A stretch of 63,460 bases of DNA, filler included, from Reticulomyxa filosa (GCA_000512085.1; 22 parts of 22 records of this genome joined end to end with filler, not necessarily neighbours in it); one strand, 5' to 3'; counted from the first letter of the whole stretch, positions 1-63,460 are shown. Numbers and translations: made by a program. Notes: generated by a model not told the origin, from the sequence alone.

Positions 1-2991
1 CTAAAAAAAATGTATCGTTGCAAAAATATCATTTTTATACAAAATGAAATCAGAATATTTACACACAAGTGTGCAATTTGTTACAGTTTTGTCTGTTCGA
101 CATCAATGATCTACGATTTATTGAACAAAAGTATTAAACAACAAGTCCAAGTATTTGATTCTATTTATTCATGATCAATTATTTATTGATGATTGAAAGA
201 AGTAAATATCTTTAATTTGATGTTTCTTGTATTATTGATCAGTAAAAGTTTTCCAATAAAAGACTTTGTTTTGCATTTCCATTTCAAATGGAAATGAATT
301 TAGTAATATCACCACTCAATGAGAATATTCAATACTGATATACGATTGTTCATTTTTTTAACCTGTTTCTAAAAAAATTAATCAGTTTTATTTGACAAAA
401 AAGAGAATCGAAGTTCCATTCTTTAAATTTTTTTCTTTGTCATTATTGTAGTTACGACTTTGGTTGACAAGAAGCAAATACTTCATTCTTTGGAGATTGA
501 TAAAATTTACTTGCTTTGATACAATGGAAATAATGTTGAACTCTTACTTTTATTTCAACACAAAAACAAAGTAGAATGTTGTATCGAAACATGATATCGT
601 CTAGATAATGCTGAGTAATCATACAATAAGGAAAAATGTCAGTATTAATAAGTAAATTATTGCTCAATTCAGCACCAAAGACAAAAAAAAAATAATTGAA
701 AATTACAATTTTATTGAAAAAACCACTCAAAAAAGGTGGTTGTTCCTTTTTTAATTTTTAGCAAAAAGTAGGAGTGTTTGTTTATAAGACCAAACAAGAC
801 AGAGAATTATTGGAAATGACTGACTAATGAAAAGCTTTGAATATGTCCGTGCCGTTTAAAAGAATGTTTATAATTAAACAATCGTATTAGTTTTTCTTTT
901 GGAATAACATTTTAGTTTTTTACTCAAACATGCACAGTTTTATATTACGTTTTTTCATTAGAGAAAAATCTACAAATTAGAATTTTTTGAATTTGTGGAT
1001 TTATTTTTATTCAATTCTATTATAAGCTGTGAAATCCAATTGTAAACATGAGAATAGAAATGGACACAATAAGAAATATATTTTTTTTTTCATTGCAATT
1101 TATTTTATTTTGCATTAATTTGTAAAAAATAGATAGATAGCCAAATAATTATTCTCAATTTTTTTTCATTCATGAAAATTGCTTATATGCACAAAACAAT
1201 TGTCACTTATGAATAAACAAAGATTGGTTGTAATGATCGATTTTTTGGTTCTGCAACTGGTGCTAGATGTCAGCACTATCTTTTACATTTTATTCAAAGC
1301 CATTGCCATATTTTTTGTTGAATATACCCTTATTAACTCTTTTAGATTATTATAACATTTTTTGGTTCACATGAACTTCAATGATTTGAAGCACAAACCT
1401 TGCGTATCAAAGACAAAAAGTATTGATATGATGCAAAGGACTCAAAATAAAGAGGGTTAATCTGAAAAATCATTTACAGTGAATGATTTTTGGTCATCTC
1501 TACTTTGCACAGCGTTTGTATTTTTCTAATTTTCCTTTGTTACTTGTTGCCAGTTAAAAAAAAAAGTAAGCAAAATGTTTATCACGATAGAAGTCTCTTT
1601 AATAATTGCAATTATGTATCCATATCTTTTATTGAAGCAAATAATTTTGGCTGCAAGAATAATCAAAATATTCAATAATTTTTCGATTGTTATTTAATTA
1701 AAAAAAATTATCACTATGCATGAAGTTTCGTCTATATACAATACATGAATTAAAACATTACCTTTATAAGCTTTGAAAATATGTAATTAAACGAATGATG
1801 GATGACAAATAAAAAAATAAAAAAATCTGGAACTCTTCAATTCGTCATAATTTTATTTCAATTAAAAAATATTCAAAAGCCATTATTTTGATGATCTATT
1901 AAATGAAGAAGTTTATTTTTAAGAGTAATAAATATTGCTCAAAATTTTAAATTTGTCACTTGATCTATCCTAGCACACGCCAATTGATTAATCGTTTTAA
2001 GTGAGTTTTGTGCAATCAAAGCAACAGTTTATAATTTTTGTCATGTTGCAGCAAAGCTCATTCATTTCATATCTTTTTAAATTTTCTCTTAGATATTTAC
2101 CATTTTTATTGTCAATACAAAACTTGAAAAAGTAGCGACTAAACAGACAAAATAATATAATCAATTTGTTCGTTAGTCAGATTATAACTTTAATTTCTTT
2201 TTTAAAGAGTCTTTTGTGCAAAAGAACGCTTAATGAAAACATCATAGTTGTAGTAGTTAACAAATCTTTGTTTTTTGTTTTCGAAACACAAACATTACAA
2301 AGAGCAAAATAAAAAAAAGTGAACTACATCCCCACCCCTCATCGAACACTTTTCAAAGTTTTTTTTTAAAAAATCAGTTCAAAAAAAATAAAAAATGACC
2401 CACATTCAAAATTTCAACTCACTAATAATATTTATTTTTCATTTTTAAAAGCAATATTTCCACACATTCTCGTTTTATATAGTCAAAAATTGATACAGAA
2501 ACCCCTTGCATCATCAAACTATCAATATCTTAAAAACTACTCAACTTCATGAGTTTTTAGCTAAGATAAGATATCATCTTTTCAACTTTTACTTTAAAGA
2601 TGAAACAAATTTACAATCTCTTGTAATTTCTCCAAGGTAGCAGACTGTTACGACGTGGTGCTTGTTTTCACATTGCATATAGCACAGAAAAGATAGATTG
2701 GTTCTTTACTTTACGTCCAAATACAACTAAGCAACAACAATAGGATGAATTTTTATGATAATCAATGCAAGATATTTATATAAAATTTAAATGCATATTC
2801 AAATGCAACATATGGAATATTTTGGAAATAAGAAATTACAATCAATACAACATTACAACATTAATTGAATGTATAGTCTCACGTACATTATTTATGTAAC
2901 ACAGTTTGTGTATAAGTTTGGCACGCAACAAACGTACAAATCAACTTTGGCATCAATAAACCAAAATTAGCTTTTTCTAATTGTAGAAAAG

Positions 2992-3423
2992 ATGGAGTCA
3001 CTACAAAAAAAAAAATATAGTGTGATGATTGGTCAATCGGTCACTCCTTCTTACCATGTAGTGCATGTGGAATACCAAAGCATCCCAATGCGCGTTGATA
3101 TCTATTATCACAAGCCAAATGGCTTCGACTGGAGTTATCATAATTTTTGTCCAAATCAGTGGACTCTTCACATTTGCAGGACTGATGGATATTATGACTT
3201 CAAATGATACAAATACTGCATCAAATCTGGTCCACTGAGCGTGCACAAAACAACAACAACAAGGAGCTCCATGCCAGGATATGCAACAGGACAGATACTA
3301 TATCATTATCATCATACAATAAACGTAGCAACATATACCAGTGAAAGTACAAACAAAATGCAAAAAGTTATCAGCAAACAGAAAAAGAAATGTACTAAAA
3401 AAAAACAAAAAAACATGAAATAA
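2992..3423 (+). pseudogene. Hypothetical protein reading frame interrupted by one in-frame TGA
   Basis: ORFs 2992..3207 and 3241..3423 are in the same frame and separated only by TGA at 3205-3207 (DFK*YKYCIKSGPLSVHK). No family recognised. Confidence 0.35.
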
Positions 3424-3621
3424 TAACAAATATAAAAAACATAACTTCTTAAAAAAAAATACTAAAGGAGTCAATGAAAAAAAGAAACGGAAACAAAAAA
3501 GCAAAAGGGAAAAATGTGCAAGAACAACACAAAATCTCAAGCAAGAAAAAAAAACGATTAAAAAAAAAATGAAGAAAATATCCAATTATGTATAACTTGC
3601 ATTTGGAAAGAAACAGTATTT

Positions 3622-3945
3622 TTGTACATTTATTATGATCATGATTTGCTCACTCGTTGTGAACACAAACAATTTAAGTCGATTATTGTCCGAAAAACCA
3701 ACACAAAAGTCTTCTACCGTGCCATTAATTTCTATTTACGTGAACATCCATTGTTCCTGAGTGATTTATTGGATGAATTAAGTGGACGCTTGTGTCACAA
3801 ACGTGTTGTGCAAACTATTGATATGGATGGCAAATTGCCTTTGATTATTACTTATTTGCAACATTTCCAATTTGGTCCAATCTGGAGTTATAAGTTTAGA
3901 AATGCGATATTGTTTCTTTTTAAGTGCATATCCACAACTTTTTAA
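3622..3945 (+). pseudogene. Clathrin heavy chain fragment (C-terminal CHCR repeat region)
   Basis: HKQFKSIIVRKTNTKVFYRAINFYLREHPLFLSDLLDELSGRLCHKRVVQTIDMDGKLPLIITYLQ matches the recalled clathrin heavy chain segment [49 protein letters not shown]. No further clathrin exons are visible nearby. Confidence 0.75.
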
Positions 3946-4485
3946 AAGGACAATTTTGTGGACGTGTCTTAAAAAAAAAAGGAGTTTCTGGATGTGCTTT
4001 TTCTAATTAGTTGTCTTAAAAAAAGGCTATCGTATATTGAAAACGTAGTGGTTATATATACTCTTTATAAAATGTATCTTGGATCATCCGACGAATTTTC
4101 TATTTATTGAAATAAGATTATTCTATATCACGTGCTCCACAACCCTTCCAAGAGAATTGTTACAACTTTTTAAAAAACACTTTGAATTTGAAACTTTGGT
4201 TTTTTAATTTGTATTGATACATACATATACAGTTTAATCAGTACCAGTAAGATGGCATCATGTCAATGTTTTTTTTTCTAAAAATGAGAAATATGNNNNN
4301 NNNNNNNNNNNNNNNNNNNNNNNNNNNNNNNNNNNNNNNTTAATTAATTAANNNNNNNNNNNNNNNNNNNNNNNNNNNNNNNNNNNNNNNNNNNNTTTTT
4401 TTTTTTTAAGTACTTTTTACATATTCAAATAAAAAAAAATCCCCTTTCGCTCACTTGCTACAATACAATTCCCTCCCTAGTATAT

Positions 4486-5184
4486 TCATATTGATGTTTC
4501 AACTTTGCACAAATGTCGCACGAACACTCCCGAGAATGAGCCCCCGATGATGAAATTTATAACCAAACAAGGCAGCTCACCTATCAAAAAAGCCATGTGG
4601 CTACAGTCCAGCATTATCACGACAATATAGTAATACAAAGAAAGAAGAAAAAATATCAATGTCGTCAATGCCATCAATCGTCGCAATGTTGTACGGGATA
4701 GCTCCAAATATGTTTTCCTAAATACCTTATGCAATCTTTTTGTTTTTGTTTTTGTTTTTTCTGATGATAAATGCTATGAATGAGGAGTTTTTTTTTTTTT
4801 TTTTGGTACTTCAAATACAGTCAGTTGATGTGCGTACCTGAACAAAAAGAATACGTACAAAAAAGACCGACTCAGAAAGAGAGGATACACAGCCAGGTGT
4901 CTGATTGAACATGTACTCGCAAAATTGAACAGTAATGACATACCGTAATTCACGTATTGAGTAAGTATAAACATCAGGTTACAAAGCAAATTCCCAATAA
5001 ATAAGATTTTGAACACTTTTTCCAGTTTCTTTTTCCTGCTCTTGTTTGTCAAATTCAGACGGACTGCAGAGTGTACCAGCAATAAAATCATAAACGCTAT
5101 AATTACTGGGAAAGCTATTGAGGCAAGATACGCTTGTTGATAATTTTGGTATACACTGCCCTTCGAATCCCAATACAACTTCAT
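4486..5184 (-). CDS. Multi-pass membrane protein, GPCR-like (3' partial)
   Basis: Exons 5184..4838 and 4735..~4486 join in phase across a GT-AG intron 4837..4736 (FFLFR/LHKVF). About five hydrophobic segments precede the contig end. The GPCR label is inference. Confidence 0.55.
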
Positions 5185-5775
5185 TTCTTTAAGTATTTAG
5201 TCAAAATTTACTTCTTGAAAACGCTGTGCGAATCACCAGGTGAGCTGTAGTCTTTTTTTTTCCTTCTTCAGGTTCTAGTGCTCTTCTGTTTGTGGTTCAA
5301 AAAAACTATGTAAGTAAATTGTTTTTTGGTCAAAAGATACAAATAGAATCTAAGACCACAGCCTTTTCAAGGAAAGCCACATATATATTTTTTTTTTTTA
5401 AGCATATACAAAAGAGAGGCAATTTTCTCAAAAAGCAGAGTGCAGCAGGTGCGCAAAAAAAAAAAGTTATTACTCGGTAACTTAAATGAGGACTACTGTT
5501 GTCAAAACGAAGAAGCTTGCTAAAAAAAAAATGAAAACAAAACAAAAAAAGGACTATAGGAGGAAAACAAAACAATGAACAGAACAATTAGCGTTTTGTC
5601 ATCGGGTGATATGGGGTCAGTTGCAAGTTGAAAATACTCAAACGTAAGGGTTTTGTGAATCACTAATAAAAAAAANNNNNNNNNNNNNNNNNNNNNNNNN
5701 NNNNNNNNNNNNNNNNNNNTTAATTAATTAANNNNNNNNNNNNNNNNNNNNNNNNNNNNNNNNNNNNNNNNNNNN

Positions 5776-7302
5776 CTTCCGACAGTGAAACACTTGCACT
5801 TTCGCTGCCACTGTCCAAAGGAGGAATTCCTTCTTTTTCATGAACGTACAGATACATGTTATCCTTCTATACAGCAAAAAAAAAAAAAAAAAAGAAAGAA
5901 ATGAAGGATGGCAGCTTATCTTTATGTAACAAAATAAGAAGATATGAAAATACCCTCGATTGATCAGCATGAACACTGTCATCAATCAAGACAGGAGGAA
6001 AGAGTTTATCCTGTTCGACGAATGGGATCAAATTTTGTCCAAATTTGGAGCCATCATGTTTCAGTTGATGGCTGTTGGAGAGTGGAATGGGATGTTTGTG
6101 GCTTATGTTACACGGCACCACAGACTGTATTTTATTATCATTCGAACTAACATCGCAATGTTTGTTATCATTGTTATCGCGAATGGGATCATTTATATCA
6201 TTGTTGTTCATTTTGTCATTGGGTTTATCATTCAACTCGTCACATGAGTTTTCTCCTTCTCTTTGGTCACGTACTTGTCTACTCCATACACATACATGCA
6301 CCTGTGTACATAAAAAAAAAAAAAAAAATAGAGCGAATAGACTTTGCATAACTGTTGGTCTTGCCAAAGGTCACGATAATCACGGTCCATCCAAGGGTCC
6401 ATTCTATTTAAGACAATTCTGTTTATGCTTCTGTTCAAAGCTGCCTTTTTCACGCGCTGCTTTCGCTTCCTTTTCTTTTGATGTTTCATCGCCGCAGATA
6501 TAGCCAGCGATGGCACCGGGTTCGGTCCTGGCCCCCTCGTTCAGGTTTTCTGGGCATATACCAGGGGTAGTATATCCAAACGGATATCCATTCCGACCTG
6601 TTAAACTGCCTTCATTAGAGAACCTCCCGCTGTAATAACATACATTGTTATACATATTTACCGCACACACAAATCAAACAAATCAAACAAATCGAACAAA
6701 TCGATTCAAAATACGCATTACCTTTGCAAAACACAAATAAACGAAACAACAAAAAAAAAAAAAAAAAAAGTAAAAATACTTGATGGGATATTTGGGTTGG
6801 GGGCCTTGGCCCGGAACACCATTAGAACAGAGCCGAAGATATTTGGCATAGTATTTCGAAGGATATTTGGATATCCCATTTGATGGCAAAGTTTTCTCAA
6901 TTTCTCGAATGTCTCTATTTTTGTTTTTGTCATCTCTCTGTTTGTTTGTTTATTTGTTTTTCTGTTCGCGACAGAACAGATGCAAAAGAAAAACAAACTG
7001 AGATACAAAGGAGGGTTGTAGAGCATCATTGTTAATCTTTTTTTCTTTTCCTTTTTCCTTTTCGTGTTTTTTTTCTTTGTCTCGACCTCTTTCTTTTTCT
7101 TTTTCTTTTTCTCTTTCTTTTCTTTTTTCCCTTTCCCTTTCCCTTTCTCTCTCCCTCTCCCTCCCCCTCTCCCTTTCTCTTTCCTTTTCTTTTCCCTTTT
7201 CCTTTTCTCTTTGTCTTTCCTGACTACTGATTTTTTTATTTCGACTAGAATTTTTGTCTTTATTATCAGTATTTTTGTATTTCTTTTTAATTTTATTGTC
7301 AT
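5776..7302 (-). CDS. Fragments of a multi-exon hypothetical protein (Lys/Glu-rich and Asn/Asp-rich low-complexity regions)
   Basis: Coding-like stretches alternate with poly-A/T intron-like stretches. No domain is recognised and the exon structure is unresolved. Confidence 0.3.
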
Positions 7303-8405
7303 TTTTGTTTTTTTTTCTTTCCTTTGGTGTTGCAGTGGATGTTGTTGTGGTCGTTGTTGTTGTNNNNNNNNNNNNNNNNNNNNNNNNNNNNNNNNNNNNN
7401 NNNNNNNTTAATTAATTAANNNNNNNNNNNNNNNNNNNNNNNNNNNNNNNNNNNNNNNNNNNNTATATTTTTGTATTATTATTATCAGCGTTCAAAAAAA
7501 AATAAAAAATTATAATCTGGCTGATCCCAGCATTGGTCTGATCTAACTTTTGAAGGGAAAGGGCCAGCAGAAATTATCAAATATATAGCTTGATTTCTAC
7601 CGTTAAGATAGTTAAAAATCTGATTATGCCCTTGTTCCATTACTCTATATAAATTCTCTTTTTTTTTTCAACCAAAACTGATTAGAAAATGTATTTATGC
7701 AAACTTCTGGCAAATTCTTGCCACTCAGACAACAGTTTTGCTGACTTTATTTCCTATCAACGGTGTGAACACTGCAAAAAGATTCAGTTAGAATTTGAAA
7801 AAGCTGAATAATATAAAATTAACATTTCATAGAGCAACATTAAATATTTCGTAAATGGAGATTTGGAAAAAGCTCACAAGGATGCACAAGACTGAACGTC
7901 ACCTACTTTTTTTTGTAAAAAAGTAATTTTCAGCTCCATTTAATTTACTCGAACATTGAGGATTCCAACTAACAAAAAAAAAAATGTGTAATAAAATTGC
8001 AGTAAGAAAAATAAATAACATGTCAAGAAAAGAGTGCGCAAACATAAATTAAAAATTTGTAAACGTTTATTTTGATGCCATTTCTCATCGATACCTTCCT
8101 TAAACAATTGCACTAGGACAATTGTTTTCAAGTGATGGGTTGTCAATTTGCTCACAAAGCAAATACATATAATGTTCTGTTTGCTCAGGTTGGTGTTAGA
8201 CTGCAGTACCTAAGTTTTATTAAAGCATGGACCTTGAAGAAAACTGTACTGTTCTTTTCCACGGTTACATTTTTTGTTGATGTCGCATTATCGTTTTTTC
8301 AAAGTCGATGAAAGCAAAAAAGTAGATGCGTCAGTCTCAACGATGACCAATTATCTCTGGTCGTCAGTATCCTCGCTCACGAATATCGTCCCAGGCGATG
8401 GCAAA

Positions 8406-8485
8406 TACAGTATATTGCAAAAAAAACTGCCATACCTAAATGGCACTATACGAGGAAAATCGATTTCTCCATGAAAATAAGATTT
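8406..8485 (+). mobile_element. Left end of a Tc1/mariner-type (MITE-like) element, copy 1
   Basis: TA|CAGTATATTGCAAAAAAAACTGCCATACCTAAATGGCACTATA...GAAAATCGATTTCTCCATGAAAATAAGATTT. It is near-identical in reverse complement to 21713..21794 and is truncated by the contig end. Confidence 0.65.
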
Positions 8486-9818
8486 NNNNNNNNNNNNNNN
8501 NNNNNNNNNNNNNNNNNNNNNNNNNNNNNTTAATTAATTAANNNNNNNNNNNNNNNNNNNNNNNNNNNNNNNNNNNNNNNNNNNNTTTTTCCAACATTAA
8601 AAAAGTCACTATTATTATTTTCATTGAAATATTCAAAAATACTTATAAAAAGTTCACATTATAGTTTTTTCATTTCAAAACAAACAATAGCTCCTTCACA
8701 TTTTTATCAATATTTCTATTTCAATTTAAAATATCAATTAAAAAAATGTGATATTTTTTATCATCAATCGAAGTTAATCCACACATACATCCAGTACGAC
8801 AACGATTAATGTAATGTATTCCTAAAATAATGGTCAATATCAGAAAGAAAATGTTTTTTTTATCATTTTTTCTCTAACATACGTTTGGTTTATGACCTAT
8901 ATTAAATATTTTAAAATATGCGATCGTTTTCTTGTTTCAAAAAAGGAAATGATGTGTTTTTTGGATTTTTTTTATAGCTGCGTTTACGAGCGGTTAAAAT
9001 TAGAGACAATTGCGACAAAAGGCATTGTAAAATAATCTGAAAACTGTTCTTGATTTGCACAAAAAAAATTTCTGTTTTTTAGCATTGCTTTACTTTACAA
9101 AATTCTAATAATTTTTATGGATATTTATGTTTATCTTTATTTCTTTATCAATAAAGAAAAGGCCAATCAAAATAAGCTCATATTGAAAGAGTTATCAAAC
9201 AAATTTGTTTAAGAAAATTCCTAAAACAAGATAAAAATGTGAAATTGAAATTAACAGTAAATAACAAAAACAATAACATCTTGAATAATCAGTTCGAACT
9301 GAACGTGTTGTCCCCAAGTGAAATAAATGTTAAAAAGAAAGTAATAGATGAACCAAGGAAGAGGCAAAAGACGAAGAAACAATGACTACATTACATTTGC
9401 TATTGTCAAAATTTTGTTGTTTTTTGTTTTTTTATAATTTAAACAAATTGTTGTAAACTTCTTTGGAACAAACCTTTCAACTTTCGATGAACCAAATCAT
9501 GACACAACTGATACTGTAGCCGGCGCTGCATTCAGATTGGCAGGCGTAAATCTAGTCATATGCAATTTTGAGAAAATTGCCAAAAAATCTTTTTTTTTTA
9601 TGACGGGACCAGAACTTATTAATTTTCAAAAATTTGTAAATAACAAAATTCGCTAGTGCATAGAATGGGCTAATGCAAATTTAGTTGATACGCAATAAAT
9701 TGTGTTATCAAAAATTTANNNNNNNNNNNNNNNNNNNNNNNNNNNNNNNNNNNNNNNNNNNNTTAATTAATTAANNNNNNNNNNNNNNNNNNNNNNNNNN
9801 NNNNNNNNNNNNNNNNNN

Positions 9819-10115
9819 CAACAACAACAACAAGGCACTCGTGCTGAAAAAAAAATTTGTTTGAGTAAAATTGGAAACGAAGGCATTGATGCCAGTTCCT
9901 TGTTTTTCATTACTGCAAACTGTTCTGATATTGGACAACAATGGATTGAAACATTGTCATCACATATTAACGAATATTTAGAAGGTGGGTCTGCTTGCAA
10001 GTCTTTGCAGGAATTAACTTTGAATGTTAAACAAGATCAAACCAATAATGCTGAAATGCAAGATATTCGCCAGGACGGTGACATAGATAATCAAGAAATG
10101 ATGATCGTTGACTGA
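9819..10115 (+). CDS. 3' end of a protein, possibly a PH-domain C-terminal strand and helix
   Basis: LFFITANCSDIGQQWIETL resembles the PH terminal pattern F.A.s....W...L. The frame is open from the contig start to TGA. Confidence 0.3.
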   Translation, partial: QQQQQGTRAEKKICLSKIGNEGIDASSLFFITANCSDIGQQWIETLSSHINEYLEGGSACKSLQELTLNVKQDQTNNAEMQDIRQDGDIDNQEMMIVD

Positions 10116-10608
10116 TTTATTCTTGTTTTTATTGTTGGTGTACTGAGTTATTTTTTAATTTCAAAGAAAAAGTAAACTGAGTTTAAAAAAAAAAAAAAAG
10201 ATTACTTTAGAGTTATTGCAATACATGCTATTTCTGTTTTTTCAAATGTAATTCAACATCAAAGAGTGTAATACGAAGGTTTGTAATCTTTTGTAAACAA
10301 TATTTATCAATTTTTCTTTAAAATGTGCTTATATGACCTATACGAATTTAATAAAGGGCACCTCAACATATTTCAGTTGTACACATTTTTTTAAATGAAT
10401 AATGAGTGTTATAATATGACAATGTAATTAATTCTTGTTTTATGTTTGCCACATAATATACTGATTTTTATTTTGACCAAAAAATTGATATGTACCGAAG
10501 TTGAATAGAAAAAAAAACAAACATTGATTATCAATCTTCCAAAGAGACAGAGCAGTGTTAAAAAAAAGGCAAGATTCAATCGCCCAACATTTTAAATAAT
10601 TAGGACTA

Positions 10609-10926
10609 ATGACAACAACCGATCCAATATCGGAACCGAAGCGAAGTTGGTTCCATCATTTTTTATTATTATTCCGTCGTTCCGATCGTGGGACAGATTC
10701 AAGTGTCCGTGTAACGCCAGACTTGGCGGAGAGCAATGATAAGATGGCGGAGAGCAACCGCCAACAGAGTGGTAATGGAAATGGTGCAACAGGAAGTGGA
10801 TGTACTTCAAACAGTGTATCATCACCTTCATCTTCTGTGCCGTTTCAGTCTTTGCCCTCAGTTGCAATTTCATCCTCAGCATCGACATCAGTATCAGCGG
10901 TAGCAACTTCGACATCTCCATCATCA

Positions 10927-10961
<35 letters not shown>

Positions 10962-11913
10962 ATCTCCTCCCACCTCGCACTCGATCCACGGCCGAGTATT
11001 TTGTGTATGCGAGCACTTGATTCACTTGATAGGGGCGTCGTTTATAATATGTTGGATGAGCTATTACACGTTCTTGTTTGTGCACTTTTACCCATATGCG
11101 AACAACAGCATCGAGTTGATTGGACTGTGTTACAGCACTTCCATGTACCACGTGGACACACTGTACAAAGAAATGTTCGAATATGCGCTGCTGTGGAGCG
11201 GCGTGCATCTGGGTGAACACAGTCTTCCGACGCCATCGACAACTCCAACAATAGCAACGACAACCACGACGACGACGCTACCTCTGTCACAGACATCGTC
11301 CCGTTCACACGAATATAACCCCTATGTCACGGACGAACAAGACGCATCACAAGATGCTATCAAAGAAGATAAAGATCGAGATCGAGATGAAGAAGAAGAA
11401 GAAGAAGGATCAAAAACACAAAAAGATCCAACCAATGGCCACAAAAACTATCCTCGAAATAACAAAGAAGAAAATGATAAAAAGTCTTGTTCTTCTTCTT
11501 CTTCTTCTTCTTCTTCGTCTTCGTCGAGATATCGCTATCGAGCCACCAATACTCCCTCCATGCAGAATATGGAGGAAGATCGTTCCAACCATCTCTCCAC
11601 AGCCACTCCATCTTCTTCTTCTTCGAATGATCTGGATGCTCGTCCATCGACAGAGACCCAATGTCCACCGCAGTCCTCCTTCGGAAAGTCCGTCCTCCAT
11701 CATGACAGCCGTTCGCCCATGGTAGCCATGCTCATATGTATTTCACATAAGTACACAAACTATATATGTACATATATGTACATATATGTATATATATGTA
11801 CATATATATATGTATATGTACTACACATCTATGTACATATATACGTATAACATATACTTAGTGTGCACTGCACATGTAAGGGTGTAATATAAACCAATGC
11901 CCTCCATTTGCAT

Positions 11914-11960
<47 letters not shown>

Positions 11961-12248
11961 TAATTACAAAATAAATTTAAAAATAAAAAAGGTGATGTAC
12001 AACCAACACGGCGAATCGTATGTGTTGAGTGACTACTTTCATTCCTTTCCTTCTTTGCATGAGACGCTGTATTACGCGGCCATTCATTTCAATAAGAATC
12101 CGAGCTTCTCGTGGCTGGTGGATGGCTCTGTTCCTCAAAACACCAATCAATTCCACGAGAAAGCAATCAAATCGACGACAGCGAATACACCTGTTCCTTC
12201 TTCTGCTTCTATTGCTGCAGCTTCTTCGTCATCATCATCTTCATCATC
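10609..12248 (+). CDS. Ser-rich low-complexity protein with one or two TM segments (3' partial)
   Basis: Long ORF with poly-Ser tracts and hydrophobic LIHLIGASFIICWMSYYTFLFVHF. A TA-microsatellite intron spans ~11722..11991, followed by exon VMYNQHGESYVLSDYF. Confidence 0.55.
11755..11962. repeat. Intronic (TA)n/(TACATA)n microsatellites
   Basis: Direct inspection. Confidence 0.9.
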
Positions 12249-12923
12249 NNNNNNNNNNNNNNNNNNNNNNNNNNNNNNNNNNNNNNNNNNNNTTAATTAA
12301 TTAANNNNNNNNNNNNNNNNNNNNNNNNNNNNNNNNNNNNNNNNNNNNAATTTTTAATTCACCACATTAATTGCTTTATCCCAATTATTAAATGACTAGC
12401 AGTATTTCCAGAGCTTTGAATACTCTAGCAAAACGAAATAAAGATGTTTACTTTGTTTTTAAAAGCAAAATAAGTGATTTTGCTTTACACAAGTTCTGCT
12501 TTCTGATTATTTCCAACGCGTTCAATATTTTTATATCAATTGTACATTAAAATTCCAGCAGTGTTTATAACATTTATTGCCGTTTTTCATTTAATGTTAT
12601 TTCCATTTTTCTCTACTCAAAGATATATTCTGCATCTCAACTTTACTACAGCAGATGGCATTGTTAGCGAATTACTTAAATAGTTTGAAGTAAATAAATT
12701 TTCTTAAAAAAAACAACTACATATTCATCTCTTCTTAATAAAAATTTTCAAACAAAAGAAATGATGATCACCACTGCGAAAAGAAAACATTTTTGGTCAA
12801 GTACACTGACTTCTTATTTCTTCTCTTAAAGAAAATCTTTTTTTCTACTAAAAAACCTTAAGCATGGGAAATGGTACTAGTTGCAGTACAACGGTGCAAG
12901 TAAAGAATTGGTTTGGCCAAACC

Positions 12924-13243
12924 TTAAGAAACTATGATTCGTATATTTTTTTTATTTAAAAAAAAATGTACAATTGTCAATATAAAAACATAGTTTTTGT
13001 CGTTGTTACTATTGCTGTCTACCAATTTCACTACACAGTGTCCAAATAATTGAACATTACTTGGATACTCACAGATAAACTTGTATTCGTTTTGGAGTAT
13101 ATTATGAGAATAACAAGCTGTAGCATACATTGAGATTCATCAAGTGGAGAGGGTAGCTCTTTCAAAGTTTGAAAGTATGTAGTAATCTGCTGACTTAGTT
13201 TGGTCTCTCTTTCAGGAGGTTGTGTTGTAGTTCGATTACCCAT
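12924..13243 (-). pseudogene. Kelch-repeat protein pseudogene (expanded Reticulomyxa-type family)
   Basis: FQTLKELPSPLDESQC, then a frameshift into CYSHNILQNEYKFICEYPSNVQLFGHCVVKLVDSN. The expected intervening LICGG segment is missing and no intact downstream repeats follow. Confidence 0.7.
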
Positions 13244-13559
13244 GTTGTTGATGTTGCTAAAGATTTTTAAGTTTTACTTTTTTAAAAAGAGGATTTAACC
13301 CTTTTAAAAAATGAAAAAGGTATTTTATATTGACATTTTTTATTCGGTTGATGAAACATAAAAAAATTGAACATAATTTGAGCAATGGAAATTGAAATGA
13401 ATGAAAAATTGAATTATTGTATCGAAAAATTTCAAAGTACATATTCTTCGCAACATAAAAGATTTATATGATTACGTCTGAGTCAATTGATAGTTATTGT
13501 TATGTGAAACAAATGTGATTTACAGAACAAAATCCTACATTATTTCAAAAAACACTTGT

Positions 13560-15130
13560 TTGTGTGATAATTTGTAAGGGACTCCTGGAGATCGTTGTGA
13601 TCTTAATGCTGTCAAAGAAGTCGTGGAGGAGTGTTTAAAGTGTAAATGTGGAATACCACAAGAAATTTTGAACAGATTGGAAGAAGAATCTCTCAAACAA
13701 AAACATGAAACACAAGTGTCTCAATTACAGAACATTGTGCAAATATTTCAAGAACTCCTCGAAGATCAGAGCATAGACTCTTTGTTGAAAGAATGCACAC
13801 AAATTGTCATTCATTGTGACAATCGATCTGATCAATCTCTGGACAATAATGAAAAGTCAGATAGCATCAGAAAACAAAAACGACCTTTTCGAATTTATGC
13901 TTTCATGGCACAAACTGATCAACCTGTTATTTCATTTTCACATAATCAACAAAGTCAGTTTAAAAAAAAAAAAAATGGAATATCATTACATTTCTGGTTT
14001 CCTTTTCAATGGATATTTTTTAACACATAAATAACGATTTAGAGTGTCGCTTACAAAAGATTGGTGATAACATCTTCGTTGGTGAGTTTCAAGTGGCCAA
14101 TTTCATTTCGATACAACAACGCATGGAACAATGCAGATGACAATTGTAAAATATATTTACTCCGACAGCTAAAAGAAACAGAAAAAGTGCCAATTGCATT
14201 TGATAGAAAATATTATAGATCGACCATCTTTGGAATTTACACTTGAAGCAAAAAATAATCTGAGCTCAGTGATCGAAAAGGTATTACCAGAATTATTTTA
14301 CAACATGTTGGAAGGGATCAAAAGAGAATTGGAGAAGTCTACTATTAATTTGATACCAGTTTGTTCTACAATAAATCTTTTTTTAAAAAAAAAACAGAAA
14401 ATTATAACGTTTATTGAATTTAAAAAAAAAAAAAAAAAAAAGATACTCCAATATATGTTGCTACGTATCCTGCTAGAAGAAAATGAAAGAATGGCATCAA
14501 CAAAAAATGAATTGTTATCTCCTTGGCACCTGAGCAACTCTTGAATTTCTTTGATTTTATCCAAACGCAAAAAAATATGTAATATGTCTTTTTTTTTTTG
14601 TCTTCGGCAGATAAACAAAGTCTAAAGTCAAAAAAAATTACAAACAATACTGTCATGTTTAATTGATATCCTTTGGAATGTTTTGTCAATTTTTTTTATT
14701 TTATTTGGATGAGACAAACGATGTAAACTATTTCTTTTTTTGTTAAAAAAAAACATTTCATTAAAAGACGAAACAATTAGTAGAAAAGTGATGAATTAAC
14801 CAAACAATTATTGAATAATTCTCAAACGAAACATAATAAGAAACAGTCAGTGTTGAAATTTTGGATCCAACTGTTTAATCACAAAGTCAATCAGAAAATT
14901 GATAAATGGAATAAATTGCTGACAGAATCATTGAGAACATGGTTTACTAGAGATGATTTTGACGGATCTTCTTTCATCAATTGCTATCACTGCAAAAGCG
15001 TTATGGTTGTTGACAGACTCACGATTGACATGTCGCAAAGCATTTTGAAAAATGTTTAAAGTCCAATTCAAAACATTTTGAATTTAACAAAGAATATTGG
15101 ACTGACAAAGATCGTAACCAGCTAGTGCTA
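13560..15130 (+). pseudogene. Fragmented hypothetical helical protein
   Basis: Protein-like ORFs 13623..14030, 14194..14544 and 14811..15059 are broken by stops, frameshifts and probable introns. No domain identified. Confidence 0.35.
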
Positions 15131-15570
15131 TGTATTGGTAAATCACCTTGGAGTTTGTCGGAATGGAATTCGTTTTTATTACTAATTTTCAGAAATAATT
15201 TGTTTAGCAACAGTAATATTAGCCAATAACATAAATTCTTCGATTATAGAATTAGTTGGTAGCATAGGATAATGTTCTAATTTGGTAGATTTCTTTGTTT
15301 CTTTATCCAATCGAAAATAAGGTTGAGGAGAACTTAAAATCAATGATCTTTTTTCAATTCTTTTTTTTTTATGTGTGTGTGTTTGCGATATTAAAATAAA
15401 TAATATTTACAAAATAATTTTATCATTACCATTTGTATTTGTATTTACTGTTACATTTTTATTATCATATNNNNNNNNNNNNNNNNNNNNNNNNNNNNNN
15501 NNNNNNNNNNNNNNTTAATTAATTAANNNNNNNNNNNNNNNNNNNNNNNNNNNNNNNNNNNNNNNNNNNN

Positions 15571-16300
15571 CGCAAAAAGGGCACGCAAAAGCGAACAATA
15601 ATAATAATAATAATAATAACAAAAACAATAAGAATGGCGACAATGATGATAATAAGGAGAATGACAACGATAATAGTAATAACAAAAACAATAACAATGA
15701 CGACAAAAAAAAAGAAAAAAAGAAAAAGTTTGCAATGAGCAACGACGGACGAGCACACGGAAAAAAAAAAAGAAAAAATTAAAGAAAATTAGAGGCGATA
15801 AACAACAAAGTAAAAAGCACAACAGTGTCGTAAAAACGAGTGCAGCTTCAAATGTTGTCACGCCGAGACTACCAGCTCAACCTTGGTTCACCAATCCAAT
15901 GGACGCAAATACTTTGAGCGACAACTCTTCTTTGACGACCAAGTATCGTATTAAGGACATTTCATTATTCCCCGCAAAAGCTATTCAAAACGCATTTGCT
16001 CATCACCAAGTTTTTTTTAAAAAAAAAAAATTAATTCGCTTTGTTTTTTTGATGGGTTACAATTTGTTTGCATGTTTGCAGAAAAGCAAAACGACATCAA
16101 CAAAGAAATCGAATCTGCGACAAATGTTTTCGGATCATGTGCATGCCAGAAAAGTGATGCTCGACCATGCGATTGAAAATAGTGCCAATAATCGATGTTG
16201 GACTGCACTGAAGTCGTCGTCCTCGAAACCCACGCAAAACCATAAGCACAAAATAATGGATCCAATAAAGGGCTATCGTAAACGACAAATCAATCATCAT
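15571..16300 (+). CDS. Hypothetical protein 3' part (Asn/Lys low-complexity region, then basic C-terminus)
   Basis: Coding-like ORF with a probable intron at ~16010..16081. No family recognised. Confidence 0.3.
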
Positions 16301-17376
16301 TTGTATTTGATTCCAGAGGGGATACCTTCACCTCCTGTTGATCCTAGGCGTTTTGGTGGTGAGTCTCTTCCTCCTGCTTGTCTTGTTCTCTTTTCTCTCA
16401 TTTTTTTTGTTTTTGAACTATTCAATGATGCATATAGTTTCATAACCGAAATATTGTTTGTCTCTCCTTTTCTCTTTTCTCTGCTCTCTTCTCTCTCTCT
16501 AGATACACCGAAGCAATGGACTTTTCTCAAAAAAAAAAAAAAAATGATGCGGGAAATCAAACATTGTAACACTCGTATTGTTTCAAAATCATCACTCACA
16601 GTCAAGAAAAGAATCAGCAACTCAATTATTTCGACCCCTATTATTTCTACAATATCTAGCTACTCTTAGAAATTGTTGTTCGTGGGCACATTGGGTTACT
16701 TATCTCTAGCTTCTCATTCTGGACAATAGGACTTGATTTGTTCTTGATCACATATTTCAACTAGTTTAGGTTCAAAGTACTGTTTTTTTACAATCATTGT
16801 TATGGCAATGTTTTCTCTTTCTTTTTCCTGCTTTTTTCATTTTGTTCAAAATGGTGTGGTTGTAACATACACAACCTTAAGATCTCCCCATATTTAGCTT
16901 TTTTGTTAAATTCAGATCGTCCGCCTATTACTTTTTTAAAAATACTTTAACTTAACCAACATTTTTTCAAACCAAAAAAATTTGTTCGATTTGACTGCTT
17001 AAATTGAGGTTGAATGGATTTTACTCTGAAAAGGTAGATTGAGAGCCAATTTGTACATTTCTCTTAGTTGATATTCTACGTCACAAGTATAAACTTGAAT
17101 TGTACTTCAATTAANNNNNNNNNNNNNNNNNNNNNNNNNNNNNNNNNNNNNNNNNNNNTTAATTAATTAANNNNNNNNNNNNNNNNNNNNNNNNNNNNNN
17201 NNNNNNNNNNNNNNGTTTTTCCACACAAACGAGAGAGAGAGGGATGCGAATAAATAAATAAATATATATATATGTGTATACATGTACTACATATAAACGA
17301 TATATGAATCATAATTTGCTTGAATGGAAATTACTAGTATTCAACAAAAATTGGAAACATAAATAAAGTTTATATT

Positions 17377-17799
17377 TCATTGTTGTCTCGCATTAACTTC
17401 TTCTTTTGCTTTTGGTGTGGGCTTCTCCTGTTCTTCCGTTTTCTTTTTCCCATTTTGCTTTGAATTGTCATTTTCTGCAGCTTTTGCTTTGTCGGCTTTG
17501 TCTGTTTTCTCTACTTTTTCTGCTTTGTCTGTTTTGTCTGATTTGTCTGCCTTGTCTGATTTGTCTGCCTTGTCTGCTTTGTCTTTTTTATCAGTTTTGG
17601 CCCCTTTTGCTTTGTCTGCTGATTTATTTGCTTGTTTTGCATTCTCCGCGGCGGCTAATGCTGCACTTGCTTGCTCTTGGGTGATTGGCTTCAGCTCTTT
17701 GTTACCTTTCGCAAACGCTACTAACGCTTGTGCATCTTTTGGTTTTTTGTTATGCTTTCCTTCATACGCCTTCAAGGCTTTGCTTGCTGGATCCGTCAT
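17377..17799 (-). CDS. Lys/Ala/Asp-rich protein with (D/E)K(A/S/T) tripeptide repeats (first exon)
   Basis: MTDPASKALKAYEGKHNKKPKD...DKADKADKSDKADKSDKTDKAEK, with a probable donor after KEE and the contig ending in an intron. Confidence 0.6.
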   Translation of the reverse strand: MTDPASKALKAYEGKHNKKPKDAQALVAFAKGNKELKPITQEQASAALAAAENAKQANKSADKAKGAKTDKKDKADKADKSDKADKSDKTDKAEKVEKTDKADKAKAAENDNSKQNGKKKTEEQEKPTPKAKEEVNARQQ

Positions 17800-18179
17800 G
17801 AGAAAAATGTGCTAGCAAGTGGATACAATCCAAACGCAATGAAGGATCGAAGAATTAAGTGAGTTTTAAAGCAAAGAAAACAAGGAGCCACTTTGCGTAC
17901 CTTCATTAGCCCTGTAGTCAATTTTTTATCTTTTTCAAATCAAACATTTTCTTGATGTACACAACGCCATAAACTTGTTAGAAGTAAACAAAAATTTCAC
18001 TCTTGTAATCGCTTGCAGAAAGTGATCATCAGAGGATAAAGAAAGCAACGCTTAGTATTTCTTTTCATTAAAATAGAGTTTAAAAATAAAATTGACGCCC
18101 AAAGGGTCTGTGGTTTTGCAAACTGAGTTTTTGTATGGCGCTTTCCTTTTTTTTTTAGCGCACTTGAAATCAAAATAGC

Positions 18180-19370
18180 ATGTTCGGACGATTATTTGGA
18201 ACAAATTCAAAAAGTAAAAACGCAAATCACCCCCCTATCGACTTGAATTCATCCATTCAAAAATTAAGACAGGCTATCGTTACACTTGAAAAGAGAGAAC
18301 AACACTTGGGGAAAAAGATTGATGATTGTGTCAAAAATGCAAAGCAAAAGTCAAAAAATAAAGACAAAAAAGGTAATAAACTTTTGTAGAGTCCAATTTA
18401 CTTTTCTTTTTTCCGCTCCTCCCCTCCTTCTCCTCCTTTAACCTTTCACGTTGCACGCAATGCCGGCGTGTTGAATCCAAAAATGATAGGCGTTTGAATA
18501 TTAGGATCAAATTGGATTGTTTTTTTGTGTTCCTTTGATATGTTGTTTGTTTTTAGGGGCATTGTTTGAATTGAAAAAGAAGAAACACTTGGAAGGTCAA
18601 TTGCAGTCTATTCAAGGCAAAAAATTGAATTTAGAAACACAAATTATGACACTTGAAGATGCATTTCTCAATAAAGAAACGTTGAATGTTAAGTACTCCA
18701 AGAAATGTTGTTTTTTTTTTTTTTTATGTTATTCCCCCCTTTTCGGATGCCCTTTTTTTTCCTTCAATGAAAAAAAGAAAAGTGAAAATTATAAATTTCG
18801 AAAATTTATTCATTTTGGTTGGATGCACACAAAACACTTGAAACAGGCCATGCAAACAACCGCACAAACAATGCGCGCAGTGATGACCGAAAATGACGCA
18901 GACAAGGCAGACGAGTTGATAGAAGATATCAACGAAGCCATGGATCAAGTTCAGGAAATGAATGAGGCTATGTCGCAGCCTTTGGGCCCACAGATGGATG
19001 AAGTTAACAATTATACTGTTTTATATACATATGTATATTTCATTTCGACCCTTTTGCAAGTGTGTGCGTGACTTTAAATATCTTTGCAGTCCTAAAATTG
19101 TATGTTGGCCTGTGAAACCAACAAACATTGTTCGACTAGTGAATGCATATTTTTTTTGGTGGTCAGGACGAATTACAAGCAGAGTTAGACGAATTGGAAG
19201 AGTTGGAAGCAGATGAATTGCTATCCGATATGCCAGCAACAAGTGCAAAGAAGAAAGTTGTGGAGAAAGAAACGGAAGTGCCTGATATCGAAGTGCCCAC
19301 ACACAAAGTTGCTGCCAAGAAAAAAACAGAAGACGACGAGCTTGCTGAACTTGAAGCCATGATTGGTTGA
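18180..19370 (+). CDS. SNF7: ESCRT-III subunit Snf7/Vps32/CHMP4
   Basis: Four in-phase exons 18180-18372, 18557-18687, 18847-19002 and 19167-19370 with GT-AG introns. Motifs: SIQKLRQAIVTLEKRE, ALFELKKKK, LETQIMTLE, MDEDELQAELDELE, EDDELAELEAM. Confidence 0.95.
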
Positions 19371-20022
19371 TTTTTTCTTTCTCTTCTTTAGTACAAAGAT
19401 CATTACTAGGTTAAAATTGTCTAATTTCTTTCCTAACTTCTGAAATGCACGTTTTTTTTCCGTTATCAAGCAAATGCTTTGCTCTTTTTGAGTCCTCATC
19501 AATACAATCGCTCATCAACATATAATCACTACGTAATTTTTTTTTAGTTAAGAGACCTGTGGAATATTGGCCTAATGCCAACAGTTTTCTGTATTTCAAT
19601 ATTAAATTTATAATCAAGACCACGCAGAATTTATCACGAGTTTTTAATAATCATTTTTCAAACTTTCGAACCAATAATTTTAATTGAAAAGCAAAAACTC
19701 CAAACAATTGAGTGCAAAAAACAAAACAAAATAAAAACCAATCACAAACATAGACAATTGGATTACATCTTTCACCACTTCAAAAAGTGTTGAAATGTTC
19801 CAACGTCTGATGATAAGAGAACCTGTCTTGGACAAACAGTGCTTCACGGCGGATTTTCATTTAGGAGAATTCTTTTTCGGAAGGAATAAGTAAGTTTTGT
19901 AAATCATATGTTCAAAATTGTGTCTCAATTCAGCAAAGCAAGACAAAAAAACAAACTCAAAAAAATAACAACCCTTTCTCCCACAGCCCATCAAATTTAA
20001 ATACGAAATGTGTTGAAATTGA

Positions 20023-21143
20023 TTACACCTCACTGAGGACTTGTGTTCGAAGTTGTTTTTCAACTCTTTTTCCGTCGTTGGATTTTATCACTCCTGTTCA
20101 AAAGTTGCATTTCCCAAACGTTAAAAAAAAGGTTTGTTGTTTTTTTTTAATGAACGAGGTACGTAAAGAAAAGGTAAGATTCCAAAAAAAAATTAAAGTA
20201 TAGAAAATATTTAAAAAACATATACCCGTCTTTGCCAATCTCCTTTCCAAGGCAATGGTAGGGAAGTCGTCTCGATTTCCCAGTTCAGTGAAGCCAATGA
20301 CTTTATCAACCAAAAATCCATGAACAACAACGCATAGGGTCGGCAAAGTTCGTATTTTCCATCTTTGCGTGACAAATGGAGATTTTTTGGCGTCACATTT
20401 GACAAATCTCACATCAGTGTTCTTAGGAGCTAATAATGCCAGGTGATGATCCATTACTGAACAATTTTTAAATTCATTCGAGCTGAAATGAACAACAACG
20501 TATTGCGTGTCTGCTGCCATTTTTAGCATATCCTTTTCATCCATTTGATCGTAATGTCCAAATCCCTGTTTGTTTTATCCACAACAACAACAACAACATA
20601 CGACAATTGACTTCGATCATGCCCATTCACACGTTACTTTTGGCAAAGTTATTGCAAATTGGTGGGACCCTTTCTTTCGTTCACTTCACACTTAACTTTG
20701 GAAAGCTTTTCTTGTTTTTGTCGAAACTGTTCTTTCAATTGCTCTCGTCTCTCTTCTTGGATTTTTCGCAGCTCTGGGTCGTTCTCTATTTCCTTTTCAA
20801 ACTCATCCAGCGAATCATTGTCACTATCTTTGGCTTTTTCTTTTTCTGTTGCCGAAACATGTTTTGCACCTGCGTCTTGAATTTCTACACGTAATCCTCT
20901 TTTCACTTCAGGTGTTTCCCATTTTTTCTTTTTTTATTTTTGTTTTTTAAATTTGTCGTTTGCTTTTGGGAGTTTGATTTTTTTTATTGGTTTTGTAAGT
21001 GTGTATTTTTATTATAATCACTTTTGCTCTTCGTACAGCTGCTGGTACAAATAACTGGTTTGTGCTTCTTCCAGAGCTTTGTCAACGGCAACATCGCGTA
21101 ATACATCTTTCACTTGAGACCAAGTTCCATTTGCTGACGCCAT
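20023..21143 (-). CDS. TXNDC9: Phosducin-like protein 3 / thioredoxin domain-containing protein 9
   Basis: ELRKIQEERREQLK helix, GFGHY, VVVHFSSNEFKNCSVMDHHL, KSPFVTQRWKIRTLPTL, GFTELGNRDDF..LERRL. Introns at 20696..20566 and 20225..20094, plus a first intron near 21020..20930. Confidence 0.9.
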
Positions 21144-21609
21144 TTCGCAAATTAAGGTTTATATATTTATAATGAGGGTGGTGAGGCTTTTTGAGAAGAA
21201 GGACCCAAGCACTTTCACAACCAAACATAAACCAATTATATGTTAATGAAGAGATTACGTTATTTAAAATTATATTTGGAGCAGATGGATAGCTTTAAGC
21301 GTTGTGTCATCGTACAGTCAACAGCGGTGGAGTTAAGACGTTCAAGAATTGTACCTTTTTTTTTTTATAAATGTTGGATTTTTGGTAGCAGTGAAAAAAC
21401 ACAAGATGTCAATACAAGCAAATTTTCGCAGAATTGCGTCTTCGCGATGTTTTGGAGGGCATATCGAAGTAAGTTGTGCTGAAAACCAAAAAAAGGAGAG
21501 AAAAAAAAANNNNNNNNNNNNNNNNNNNNNNNNNNNNNNNNNNNNNNNNNNNNTTAATTAATTAANNNNNNNNNNNNNNNNNNNNNNNNNNNNNNNNNNN
21601 NNNNNNNNN

Positions 21610-21794
21610 ATATCAATTAAAAATATCAACAATAAAGAAAATTAAAAAAAAAAAATTTAATATTTAAAAACTACAAGATTAGTAGATATTTTAAAAAAAA
21701 AAAATTAGGTTTAAATCTTTATTTTTCATGGAGAAAATCGATTCTCTTCATATAGTGCCATTTAGGTATAGCAGTTTTTTTGCAATCTACTGTA
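21610..21794 (-). mobile_element. Tc1/mariner-type element end, copy 2
   Basis: Ends GCAGTTTTTTTGCAATCTACTG|TA. Homologous to 8406..8485 and 44160..44319. Confidence 0.65.
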
Positions 21795-21811
21795 AATTAA
21801 GTAAATTGGAA

Positions 21812-21905
21812 AATTATCATCTTGTTGCTTCATACAACAATTTGGGAGATATTTTTTACAAAAAGGAGAATATGACAAAGCAAGCGAATTTTTAAAAAAT
21901 CATGG
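21812..21905 (+). pseudogene. Single TPR motif remnant
   Basis: HLVASYNNLGDIFYKKGEYDKASEF* is the same family as 32484..33502. Confidence 0.55.
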
Positions 21906-23678
21906 ATATCTAGTGTCATATCAGGAGAACGGAATGAAAGTACATTGACAAAAAAAATAAAAGTAAAAGATTTAAGTTAATGGATTTGTGTGTTTAATAA
22001 AAGAGAAGAAACTTTTTCAAAATAGTGAGCATTTGATTTTTTTAAATATCTTTGAAAAACATTTTAAAATGTATTTCATTCTTTTATCAATTTACTCCAA
22101 TTTTCTTTTTGCATTTGCAAAAAATAAACAAAGTATTCCAATAGAAAAAATTTATAATTAATAAACTGTTTTTATTCATATTTTGCTCACAATTGAAATG
22201 ATAATTTGAGTCAAATAAAATTGAAATAAGTACACAGAAGAATTACAATTTTGAATAGAGAAAAAAATGAATGCTATAAAGTTAAATGGCTAAACATTTG
22301 ATATAATCAAAGAAAAATAAATCTTACTTAACGGAATTTTAGTTTTGATGAACCTTAATGGATAGTAAATAAACATTTTCAGTGACAGAGTAGCCAACAA
22401 AATTTGAAGAAGTATTTCAAAATCATTGATATGTGTTAACAGACAGCATTCTTGTTTTTGTGTTTAATCATTTCCAAATGGATTGTCTCCAAATATGCCT
22501 TCGAGTTATTATACCATGTTTTTGTCCCACAATAAAAAACTTAGAGGAATTTATACTTTGAAAAGGTATTATGAAATTAAATAGTCAAAATGAGTTTGAA
22601 TCTCCAAGATAATTGATTATATGCTTGTTGACACAAAGACCCTTCAAATACAACTTTTTCAGCCAAGTTGGAATAAATTTTTTTTGTAAGCAATATCACA
22701 ACTCTACTTTTGTTTAAGATCAAGATGTTTAGACACGCATAATCAAAAAATAGAATACAAGCACTTGTCAAAAGACTGCAATCACTAAACACAAAACGGT
22801 ATGTCTTTCTCAAAAAAAAAAGGGAACAGAATTTCAATTTTTTTCATATCCATTAACCGTGTCCGTGATTCCCTACCTGAAAATAAAAAAAACTTGGATA
22901 GTGAGAACAATGTCGGGCAATAATAATTGGAGTGATTTGTGTGAATGTTTTTTTAATCGAATGAGAAGTAATGTCCAGCAGTTTGAAAACATTGTGTCTG
23001 CAGTTAAAAAATTTTTCCCTTGTTAGTTTTAAAATATTATTATGCACACTAACGATACACGTACAACAACAAATAATTCATCAAACAGAATAACCAGCAT
23101 ACATCAGGTGACTTTGATTATCCATCATTCCAAGCATAAAAAACAATGCTTTAAAAAAACTTTGATTTTGGGATCATCGAAAAATATTGTGGTTGTTTTT
23201 TTTGGGGGGGGGGGGGGGGACCGGGCTTAAAAAAGATCCATTCTCAACTCTACATAACAATAATAATGGTGGTGGGGACTCGAATAATTGGACAACAACA
23301 TTGTTGGCAGTGTTAATGGTATTATTGATGATGTTGACATTGATGGAGTACTCACGAAATAGAAGAAGCAACACCAACGAGAGCAATCACAATGCTGACG
23401 AAGGTGTCACTGATTGTACGCCCTTGAATCACAACAACAATAACAACAACTTTCCACCTCCTCCAATTGATTGATACATAAACACACAAATTAAATTTTC
23501 TTTTTTTCTTTTTGGAAGAGTTTTTTTTTTGTCAAAGCCCATTATTTCTTTATTTATTCTGAGCGAACGTGGTTGGCTATGATTGTCCCAAGTGAAAAAA
23601 CAACTTTTTTTTTTTTGTTCAATTAATTTGCAAATCACCTTTCCTAAAATAGCATCACCAACGCCGTTATGAGTTTTT

Positions 23679-26600
23679 TTGATAAAAGCCAATCCCCAAA
23701 AAATTGTGATGCAACAACAAACGTTTTCAAACAAAAGGTCAGACAATGCCGACTATTTCCTGTCTCAAGTGGCCGAAAAAACTGATCAGACAGTCCAAGA
23801 AACACATGAAATGAGACAGACGATAGCTGAAAAAAATAAAAAAGAAGAGATTCTGGTCTATCTGTCTAAAGACAAATCAGAACGAACTTTAGAACTGTCA
23901 GTCAAAAATTCTAAGTCATGGCAAAAAACAAAGGAAAGTGAAAAAGAAAAGGAATTAATAAAAATGCGTGCTACATTGGCCCGCACCAATGAACATTTGG
24001 ATAGTCTGCGGTTAGAAAAAGATGCCTTGGAAGTGAAATACCTCAGACTGGCCAAAGAGAATAAAACACTTCAAAGTGTCTCCTCCGCACAATGCAAGCA
24101 AGGTCACATGACCATTGTTTTAAACAAGTGTAAAAACTTAAAACAGCCTTTAAAAGAAATCCAGATGCAGATGATAAAGTGTGCACAAATAATGGATGTT
24201 GGCTTAAATGAATTAAAATTTCGCATGAATTGTTTGCAATACTTTTATTTGTCGATTCATTTCCAAAAAACAAAACTTGTTTTTATAGATGTCACACAAA
24301 CTGTGAGAACACTAAGGCAAGAACTTGCACTAGTAACGTCACAAAAACAACACTGGGAGTTACTTCACAGTGCGCAGTGTAAGGAAATTCAATCGTTAAA
24401 AGAAAGACTGGACTGTGCCAATTTTCAATCGGATCAAAGCAAAAGTATATTTTTTTCAAAGAAATTTCTATCCAAGGCTAGGCCAGCACGTTTGAACAAA
24501 TAGTAAACAAAATAACAGAATTCGAAGAGCACACGGACAGTCAAAATACAAAATTGGAGATTCAAATTTTGAATACTCAACTGCAAATTTGTAAAAATGA
24601 AAACTTGGAATTGGAAAGTTGTTGGAAGGGACAGAACACAAACTAAAAGAAGCTCAAAAGCAAAAGTTGTGTTTTTTTGTTAGCATTTTTTTCAATAAGG
24701 CAAATAGACTCTTCAAAGGAATTAAACTTTGTGTTTCTCTAATGAAGGCTTTTAATAGAGCAAAAACTAGAAGGATGTATAAAAGAAATTTCACAAATGA
24801 GAAATGAATCGGTTGGTCAAAAAGAAAAATTTGGTTTGTGGATCGAAACAACAATCAATAAAAATTTTCCAGAACAGATACGCGAAAGACATAGCGTATT
24901 GATGTAAGTTTAAGCAAATCTTTGAGACATTTAATAATAGCCTTGTTTTTCTTTTATTTCGTGCTAATCAAACTCTGCTTTTTGTTTCTTTCGAAAGAGA
25001 AAGGATTAAAAACGCGTGCATAAAATATCGCTACATGATTAACGAACTTGAGAAATATAGAAAGCACTGCCTTAAAAACTTTGCGAACTTTCCAGAAATT
25101 TGTAAAAATGCGTTGCAGCAGGCTTTGTATCAAATAGCAGACAAGTTTAAGAAAAAGACAACTCAAACAAATAAAAGTAATTTTTGCTTCTTCAACGAGC
25201 CATTTTGATTTAATTATTAAAAAAATCAACTACAAGGTGCCAAGATAAAATTAACAGTAATGTGGCAACGCTAAAGCAACAGTTACAAACTAAAGACGAT
25301 GCCATTCGCAACTTGCAAGAAAAATTAAATACATTGGAGACTTCACAGCCACAAACTGACCTCTTTCAAAAGTTTATATTTAATTGAGAATTGGCTAATC
25401 TTCTTTTAAACGAATCACAGAAATAATTCTCTTTTTTTCAAACAATAGAAATCAAAAGCAGTGAAAATGCAATATCAATCCAAACAAGTGACAAGTGGTC
25501 TGCTCAAGTTGAATAGTTGCTATCATAGTTTAAGACACGATTGGAAACAAGCCAAAATTGAATTGGAAGAATCGCTTCGCCAAACAAGTGTGGACATTCT
25601 TCTTCGACTGTCGACGAGACAGAACCTCCGTCCGTTATTTTCCCAAATTGAAGACACAGCTGTTACGAGTAAATTTAGGTACGTCTTTTAAAAAAGTGAA
25701 AGATTTTTGTTTAAACGCACAAGTACTCTTGATTAAGTTTTGAGACCTATAACAAGCTATGAAAAAATAACACTCGTCAAGGGAACTTGTGACGACGTTT
25801 TGTGAAAAGGTTTTTTTTGGCTTTTCCTTTGGTTTTTTCCTCTTGTCTTGAACATATATTTTCAGATAAGGAAACAAGAGAACGCTAAATTCAAAGATAA
25901 TGTAAACTTATAGGCACAACCAGATTAATATATTAGTAAATACAAAGAAAATACAACATTTAAGTGATGAATGCTCAATCCTCAAAAGCGATTACAAGAC
26001 ACTACTCGGTGAAATTGGAAAAGAGTTCCAAGTTATTGTCTCTGAGTTGTCACAAAATTCAAAAAAAGTTATTTTGCGTGACAATTCATTCCATTATTAT
26101 GCGCTCAGCCAAACTCAAAGAAAGGTTGATAAAATATTTTATATATTCGATAATATATTAAGATGAAAGCAGCAAAATACTTTAGATATTTTAGTGAAAT
26201 CAAGACTTTTGAAAAATGATAAAACTCACTTTTATTATTTTTGGAATTACAAAAACAGGACACTTTGTTAGCACCAGCTTCGAAAGATGATCAAAAATTT
26301 ATTATTGAACATTGCAAGCATCTGGAGTGTATAAGCCTACCTGCTACTCTCAGTTCTTCACAATGTCTCAAAAATCCATTGCTTAACAAAAACAAGAGCC
26401 AAGTTTCATCTCCAAATAATTTAAAAGATAAGTTGGACATGTGTCAAAAAGGGACACTTCAAAATTTGGGTAATGTCACAATTAATACGAGAGACCCTTA
26501 CTTGAATAACATTGCATGGGTAGGCCCCACGACGCAAGAGTATTACTGCTCGTGCATCATCACCAATAATTGTATTCAACAGTCTAATGATAGGGTTACT

Positions 26601-27622
26601 AAAAAGTCTTTTCCTTTTTTTGAGAAAACAATCAAGGCGAGCACTAAAAATAGTCTATTTAATCGTGTTGCTCTAATCTGTAATTATGCACAGATTGTAA
26701 CTGAGATGTTATCTTTGAAGAAACAAAGTGAAACTGTACAAGAAGAATGTCGATTTCTGAAAACAGCATTGTCAAATGCACAGAATTTGATAACTACATT
26801 ACAACATCAACTAAAAAATAGCCACAAATCCTTAGAATATATTCGAGTTACTTTATATAACTTGTTTGATTTTTCAATCGTTAAAAAAAATTGTTTTCTG
26901 TAAAAGGCAATATTGAAGGGACTTCGTTCCGAACTTGAAAAAACTAAAGTTACTACTCAGTGGAGGCAAACTCAATTTACTGTTGAAACAAGCACACTAT
27001 TGAAGCAAATACAGCAAGTTAGTTCCCTACTGCTTACTTCTTCCTTTATTGAATTCGATATGCTTTTTCCATAGAACTATTTCGTGATGCTCAAGCACAC
27101 GAATGCTTCCCAAAATAAAAGTGCACTGTGTAAAAAGCAAACAAAAGAAGTGCAAGCAGGTTGAAACTGATTTTTTTTTGTTGCCCATCTTTTTAGTGAC
27201 GCTGAAAAGTTTCTTGTGCAAAACTGCTAAAAAGGAGAAAGCCGAGCCAGTGGCTGTTTGTTAAAACCTTGCAAAAATGTGTCCATGTCGCGTGGTTTAT
27301 ATGCAAAAGACCAAGACACAACAATCATATCCGCCAAAGGGTTATGTTTGATTGGCCTGTCACCGGGAAATGATATCACCATGACATTACAAAATAGTTT
27401 TTGTCAAGATAAAGAAAGTGGTGTCCCTTGGTTAAAGCAAGAAAAAATTACTAAAGTTTAGTTTTTTTAGCTTTGAACATAAGTAGTGTTGTAATTTTAG
27501 TTTTTGTAATGTTAGATACCTTGCGCCAATCTACCACAAAAATCACCAATAACATCATCATCCGAACAACATGCCAGAACACAACTCCGGGCAATGAAAC
27601 ATTTTTGGAAAAAGGTCTCTGA
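23679..27622 (+). CDS. Large multi-exon coiled-coil protein
   Basis: A series of heptad-rich E/K/Q/L ORF pieces separated by short GT-AG introns. The exact gene model and family are unresolved. Confidence 0.5.
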
Positions 27623-28200
27623 AAGAAGATTGCAATCAACGAGTCATCAAAGCGGTAATTTTGAAAAAACGATCAATAAAATCTGAAGTTCAAAAGCATT
27701 TCAAAATTATATTTTTACATAGATATTTATTTTATCTATAAATAAGTTTCTTTCAAAATTTTTCTGGGTTAAAGCACTTAATTGGAAATAGAATTAAAAC
27801 TTTTTGGTAGCTTAGTTTTGTGCTAGATTTTGGAAATTTCAAATGCAATACAAAGGTACAAACACTAAAAAAGTGTAAACGGTTCTGCCTTTAAAAAAAG
27901 GGGAAAAGGGCCAAATCATAATCAATACGTTGCCAGCGTTAACATTCTTGCTGTTTATTATTTTTTTACAGAAAAAGAATGTACAAAACAATCTTACTGA
28001 ATAACTACTATTACTTAAGAGTTTCGTTTAAAATCTTGTAGCGACTTTGACGTTTTAGCTTTAATCAACATAGCAATTAATGTTACAATTCACAAAATAT
28101 TGAACAAGAGAGGAGGAAGAGTGAGGGAAAAATGCAGTTTTTGGTTCGTAAATGAAAGGGGGAAAAAATTGACAAAATGCTATTCTATGAAAGCTTTGTT

Positions 28201-28740
28201 TCACTTGTCAAAATTGCGTTCTGGTACTCCTATCAAACATTTCGCATTTGCGACAAAAAAAACAAAGGAAAATCGTACAGCAAAGAGAGAGAGCAAAAAA
28301 AAAAATAAATAAATAAATAAAAAAACTTGTGTCAATTGAAATCGAGCAAATGAATCATTCTTTTGCAAACTGTACAATTCACGAAGACAGCGATCAAACA
28401 GATGAAATAGGTCTGCATTGGTGACTTTGTTGTTGTCGTCAAGCCACGACTGAGGATCGGCCATTTTCCTCATCAATTCATGACGAACGGAGCTGCTAAT
28501 GTTGAGACAAAAAACGCCCAAAGTGTCGATGTATTTGCAATACAACGTATATGCACGTATTTTTAAGTCTTTCAAAGACACCTTGGTCACATCTTCGTCT
28601 TCGATCGGATAGACGATCGAGGACTTTGGGATATTTGGCAATTGCAAAAACTTTTCCTCGTGTTCAGTCATTGTCTCATCCGCAAGTTCGCCACCGCAGG
28701 TTCGAACTAAGCTTTTGAATTGTGTGAATTCTATCATGCT
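28201..28740 (-). CDS. RGS (regulator of G-protein signalling) domain protein (5' partial)
   Basis: IEFTQFK...RAYTLYCKYI....FCLNISSSVR...LFDRCLRELYSLQKNDSFARF matches the RGS consensus. Confidence 0.85.
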   Translation of the reverse strand, partial: SMIEFTQFKSLVRTCGGELADETMTEHEEKFLQLPNIPKSSIVYPIEDEDVTKVSLKDLKIRAYTLYCKYIDTLGVFCLNISSSVRHELMRKMADPQSWLDDNNKVTNADLFHLFDRCLRELYSLQKNDSFARFQLTQVFLFIYLFFFLLSLFAVRFSFVFFVANAKCLIGVPERNFDK

Positions 28741-28907
28741 GTGTATGTGTATACGTGGTGCGCACGTACATATTATATACGTATACACATTTTTTTTTTT
28801 TAAAAAANNNNNNNNNNNNNNNNNNNNNNNNNNNNNNNNNNNNNNNNNNNNTTAATTAATTAANNNNNNNNNNNNNNNNNNNNNNNNNNNNNNNNNNNNN
28901 NNNNNNN

Positions 28908-29876
28908 TATATGTATATATATACACTCAACTTGTATTCGATCCACATCTCGAAAACGCTTGAACTTTGTCATTTGCCTTGCTACAATGGCGCTGATATG
29001 GAGAAAGGGCCCCTCAATTCCTGTAGGCAGTGCGCTGGAGAGTGCCAGGGCCATGGCCACGATTTTGACCCACAGTGTGGACAGTCCCAAGAAGTTGCGA
29101 ATGTAGATGCCGCCCAAAATGGCGCGCAGCTGTGGCACGCCGCTGCCTGCGGCGGCGGGACGGAAGCTGGTTACATAGATAGACAGCAGAATAAACCCCA
29201 GTTTGATTCCCAGCACTCCGTAGTAGTCTTGCATCGGAGAGAGGCGTGGGTTATCCGAAAACAACAACATCGATTCCCACGACACCCAACAGCATAGGCT
29301 TACTCCAAATGCTATCGCTGCCAATTCCACTCCTATTATTACAACCAAAAAATACTCGGGATGCCATAGTCGATTCCAGAACATACTTTTTTTTTTTTAA
29401 AAAAAAAACACAACACATATTATACATATACATTTATATATATGTACGAATATACACGCTTATGCGGCCATATATGTTGTATACACGTGACCCCCCCCCC
29501 CCCCTCTCCCTCCTCCTTGTTTCCATAATTTAATGTATAAACAGACCTCTCTCCTTTTTTTTTTTTTGAACTAAATGCATATGTATGAGACAAACCTTTT
29601 TGACCATCTGCTGGTTAGCTCAATAATTTTGGGCGGTTCAAATACCTTCGCCACAACCCATTCTTTGGCAGATGGCATTGCCAACTGTCTTTGCAATGAA
29701 CGTCTGTACTTTTCAAACTTGCTTTCATGCGTTGTTATTGTCGTTACTGGCTGACTTTCCTTTTTACTTTTCGATGTTTTTGTACGTTTTTCTGCGTTTC
29801 CTCGTCCCTTCCCAAGTTTCCACATCCCACCCCGATTTTTTTTTTTTTTTGATTTTTTTTTATCGAAACACCACAA
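28908..29876 (-). CDS. CLC family chloride channel/transporter, N-terminal part (3' truncated by contig end)
   Basis: AAGSGVPQLRAILGG and LPTGIEGPFLHISA correspond to the CLC motifs GSGIPE and G(K/R)EGP. A microsatellite intron separates an upstream exon (~29590-29876). Confidence 0.9.
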
Positions 29877-30675
29877 GGGACCAACGGGTCTGGAAAAAAC
29901 AAATCAAAAAAAAAAAAAAAAAAAAATGGACAGAATTAAACCTTGAAAGGTCGGAGTGGAGAGTAATTTTTCATCCCACTGGGCAAAAATGACAGTGCTT
30001 CATCCTTTTCAACTAATGGGAAAGCGTCCTTATCAAGACCCCCTAAGGCTTCTGGCTGCACTTCCTGCTTTTTCTCTTCTGTCATTTTATCTTTCTTTTA
30101 TTTTGTTTTGTTTAGTTTTGTTTAGTTTTTTTGGGTAATGTTGTTATATAATTTGAAGCGCAGGAACATTTGAAAACAACAGAGATGAGGGGGGTATATT
30201 AAAATTTTTCCTGTGTAAGTCCTGCTTTGTTGTGTACACAAAACAGGTCTTATGACCAATCTTACTTCTCCATCTTCTCTCAGATTGTATTTGTGATTTT
30301 AGAAACGCTCCTTGTTTGTATTTTTATAAAAAAAAAAAAGTACAACAATGGAAAGTTCTTAGAGTAATATCGTCAAATAGTTATATTAAAAAAAAAAAGA
30401 ATCACAAGTAACGAAAGAATACAATAAATGTAACTATGGTAACAATATTCACTTTTGTTCCCTTCTTTTGTTTATAACTTTTTTCAATACGCTGATAAGT
30501 GTTTCTCACTTGCAGACGGGCCCATTCCTCGAGTACATTACAAATAAAAGTTTTTTTTTTTTTTGTCGGGTTGGTGAAAGTTCCCATTTTTGTCATTGGG
30601 GCAAAGAGAAAAATAGAAAAGAAGTAAAAACAAAATCAACAAAAAAAAAAGACTGTTGAATAAATATCACGATCA

Positions 30676-31888
30676 ATGGGAGGGATATGTGGTTCGGATT
30701 CAAATCAAAGCACTGTGAATACACTCCCGGCGAACCGGAGCACAGTTCCGCGCAACCAATCAGAGACGCAGTCAATGTTGAGTGCAAGTGAAGAGAAGGA
30801 GAAAGAGGGCGTCGAAAAGACGCAAACGAGCAGCAAAAAGGAAAAAACAGAAGAAGAAGAAGGGACAAGTACTTATGGATGGGTCGGCGTTGAGCCACAA
30901 GAGCAGCACGACAACACGAGTAAAAGTGATACGACAACAGCAGCAACAAAAGTGATTAATTCGACCTCGAAGATTGGCGAGCAAGAGACAGCACATGGAT
31001 CATCAATATTTGCAGTGGCAAATGCGGATGTGAACAGCGACAGCGTGGGCAGCACAGCTGCCAATGATAATGCCCACACTATCATTGGCACGGCTGTTAC
31101 CAGTCCTGCCACTGCTACAAGTGCACCTGCATCTGTTGCGAATGCAATAGAAAATGGTGCTGTAATGACCTCACAGCAGCAACAGCAAGCAGCGCCTGTG
31201 TCGTCTACCGCTGCTACGTATACGGTCAATGCAAATGGCGCACCAGTCATGACGTCACAACAAGCCATGTTATTACAGCAGCAACAGCAACAAATATCCA
31301 ACTCAGCATATTACATGCCCTATGGTGCAATGGCTCCTGGCTATCCGATGAATGCTAATCCTCAGACTTTTGTCTATGCCAATGCTGTCAATCCGACGGG
31401 GGAACCTAACAGATCCAATTCGCTTGGACTTTATGTTATGTCTTTTTCTCAATTATATATACTAAACAAATAAATAAATAAATTTATTTGTTTGATTGAT
31501 TGATTGATTGATTGAAGACACTTTTGAGAGACAATAATAAGCAACTATTGACAAATAAATAAATAAATAAACACAACAGCAACAACATCTAACAAGCAAC
31601 CCAACTGGTAACTTTGACGGAAAAGAATCGCGAAAGAGCACTCAACAAGACGACTTGACCGGATCCAGGGTCAGCGAAGACGAGGATAATGTGAACGAGG
31701 AGGAGGACGATGACAGCGCCAATGGAGATGAACTTCGCAAAAAGGCGCATGAACGTCGTCGAAGCTCTCGATTGTTGCGCCTTCAAAGTGCTGCAAAATG
31801 GGATGAAGACGAAATGGATGACCACGAAGAAGAACTTCGACAGCAATTGGCTTACTTACAGAACAAATCTCAAAGTCTTGGACAATAA
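30676..31888 (+). CDS. Low-complexity protein with predicted N-myristoylation/palmitoylation start (MGGICG)
   Basis: 265-codon ORF rich in T/A/S/Q, an intron with (TGAT)n/(TAAA)n, and an acidic second exon ending at 31888. Confidence 0.6.
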
Positions 31889-32483
31889 CATTGAATGAGA
31901 TTAATTCAAATTTTTTTTTTTATTTTTTTTATTTTTTATTTTTATTTTTATTTTTTTTTGTTTTTGTTTTTGTTTTATTGCAAGTAAGTGCAAGGGTAAA
32001 AGCACGAGAAAAATATGGGACTATGCGGAAAAAATTCATTTGCACTTCCATTTTGACGATAATGCGGCTAGCATAATTTTTTTTTTATTGTTATTTGTTT
32101 GTTTTTTATTTATTGCTTATTTCAACATAATTTTTTTTGGGTCATTTTTACCTTATTTTGCTTTTGATTTTTTTGGGAATGTCATGTTGTGAAAAAAAAA
32201 AAATACTTCGGTTTGTTTTTATACGCTTGTTTCTTTTTTTTTTTGAAACACGAGCCTTTTTCCGGATATGTGTCGATTTTACAGCAAGAGATTGCCCAGT
32301 AGTTGCTTTGCAGTTTTTATGTGATGAAATGAAATTAGGTGAGGAAAAAATCGCTCAAAAATGTATTTTACAAACATTTTTTTTAAAACAAACGAGAACG
32401 CTATTTAAAAAATGGATGAAAAGAATGAATGCATTAATGAAAACGAAATAATAGCCTTCTTCAAAAAATCTATTTAAAAAATT

Positions 32484-33502
32484 TTATTTCCAGAAAATTT
32501 CAAATAAATAATATATTGTCTGCAATAAACAACAAAAAAAATTTTTCCAAAAAAAATCATATGAATTACCAATATGTTGGTGATCAAATTCCAATTCATT
32601 CAAGTAAATTTTCAATATATTTAATTGCCTTGTTGTATTCCCCTTTCTTGTTATAAATATGTCCCAAATTGTTAAATAAAGTAACAACATCAGGATGATC
32701 AACTCCTAATTTATTTAATCTTATTAGCAATGATTTTCCATAATATTCCATCGCTTTGTTAAGTTTTCCTTTTTTGTCATAAGCGAGTCCTAAATTGTTG
32801 TATGAAGCAGCAACATGGAGATGAGCATATCCCAATTTATCCAACCAAATTTTCAATGATTTTTCACGATATTCAATTGCTTTGTTATATTATCCTTTGC
32901 CACCATGTGCTCTGCCTAGCCAAGAATAAGACTCAGCAACAGCAAGATTAGAGTCACGGAATGTTTGCAATCTGACAGAAAGTGTAAAACGAAATAGTCT
33001 AATTGCCTCATTAATCTTTGAAATATTTAATAAATTGTTTCCTGATTGAATTAATTTGTTTGTATCAATAGGCCAGGAACAAGTGAAAACAAAAGAATCA
33101 AATGACAACAAATAACAAATTTATTGGTGTGAATAAGTTGTTGGGAAATATCACAATTTCAAATCCATCAATAGTACAATCAACGCATAAACACATTCAT
33201 CAATTGTAACATTATCAAATATAATATTTTTTGAATAAAATGAATAAATAGAATATGGTCCAAGAATTGTTTTCTTTTTCCATATATTGGTCTGAATTAA
33301 TAATCATTGAAAAAGGAATATTTTGTCGAGCTACTTGATGATTCGATTTTGTCAATTGGTTGATATTTGTTGTAACAACAATCATTCCTTGTTGTTCATT
33401 ATCAATCATTTCACTAACCATTTCATGTGCTTTTTTATTTGCTTTATTCCATTCATTATTTTCATTAAGTTCAATTGTTTTATTTTGTAAATTATCTTTC
33501 AT
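32484..33502 (-). pseudogene. TPR-repeat protein pseudogene (expanded family)
   Basis: VAESYSWLG, VAASYNNLGLAYDKKG and DVVTLFNNLGHIYNKKGEYNKAI repeats are interrupted by a stop at ~32890 and by frameshifts. Confidence 0.8.
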
Positions 33503-34625
33503 GATTTTGTGATGTTTCTTTTCTTTTTTTTTTTTTAATTTTCCTTTTTTTTTCCATCTTTTAAATTTTCTTTGTCAATACCGCTACCATCTGTTTTGTC
33601 AATCAATTAATTTTACTATAAAGTAAATAAACAGATAACTATATAGAAATAAAACTATGGATGGAACGAATAAAAAAGGAAACAGGTTGCATTCTACACG
33701 TAGTTTTTAATTGATTAATACTGCTAGCAATTTTAAATGGGATGTATTTCTTGTTTTATCATTCCAGTACTGACAACGTTAACAGTCTTTGACAGATTTT
33801 TTTCCAGTCTCTTTAAGCTCAGAGAGGCAAACATCATGTTAGATAGCTTTTTTCAAGTAAAACAAAAGTTTTGTAAGGCATTCTTTTGTTCAGTTAGTAG
33901 TTAACAGCTGTATGAACCCAAGTTTTTTAAAAGCCCCACCCCTTTTTTAGGAAAAAGCTCAGAGACGCACTATAATTTGTAAACTCTTTCTGTATTCAAA
34001 AATTATTGTTGTTAAACAAATAGACAAAATAACACACAAAAAAACCTATTTGGGTTTTTAGTTTAAAAGTAATCAAAATTTTTATTGGCCAATTTTTGCC
34101 TTCGAAAATATCATCACAAGGCAACATCAATTTGAGCATGTATTTGAAATACATTTGGATGTTGAGATAATTTATTTTCTATTTTTAAAGTAGTAGAATG
34201 CAAGAAATCAATAATGTATTAAAAGATTTGCAACTTATACACTTTGGTGTCGCATTAATAATCTTGCCTTAGTGATCTCCACAAAAATGGATTATTTTTT
34301 ATGATCACAAAGACACGTTGGGTAAGTTTTTAAGGAACGTAGCTTTGCTTTTAGCTCCAAAGTGGCAACCGAAAGAGATGATATCTTTTTAAGATTATGT
34401 GGGCACACAAGTAGAATGCTGTTCTTTTTTTTTTTTTTTTTTTACATTGTAAGAAAACTTGTTGGCTGGTGCAAAAAAAAAAAAAAAAAAAAGCAAGCTA
34501 GTGAAGTGTGACTTGATAGTGATTTTTTGGATAATTGTTTTCAAAACTATTATTAATTTCCCTGTTCGGCAAAACAAAAAAACAGAAAAAATGAACTGAT
34601 TATTTATTTAGAGAAAAATGTGACA

Positions 34626-35190
34626 TCAAAAGAGAGAAACAAAAACAAAAGCAATAAGAAAAGCATGAATCCAATAAGGTACAAAGCGGACAACAGAGGA
34701 AACACCATTGTCACCCGTCGGACAAATGACTTTGTACTGATAGTACTCATTATTATCGTCTTCTTTGCAGCCACTAGTATATTGGAGTGTGTTATTGCTG
34801 GAAGCGTAAGAGGTACAAGAGGCTTCATCGAGGCTGTTGTAGTTATTTGTAACCCCCCCCCAAATAAGTTTGTTTACAAAATATTTCAAAGTCAACTTTT
34901 TATTTATTTTTTTATTTTTTAAATTTTTTATACGTAACAAGCTGAAAGTAAGAATTTCATTTTCGCAAGTCACCATGGTAGATCTGAATGAATAATCGGT
35001 TCCACATGCAACCGAATAGATCTGGCGCGAGACAATGGTATCGGTTGATTGAAGGCATTGCTCTGTAGGATCAGGATTTTCATATTTGATATACTCTGCA
35101 AAGCACAAGTAAGTGGTTCCTATGCAATTAAAGGGACCATCCAGGGAACTGGAATTATTTGAGCCAGTGCAATCTGTACATAGGTGTATA
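34626..35190 (-). CDS. Cys-rich extracellular protein with C-terminal hydrophobic tail (GPI-anchor-like), 5' partial
   Basis: Cys-spaced, Ser/Thr/Asn/Tyr-rich sequence with an in-frame probable intron at ~34855-34938. It ends GDNGVSS...YWIHAFLIAFVFVSLF*. Confidence 0.55.
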
Positions 35191-35199
35191 TGCATGTAC

Positions 35200-35238
<39 letters not shown>

Positions 35239-35504
35239 NNNNNNNNNNNNNNNNNNNNNNNNNNNNNNNNNNNNNNNNNNNNTTAATTAATTAANNNNNN
35301 NNNNNNNNNNNNNNNNNNNNNNNNNNNNNNNNNNNNNNATTGGCCAATTTGTGTCAAAAAGTTGGAAATCATAACAACATAGTTACACCTGTACATCTCT
35401 CGACCTCAACCCAAATGAAATATTTTTTTTATTATAAGAATGAAATAAGATCGGCACAAAAATGTCCTACAAAAGTATCCAATATTTTGCCGAGACTGTA
35501 CAGT

Positions 35505-36830
35505 TCAGTTATGTTTTTCAAAAATCAACTTTGATACGGTGATCACTGCTGTTAAAAAGACAGTAATGGTCGTCCGTGTTAACAAAGTGCTTAAATCCCC
35601 GTCATAAAACTTTGGAATAATATCCCTTCTTGTGACAATTTCTTTCACATTGTCAATGAAATCGAGATGAGCTTCTTCCATCATAAGTTTTTCTTCACTG
35701 GCATGTTGATCGGCATTTCGTCTTTTTTTCAGTCCCCAATTGTCATCCTTAGCCTTTTCGGTATCGATAACAACCCCTTTCTCGAGTTCATCTTTTTCAA
35801 TCACAGTAATGTGTTTTCTTTTTGTATTCATCATCGTGCTGCTTTTCATCATTCGCACCACCGTCTTCATGACGTTCAACCATTTCCACTTCGGTTTCAT
35901 CTATTTCGATATCGGAGCCACCATTGGAAGCATTGGCAAGTGGCTGAGCACTTTGGTTCTGCGGATCGGCATTGGGCTTTGGTTCCCCAGGAGCTGTTAA
36001 ATTTTTGGAATGGGCCCACGTGTGTGCTTTTTCCTTCATTGATTTCATCGTTAGACGGCATTTCAAGTAAAAGCGTTGTTCAGCAATGAATCGTTCTTGA
36101 ACCTTTTGAATACTTTGGAGTTGTTGAGCACCGAGCCAAATTCGAATTAGACACACCAAAAACAGCAGCCATAAGAAGCCAATTCCGTTCCATAACACAC
36201 TCTCATATGCTACACCAGAAATGAAATACACCCGATAGAACATGAACGCGCTCAAAAACAAGGAAACCACGACGAGCCATAACGTCGGAAGCTCTTGTTT
36301 GCTAAACAGTAAGCTCCCTTTTTTTTTTTTTTTTTGAGCACGTGCAAAAAAAAAAAGTGCGATTATGAATCTGTGTTGCAACTTTTCTTTAAACAATAAA
36401 TATATATATACATTACAATCAATATCGGACTCAAATAAAGACTATAAAAAAAAAAAATGGACATACCATCAACAGCTAAAAAAGTTCGTACCTCCAACCA
36501 TCCAAGGGCATTGGAATAACGTTTGAAAGATAAAAACAGATTACTAAGCTGGGCGCGAATATTGCGTCGCCTGGTCAAAAGATTCGTCAGATCGCCCATG
36601 AAAGCTTTATACGTATTGAAGTTGAGCACGTACTGTCCTTCGATGGTTCGCAGTAACACTTGCACCAAAATGAAGTTTGTAATGATCGCCGACACGCAAA
36701 TGTACAAATGCTTCGAGTTAATAAACGAGAGTCCCAAGATCACGCGAGTAATGCCAGGTAACAATGCGTACAATGCTCCAACGAGTGAAATTATCAGTTT
36801 TACGGTCGCTAAATGTGACGTTCAACAAAA
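35505..36830 (-). CDS. PHTF-like multi-pass membrane protein, C-terminal half (one frameshift near 35815)
   Basis: GWLEVRTFL, LIRIWLG, FIAEQRFYLK and IPKFYDGDLSTLL..TVFLTAV parallel the recalled PHTF motifs WLSLRSYL, LLRLASLG, LLTEQINLYLK and PFRLYGLTMNPL..VILSAV. Intron at 36466..36318. Confidence 0.65.
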
Positions 36831-36860
36831 AGAGAGAGTGTTTTATTGTATTTGATAAAA

Positions 36861-36897
<37 letters not shown>

Positions 36898-36997
36898 NNN
36901 NNNNNNNNNNNNNNNNNNNNNNNNNNNNNNNNNNNNNNNNNTTAATTAATTAANNNNNNNNNNNNNNNNNNNNNNNNNNNNNNNNNNNNNNNNNNNN

Positions 36998-38497
36998 CCC
37001 ATGCCCAGCACCAGGCAAGTGAGCATGGTGAGTACCAGCGACAGGAACAGGCTATGGCTACCAGCGCCACCACGTAACCGGCAAAAGTGGTAGCGATACC
37101 GGTTAGCGTAATGCTACCGATGATGACCCCCACCAGCGCGCAAGCCACACCCACCGGCAGCGCATGCAGCGCCCCGTCTACCAGCGCGGTGTGCGCCGTC
37201 TGCAATACCGGACGGCCATCACGCTGCAACAGCAACAACACCGCCAGTACCGCAATCAGCGCCATCGGCACGATGATGCCCCCCTTGGCAAAGCCCGCCG
37301 TCAGCAAACCCAGCCCCAGCCAGAAAATGACCCGCAACGCGGTACCGCGAATACGCAGCGCCAGTGCCGAGCCGAAGATCAGGATCACCGTCAGCACCAG
37401 CCCCATCATGCCGGAGAACAACGGTGTGAAACCGGCAAACAGCAGGTACACCAGGCCCAGTAGCGGCAGCAGCAAATACCACTGTTCGCGTACCGCTTTC
37501 CACGGGTTGGGGCAGTCTTCCTTGGGCATGCCCACCAACCCGGCGCGGCCAGCCTCCAGGTGCACCATCCAGAACACGGTAAAGAAGTACAACACCGCCG
37601 GCAGCAAGGCTGCCTTGCAGATATCCACGTACGGCACGTTGATGGTTTCCGCCATGATGAAAGCCACGGCGCCCATCACCGGCGGCATGATCTGGCCCCC
37701 CATCGAGCTGGTCGCTTCCACCGCACCGGCAAAGTCGGCCTTGTAGCCAAACTTCTTCATCAGCGGAATTGGTGAACTGGCCGGTCGTCACCACATTGGC
37801 CACGCCGGAACCGTTAATTGGTGCCCATTCAGGCCGGACGAGATCACGGCCAACCTTGGCCGGGCCGCCACGGGTGTGGCCCACGGTGCCCAGCGCAAAG
37901 TCGTTGAACAGGCGGATCATGCCGGCCTGCTCCAGAAAAGGCACCGAACAGGGATGAACAGGAAGATATAGCCGGACGACACGTAAGTAGGCGTGCCATA
38001 GATGCCTTCGGTACCGAAGGCCAGCTGGCCAATGATCTGGTCCAGCCCGTAACCGCGATGCGCCAGATCACCGGGCAGGTATTCCCCAAAAGCGGCGTAA
38101 CCCAGAAAGGCCAGACAGATCAGCGGCAAGGCCAGCCCCATCACCCGCCGCGCCCCCTCGAACACCAACAACAGGGTCACGATGCCCACGCCCATGTCCA
38201 GCGTAGTCATGTCACCGGCACGCTGGATCAGGTCGGCCTCGAAGACCCAATGGTAAAAAGCAGCGCAAACGCCAGGCCAGCCAACACAAAGCCGGCCACA
38301 CCGCCGCCAGCACCGCGCTGGCCACGCGCGTTGTACAGCTGGAACACCAGCAGCAGCAAAAAGCCCACGTGCAGCGCGCGTACCACGCTGCTGGAAATGG
38401 GGCTGAACGCGGCGGTAATGATCTGGAACACCGAGAACAGCAGCGCCGTCAGCACGATGCTGCGCGGCAGGCTGCCGTGTTGCGAGGTATCACTCAT
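36998..38497 (-). CDS. Bacterial TRAP transporter fused 4TM/12TM permease (TAXI-associated), 3' partial, several frameshifts
   Basis: RALHVGF, TEGIYGTP, INGSGVANVVTTGQFT, AGAVEATSSMGGQIMPPVMGAVAF. ATG at 38497 has a GGAG RBS. Frame breaks near 38255, 37950-37935, 37825 and 37770. Confidence 0.92.
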
Positions 38498-38669
38498 GAA
38501 ACCACTCCTGCAAAAACCCGGTGCTGGCGCACAGCATGCAACGGCAGGCCAACCCCCGTTGTACCTGCTGCCGCAACACGCTGCGGCCACACCGGCAAGA
38601 CGTTGAAGCGACCGCCGCCACTTGCCGCCTGACAATCGACGGCAAACGGGCGGACGCGGACCATGCGGC

Positions 38670-39610
38670 TTACTTCAGCAGGCCGGCTTCGCGGTAGTAC
38701 TTTTCGGCGCCCGGGTGCAAGGGCATCGGCAGGCCCTTCAGCGCATTGGCCGGGTTGAAGGCCTTGATGGCAGAGTGGGCGTTGGCCAGCACCGGCAGGT
38801 TGGTGAACAGCTGCTTGGTCATCATGTAGACGGTGGCATCCGGCACCTTGTCATGCGTCACCAGCAGGTTGCTGATGGCCACGGTCGGCAGGTCGGCCGG
38901 TTGATCGTCATAGGTTTTGGCCGGAATTTTGGCCGGCTGGTAAGCCGGGTCACCAATACGGGCCACTACGTCGGCCGGTACCGGCACGAAGGTCACCTTC
39001 AGCGCGTTGGACAGGTCGCGGATGGAGGCCACCCCCAGGCCGGACGACTGCAGCGTGCGTCCAGCTGGCGGTTTTTCATCAGTTCTACCGACTCGCCAAA
39101 CGGCAAGAACTCCACCTTGGCAAAGTCCTTGTAGCTCAGGCCGGCCGCTTTCAGGATGGCGCGCGCGTTCAGCTCGGTACCCGACTTGGGTGCGCCTACC
39201 GAAATGCGCTTGCCCTTCAGATCGGCCAGCGTCTTCACCCCCGATTCGCTACTGGCCACGATCTGGATGTAGTTGGGGTAAATCGACGCCACCGCACGCA
39301 GCTTTTTCAGCGGCTGGGCAAAACCGGCCTCGGCAACCCCTTTCCAGGCGTCGGCCGCCGCATCAGCCAGCGAGAAAGCGATTTCGCCACGTCCTGCCTG
39401 CAACAGGTTCAGGTTTTCCGCCGATGCCTTGGTGGCCTGTACCGACACCTTGGCGTCGGGCATGGCTTTGCCGTACAGCTGCGACATCGCCACCCCTACC
39501 GGGTAATAGACACCGCTGGTGCCACCGGTCAGGACGTTGATGAATTCTGCACCGTGGGCAAACGGGCTCAGGGCCAGGGCCAGGCCAAGGGTGGCAATGG
39601 GCTTTTTCAT
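38670..39610 (-). CDS. Bacterial TAXI-family TRAP solute-binding protein (1-nt frameshift near 39057)
   Basis: Signal peptide, TGGTSGVYYPVG, ASAENLNLL, KRISVGAPKSGTELNA, PLHPGAEKYYRE. AGGAG RBS lies upstream of ATG 39610. Confidence 0.93.
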
Positions 39611-39866
39611 GTTGTCTCTCTCCTTTGTCGGGCGGCGTTACCGGCCCTGTCGTGTTGTGCAAAAGCGCGACAGACAGAGCAGGCCGTGTGCCAGCAGCAT
39701 CAACAACCTGAAAAAACACATCAAAACAATGATTTAACAAAAATGCCGGCCACCCCCCTGCCACTANNNNNNNNNNNNNNNNNNNNNNNNNNNNNNNNNN
39801 NNNNNNNNNNTTAATTAATTAANNNNNNNNNNNNNNNNNNNNNNNNNNNNNNNNNNNNNNNNNNNN

Positions 39867-42800
39867 CTTTGCTGTTCAAAGATAACGTATTTGAAGAGTT
39901 TCAAGCAGTGATAAAGCAGCGCTTGCTATTGGTTTTGTCGATTGGACTGGTCAATGAGCCCATTGCACATATCATTCTTCAGCGCGCAAAAAAAAGAAAA
40001 AACGGAGGAGAAAAACAGATTTGCGAGGGATCGTTCTTTGAACATTACAAATATACCATTGACAAATTGGTAACAATGGGTCTGATCAACATTTTGCTGG
40101 CATGTTATGAAAACTGTTATTTCCAAGCCTGTTTCAACGGATTTGAACAGCAAATGACCGAATTAGATCACATTTTTGTCAGTTGCGCAAAGAGCTTTTC
40201 GCTATTGCAAATTGAGGAAATCAAGCAGGTCGTATCGCGACTTGCCGAAGACACGATCGAACTCCACGTGGTGCCAATGAAATACACAGCCCAATTTCCG
40301 TTCAGTCATTTGCTTCATCGCTTGTGTCAAAAGCAACTGGTCGATCAAATTGTGAACAATCCAAAAATCATGGCATTGGATGAAACCATTAAAATAGAGG
40401 ATGTTAAAACGGAAGAAATTAAAATGGAGGAAAAAAAGACAGAGGAAATCAAGACGGAAGACAAGAGTCAGTCGATTACAAAAGCAGGTGACAAAAGTAC
40501 AAAAGCAATGCAAAGTGCAAAGTTACTGACAATTGTACTTGCAGAATTTTCCTCATTGAATGACTGCAGTGAAGAAACTTGTCAAATGTATGTGACGGAC
40601 GTGATCATGGAAACGTTTTCCATTCCAATCAACGTGGTATCACTACTCAAAGACATCATCCTTTGCATTACCTGCACTGTGTGTGGCTCCATATCTTTGG
40701 CCAACTGCGAGACTGTGTTGTATTTCTATGGCGATGCTGTCATGCAATATATCACAATTTTTTCCCTGATCAAGGAAGCAGATGTAAGTCAATCTCGAAT
40801 TTCTGTCGAAAAAACCCTGTCTCCATTTGATCGCTTGGCACGAATTACGAATGACTTGTGTCAGTATTTTTCTAATATTAATATTGGTATGAAAGTTTTT
40901 AAGACAGTACAACTTTCTCTCCGTCTATTACATATATAAAAAAAAATAGATGAGTTTATTCTCGTGATGCATCGATTGTGTGTGGCTATGACGCCGATCA
41001 TTTCTTTGATGTTTGAATTTTCCACGAAACACAAAAGTAGAGAAGTGGAACAATTGCTGTCTCAATGTCGGGCCATCGAAGTGCGTCGCTTATGTATGGC
41101 TCATTTTGGACTTGCGGCTTTCTCAACCGAAACCAAAGACATTGGAGGGCAAATTCATTCCTTGTCCTCCATTGGATTACTATCCAGCGATGAAGTTATT
41201 CCAAGCATTCTTAAAGCAGCTGAGAGCAGTGGGCTGTTGAAACAAAACAAATATCCACATTTCATTCACGATTTGCTGGCAATTGCCAAAAAAGTGGAGA
41301 ATATGAACAATGAAAAGGAACAACAAGCATACAAATCTGTAGTCACAAAGCTATTCTTTGACACAGAAAAGCTGACGGCAACAACATCAAATGGAATTGC
41401 AATGGTGAAGTTGCAACGATTGGAGGAAATGGCTAGAAACCAATGGATAGACAAGATGATGGATTTGGATAGCTCAGAGGCTTTGCTGTTGAATCGCGTA
41501 TTGGAACGGATTTACTTAGATTCAACAACTACTGTCGACTTGAATGTCAATATGCTCAAAAATAACAGAGTCATCGAAAAGATCTCCAAACTCAAAGCAC
41601 TTTTGACCAAACATACTTATTGGATTGCCGCAAATGTGGATTTGATGAATTTCGAAGGAAACAATGAATTATTTAAGAGACTTGATGAATGTGTATCCCT
41701 TTTGTCGCAATTTGCCAATGAAGACAAAAAGTTAGAGTACAGTTTACACATTTGGTTTTTGAAACAATTGTACCAATTGAAGGGCATGGACTGGACTCAA
41801 GCACTGATCACACACAAACATATTCGATCAACATTCCCAATCTTTGAAAAAGACGAATTGAGTGCGGTTTTCTCGAAACTTGATTTTTGCGATCCACTTC
41901 TTTGCTCCTTTGATCCATTTATTAGGATGTATGGTAACATCTACAGTAAATTTCGAAAGCAAATTTTTTCAAGTTTGAAAAATGATAATATTGACATTGA
42001 TTACAATGACAAGCAAAATTTCACACCGTTGTTAGTGGCCGCATCGTCAATTGTCGGGTGGTCTGCAACAAAATTTGATAAAACTTCTCTAAGCAGTTGA
42101 TATTACTATATTTATGCAAAATACATATATGTGTATATCTTGACTTAAGAGATGTTTGTAAATATGATTAGAACTGCAAGCCTGCGTATTGGGATATAAT
42201 GTTTTCAACAACAATGTGGAGCGGAGCTTTTGGATAGCCCTCACTTCTCCACAGCCCACGCCATGGCATCAATCCACCATGAAGAGTCCCACTCACTCTG
42301 TTATTGGCAAGCTGTGCCTTCATTTTCTGGGAATACAACAAACTATGAAAAGTTAATAAATTAGGATTTCTTTTCACAAGCAATTGGCTCTCAAAAAAAA
42401 AAATAATAATAAAATATTTTTAAAAATAAGTTCATTCTCATATTAAAAAAAGATAATCCATTCAAAATGCTAATGCTCAGACCAGAAATATTTTTGAATG
42501 GCTATATCCCAAGTATGCCCGAAGACTCATGGTCCAAGATCCGCCGGGTCTTAGCCAAATCAGATGGGAATTCGTTCACCGTCCTTTGGTGCAAGAACGG
42601 CCATCCATTTTTTGTTGGTGAATGTGGACATCCAATGGAACAAGTGGTTTGTGTGACAGATGGTTGTGGCGAAGTTGTAGGCTCTTTGACGCACAGCCAA
42701 AAGGACATAGGACTCCAAATGAAAGATATTCTTCAAGGGTATAAACAAAATAATTGTTAAAAAAAACAACAAAAAATTGCTTTATACTTAATACTCACTG

Positions 42801-43979
42801 CTTTTTGAACAGATATCAATTGGATGGTTCACCGGAAGAACATTCAAAACCGGACGAGTTTTATAGATACGAAGGATGGAATTTGATTCGTCAGCTAAGT
42901 AGAATTACGTGCACGCTATTGCGTTTTTTGATACATTTGCCATTGCTTTTGCGAGACTTTGGCATTGCCGAGGGTTGTGCCCATCTCCAAAAATTGCTAA
43001 ACAAAGGCAACAAACAAGAAGTGACAAACTTTTTATGGAAGCAGGCGACAGGCAATTTTAATTTGTTATGTCGAGGTACCAGACTCAATGAAGAGCAATT
43101 GGCCATTGCATTACACTTCTTCTTGGACGATTTTGGCAAATGGTTCAATGACACTTATCCAAAAGGGTTATTTAATGAGAAGATGCGAAAGAAATTTATG
43201 CACTTGAAATGAACATGGATACACAGTATGGAGAATTTTTCGGCGAAAAAAAAATGGAATGAAATTCGAATGCAAGTAAAAGCAAAGCCGAAAGTGAAAG
43301 GAAAAAGAACTGCAATTTGAAATCCAAGAAAAAAAAGATATTTGATGCATCTTTCGCTCCAAATCTGTTTTTGACAACCAGATTCATGACTTGGGAAGAC
43401 TTGGCTCAGAGTCTGAACAACAACAGAGCACTGAAAAACAAGCATCCATTGTTATCTTTGATGTTATCTCCGACGAATTGCTTTGGAGTGTGAAATATTT
43501 GTCTTGGATTGGACAATGGCTAAAACGTGTCTATGTACGCTTTTGTCTTAAAATTTCCTCGACTGAGGGATGCAATAAGACAATCAAAGATGTATTGGAT
43601 GCCCTTGATGACAACAGAGAAAAATCACGTCAAATATGGTCACATTTCAAAATGTGTTGGAACAGCTTTGCAAAAAAACCCGTTCAAAATGGATGTCAAC
43701 AGTTGGTGGTCCCAGAATTAGGTGATGAAAATGCAATCACAATGGAATGTAGTCTGGCACGTGAAACGGGAATGGGATTGTTTGTTGTCAAAATTGTTCA
43801 ACTTTTGCAAGATGCCAATAACAAATTCTTGCAAGATTGTCATGATCAATTGGATAAAAAGGATTTGGAGATTCCAGAAGGAAAAGACAATGAAGATAAC
43901 AAAGAAATTGAGGAAATGAGTGATAATGGAACAAGTAGTGATGAGGGGTTGAGTGATAATGGAACAAGTAGTGATGAGG
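39867..43979 (+). CDS. RNF213 (mysterin)-like E3 module with RZ-type zinc finger, internal partial
   Basis: QFPFS; NPFKMLMLRPE..GYIPSMPED; CKNGHPFFVGECGHPMEQVVC....CGEVVG; RQLSRITCTLLRFLIHLPLLL; FKMCWN; LARETGMGLFVVKIVQLLQDANNKFL. These are colinear with recalled RNF213 motifs VPFSW, FLPTMPED, CPNGHPCSVGECGRPMEQSIC, LLIRLLTHLALLL and LPRRRGLGLCATALVSYLIRLHNE. Several GT-AG introns. Confidence 0.85.
43918..43979 (+). repeat. 33-bp coding tandem repeat (SDNGTSSDEGL) at contig end
   Basis: GAGTGATAATGGAACAAGTAGTGATGAGGGGTT followed by a second copy cut by the spacer. Confidence 0.9.
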
Positions 43980-44159
43980 NNNNNNNNNNNNNNNNNNNNN
44001 NNNNNNNNNNNNNNNNNNNNNNNTTAATTAATTAANNNNNNNNNNNNNNNNNNNNNNNNNNNNNNNNNNNNNNNNNNNNAGTGCAAATGATATGCATTCT
44101 CGCAGAATTTTCAAAAATCATTTAAAAGAATGTTGATTTCATCCAACAAAAAAAAAAGC

Positions 44160-44319
44160 TATTAAAAAATCAATATCATATTTAAAAACTACAAGACTTG
44201 TAGATATTTTTTTTTAAATAAAAAAAAGATTAGGTCTAAATGTTGATTTTTCATTGAGAAAATCAATTATCATCATAAGATATGTTTTAGGCGTTCAGTT
44301 TTCTTTGCAACCTACTGTA
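44160..44319 (-). mobile_element. Tc1/mariner-type element end, copy 3 (more diverged)
   Basis: TATTTAAAAACTACAAGA..TAGATATT..TAGGT..TTTTTCAT.GAGAAAATC.ATT..TTGCAACCTACTG|TA is shared with 21660..21794. Confidence 0.6.
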
Positions 44320-44344
44320 AAAAAAAATATATTCAATTTTATAA

Positions 44345-44423
44345 TGTGGTATCTGGGATTCGAACCCAGTATTCTAAAAAGAATTTGCGAAAATATCGCA
44401 TTGCCTCCAAGGCAAATACCACA
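44345..44423 (-). ncRNA. Non-canonical tRNA-like cloverleaf
   Basis: Minus strand reads TGTGGTAT TT GCC TTGGA GGC AA TGCGA TATTT TCGCA A ATTCT TTTT AGAAT A CTGGG TTCGAAT CCCAG ATACCACA. It has five fully paired stems, a canonical T-arm, and a 5-nt loop in the anticodon position. Confidence 0.55.
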
Positions 44424-44559
44424 AGGAGAAATAAAGTATTAGTTAACTTATATTTCTCGTCGTTATTGGAATAATTTTTTTTTTTGAATAGATTAAATAT
44501 AAATAAAATATAAACAAAATATAATTACATAACATATTACTTTAATCGTTTGTAATACC

Positions 44560-45725
44560 CTCACCAATATACACAAGACTGCCACTTCCGACTATATAAA
44601 TTACATCACATTCATCAATATAAAATAACACCAGCTTCAACAATATAATACAATATTCAACCAAATTCCAAACCAATATACATTACACCATCACCTTTAT
44701 TTAATATACATTACACCATCACCTTTATTTATATACACCACATCATCACTTTCACTTAAATACATTACACCACCATCTACATCTATGTACATTCACATCA
44801 TTACTTTCTCTTATATACACCACGCTATCTTCACCCACATATGCTGCACCACCACCTTCAACTATATACTACACCACAATGCATTCTTCATTTATATAAT
44901 TTACATTATCATCTTTACTTATATACATCATACCACCACACACCACTGTTTTCACCAATATACCACATCATTACTTTCACCAATATATCCACATATACTG
45001 CACCACCTTCCCCTATACACCACACAGCTACTTTCACCCATATACACCAAACAACCACGTTACCTATATATACCACACCACCATATACACCACACCACCA
45101 CTTTCACTTATATGGATTACACCAGTTTCACTCACATATGCAATACCACCACTTTTCCATATATATATAACACCATCTTCATCAACTCATGCCAAACCAT
45201 CATCTTCATCTATTTACACCAAACCACCATTTTTACCCACATATACCACATCACCATCTATATATCTATATACACCCACATCATTACTTTCACCTATATA
45301 CACAACGCCATCTTCATCCACATATACTGCACCACCACACCACCAGTTTCACCCATATACCACTATCACCTATATATACCACCTTCACCAACGTAAACCA
45401 CACAACCATTTTCATTCATATACACCACACCACCAGCTTCACCTATATACACCATCTACATCCACATATGCCACGCCACCTTTACCCACATACACCACGT
45501 TACCATCTTCATTTACATACACCACATCACCACCTTTACCTACATACACCACAACATTATATTTACCTATATACACAACCCAATATACATCACCATCATT
45601 TTCACCTATATACACCAGACATTACTTGCACCCGCACACACCGCACCACCATTTTCACCAATATACACCACCACCTTCATTTACATATACCACACCATCA
45701 TTTTCACCCACATATACCACACCAT
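44560..45725. repeat. Degenerate ~27-bp minisatellite (consensus ~ATATACACCACACCACCATTTTCACCT)
   Basis: Recurrent TATACACCAC and TTCACC motifs at ~27-nt period. The plus strand is nearly devoid of G, and the array runs into the contig end. Confidence 0.85.
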
Positions 45726-47848
45726 NNNNNNNNNNNNNNNNNNNNNNNNNNNNNNNNNNNNNNNNNNNNTTAATTAATTAANNNNNNNNNNNNNNNNNNN
45801 NNNNNNNNNNNNNNNNNNNNNNNNNTTTTCTTTTAAAAAGAGCTTTTAAAAATATTGCTATTTGTATAGATTATCACACAAACAGGAGAGCTAGAAACAA
45901 ATATCATACCCGCTGGAAACGTCGCAGATGGACATCTTGCAACACTCAGACGCCCACAAAAAACACGGGCGCTGTTTGAGAAATTTCTTCCGAGTGCATA
46001 CATGGTAAATTACAGGAAAAGAGGTTAAAATAATTCAATACACTTAAATGAATCTCGCCTAGAGACGAATTAGAGCTAAGCGTTGAATACCCTTCAAAAA
46101 GCAAAGGTTTTTTTAAACTGTTCTTCTTTTGCTAAAAAGCTGTCCACTAAAGAAACACAAAATCCCTAAGTCGTGCTGGTAGACATGGATAGGAGCAACA
46201 CTATCTCTTTTTGATTTTTTATTCGATAATTTGTCCAACCATTCGAACGTAACAAAAACATTTAATCGTTATGCAGCCAATTTTTAAATGAATTTTATTT
46301 CTGTTCGCTGTAAATAGTAGTTAGTTATTTTTATTAATTTTTAAAAATTGGCAGCCGTATTTTATCATTAAATTTCAAGAAGAAAAACTTTGCAACTCTA
46401 TCACCACGTGAAATAATTTTTCGAGTGCCATAATTTACTGCGCCAAAATAATTTTATTTATACTAAATCTTTGCCTCTTTTTTATTTTTTCAGTAAATTT
46501 ATGCAAAGCAATTTGGATGCACCTAATCTTTCCAATGACTTCTCTGCTGTGTCAATTGAACACTCTATTAATTTTACAGAAGAACACAAAAAATAATTGC
46601 TACTTCTGAGAAATGCTGTTTTTTAAAAATATTTTTTGATCAATACAACGGGTTACTTCATTTTGATGAACAAAGTGCGCTTTAAAAAAATTGAAAATAG
46701 GCATTGTTGAAAAGAGTGCTTATTATTATATTATCTTGTACACCGAAATAAAATATTTTAATCAAAATTTTTTTTGAATATATCTTCAATAACATTAAAA
46801 TTATTTTTAAAAATTTTTTGTGAGAAAAAAAGTTATCATTTGATCTGCTGATAAGCATTTCTCTTTTTCAAGTTCGACAAATTAATAACAATTATATCTT
46901 AATACTGATGCGATAGAATGAAATGAAAACAGATTAAAAATGTTTAGTTGATACAAAATTCAAAATATCATGGACACTTTGCACATTAGAGAGCATCAAC
47001 ATTTTTTGTGCAGTTTTTAAACTCTTTGGCTGGTCACTTGTGATTGTATTTAAGCCACAATCTTGAAGATCTACAAAACACGAACCATCGGGGGAAACAA
47101 AATTTTTTTTTAGAGTTTCTTTTTTGTTTTTTGTTGTTATTTTTACTTTTGTGCTTTGCCGTAATCCAATTTGAAAAATATTATGCTGACTAACTTGCTG
47201 TTCTCATAAATTAATTTTACACAGTTTCGCAAATGCGCAATTTTTATTTTGCAGTAATGAATTTCCGCAGGAAAGCACTTAATTGATAGTGTATTTCTTC
47301 CAAGAGATTCAGAAATAAAATCCTATTATTACTTCCTGTACTTTTGTTAGTAAGTCACATGAAGCCTCTAATAGGAAACATTTTTATTTGTTTGAATTTT
47401 TTAGAAAAAAAAATTTACAAAAAATATCACAGGAAAAAATGGCATGTCTACAAAAGAAAGAAGAAACAATCGAAATTGAAAATCGTTCTTTTGTTTTGAG
47501 AAAATATTTGTGTAATGTAATTTTTCTATTTAAGTAAAACTTTTAGATTTTTTGATGAGTTGTCAAAAGCTCTTTTTAAAAGTTGCACATTTAATTTTTT
47601 TTGGTACGATAGCCATTTTAAAAGAAGAAAATTTTTGAAATGTTTTCGCAATTTATGACCAATTTTTATGACCAATTATTGCTTGGGGGTTTAAAAAAGT
47701 TTTAATCTTCGATAGTGTAAATATAGACTAAATGAACAGCAATGCACATTGCGGTCACATAAAGCATTAAGAAAAGCGTAGTTCATAAAATCATTTTTTA
47801 ATTCAAATTTAAAATATTTTGTGCATTGAAATATAACATTCTTTTTTC

Positions 47849-48970
47849 TCAGTCTAACAGTACTCCACCCGTATACGCCTTATCTTCATCCATCTTCTCC
47901 TTGTTATTGTTTTTCTTATTATTCATTATCTGATCCATCTCATCCAAAAAATTGGTCAGCTTTTTTTTCTTTTCAGTGACATCTTTAATTTGTGTCATAG
48001 GTTTGTGAAGCTTTTGCTTTAGTTTACTCTTATTTTTATTTATTTTTTTGGCATTGCTTTTCATCAGTTGAAAAGATATATTCAAAGTATTTTGCAACGT
48101 GGCCTTGGTATTTGGCTCATTCACTACTTTTAGTTTCTTGAGATGATCAAATTTTTGCTCTCTAAATTCTTGTGCTGCAATTGCTTCATCTAATGTCCTA
48201 TCAACATCAAAGCATTGAAAAATAAATTTTAAAATTGCATGTAAATAAAAAGAAAGAAACAATTTTGATCTTGGTCTGCCCTTTTTTTCCCTTATTTGTA
48301 TTTATTTAGCTAAACTCGCGAGTAACAAACGATATCTGCAACAAACACAACAACAAATCTGTGATAGATGAAGTATAAAAACACATCTGCCTGACTTAAA
48401 GAATGTAATTACAAACCATTAAAGGTCTGCCTCGAAGTAGTGTATCCCAGAATTCTGCTCTCACTAAATGCGCTTCGTTTGGAGTGGCGAACAAAGCGTA
48501 AGCTTTTCTGTTTTGAAAGTTTTTATGCATGTTTATGTGTGAGCAAGTGTATTTACTAATTCAATTCTTATCACCTTTGAGTGCTTTCACTTATTTTGTT
48601 ATATGTCAGAGAATACCACAAACCCATTGTGTTTATTTTTGCCCACAGTGATCACGTTTAATGATAAAGGAGTGGCGACCTTTGAAATCAGCTTTCGCAA
48701 TTCGTTTTCAGTCACGTCATAGCGCATATTGCTGAAGAGCAAGCAGCTGCAATCTGAATGTATTTGATCACACATTAGTTTTGTTTTATAACATACTGAT
48801 AAAAAAAAGTACAACAACAACAACAACAAATAAATAACTCATGCTGGGATCATGTGCCAATTGCTGTGGCCTATTTTACACACGACAAGACAAGATTTGT
48901 TTTTAAGGATTGGCAGAACTGCACATTTGTAAAGTAACTTACATCAACATAGATATGCGTGTGTGTGTGT
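47849..48970 (-). CDS. RRM-domain RNA-binding protein (5' partial)
   Basis: RNP2 LLFSNMRYDVTENELRKL. After in-phase splicing, RNP1 GKAYALF and LRGRPLM/ISFV follow, then a Lys-rich C-terminal exon ending at 47849. Confidence 0.7.
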
Positions 48971-51089
48971 NNNNNNNNNNNNNNNNNNNNNNNNNNNNNN
49001 NNNNNNNNNNNNNNTTAATTAATTAANNNNNNNNNNNNNNNNNNNNNNNNNNNNNNNNNNNNNNNNNNNNTGCGCTAACAGCGCTTCTACCACATAAGGC
49101 AGGTGCTGATCCATTAATGCAACTGATTTTCCACCAAAATATGCACCAACACTTGCCAAAGTCATCACTGTGGTAAATATCAATGTTCATTTTTTTGCGC
49201 CACATCGTACAACCTGTCCATTTTTATTTTTTTTTGTTTTTAAAAAAAGTATTAAAAAAAAAAAAAGATATAACATTGAGGTGTCGAAAAGTATTTAAAA
49301 AGTGTTGCTTACCAATTGACTTGCGACTTGAAGAATGCGAATTGTAGTGCATGTCAAAGTTGCACGTGTTGACGATAATATCTTGGACTGCGATTTTGAA
49401 TTTTGAATATGTTTGGAATCGCCATTCGTTTTGATTGGAGCGCGATAAGTTGAAAATGCACAATTGCTGCCATTGTATGCACTATTGATAGCCAAATTCG
49501 GCGTTCGCGCCATCGTGGTACTGGAGGAATATATCACAAGCCATAAGTCAAATATTACATGAGTTCCTGACTGTCCAAACCATATGTGGTGCGCTTACCA
49601 ATATTACACCCATCTCTACTTCAATGCTGGTACATACACTATGTTTTTTTTTTTAAAAATCCATTTTAAATCAAATACATCATACGTACAATACATCCTC
49701 CCCCTTACTTTTTCTTGCTATACGTAAACATCCTTTTTTTTTTTTTCATGAACATTTTTTTTTATTTATTAGATCTTTCTGTCCATGTTGTTTACCTGTA
49801 TTTTGATTTGCAGTATGTTGATGAGTTAATTGAAGTTGTAAAATTATACATGATATTCTTCTTGATAATACGTATACTTGATTGTTTTAATTGCACCAAT
49901 ATTTCTGTTATGTTGTCAAAGCATTGTGGACATTGCACGCATTTCCATGTTTTTGATTTCCACATTTGGCTGACAGAGTGGTTGGACAACATATTCAATG
50001 ATAGCAATAATGCACCCATATAGTGTTGATTATTTGAATATATTGAGTTGTTTTCGTTTAAGTTCTCTGTTGCTACATTGCTTGCATTTGGCACCACCAG
50101 AACTGCAGTTAGGACGTGCAGTATTATCAAAATAAGTTCATATACCGAAGATGGCTTCATTTTGCCGTTGAAATAGCCAAGCTTTGCGGTCAATCTTTTC
50201 TCCTCCGTTTATCCCCTTTCTTAACAGGTACACTGAAATGTAAGGACATCAAATGAATAAAGCCACTTTAAGAGAAAAACAAAAAAATGTTGTGGCAAAC
50301 GAATACATTTATAAAATGTTAAATGGATGTCATACGATGTGTAGAAATGCCGAGTTTATTGAGGAAGGACATACGTACAAAAAAATCTTCGTTAGAATTA
50401 AAATAATTGCAAATACGCATTCATCAAATAAAAAGAGTACTAAAAAAATGATTGTATTATTAGCAACAATCGTTTTAGAAACAAGAGCCCTAAGAAGACG
50501 GTTTATCACTTAGTAAGCAGTTCATCAATCCAAATTCTTCTTTTTCGCCAGGTTTTTTGAAATAATGAAAAGTACAGTCATTGTTAGTGACAACCAATAC
50601 GTACACACACGCAACAAACGCACTCAAGTGTTGCAATGCTTTCCGAATTTGTGGTGACAAACTCTTTCTATGATACTCGGATGCACAATATACATCAAAG
50701 ATCCACCCAACATTGTCATCAGTTTCATTGCGAAACTCCATTTGTGGTGATTTCACTCAACGTGACTAAAGTAAATACCATTGATTGGAGTGTGTGCACT
50801 CGAGACTATCTGAGAGGGCTCACGTGCACTAAATACCGCATCAAAGCATCACAAAATCGAATGTCACCTCTTCCAAAATAAAACTTGTCATCTTTTTGAT
50901 AANNNNNNNNNNNNNNNNNNNNNNNNNNNNNNNNNNNNNNNNNNNNTTAATTAATTAANNNNNNNNNNNNNNNNNNNNNNNNNNNNNNNNNNNNNNNNNN
51001 NNATTGAATTGGAAAAAGAAGATATTATAATGAAAAGTTTATCACAACTTGCAACGTCAGTCTTGTTAGTAAATACAAATGTAACTTAA

Positions 51090-52360
51090 GTATATACGTC
51101 GACTATCGAGATTAAATCAAGCAACAGTACGTGATAAGTGGCAGCTACCAAATATGAACGGTTTATTAAAAAAATTGTAATCCAAAAGAATATTTTCAAA
51201 ATTAGATATAAGATCGATTTATTCAAATGTATATATCATAGAACAAAATCGCGAAAAACTGCATTAGTCAATCCAAACGGTTTATATGAATGTAACAGTA
51301 TTGGGTTCCAAATGCTACGGCCACATTACAACACATAATAACATTGTTATTTGGTGATATAGACGACATTGAAGTTTTTATTAATGACATCATAATTGCC
51401 AGTTGCCCCGAAGAAAATTTAAAAGTATATTGAAGTATTCAGTATATTTATAAAGATTATTGTATTTATTGCAATTGACCGCCAAATTCATACTAAATTT
51501 AGCTATGTTGATTGTAGATTTGACTAAATTACACCGGAAAAATTCAAAGTTGATTTGGAATGAAATACACGACAAAGCAATTGAAAAATTGAACATGTAA
51601 TTTCACATGTTCAGTTACTGCGATATCCAAAGCAAGACGGACTATTTATTTCCAAACAATTTGACGTTTATCAATTAAATTAGCATAAGTATGAAAAAGG
51701 ACTATGCATTGGCATATGCGATTCAAAAATAGATACATTATTTACTATTACGTAAATTTACTGCGTGTACAGCCACAAAAACTTAGCATCACTATTTACA
51801 CTATCATGTAAGCAAATAAATAGTCAGTTCGCCAGGTGGGCATTACAATCTAGTGAATTCGTGTCACTATTATGGATCAAATTGAAAGCATTCAGTCATC
51901 GGATCGAAACATTCGACTACGACTAGCTTTTAAAAAAGTACATTTTGTGAAGCACAACGAACAGATAAAGAAATAGTAACTATTATGAAACTATTGTAAA
52001 GAAACAAATCAAATAATTATTTAATTAATGACTATTCAAATGGAAAAATTCATTCTCGAAATGTTGTACATGAATGGATTTGCCGTCATTATGTACCTGA
52101 AACGATCGTAACAGACAATAGTACGAAATTCACTAGCAAAATTGCTAAATTAACATCACAAGTATTAGAAATAAAGTCATTATTCACATCATCGTACATC
52201 AAACAAACTGGATACTGTAACGTTTTCATATATACTTTAAAGATATACTAGTAGCAGTGTAATAAATCGTAATTTAGATTTTATCAAAGAAGATTCTTGT
52301 GTGTTATTTTTACCAGTATTGTGACATCTTGTAATATAACCATAAATAGAATGACAATGG
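51090..52360 (+). mobile_element. Degenerate Ty3/Gypsy LTR-retrotransposon pol remnant (RT-RNaseH-integrase)
   Basis: Broken motifs occur in order: YVDYR/LNQATVRDKWQLP, IFSKLDI, KTALVNPNGLYE, IDDI (RT); FARWAL (RNase H); EWICRHYVPETIVTDNSTKFTS..LFTSSY..QTG (integrase core). Many stops and deletions. Confidence 0.85.
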
Positions 52361-54703
52361 AACCAGCCAGAAAAATCTCAAAATAAGGAGCATAAGTTGA
52401 TTCGAAAAGATAGTCTACTTATCCAAATTACGAAAATTGTGTTATCAAAACAAATAAAAAGAACCAGAAGTAGATATTGCACAATAACTAATTCTTTTAG
52501 AACAATTAGCCAAGGTATCACAATATTAAAATAGTTGTACAATACATCACATCATTTTGAACTATCAGACAATATATTACTTCATTCGGAATCGTTAAAC
52601 TAATCACTACATCATTTAGAGTCTTTAAGTGCCTTTCAAGAATCGAAGCAAATCAAAAAGACAAATCGTGGATACATTCCAAGCGGCCGTCACAAACAAA
52701 ATGCGAACATTCGTGATATCAGTTGTCGCTTGGATAAGACAAATAGTGTGGAATGTAGTACGTGTAGCATTAACTAGTATCAGGAATCCAAGTGAACATC
52801 AGAACTATATATTCAATTTAGAATATGATCTTGCGTTCATTTAAATTCAAAGTCCGCATTAATATAAATATATTTTAACGTAATTTATGCGTACTATTAT
52901 GTAGTAAACACGCCAGGTGAAAAAAAAACTAGGTCTTTTTCGAGTACTGGTACTGTAAAAAGTCTTAGTGTTGCTGATAATAAAAACTCCAACCTAATGG
53001 GTGACAAATTGCTTGTATTATGTGCAGCATTGCTAATGTTTGTTGGTGAATGTGTGGTGAGAACGCATCATCCTGTTGTAAACGTTAAGTTGACAGTAAG
53101 TTGTTGACAGTCTGAAAGTAGCTTTCTCTGGTGTTAATGACAGGAAGTGATCCAGGAATATGACGAAATTAGATTTTCTTTGTGGCATCGTGTGCGAACA
53201 ACTTACAATCCTAAATTTACATTTTTTATTATCACCAACGTTAAGCTAGGTCTTGAGAGTTTAATCAAAACACAATATAGAATAAAAGAAAGTTAAATAC
53301 AATAATAAAAAGTTTATTGGAATTTTTGGATTCTGGATCCCAAGTATTGGATATTTGATTTTGGATTACTTACCATCAAAAACATGGATCCATCAGTTCA
53401 AAATTCAAAATGGTACCAACTTACCACCAGATCAAGGAATGATGAAAAAGCTTGTACTGACTAATCTAAGGTATACGTATAACTGTGTATAAAAAATTAG
53501 TTAGCTGCAACTCAAAAGAAAATAATTATATTGTTGCTTGATCACTGACAGAAATCAATTGGTGCAAGTAATAGTATCAATGCCTCTCTACTCAATGCTT
53601 GCAATCCGTAATCCTGATTTTATGAGCTCAGAACTCCCAACAGCGAGACGTTCGATTTTAGAAATGGTCAATAAAAAAAAAAAAANNNNNNNNNNNNNNN
53701 NNNNNNNNNNNNNNNNNNNNNNNNNNNNNTTAATTAATTAANNNNNNNNNNNNNNNNNNNNNNNNNNNNNNNNNNNNNNNNNNNNTTTTTTTTTTTACTA
53801 TTCCTAAACCTCCCTCTCCCTCATGGTTGATGGTTAACGTAGAATTGATTTGTTCTCAATATTTTCACAATCTCATCCGATAAGTCACATCTTTGTGAAT
53901 ACACTTTTGTTGTTGATATGGACATGCATACACACACACGCAACAAAAGTTTGTTATGTGCGGAACATAACACGAAATGCAATGAACAAACATGCAATCA
54001 GAGCACCCAAAAAAAAAAAAAAATGTGTGTACATTCCTACATTTGTGAAGACGTTTCTCTTGATTTGCATCTGATTTTGCAAATGTCTCAAGCAATTCTT
54101 TCAGTGTTTGATTGGGCTTATTTGCTTGACCTGTTCCAAAATAGCAAAAAATATATTACAATATTGTCTTCTGTCGTTCGTCCTCGTAAAAACAGAATAC
54201 ATAAACTGCTTTAGCCAAACTCTGATATGGAAGAGATTTTATTTGAGAAGATCTCATCTATCTTTCCTTTATGCTCCAATACTAAAGATCACTATTAACA
54301 TCAACTTCCACGACCCCGATCAATCAAATTTTTTTTTTTTTTTTGAGGGTTGTTGTCGTAGTTTCGTAACATATGGGTGTTTTAAAATGCAAACTAAAAC
54401 CGGCATCTTTATTTTCTAAAATGAATGTTCCAAAACGCACGTGCAAAACTTTGTTCAGAAAAAAGAATGTATATCGAACCTGATTTGGCTGATATTTTTT
54501 CAAAGAAAAACAGGATTAAAATGTACGAATAATTGATAATTGTAAGAATGTGAATACGAAAGAACGAAAAGTGTCAAGGTTTGAATTGATCCCAAAAGAA
54601 ATATTTTCAAACATTGCATAAAAATCTCAAAAACAAAACAAAAAAAAACAAATTCTTTTTTTGTCTGTTGTCTTTTTTTTTTTTTTTTTATTATTCGTTT
54701 CGT

Positions 54704-55252
54704 TCATTGTTGTAACTTCTTGCCACCAACAGCGACGTCATGAGGATTAGCAAAAGATACCATTAGAAAGTCGATTGATTTACTGTTATTTGGTCCGATA
54801 CTTAACTTAATGTGCTTCATTACAGGATTACACAAAGAGATAAGATTATTGGATTGAGCATTGCTCTGGCTGGCCAAACCTACAAAAAGCGCACAATGAG
54901 CATTATTGAGATGAATGGAGGGAATGAGAGAGAAAGAGAAAAAAAAAGATAAAGTAAAAACTGATAAGTTGGTGATTGAAGTGTCCAATGGTGTACAAGG
55001 TGAAGACAAATAAAACACCACTGCTATCCGAGGCCAAGCAATGGCAAGGAACTTCATTGGGTTGTGAAAACACTTGCATTAATTTGAATATAATAATATA
55101 ACCATCATTTAACCCTTCTTTCAATTGACCGACGCAGCTAAGTAAGCGATAGTTTTTAAAAGACTTGAAGATATCAACGCTGTATTTTTTGATTTGTTGT
55201 TTCGAAGCAAAGTTGTTATTCTCACTGTTATTATTGTTAGCGTTATTGCTAT

Positions 55253-55291
<39 letters not shown>

Positions 55292-55724
55292 AAGCAGTGG
55301 TAGTAGCATTGCCACTGCTGTCATTACTTGTACTGTTGGAATGGACAGCCTTATCGATTCGTAGCAACAGATGACACAAGTGATTATACTTTTCAGTAGC
55401 ATTGACATGTTCATCGCCATAGGCTTTGCTGTGTGTCAAATCATCCAACGCCTCTTTGTACATGGCGTAGTGTTCATAGACAGTGGCACGATTGAAGAAC
55501 AGGTCGGGATGTTTGTTATGTCGATTGATCGTGCACTTTTCTTCTGCAAACTTGTACGCGTTTAAGCACTTGTCCAAGTACTCATTCTTCATCACATTCA
55601 CAGACGACGAGAGGACGACAGGGGTCGGTTTCGATTTGCTCTCGTCCCCTTCGTCGTCTTCTTTCTTTGTTTCATTGGATATTGCATGCAATGTGGTATC
55701 ATATGTATTTTTATCTTTTCTCAT
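54704..55724 (-). CDS. TTC5: TTC5-like TPR plus OB-fold protein, C-terminal part (5' partial)
   Basis: LNAYKFAE..HPDLFFNRATVYEHYAMYKEAL, LKEGLN, EVPCHCLASDS, FTLY, NPHDVAVGGK match recalled TTC5 motifs NPDLHLNRATL and LQPGVN. In-phase intron at 54961..54880. Confidence 0.8.
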
Positions 55725-55783
55725 TGATTGATTGATCTCACGAACAAAGACTAGTGTTTATATATAGGTATATATATGTATAC

Positions 55784-55823
<40 letters not shown>

Positions 55824-55923
55824 NNNNNNNNNNNNNNNNNNNNNNNNNNNNNNNNNNNNNNNNNNNNTTAATTAATTAANNNNNNNNNNNNNNNNNNNNN
55901 NNNNNNNNNNNNNNNNNNNNNNN

Positions 55924-56771
55924 TCGGCATCGAGTTCGCGAGCTTCTACCGCACCATGGGCGCCGAGGTGACGGTGGCAGAGGTCATGGACCGCGTGCTG
56001 CCGGTCGAGGATGCCGAGGTCTCCGCCTTCGCCAAGAAGGCGTTCGAGAAGCAGGGCATGAAGATCCTGACCAGCGCCACGGTCTCCAACCTGAAGAAGG
56101 GCGCCGACAACGTCACGGCCACCATCACGGTCGGCGGCATGGCCCAGGAGATCACGGTCGACCGCGTCATCAGCGCCGTCGGCATCGTGGGCAACGTCGA
56201 GAATATCGGCCTCGAAGGCACCAAGGTGAAAGTCGAGAAGACCCACATCGTGATCGACCCGTGGGGCGCAACCGGCGAGCCGAACGTCTACGCGATCGGC
56301 GACGTCGCCGGCCCGCCCTGGCTCGCGCACAAGGCGATGCACGAGGGCGTGCTGGTGGTCGAGAAGATCGCCGGCGTGAAGGGCGTGCACCCGATGAAGA
56401 CCGAGAACATCCCGGGCTGCACCTACTGCCAGCCGCAGGTCGCGAGCATCGGCCTCACCGAGGCGGCGGCCAAGGCCAAGGGGCTGGAGCTCAAGGTCGG
56501 CAAATTCCCCTTCATCGGCAATGGCAAGGCGATTGCCCTTGGCGAGCCCGAGGGCTTCATCAAGACCATCTTCGACGCCAGGACCGGCGAGCTTCTGGGC
56601 GCCCACATGATCGGCGCCGAGGTTACCGAGCTGATCCAGGGCTACAGCATCGCCAAGACACTGGAGACGACCGAAGCCGAGCTGATGGCCACGGTGTTCC
56701 CGCATCCCACCCTTTCGGAGATGATGCACGAGTCGGTACTGGCGGCCTACGGCCGGACGCTCCATATCTAG
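55924..56771 (+). CDS. lpdA: Dihydrolipoamide dehydrogenase (5' partial), alphaproteobacterial type
   Basis: IGIEFASFY, YAIGDVAGPPWLAHKAMHEG, IPGCTYCQPQVASIG, FPHPTLSEMMHE. Confidence 0.97.
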
Positions 56772-56777
56772 CGCATC

Positions 56778-57025
56778 ATGGACGGAACCCTCGACAAGCT
56801 TTCCCTGAGCCGGGCGGAGCGCCACCCGGAAAAGGCCCACCGCCCCGACAACCCCATCCAGCGCAAGCCGGATTGGATCAGGGTGCGTGCGCCAAACTCA
56901 CCGGAATATGCCGAGACCAAGCGGCTGATGCGCGAGCTCAAGCTGACGACGGTGTGCGAGGAGGCGGCCTGCCCCAACATCGGCGAGTGCTGGAAGCAGA
57001 AGCACGCGACCTTCATGATCATGGG
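56778..57025 (+). CDS. lipA: Lipoyl synthase (3' partial)
   Basis: [28 protein letters not shown] (CX4CX5C), ATFMIMG. It starts 6 nt downstream of lpdA. Confidence 0.97.
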
Positions 57026-57125
57026 NNNNNNNNNNNNNNNNNNNNNNNNNNNNNNNNNNNNNNNNNNNNTTAATTAATTAANNNNNNNNNNNNNNNNNNN
57101 NNNNNNNNNNNNNNNNNNNNNNNNN

Positions 57126-57618
57126 GCTGGGCGACCCGCCCGCCGGCTACGTGGCGCGACCGTTCATGGTGGTACGTACCAAGCTGTACGCCGCACCGGC
57201 CTATCTGGCGCAGCATGGCACGCCGCAGCACCCGTCCGAGCTGGTACGCCACAGCTGCCTGCACCTGGCCGAGCAGGCCGGCGACGACGAGTGGTGTGCG
57301 GTGCGCGACAACGAACGGGTAGTGGTGAATGTGCGCGGCCGTTACGCCAGCAACCACAGCGAGATGCGGCGCGAGGCCGCCGAGTGGGGGATGGGCATCG
57401 CCAGCCTGCCCGACTTTACCGCCCGCCAGGCGCTGGACGAGGGCCGGCTGCTGGCGGTGCTGCCGGACTGGCAGCTGCTGGGCCGCTACCAGGGCACCAG
57501 CTGGCTGGTGTACCACGCCGATCGTTACCGCTCGGCGCGGGTGCGTGCGGTGGTGGATTTTCTGTTGGGCGTGGCCACGCGGCTGGGCTATGGCACGGCC
57601 AGCCTGCCGCCGGGCTGA
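57126..57618 (+). CDS. LysR-family transcriptional regulator, substrate-binding domain (5' partial)
   Basis: AAPAYLAQHGTPQHPSELVRHSCL, GMGIASLPDF, GRLLAVLPDW, SARVRAVVDFL (CrgA/DmlR-like). Confidence 0.92.
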
Positions 57619-57640
57619 TAAGCCGGTAGCTGCACCAAGC

Positions 57641-57665
57641 AAAACACCCCGCCGTGGCGGGGTGT
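57641..57665 (-). terminator. Rho-independent terminator between convergent LysR and fpr genes
   Basis: ACACCCCGC-CGTG-GCGGGGTGT hairpin followed by a T-run on the minus strand. Confidence 0.75.
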
Positions 57666-57690
57666 GGCAGGGTTGGCCGCAGACCGGCGC

Positions 57691-58470
57691 TTACTTCTCG
57701 ACGAAGGCGCGCTCGATGGCGAAGTGGCCCGGCTCGCCCATGCGCGGCGATTCCTTGAAGCCCAGCTCTTCCAGAATGTGGCAGGTGTCTTCCAGCATGG
57801 CCGGGCTGCCGCACAGCAGGGCGCGGTCGGTTTCCGGGTTCAGCTGCGGAATGCCCAGGCGCTGTGCCAGCTCGCCGCTCTTGATCAGGTCGGTCAGTCG
57901 GCCCTGGTTGGCGAACGGTTCGCGGGTAACGGTGGGGTAGTACACCAGCTTCTCGCTGATGATCTCGCCCAGGAACTCGTGTGCCGGCAGCTCTTTGGTG
58001 ATGTAGTCGTGGTAGCCCAGTTCGCTGACCCAGCGTACGCCGTGGATCAGGAAGATCTTGTCGTACAGGTCGTAGACTTCCGGGTCCTTGATGATGGACA
58101 TGAACGGGGCCAGGCCGGTACCGGTGGACAGCAGGAACAGGTGTTTGGCGTTCGGCAGCAGGTTGTCCTGCACCAGGGTGCCGGTGGGCTTGCCGGAGAT
58201 CACCACCTTGTCACCCGGTTGCAGGTGCTGCAGGCGCGAGGTCAGCGGGCCGTTCTGTACCTTGATGGAGTAGAACTCCAGGTGTTCTTCCCAGTTGGCG
58301 CTGGCCACCGAGTAAGCACGGATCAGCGGTTTGCCGTTCACTTCCAGACCGATCATCACGAACTGGCCGTTGATGAAACGCAGACCCGGGTCGCGGGTGC
58401 AGGTGAAGCTGAACAGGGTGTCGTTCCAGTGATGGACGGACAGGACGGTTTCGGTCGAAAGAGTAGCCAT
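57691..58470 (-). CDS. fpr: Ferredoxin-NADP+ reductase
   Basis: VLSVHHWNDTLFSF, RAYSVAS, GPLTSRLQHL, LSTGTGLAPFMS, LLCGSPAML, IERAFVEK. The likely start is ATG 58470 (259 aa). Confidence 0.97.
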   Translation of the reverse strand: MATLSTETVLSVHHWNDTLFSFTCTRDPGLRFINGQFVMIGLEVNGKPLIRAYSVASANWEEHLEFYSIKVQNGPLTSRLQHLQPGDKVVISGKPTGTLVQDNLLPNAKHLFLLSTGTGLAPFMSIIKDPEVYDLYDKIFLIHGVRWVSELGYHDYITKELPAHEFLGEIISEKLVYYPTVTREPFANQGRLTDLIKSGELAQRLGIPQLNPETDRALLCGSPAMLEDTCHILEELGFKESPRMGEPGHFAIERAFVEK

Positions 58471-58654
58471 GTGGATTGTCTTTGGATACAGGCAAAAAAT
58501 CATCAAGCCGCCATTCTACNNNNNNNNNNNNNNNNNNNNNNNNNNNNNNNNNNNNNNNNNNNNTTAATTAATTAANNNNNNNNNNNNNNNNNNNNNNNNN
58601 NNNNNNNNNNNNNNNNNNNAAAAAAAAAAAAAAAAAAAAAAAGAGGGTATCACA

Positions 58655-58815
58655 TACCCTCCTTCAACAGACTCTTTGAGCAATTCGTAGTGAGGTGGGA
58701 TTGTCTCGGGTGTTTTGTCTTGAAAAGTTATTCCCAAGTCTGTAATGGGCGCCAAATTTCTTTCATCGTCGTCCGCTTCCGCCAACTCAAATACGTCTGA
58801 CGACTTTTTTTCTTT
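58655..58815 (-). CDS. Exon with MABP (MVB12-associated beta-prism)-like repeat
   Basis: APITDLGITFQDKTPETIPPHYELLKESVEGG resembles the MABP pattern PITDI......E.vP.GY.li..t..G. The gene is truncated by the contig end. Confidence 0.55.
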
Positions 58816-59629
58816 ACACACAACATTTCCTCATTTTTTTTTCAAAAAAAAAAAAAAAGAAGTATATGCTTTTTTTTTGTCTCCCCCTTTTTTTTTTTTT
58901 GTTATTCAAAACTCATGAAATGAAAGCACATTGCATGCAACAACTCTAATTCCGGTGTCACTGGCTTCAGTTTGGCGGCTAAGTGAGTGACCGCCATGTG
59001 GGTACAGTTGCGCACATTTTTAATCATAAATTCTTGTTGATGTTTTAACTGCATCCGATGTGCAAATAGTACATTTAATCCAAAACAAAACAAAAAATGC
59101 TTAGATGTAACTCTACAAAAATGTGAACAACGAATGGTGGCCTTCTTCCCCCTCTCTTCTCCTCCTTCAGTTTAAAACAAAAAATTGCCTGCTGGTCAAG
59201 TGCTATATGTGTCTTGGGCTTGAGTTGCTTTTTTGTTTCATTCATTGTCTGCTAGTTTTGTTTCGTTATATGTTGAACAAAACAGCAAATGATAGGATTT
59301 TTTCTTTTATCGTTACCTCACAGTAAAAAGGTTTCTACCAAAACGTGTTGTGTACCAACACAAAAAAAAGTACCCCAAAGATACTTTTACAACTCTTTAA
59401 TTTGTTCTTGATCGAAACCTTAATGAGTTCAAGAGAAGTATAAACAAAGAAATCGTTTACTATTTCGAATAATTTTACGTGGTGTACTGCATTTGTTCAG
59501 TAATTAAAAAATAAATAAAAGTTAAGGCAAACTGCAAAATGAAACGCAGGGAAAATTTAAAAAATTATTTTTAAGTTATAATGGCTGACTTTTTTCAAAG
59601 CTGTGGCTCCTTTATCATAATCCTAATAA

Positions 59630-60154
59630 ATGACATTAGAAAAGGATATAATATCAAAAGGATGTTGTATTTGTGATGATTCAGATGCTTATTATGATGA
59701 TATATTGATTTTTTGTAATGGATGTGGAATAAAGGTTCATCAAACCTGTTATGGAGTTCCGGTTCCAAAGAAACTTTTCCGTTGCAAGTATTGTGAACGG
59801 CGTCGACAAAAAGCGATAACGCCGAAACCTCTGCCATTGATCACATGTGAAATCTGCAAAGTTTGAGACTTACATAAAGCTGCCTCTGCTTTATTTTCAA
59901 CTAGAACAACACGAAGAGAGATCAAAACAAAACAAAAAAAAGGTTAGCTTACAAGTGGCAACTGGGTTAACACCTGTGATTAATGAAAAAAGAGTAGTCT
60001 GGGCACACACACTTTGTGCAATTTCGTTTCTGTGTCCATTTGCAGATCGAAAGCAACGAAGTGGAGTAGATATCTCAAGCATTGCTGCAAAAGATTTAGA
60101 AGGAATATGTTGGTATGTATTACATTTGATTGATTAATTCAAACAAATAAATCA

Positions 60155-60189
<35 letters not shown>

Positions 60190-63100
60190 TTGATTTATTT
60201 ATTTACTTGTTTATGTGTTTGTTTTGTACTACGTACTACATGAAAAAATAATGGCTTGAATTGCATTTCTCTCGGAGTTATGTTGTATTGTATTGTTTGT
60301 GTATGGAATTGGGAAAGTGTCTGTAAAAAGAGCGAGGGCGCGAAAATGAAATGCACAAAACCACAGTGCGAAAACAGAGCGCACCCAGTGTGTGCACGGC
60401 TAAACCAGCAATGCCTCATTGATGTGAAAGGCGATAGGACCTTTCTGCTGGTTCACTTTTTTTGCGATGCACACAGACCCCCTTTGTCATTGCAACCAGA
60501 GCAGGAGTCGGTGAGTGACACATCGAAGGAGCGTCGGAAATCCTTTAAGCCAAATTCGAATCCTATGTTCGATACTGCAAAGGCTTATTTGGACGAATGG
60601 GGGATTGAATATCGTAAAGATACTCTCAGAGCACCTCAAAAGCGACCGTTGTCAGACATTCTTCAGTTCTTTTTATTATTTATTTGTAATAATAATAATA
60701 ATAATAATAATATATATATACATATATATTATTATTATTATTATTGTAAATATGTATGAATTCAGTGAACAAAATGAACATTCCAAGACATCTCCACAAA
60801 CGCAACGTCGTAAGATTGCCAAAAAAAGAGAAGCAAAAGAAATAAAAACGGAAAGCCCTGAACAAGTGAAAATGGAGGTCGACAAGTCTGAGATTGTGGA
60901 GACGATTGCAAGTGAGAGCGACAAAAATGGCAACACCAGCGACGATGGCAATGACAGTGATTACGACAACGACAACGACAGTGATTATGACAACGACAAC
61001 GACAGTGATTATGACAACGACAGTAATAGCAATGCAATAAATAAGAGCGATAGTGGGAACAGTAGAGACGATGACAGTGACAATGATCGTGTGGAGAACA
61101 AGAAGAACATCACCGAAAGTTTTGATGAGAATGAGAGCAGCGACAAAGCGTCGAATGCAAACATGATGTTGACTTTGAGTGACACTTCTTCCAATTTGAC
61201 CGCAGATAATCTTGATCTGGGAAGTGACAATGAACAAGACGCTACTTCCATCACTAGTGATGAAACATATAATCCAGCATGCGATTTGCTTAGTGTTGCT
61301 GCCTGTTGTCGTTTGTCTGCAGTTTTCAAATCTATTTACATATGTGTATACATGCATAATTGTGTATGTGTGTATTTGTATTCATTGCTATAATTTGTCC
61401 CTTTATAATACAAAAAAAGATTGGTCTGTCGGATTTGTCATCGGCGCAATCCGCATCTCCGGAACAAACCTCCTCAAACAAGAAATCTGGTTCGAACAGT
61501 GAGTTGAGTGAATTGCAGTTACCTGAGGCTGTTATTAAAGATGAACAAGACATTGAAGAAAAGACGAAATCAAAAAACAAGTCCAAATCGAAATCCAAAT
61601 CAACGTCAAAATCAAAATTTAAACCTAAATCCAAATCCAAATCAAAATTGAAACATAAATATGAATCGAAATCACAATTCAAATCCCAGCCTCAACTTCA
61701 AGCAGAATCGCAACAGAAAAAAAACTCGGAATCGAAATCAAAGAAAGAGCCCCCTGAAAAAACAACAACGTCAAACATGCAACGCCAGCCCAATAAATCC
61801 CGCCAAAAAAATCCTTTGAAAAGATACGGCCTCTCTCGGCAATCGACAGGGATTCGAGCATTCAATTTGGCGGACGTGCATCCTTTTCCATTTGTTCACG
61901 GTAAATGCTTCTGTGAAGAGTTCCAGCACCAATTGACTTTACAAGAAGACAGTAATCTTTGGTACAAACAGCCGATTTGGTGCAAGTTCGCTCTTCTTGC
62001 TCCGTTCATGCGAAGCAAAGAGAGTTTTCCCGATCCGCAATCGCTATTGCGACATTATAACAATTGTTGCGACCACACTACCTCTGATCACGCCAATCCC
62101 ACTCGTCAGGTGTTTGTTGGCTACCAGCAACAGCATATCGACTCTTTTTTGCAACGTTTGTCCACCACTCACACTTCTTCATCTGATGCACCTTCGCTGC
62201 TGTCAATGCAATCTATTGTTGAGGACTCAATCTAATATACTGTTCAATATATACATATTAATGTATATACTCGAATAAAAAGTAGAGTCGTTCTGCCTTC
62301 TTTTTTTTTTTTTTTTTTTTTAAAAAAAAATTGTTAACAGACAATGGAAAAGATGAAAACAAGTGAAGTGAAAAGTGTCGTGAAAGAAGAACCGACGACG
62401 AATGAGAAAAAAAAGCAGGCGAACAGAAAAAAAAAAGGAATGACACTCTCCGAGCGGAAGTTGTATCGGGATATAATCATAAATACTGGGGGGTCGATCA
62501 TGTCATTTGACTTTTGCCCTTGCAGTGATCATCACAGCCACAGTTATTTGGCAGTGATGGCCGATCACAAACGAATGTATCATTATTTCAGTGACCATCA
62601 AAGCCAAACTCGAAATGCAAACACCACTGCGAATACAAATACAAGCACAAACAGAAATTCCTCGGACAAAATTGTCCATTCTTCTTGTCTTATCCAAATA
62701 TGGCGTATTAAGAAATATAAACCTGACGAGCCCAATCCACAAAAGTCCAAGCATGACAATATAAAAACACGAGACGATTTGAAAAAGCAATCGGAAGATG
62801 CCCAATTGTGTTATTGCATCGTGCATCCCTCAGAATTCGTGTGTGACTTGCAATGGTTTCCCAAATGCAACAGTGCCAGTCCCGACCATATCGGCATTTT
62901 GGCTGTCGCCGGCAGCGACGGCTATTTGTACGTATACTCGGTTCCTTTGTCGCACCAACATGACATTTGCAGTTTCAATACAACCAGCTCCACTAATTCG
63001 ACTTCCACTTGTGCACTCGTGTGGTTGAAGCCTATTTTGATACTGGGAGTCCCAGGTCGACGTGTTTCTCGCTGCAAATGGTCAACGAATAGTCGATATC

Positions 63101-63393
63101 CGATCATACTAGCTGGGACGTTGGAAGGTGAGGTCATTGTTTGGAATATGAAACAATTGACTTCAAGCCTTGTCGATGCTACTGACAGCAAGCCCCGAAC
63201 GAATGAACACTTGACCTGCTTCTCGGCTCATCACAAAACAAATGCCCCGGTTGTGTCGATAGATTGGTACGAGGATGGAAGTGACGGTGTGTTCATCGTT
63301 GCGACCAATGATGGGCAGATCACAATTTGGGACATCAATCGTTTATGTGTACCCATCTTCAAACGGAAATTTCTGAAGTTGTCACAGAGCTAA
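59630..63393 (+). CDS. PZP (PHD-Zn knuckle-PHD) domain plus TFIIIC Tfc6/GTF3C2-like WD40 protein (probably 3' partial)
   Basis: PHD1 CCIC..LIFCNGCGIKVHQTCYG..CKYC; knuckle CEIC..WAHTLC; PHD2 CCVC..KCTKPQC..HPVCA..FCDAH. WD40 region GGSIMSFDFCP, YLAV, IQIW, VCDLQWFP, IGILAVAGSDG..VYSVP. Six exons splice in phase. Confidence 0.75.
60953..61024 (+). repeat. 24-bp coding tandem repeat x3 (DSDYDNDN)
   Basis: GACAGTGATTA(C/T)GACAACGACAAC units. Confidence 0.85.
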
Positions 63394-63460
63394 TGTGGAT
63401 CCCTGGACTAGACTGCGCTATTTTGGGCGCCGAGAGCTGTTATGTGCATTTTTTTTTTTT

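What the first reader, a model, noticed from the sequence alone, without database searches (positions are those of the whole stretch)
39867..43979. RNF213-like E3 with intact RZ finger but no visible RING in a protist
Seen: the RZ-type motif C-K-N-G-H-x6-C-G-H-P-M-E-x3-C-x4-C at 42590-42694, plus colinear RNF213 E3-core and C-terminal motifs on both sides. No C3HC4 pattern appears between the PFS motif (~40297) and the RZ finger, where the mammalian RING lies. Known: the mammalian RNF213 RZ finger drives RING-independent ubiquitylation of bacterial LPS. Inference: this protist may encode an RZ-only, cell-autonomous antibacterial ubiquitylation system, with the RING being a lineage-specific addition or loss. 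The introns show the gene is eukaryotic rather than a bacterial contaminant.
Basis: partly seen in the sequence, partly recalled or inferred. Interest (0 to 1): 0.8.

Follow-up and report, generated by a model that had tools for sequence, protein, structure and literature searches.

The report
RING-less RNF213 homologue in a foraminiferan
This piece is the C-terminal part of one of at least 30 Reticulomyxa filosa relatives of the human immune ubiquitin ligase RNF213; its catalytic RZ zinc finger is intact and no RING domain is detectable, but the copy may be broken and its function is untested.

Summary
All six functional Cys/His residues are kept, with a two-residue insertion in the last zinc knuckle.

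The gene belongs to the foraminiferan Reticulomyxa filosa. It has four short GT..AG introns and at least 34 divergent paralogue clusters, all from that species.

Family membership rests on two results.
- The stretch from about 60 residues before the RZ to about 330 after it aligns with animal RNF213 (hhalign 98.8%, E 9e-17).
- A full-length paralogue locus has an RNF213-type AAA core upstream (E 2.5e-66).

The 2.2 kb upstream of the RZ exon (exons 1 and 2) gave no significant profile or fold match to RNF213.

No RING was found by Pfam or pattern search in the piece, in 38 paralogue proteins, or in any frame of the 19-kb paralogue locus. An unrelated metagenomic AAA+RZ gene also lacks one.

This copy has five frame breaks at 43185-43470, all in homopolymer runs. 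They are either assembly errors or a pseudogene. An antibacterial role is inference only.

The parts
39867..40886 (+). Exon 1, cut by the piece's 5' edge; reading frame from 39869, 339 codons. Helical region standing where RNF213 has its E3-back domain. A family-invariant FPFS motif lies at 40295-40306. A disordered K/E-rich linker lies at about 40361-40510, with a 15-nt imperfect repeat at 40388-40433.
   Evidence: No RNF213 match by phmmer or profile. Foldseek to human RNF213 9jw1 gave only E 5.3, TMq 0.49.
40887..40949 (+). Intron 1, 63 nt, GTATGA..TAG, in phase, carrying one stop codon.
   Evidence: Paralogue P0004 aligns across it with a 21-codon gap.
40950..42095 (+). Exon 2, 382 codons, all-helical. 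It occupies the place of the RING and E3-shell of animal RNF213. No Cys/His cluster.
   Evidence: AF2 pLDDT 84. No RNF213 match. No RING.
42096..42171 (+). Intron 2, 76 nt, GTTGAT..AG.
   Evidence: Frame change needed to follow P0009 and P0011.
42172..42351 (+). Exon 3, 60 codons. Its 3' end (the LCLHFLG stretch) is where detectable homology to RNF213 begins.
42352..42452 (+). Intron 3, 101 nt, GTTAAT..AG.
42453..42738 (+). Exon 4. It holds the IPSMPED motif at the start of the helix preceding the finger (42506-42526) and the RZ finger (42590-42694). Zn ligands: Cys 42590, His 42602, Cys 42650, Cys 42665. Predicted nucleophile: Cys 42623. Predicted general base: His 42692.
   Evidence: Residue roles are taken from human RNF213 in PMC11549300.
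42739..42812 (+). Intron 4, 74 nt, GTATAA..CAG.
42813..43184 (+). Exon 5, the first part of the C-terminal domain (LLRFLIHLPLL and LNEEQLAIALH motifs), homologous to RNF213.
43185..43475 (+). Continuation of the C-terminal domain, broken by five frame changes. These are six 1-nt indels relative to the close paralogue L003, all in A or T runs.
43476..43979 (+). C-terminal domain continued in one frame, cut by the piece's 3' edge about 350 codons before the end seen in paralogue P0009. A perfect 33-nt tandem duplication lies at 43917-43979.

Best explanation
The piece is the C-terminal third, cut at both ends, of one member of a large Reticulomyxa filosa family of RNF213 homologues. These are giant proteins with a dynein-like AAA+ core, then a fast-evolving helical region, an RZ finger and a conserved C-terminal domain. 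The family has no RING.

Inferred mechanism, by analogy with human RNF213: ubiquitin passes from a cysteine-reactive E2 to the RZ nucleophile Cys (42623-42625). His 42692-42694 acts as general base, and the finger is held by a zinc bound to Cys/His/Cys/Cys. Ubiquitin then goes to the substrate, under the control of the AAA core encoded upstream of this piece.

Shown here: the RZ finger with all six residues, homology of the RZ and C-terminal domain, the RNF213-type AAA core in a paralogue, and absence of a detectable RING.

Inferred only: catalysis, the E2 used, the substrates and any immune role. It is also unknown whether this copy is intact.
For: - RZ finger: Pfam E 2.7e-12; RNF213-only PDB hits, E 1.7e-10, including the pre-finger helix.
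- All six functional positions are kept (against PMC11549300).
- The R. filosa RZ-to-C-terminus profile, which includes the window's exons, aligns with profile A4 at hhalign 98.8%, E 9e-17, 376 columns. A4 itself hits mouse RNF213 over about 1000 residues at E 5e-129.
- The window is colinear with paralogues P0009, P0010 and P0011.
- P0010 lies on a 19-kb contig between an AAA ORF and an RZ gene. That AAA ORF matches RNF213 AAA3-AAA4 at E 2.5e-66, against 2e-18 for midasin.
- No RING.
- dN/dS against the closest paralogue contigs is 0.10-0.42.
Against: - Exons 1 and 2 (721 codons) show no significant similarity to RNF213's E3-back, RING or E3-shell by phmmer, profile HMM, hhalign or Foldseek.
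- The AAA core is shown for a paralogue that is 29% identical, not for this contig.
- There are five frame breaks at 43185-43470.
- The last zinc knuckle has CxxxxC instead of CxxC.
Confidence: 0.75

Rival explanations
1. This copy is a decaying pseudogene of the family. The frame breaks are real, so it encodes no working ligase, although its intact paralogues may.
For: - There are five frame changes within about 290 nt, seen as six 1-nt indels relative to L003.
- The family is very large, and such families usually carry dead copies.
- dN/dS is about 1 in the last 65 aligned codons, though this rests on only 6 changes.
Against: - Every indel sits in an A or T run.
- All are clustered in one short stretch, while about 3.3 kb of the remaining coding sequence is open. 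That pattern fits homopolymer miscalls in a thin part of a draft assembly.
- The sister contig L003 also breaks at the same long A run.
- dN/dS is 0.10-0.42 elsewhere.
Confidence: 0.35
2. A cryptic E2-docking domain stands in for the RING. It could be a degenerate RING, U-box or Miz-like fold without the usual Cys/His pattern, hidden in exons 1-2 or in the parts beyond the contig edges. In that case the protein is not truly RZ-only.
For: - ZNFX1's second ligase domain (Miz-like) went unnoticed until structures were solved (bioRxiv 10.1101/2025.10.14.682297).
- Exons 1-2 have no assigned fold.
- The piece is cut at both ends.
Against: - The AF2 models of exons 1 and 2 are all-helical, with no strand predicted (DSSP lines).
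- No RING-like pattern, even with Cys/His interchangeable, occurs in six frames of the piece or of the 19-kb L001 locus.
- Paralogues that reach the C-terminus have none.
Confidence: 0.12
3. It is an unrelated lineage-specific helical protein that merely acquired an RZ finger, and not an RNF213 family member.
For: There is no profile or fold match for the 721 codons upstream of the RZ exon.
Against: - Homology runs about 330 residues beyond the finger into the RNF213 C-terminal domain.
- Paralogue loci carry an RNF213-specific AAA core in the same orientation. The estimated spacing to the RZ is about 1400 residues, against about 1600 in human.
Confidence: 0.03

Closest known systems
Human/mouse RNF213 (mysterin); PDB 6TAX, 7OIK, 8S24, 9JW1
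   Same: - RZ finger with the same Zn ligands, nucleophile Cys and general-base His.
- The LPxMPED helix before the finger.
- Homologous C-terminal domain.
- In paralogues, the same two-Walker-A AAA core (GETGCGKT and GKPGxSK) at about the same distance upstream.
   Different: - No RING.
- The region between the AAA core and the RZ is unalignable and, by estimate, about 200 residues shorter.
- CxxxxC instead of CxxC in the last zinc knuckle.
- At least 30 paralogue lineages instead of one gene, some with a catalytically degenerate RZ.
ZNFX1
   Same: It carries the only other known type of RZ finger, also with a Cys/His catalytic pair. RZ fingers of ZNFX1 are reported back to choanoflagellates.
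   Different: ZNFX1 has an SF1 helicase, NFX1 zinc fingers and a Miz-like domain. None is present here or in the paralogues, which instead have an AAA core and the RNF213 C-terminal domain.
P0041 / locus L002 (JGI metagenome 3300048856, organism unknown, GC about 0.62, intron-free)
   Same: A giant gene with an RNF213-type AAA core (34% identical to the R. filosa core, E 4e-92), an RZ finger and a C-terminal domain, with no RING.
   Different: - Only about 20% identical to the R. filosa proteins.
- Its E3-shell half still aligns with animal RNF213 (569 columns), unlike the R. filosa one.
- Tyr stands where the second Zn ligand (His) is expected.

Membership tests
RNF213 | RZ finger with four Zn ligands plus a nucleophile Cys and a general-base His | tested here: met
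   Pfam PF20173 E 2.7e-12. PDB RNF213 E 1.7e-10. Residue-by-residue match, with a 2-residue insertion before the fourth ligand.
RNF213 | Helix with the LPxMPED motif directly before the finger | tested here: met
   IPSMPED at 42506-42526 aligns to LPTMPED of human RNF213. It is kept in all R. filosa paralogues with an intact finger and lost in the degenerate ones.
RNF213 | C-terminal domain downstream of the RZ | tested here: met
   hhalign A2 against A4: 98.8%, E 9e-17, 376 columns. BLASTP of P0009 against P0042: E 7e-20 over 405 residues. A4 is RNF213 at E 5e-129.
RNF213 | Dynein-like AAA+ core with two active modules upstream in the same protein | not testable with these tools
   The contig ends before it. 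It is met in paralogue locus L001: E 2.5e-66 to RNF213 residues 2431-2949 (construct numbering), both Walker A motifs present.
RNF213 | C3HC4 RING about 470-510 residues upstream of the RZ | tested here: not met
   No Pfam RING at E <= 1. No strict or loose pattern in six frames. None in 38 paralogues or in the whole L001 locus. The positive control worked: the RING was found in A4 members at 328-368 and 201-246.
RNF213 | E3-back and E3-shell helical domains between the AAA core and the RZ | tested here: inconclusive
   No profile match. Foldseek: exon 2 has no RNF213 row among the 50 shown; exon 1 against 9jw1 gave E 5.3, TMq 0.49. VIA-align skips chains over 3000 residues, so it could not test RNF213.
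ZNFX1 | SF1 helicase and NFX1-type zinc fingers N-terminal to a C-terminal RZ | tested here: not met
   No such Pfam domains in the piece or in long paralogues. The upstream ATPase in L001 is an AAA of the RNF213 type.

The most novel reading that the evidence does not exclude
An AAA+ core with an RZ finger and no RING may be the ancestral RNF213 architecture, older than animals, with the RING added later on the animal line. The foraminiferan would then have expanded this machine into a repertoire of at least 30 genes, resembling an innate-immune repertoire, in which whole clades keep the zinc scaffold but have lost the catalytic Cys/His and the ubiquitin-binding helix. Those members could be sensors, decoys or regulators.
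Probability: 0.3. Interest if true: 0.7.

Novelty: new variant of a known kind. Interest (0 to 1): 0.5.

Why it matters
In human cells the RZ finger, not the RING, ubiquitylates bacteria, and no substrate of the RING is known (PMC11549300). A natural RNF213 lineage that keeps the AAA core, RZ finger and C-terminal domain but has no RING would be independent evolutionary support that these three parts form the working ligase.

It would also place this giant immune E3 well outside animals, in Rhizaria. The large expansion, with catalytically degenerate clades, is the pattern seen in conflict-driven gene families. It offers natural variants for dissecting what the RZ finger needs in order to work.

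These proteins already sit in public databases as 'RZ-type domain-containing protein' or 'ring finger protein'. I found no paper linking RNF213 to Reticulomyxa.

Tried and rejected
- Single-sequence PDB searches of exons 1, 2, 5 and the tail found nothing.
- Family profiles A1, A2 and A3 against the PDB found nothing. A2 probably failed because degenerate paralogues dilute the finger.
- hhalign of A1 and A3 against P0042, A4 and P0041 gave probabilities under 1.2%. The 'FPFS' match to P0042 (E 0.045, 22 columns) is not conserved in A4, and I treat it as chance.
- The ESM Atlas by features and by shape returned only generic helical-repeat rows.
- VIA-align searches gave only generic helices. 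One search revealed that chains over 3000 residues are not aligned, so these say nothing about RNF213.
- Two metagenome scans for further relatives found none.
- Rfam found nothing.
- Minus-strand ORFs are short and have no support.
- The exons were never joined. All searches were made exon by exon or with database paralogues.

Full report
**What is there**

The piece 39867-43979 (GC 0.38) carries one + strand gene that runs off both edges. I read the gene model from the three-frame translation and checked it against paralogue proteins by tblastn.

| Part | Coordinates | Notes |
|---|---|---|
| Exon 1 | to 40886 | cut at the 5' edge |
| Intron 1 | 40887-40949 | 63 nt |
| Exon 2 | 40950-42095 | |
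| Intron 2 | 42096-42171 | 76 nt |
| Exon 3 | 42172-42351 | |
| Intron 3 | 42352-42452 | 101 nt |
| Exon 4 | 42453-42738 | holds the RZ finger |
| Intron 4 | 42739-42812 | 74 nt |
| Exon 5 | from 42813 | |

All four introns are GT..AG. Every search used single exons by reference or database paralogues.

**The observation**

The RZ motif is at 42590-42694, as reported. Pfam ZnF_RZ-type scores 46.6 bits against a cut-off of 27, E 2.7e-12. The only significant PDB matches of exon 4 are RNF213 chains (E 1.7e-10). That alignment begins about 40 residues before the finger, at the LPxMPED helix.

Against the residue roles published for human RNF213 (PMC11549300), all six positions are kept:

| Role | Human residue | Window position |
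|---|---|---|
| Zn ligand | C4505 | Cys 42590 |
| Zn ligand | H4509 | His 42602 |
| Nucleophile | C4516 | Cys 42623 |
| Zn ligand | C4525 | Cys 42650 |
| Zn ligand | C4528 | Cys 42665 |
| General base | H4537 | His 42692 |

The one difference is CxxxxC instead of CxxC between the last two ligands. All R. filosa paralogues with an intact finger share this.

**Organism and family**

An exhaustive HMMER search with exon 2 found 34 clusters (representatives at 50% identity). The ten looked up are all R. filosa, and nothing else in 1.8 billion proteins matched. This is therefore a large, divergent, lineage-specific expansion.

A tree of this region gives four clades.
- The window groups with P0007 and P0009, which has an intact RZ.
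- A second clade (P0010, P0011, P0039) also has an intact RZ.
- Two well-supported clades (100/100 and 100/99) keep the four zinc ligands but have lost the LPxMPED helix, the CGHP nucleophile and the final His.

**Is it RNF213?**

Two independent results say the family is.

First, the contig of paralogue P0010 (L001, 19 kb) carries consecutive same-strand gene calls of 1873, 784, 178, 1046, 586 and 152 residues. The 784-residue call has AAA hits, the 1046-residue call is P0010, and the 586-residue call has the RZ. This is evidently one giant gene split by annotation. Its AAA ORF matches RNF213 residues 2431-2949 (construct numbering) at E 2.5e-66, with both Walker A motifs. Midasin scores only 2e-18.

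Second, P0009 finds non-foraminiferal relatives. Thirteen metagenomic RING+RZ proteins form alignment A4, which hits mouse RNF213 over about 1000 residues at E 5e-129. These are probably animal, since each is a single large exon on a gene-poor contig. The R. filosa RZ-to-C-terminus profile A2, which includes window exons 4, 5 and the tail, aligns with A4 at hhalign probability 98.8%, E 9e-17, over 376 columns. In window terms this covers about 42300 to about 43700.

**What is not shown**

Exons 1 and 2 (721 codons) sit where animal RNF213 has E3-back, RING and E3-shell. They gave no significant match to RNF213 or to A4 by any of these methods:
- phmmer;
- family profiles;
- hhalign;
- Foldseek with AF2 models: exon 2 at pLDDT 84 and exon 1 at pLDDT 68.

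The only hint is exon 1 against human RNF213 9jw1. It has the highest TM-score in that list (0.49 by query) but E 5.3, so it is a lead and not evidence.

The VIA-align searches cannot count against homology, because chains over 3000 residues are not aligned.

**The RING**

By residue counting from the RZ, or from the AAA core, a RING would fall at about 40400-41300. None was found in any of these tests:
- no Pfam RING family at E <= 1;
- no strict or relaxed cross-brace pattern in six frames of the piece or in 38 paralogue proteins;
- none in long paralogues with 700-1000 residues upstream of the exon-2 equivalent;
- none by Pfam in the ORFs between the AAA core and the RZ (plus the ORF after it), or by pattern in any frame of the complete L001 locus.

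The methods do find the RING in A4 members, 467 residues before their RZ. The AF2 models of both exons are all-helical. The AAA-to-RZ interval in L001 is about 1400 residues by my estimate (from the coordinates), against about 1600 in human.

A second, unrelated RING-less case exists. L002 is a GC-rich, intron-free metagenomic gene. Its AAA core is 34% identical to the R. filosa core (E 4e-92), and it has an RZ finger and a C-terminal domain. This is compatible with the RING being a later addition, but without taxonomy and a rooted tree, gain and loss cannot be told apart.

**State of this copy**

Between about 43185 and 43470 the reading frame changes five times. Against the closest paralogue contig L003 (89% identical there) the window shows six 1-nt indels, all in A or T runs. 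L003 itself breaks at the same long A run. The clustering and the homopolymer context point to assembly errors in a thinly covered stretch, but a pseudogene is not excluded.

dN/dS against L003 and L004 is 0.10-0.42 over exons 1, 2, 4 and 5, so the lineage has been under constraint.

**Mechanism**

Inferred from human RNF213 and ZNFX1: a transthiolating E3 in which the pre-finger helix binds ubiquitin, the E2 hands ubiquitin to the RZ cysteine, and the histidine assists transfer to the substrate, all gated by the AAA core. Nothing here tests activity, E2 choice, substrates or an antibacterial role.

**Verdict**

This is a genuine RNF213 homologue fragment with an intact RZ finger, from a family that lacks a detectable RING. 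It is a new variant of a known kind. It is of moderate interest for the evolution and minimal architecture of RNF213. The weak points are the undetectable upstream homology, the draft-quality and possibly broken copy, and the lack of any functional data.

Noticed in passing
Paralogues P0017, P0018, P0023, P0027, P0028, P0030 (R. filosa): Two well-supported clades of the family keep the four zinc ligands of the RZ finger. They have lost the LPxMPED helix, the CGHP nucleophile cysteine and the final histidine, so they are probably catalytically dead.
   Followed up: partly
L002:1644-13256 (JGI metagenome 3300048856, contig Ga0496066_002011): An intron-free, GC-rich (0.62) RNF213-like gene made of 1916 and 1954 codons in the same frame, separated by a single TGA. 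It has an AAA core and an RZ finger, no RING, and Tyr where the second zinc ligand is expected. The organism is unknown.
   Followed up: partly
window 39867-43678 against L004 and L003: Synonymous divergence from the closest paralogue contigs is mosaic along the gene: dS 0.09, 0.20, 0.38, 0.50, then 0.03. This suggests gene conversion between paralogues or a chimeric assembly of repeats. L004 ends and L003 begins at the same point (window 41370/41374).
   Followed up: partly
window 43917-43979: A perfect 33-nt tandem duplication (1.9 copies) coding an acidic Ser-rich stretch, lying exactly at the contig edge. Paralogues have variable linkers here.
   Followed up: no
L003:1880-1900 (ASPP01004930.1): The sister contig has its own frame break at the same long A run as the window, consistent with systematic homopolymer miscalls in this assembly.
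   Followed up: partly
L001:17125-17829: A separate gene with a weak zf-TRAF hit lies just downstream of the giant RNF213-like gene.
   Followed up: no
Tool behaviour: VIA-align leaves out chains over 3000 residues. Giant proteins such as RNF213 therefore cannot appear in pdb_via (stated) and probably not in pdb_via_wide either, so a blank there is not evidence against similarity to them.
   Followed up: yes
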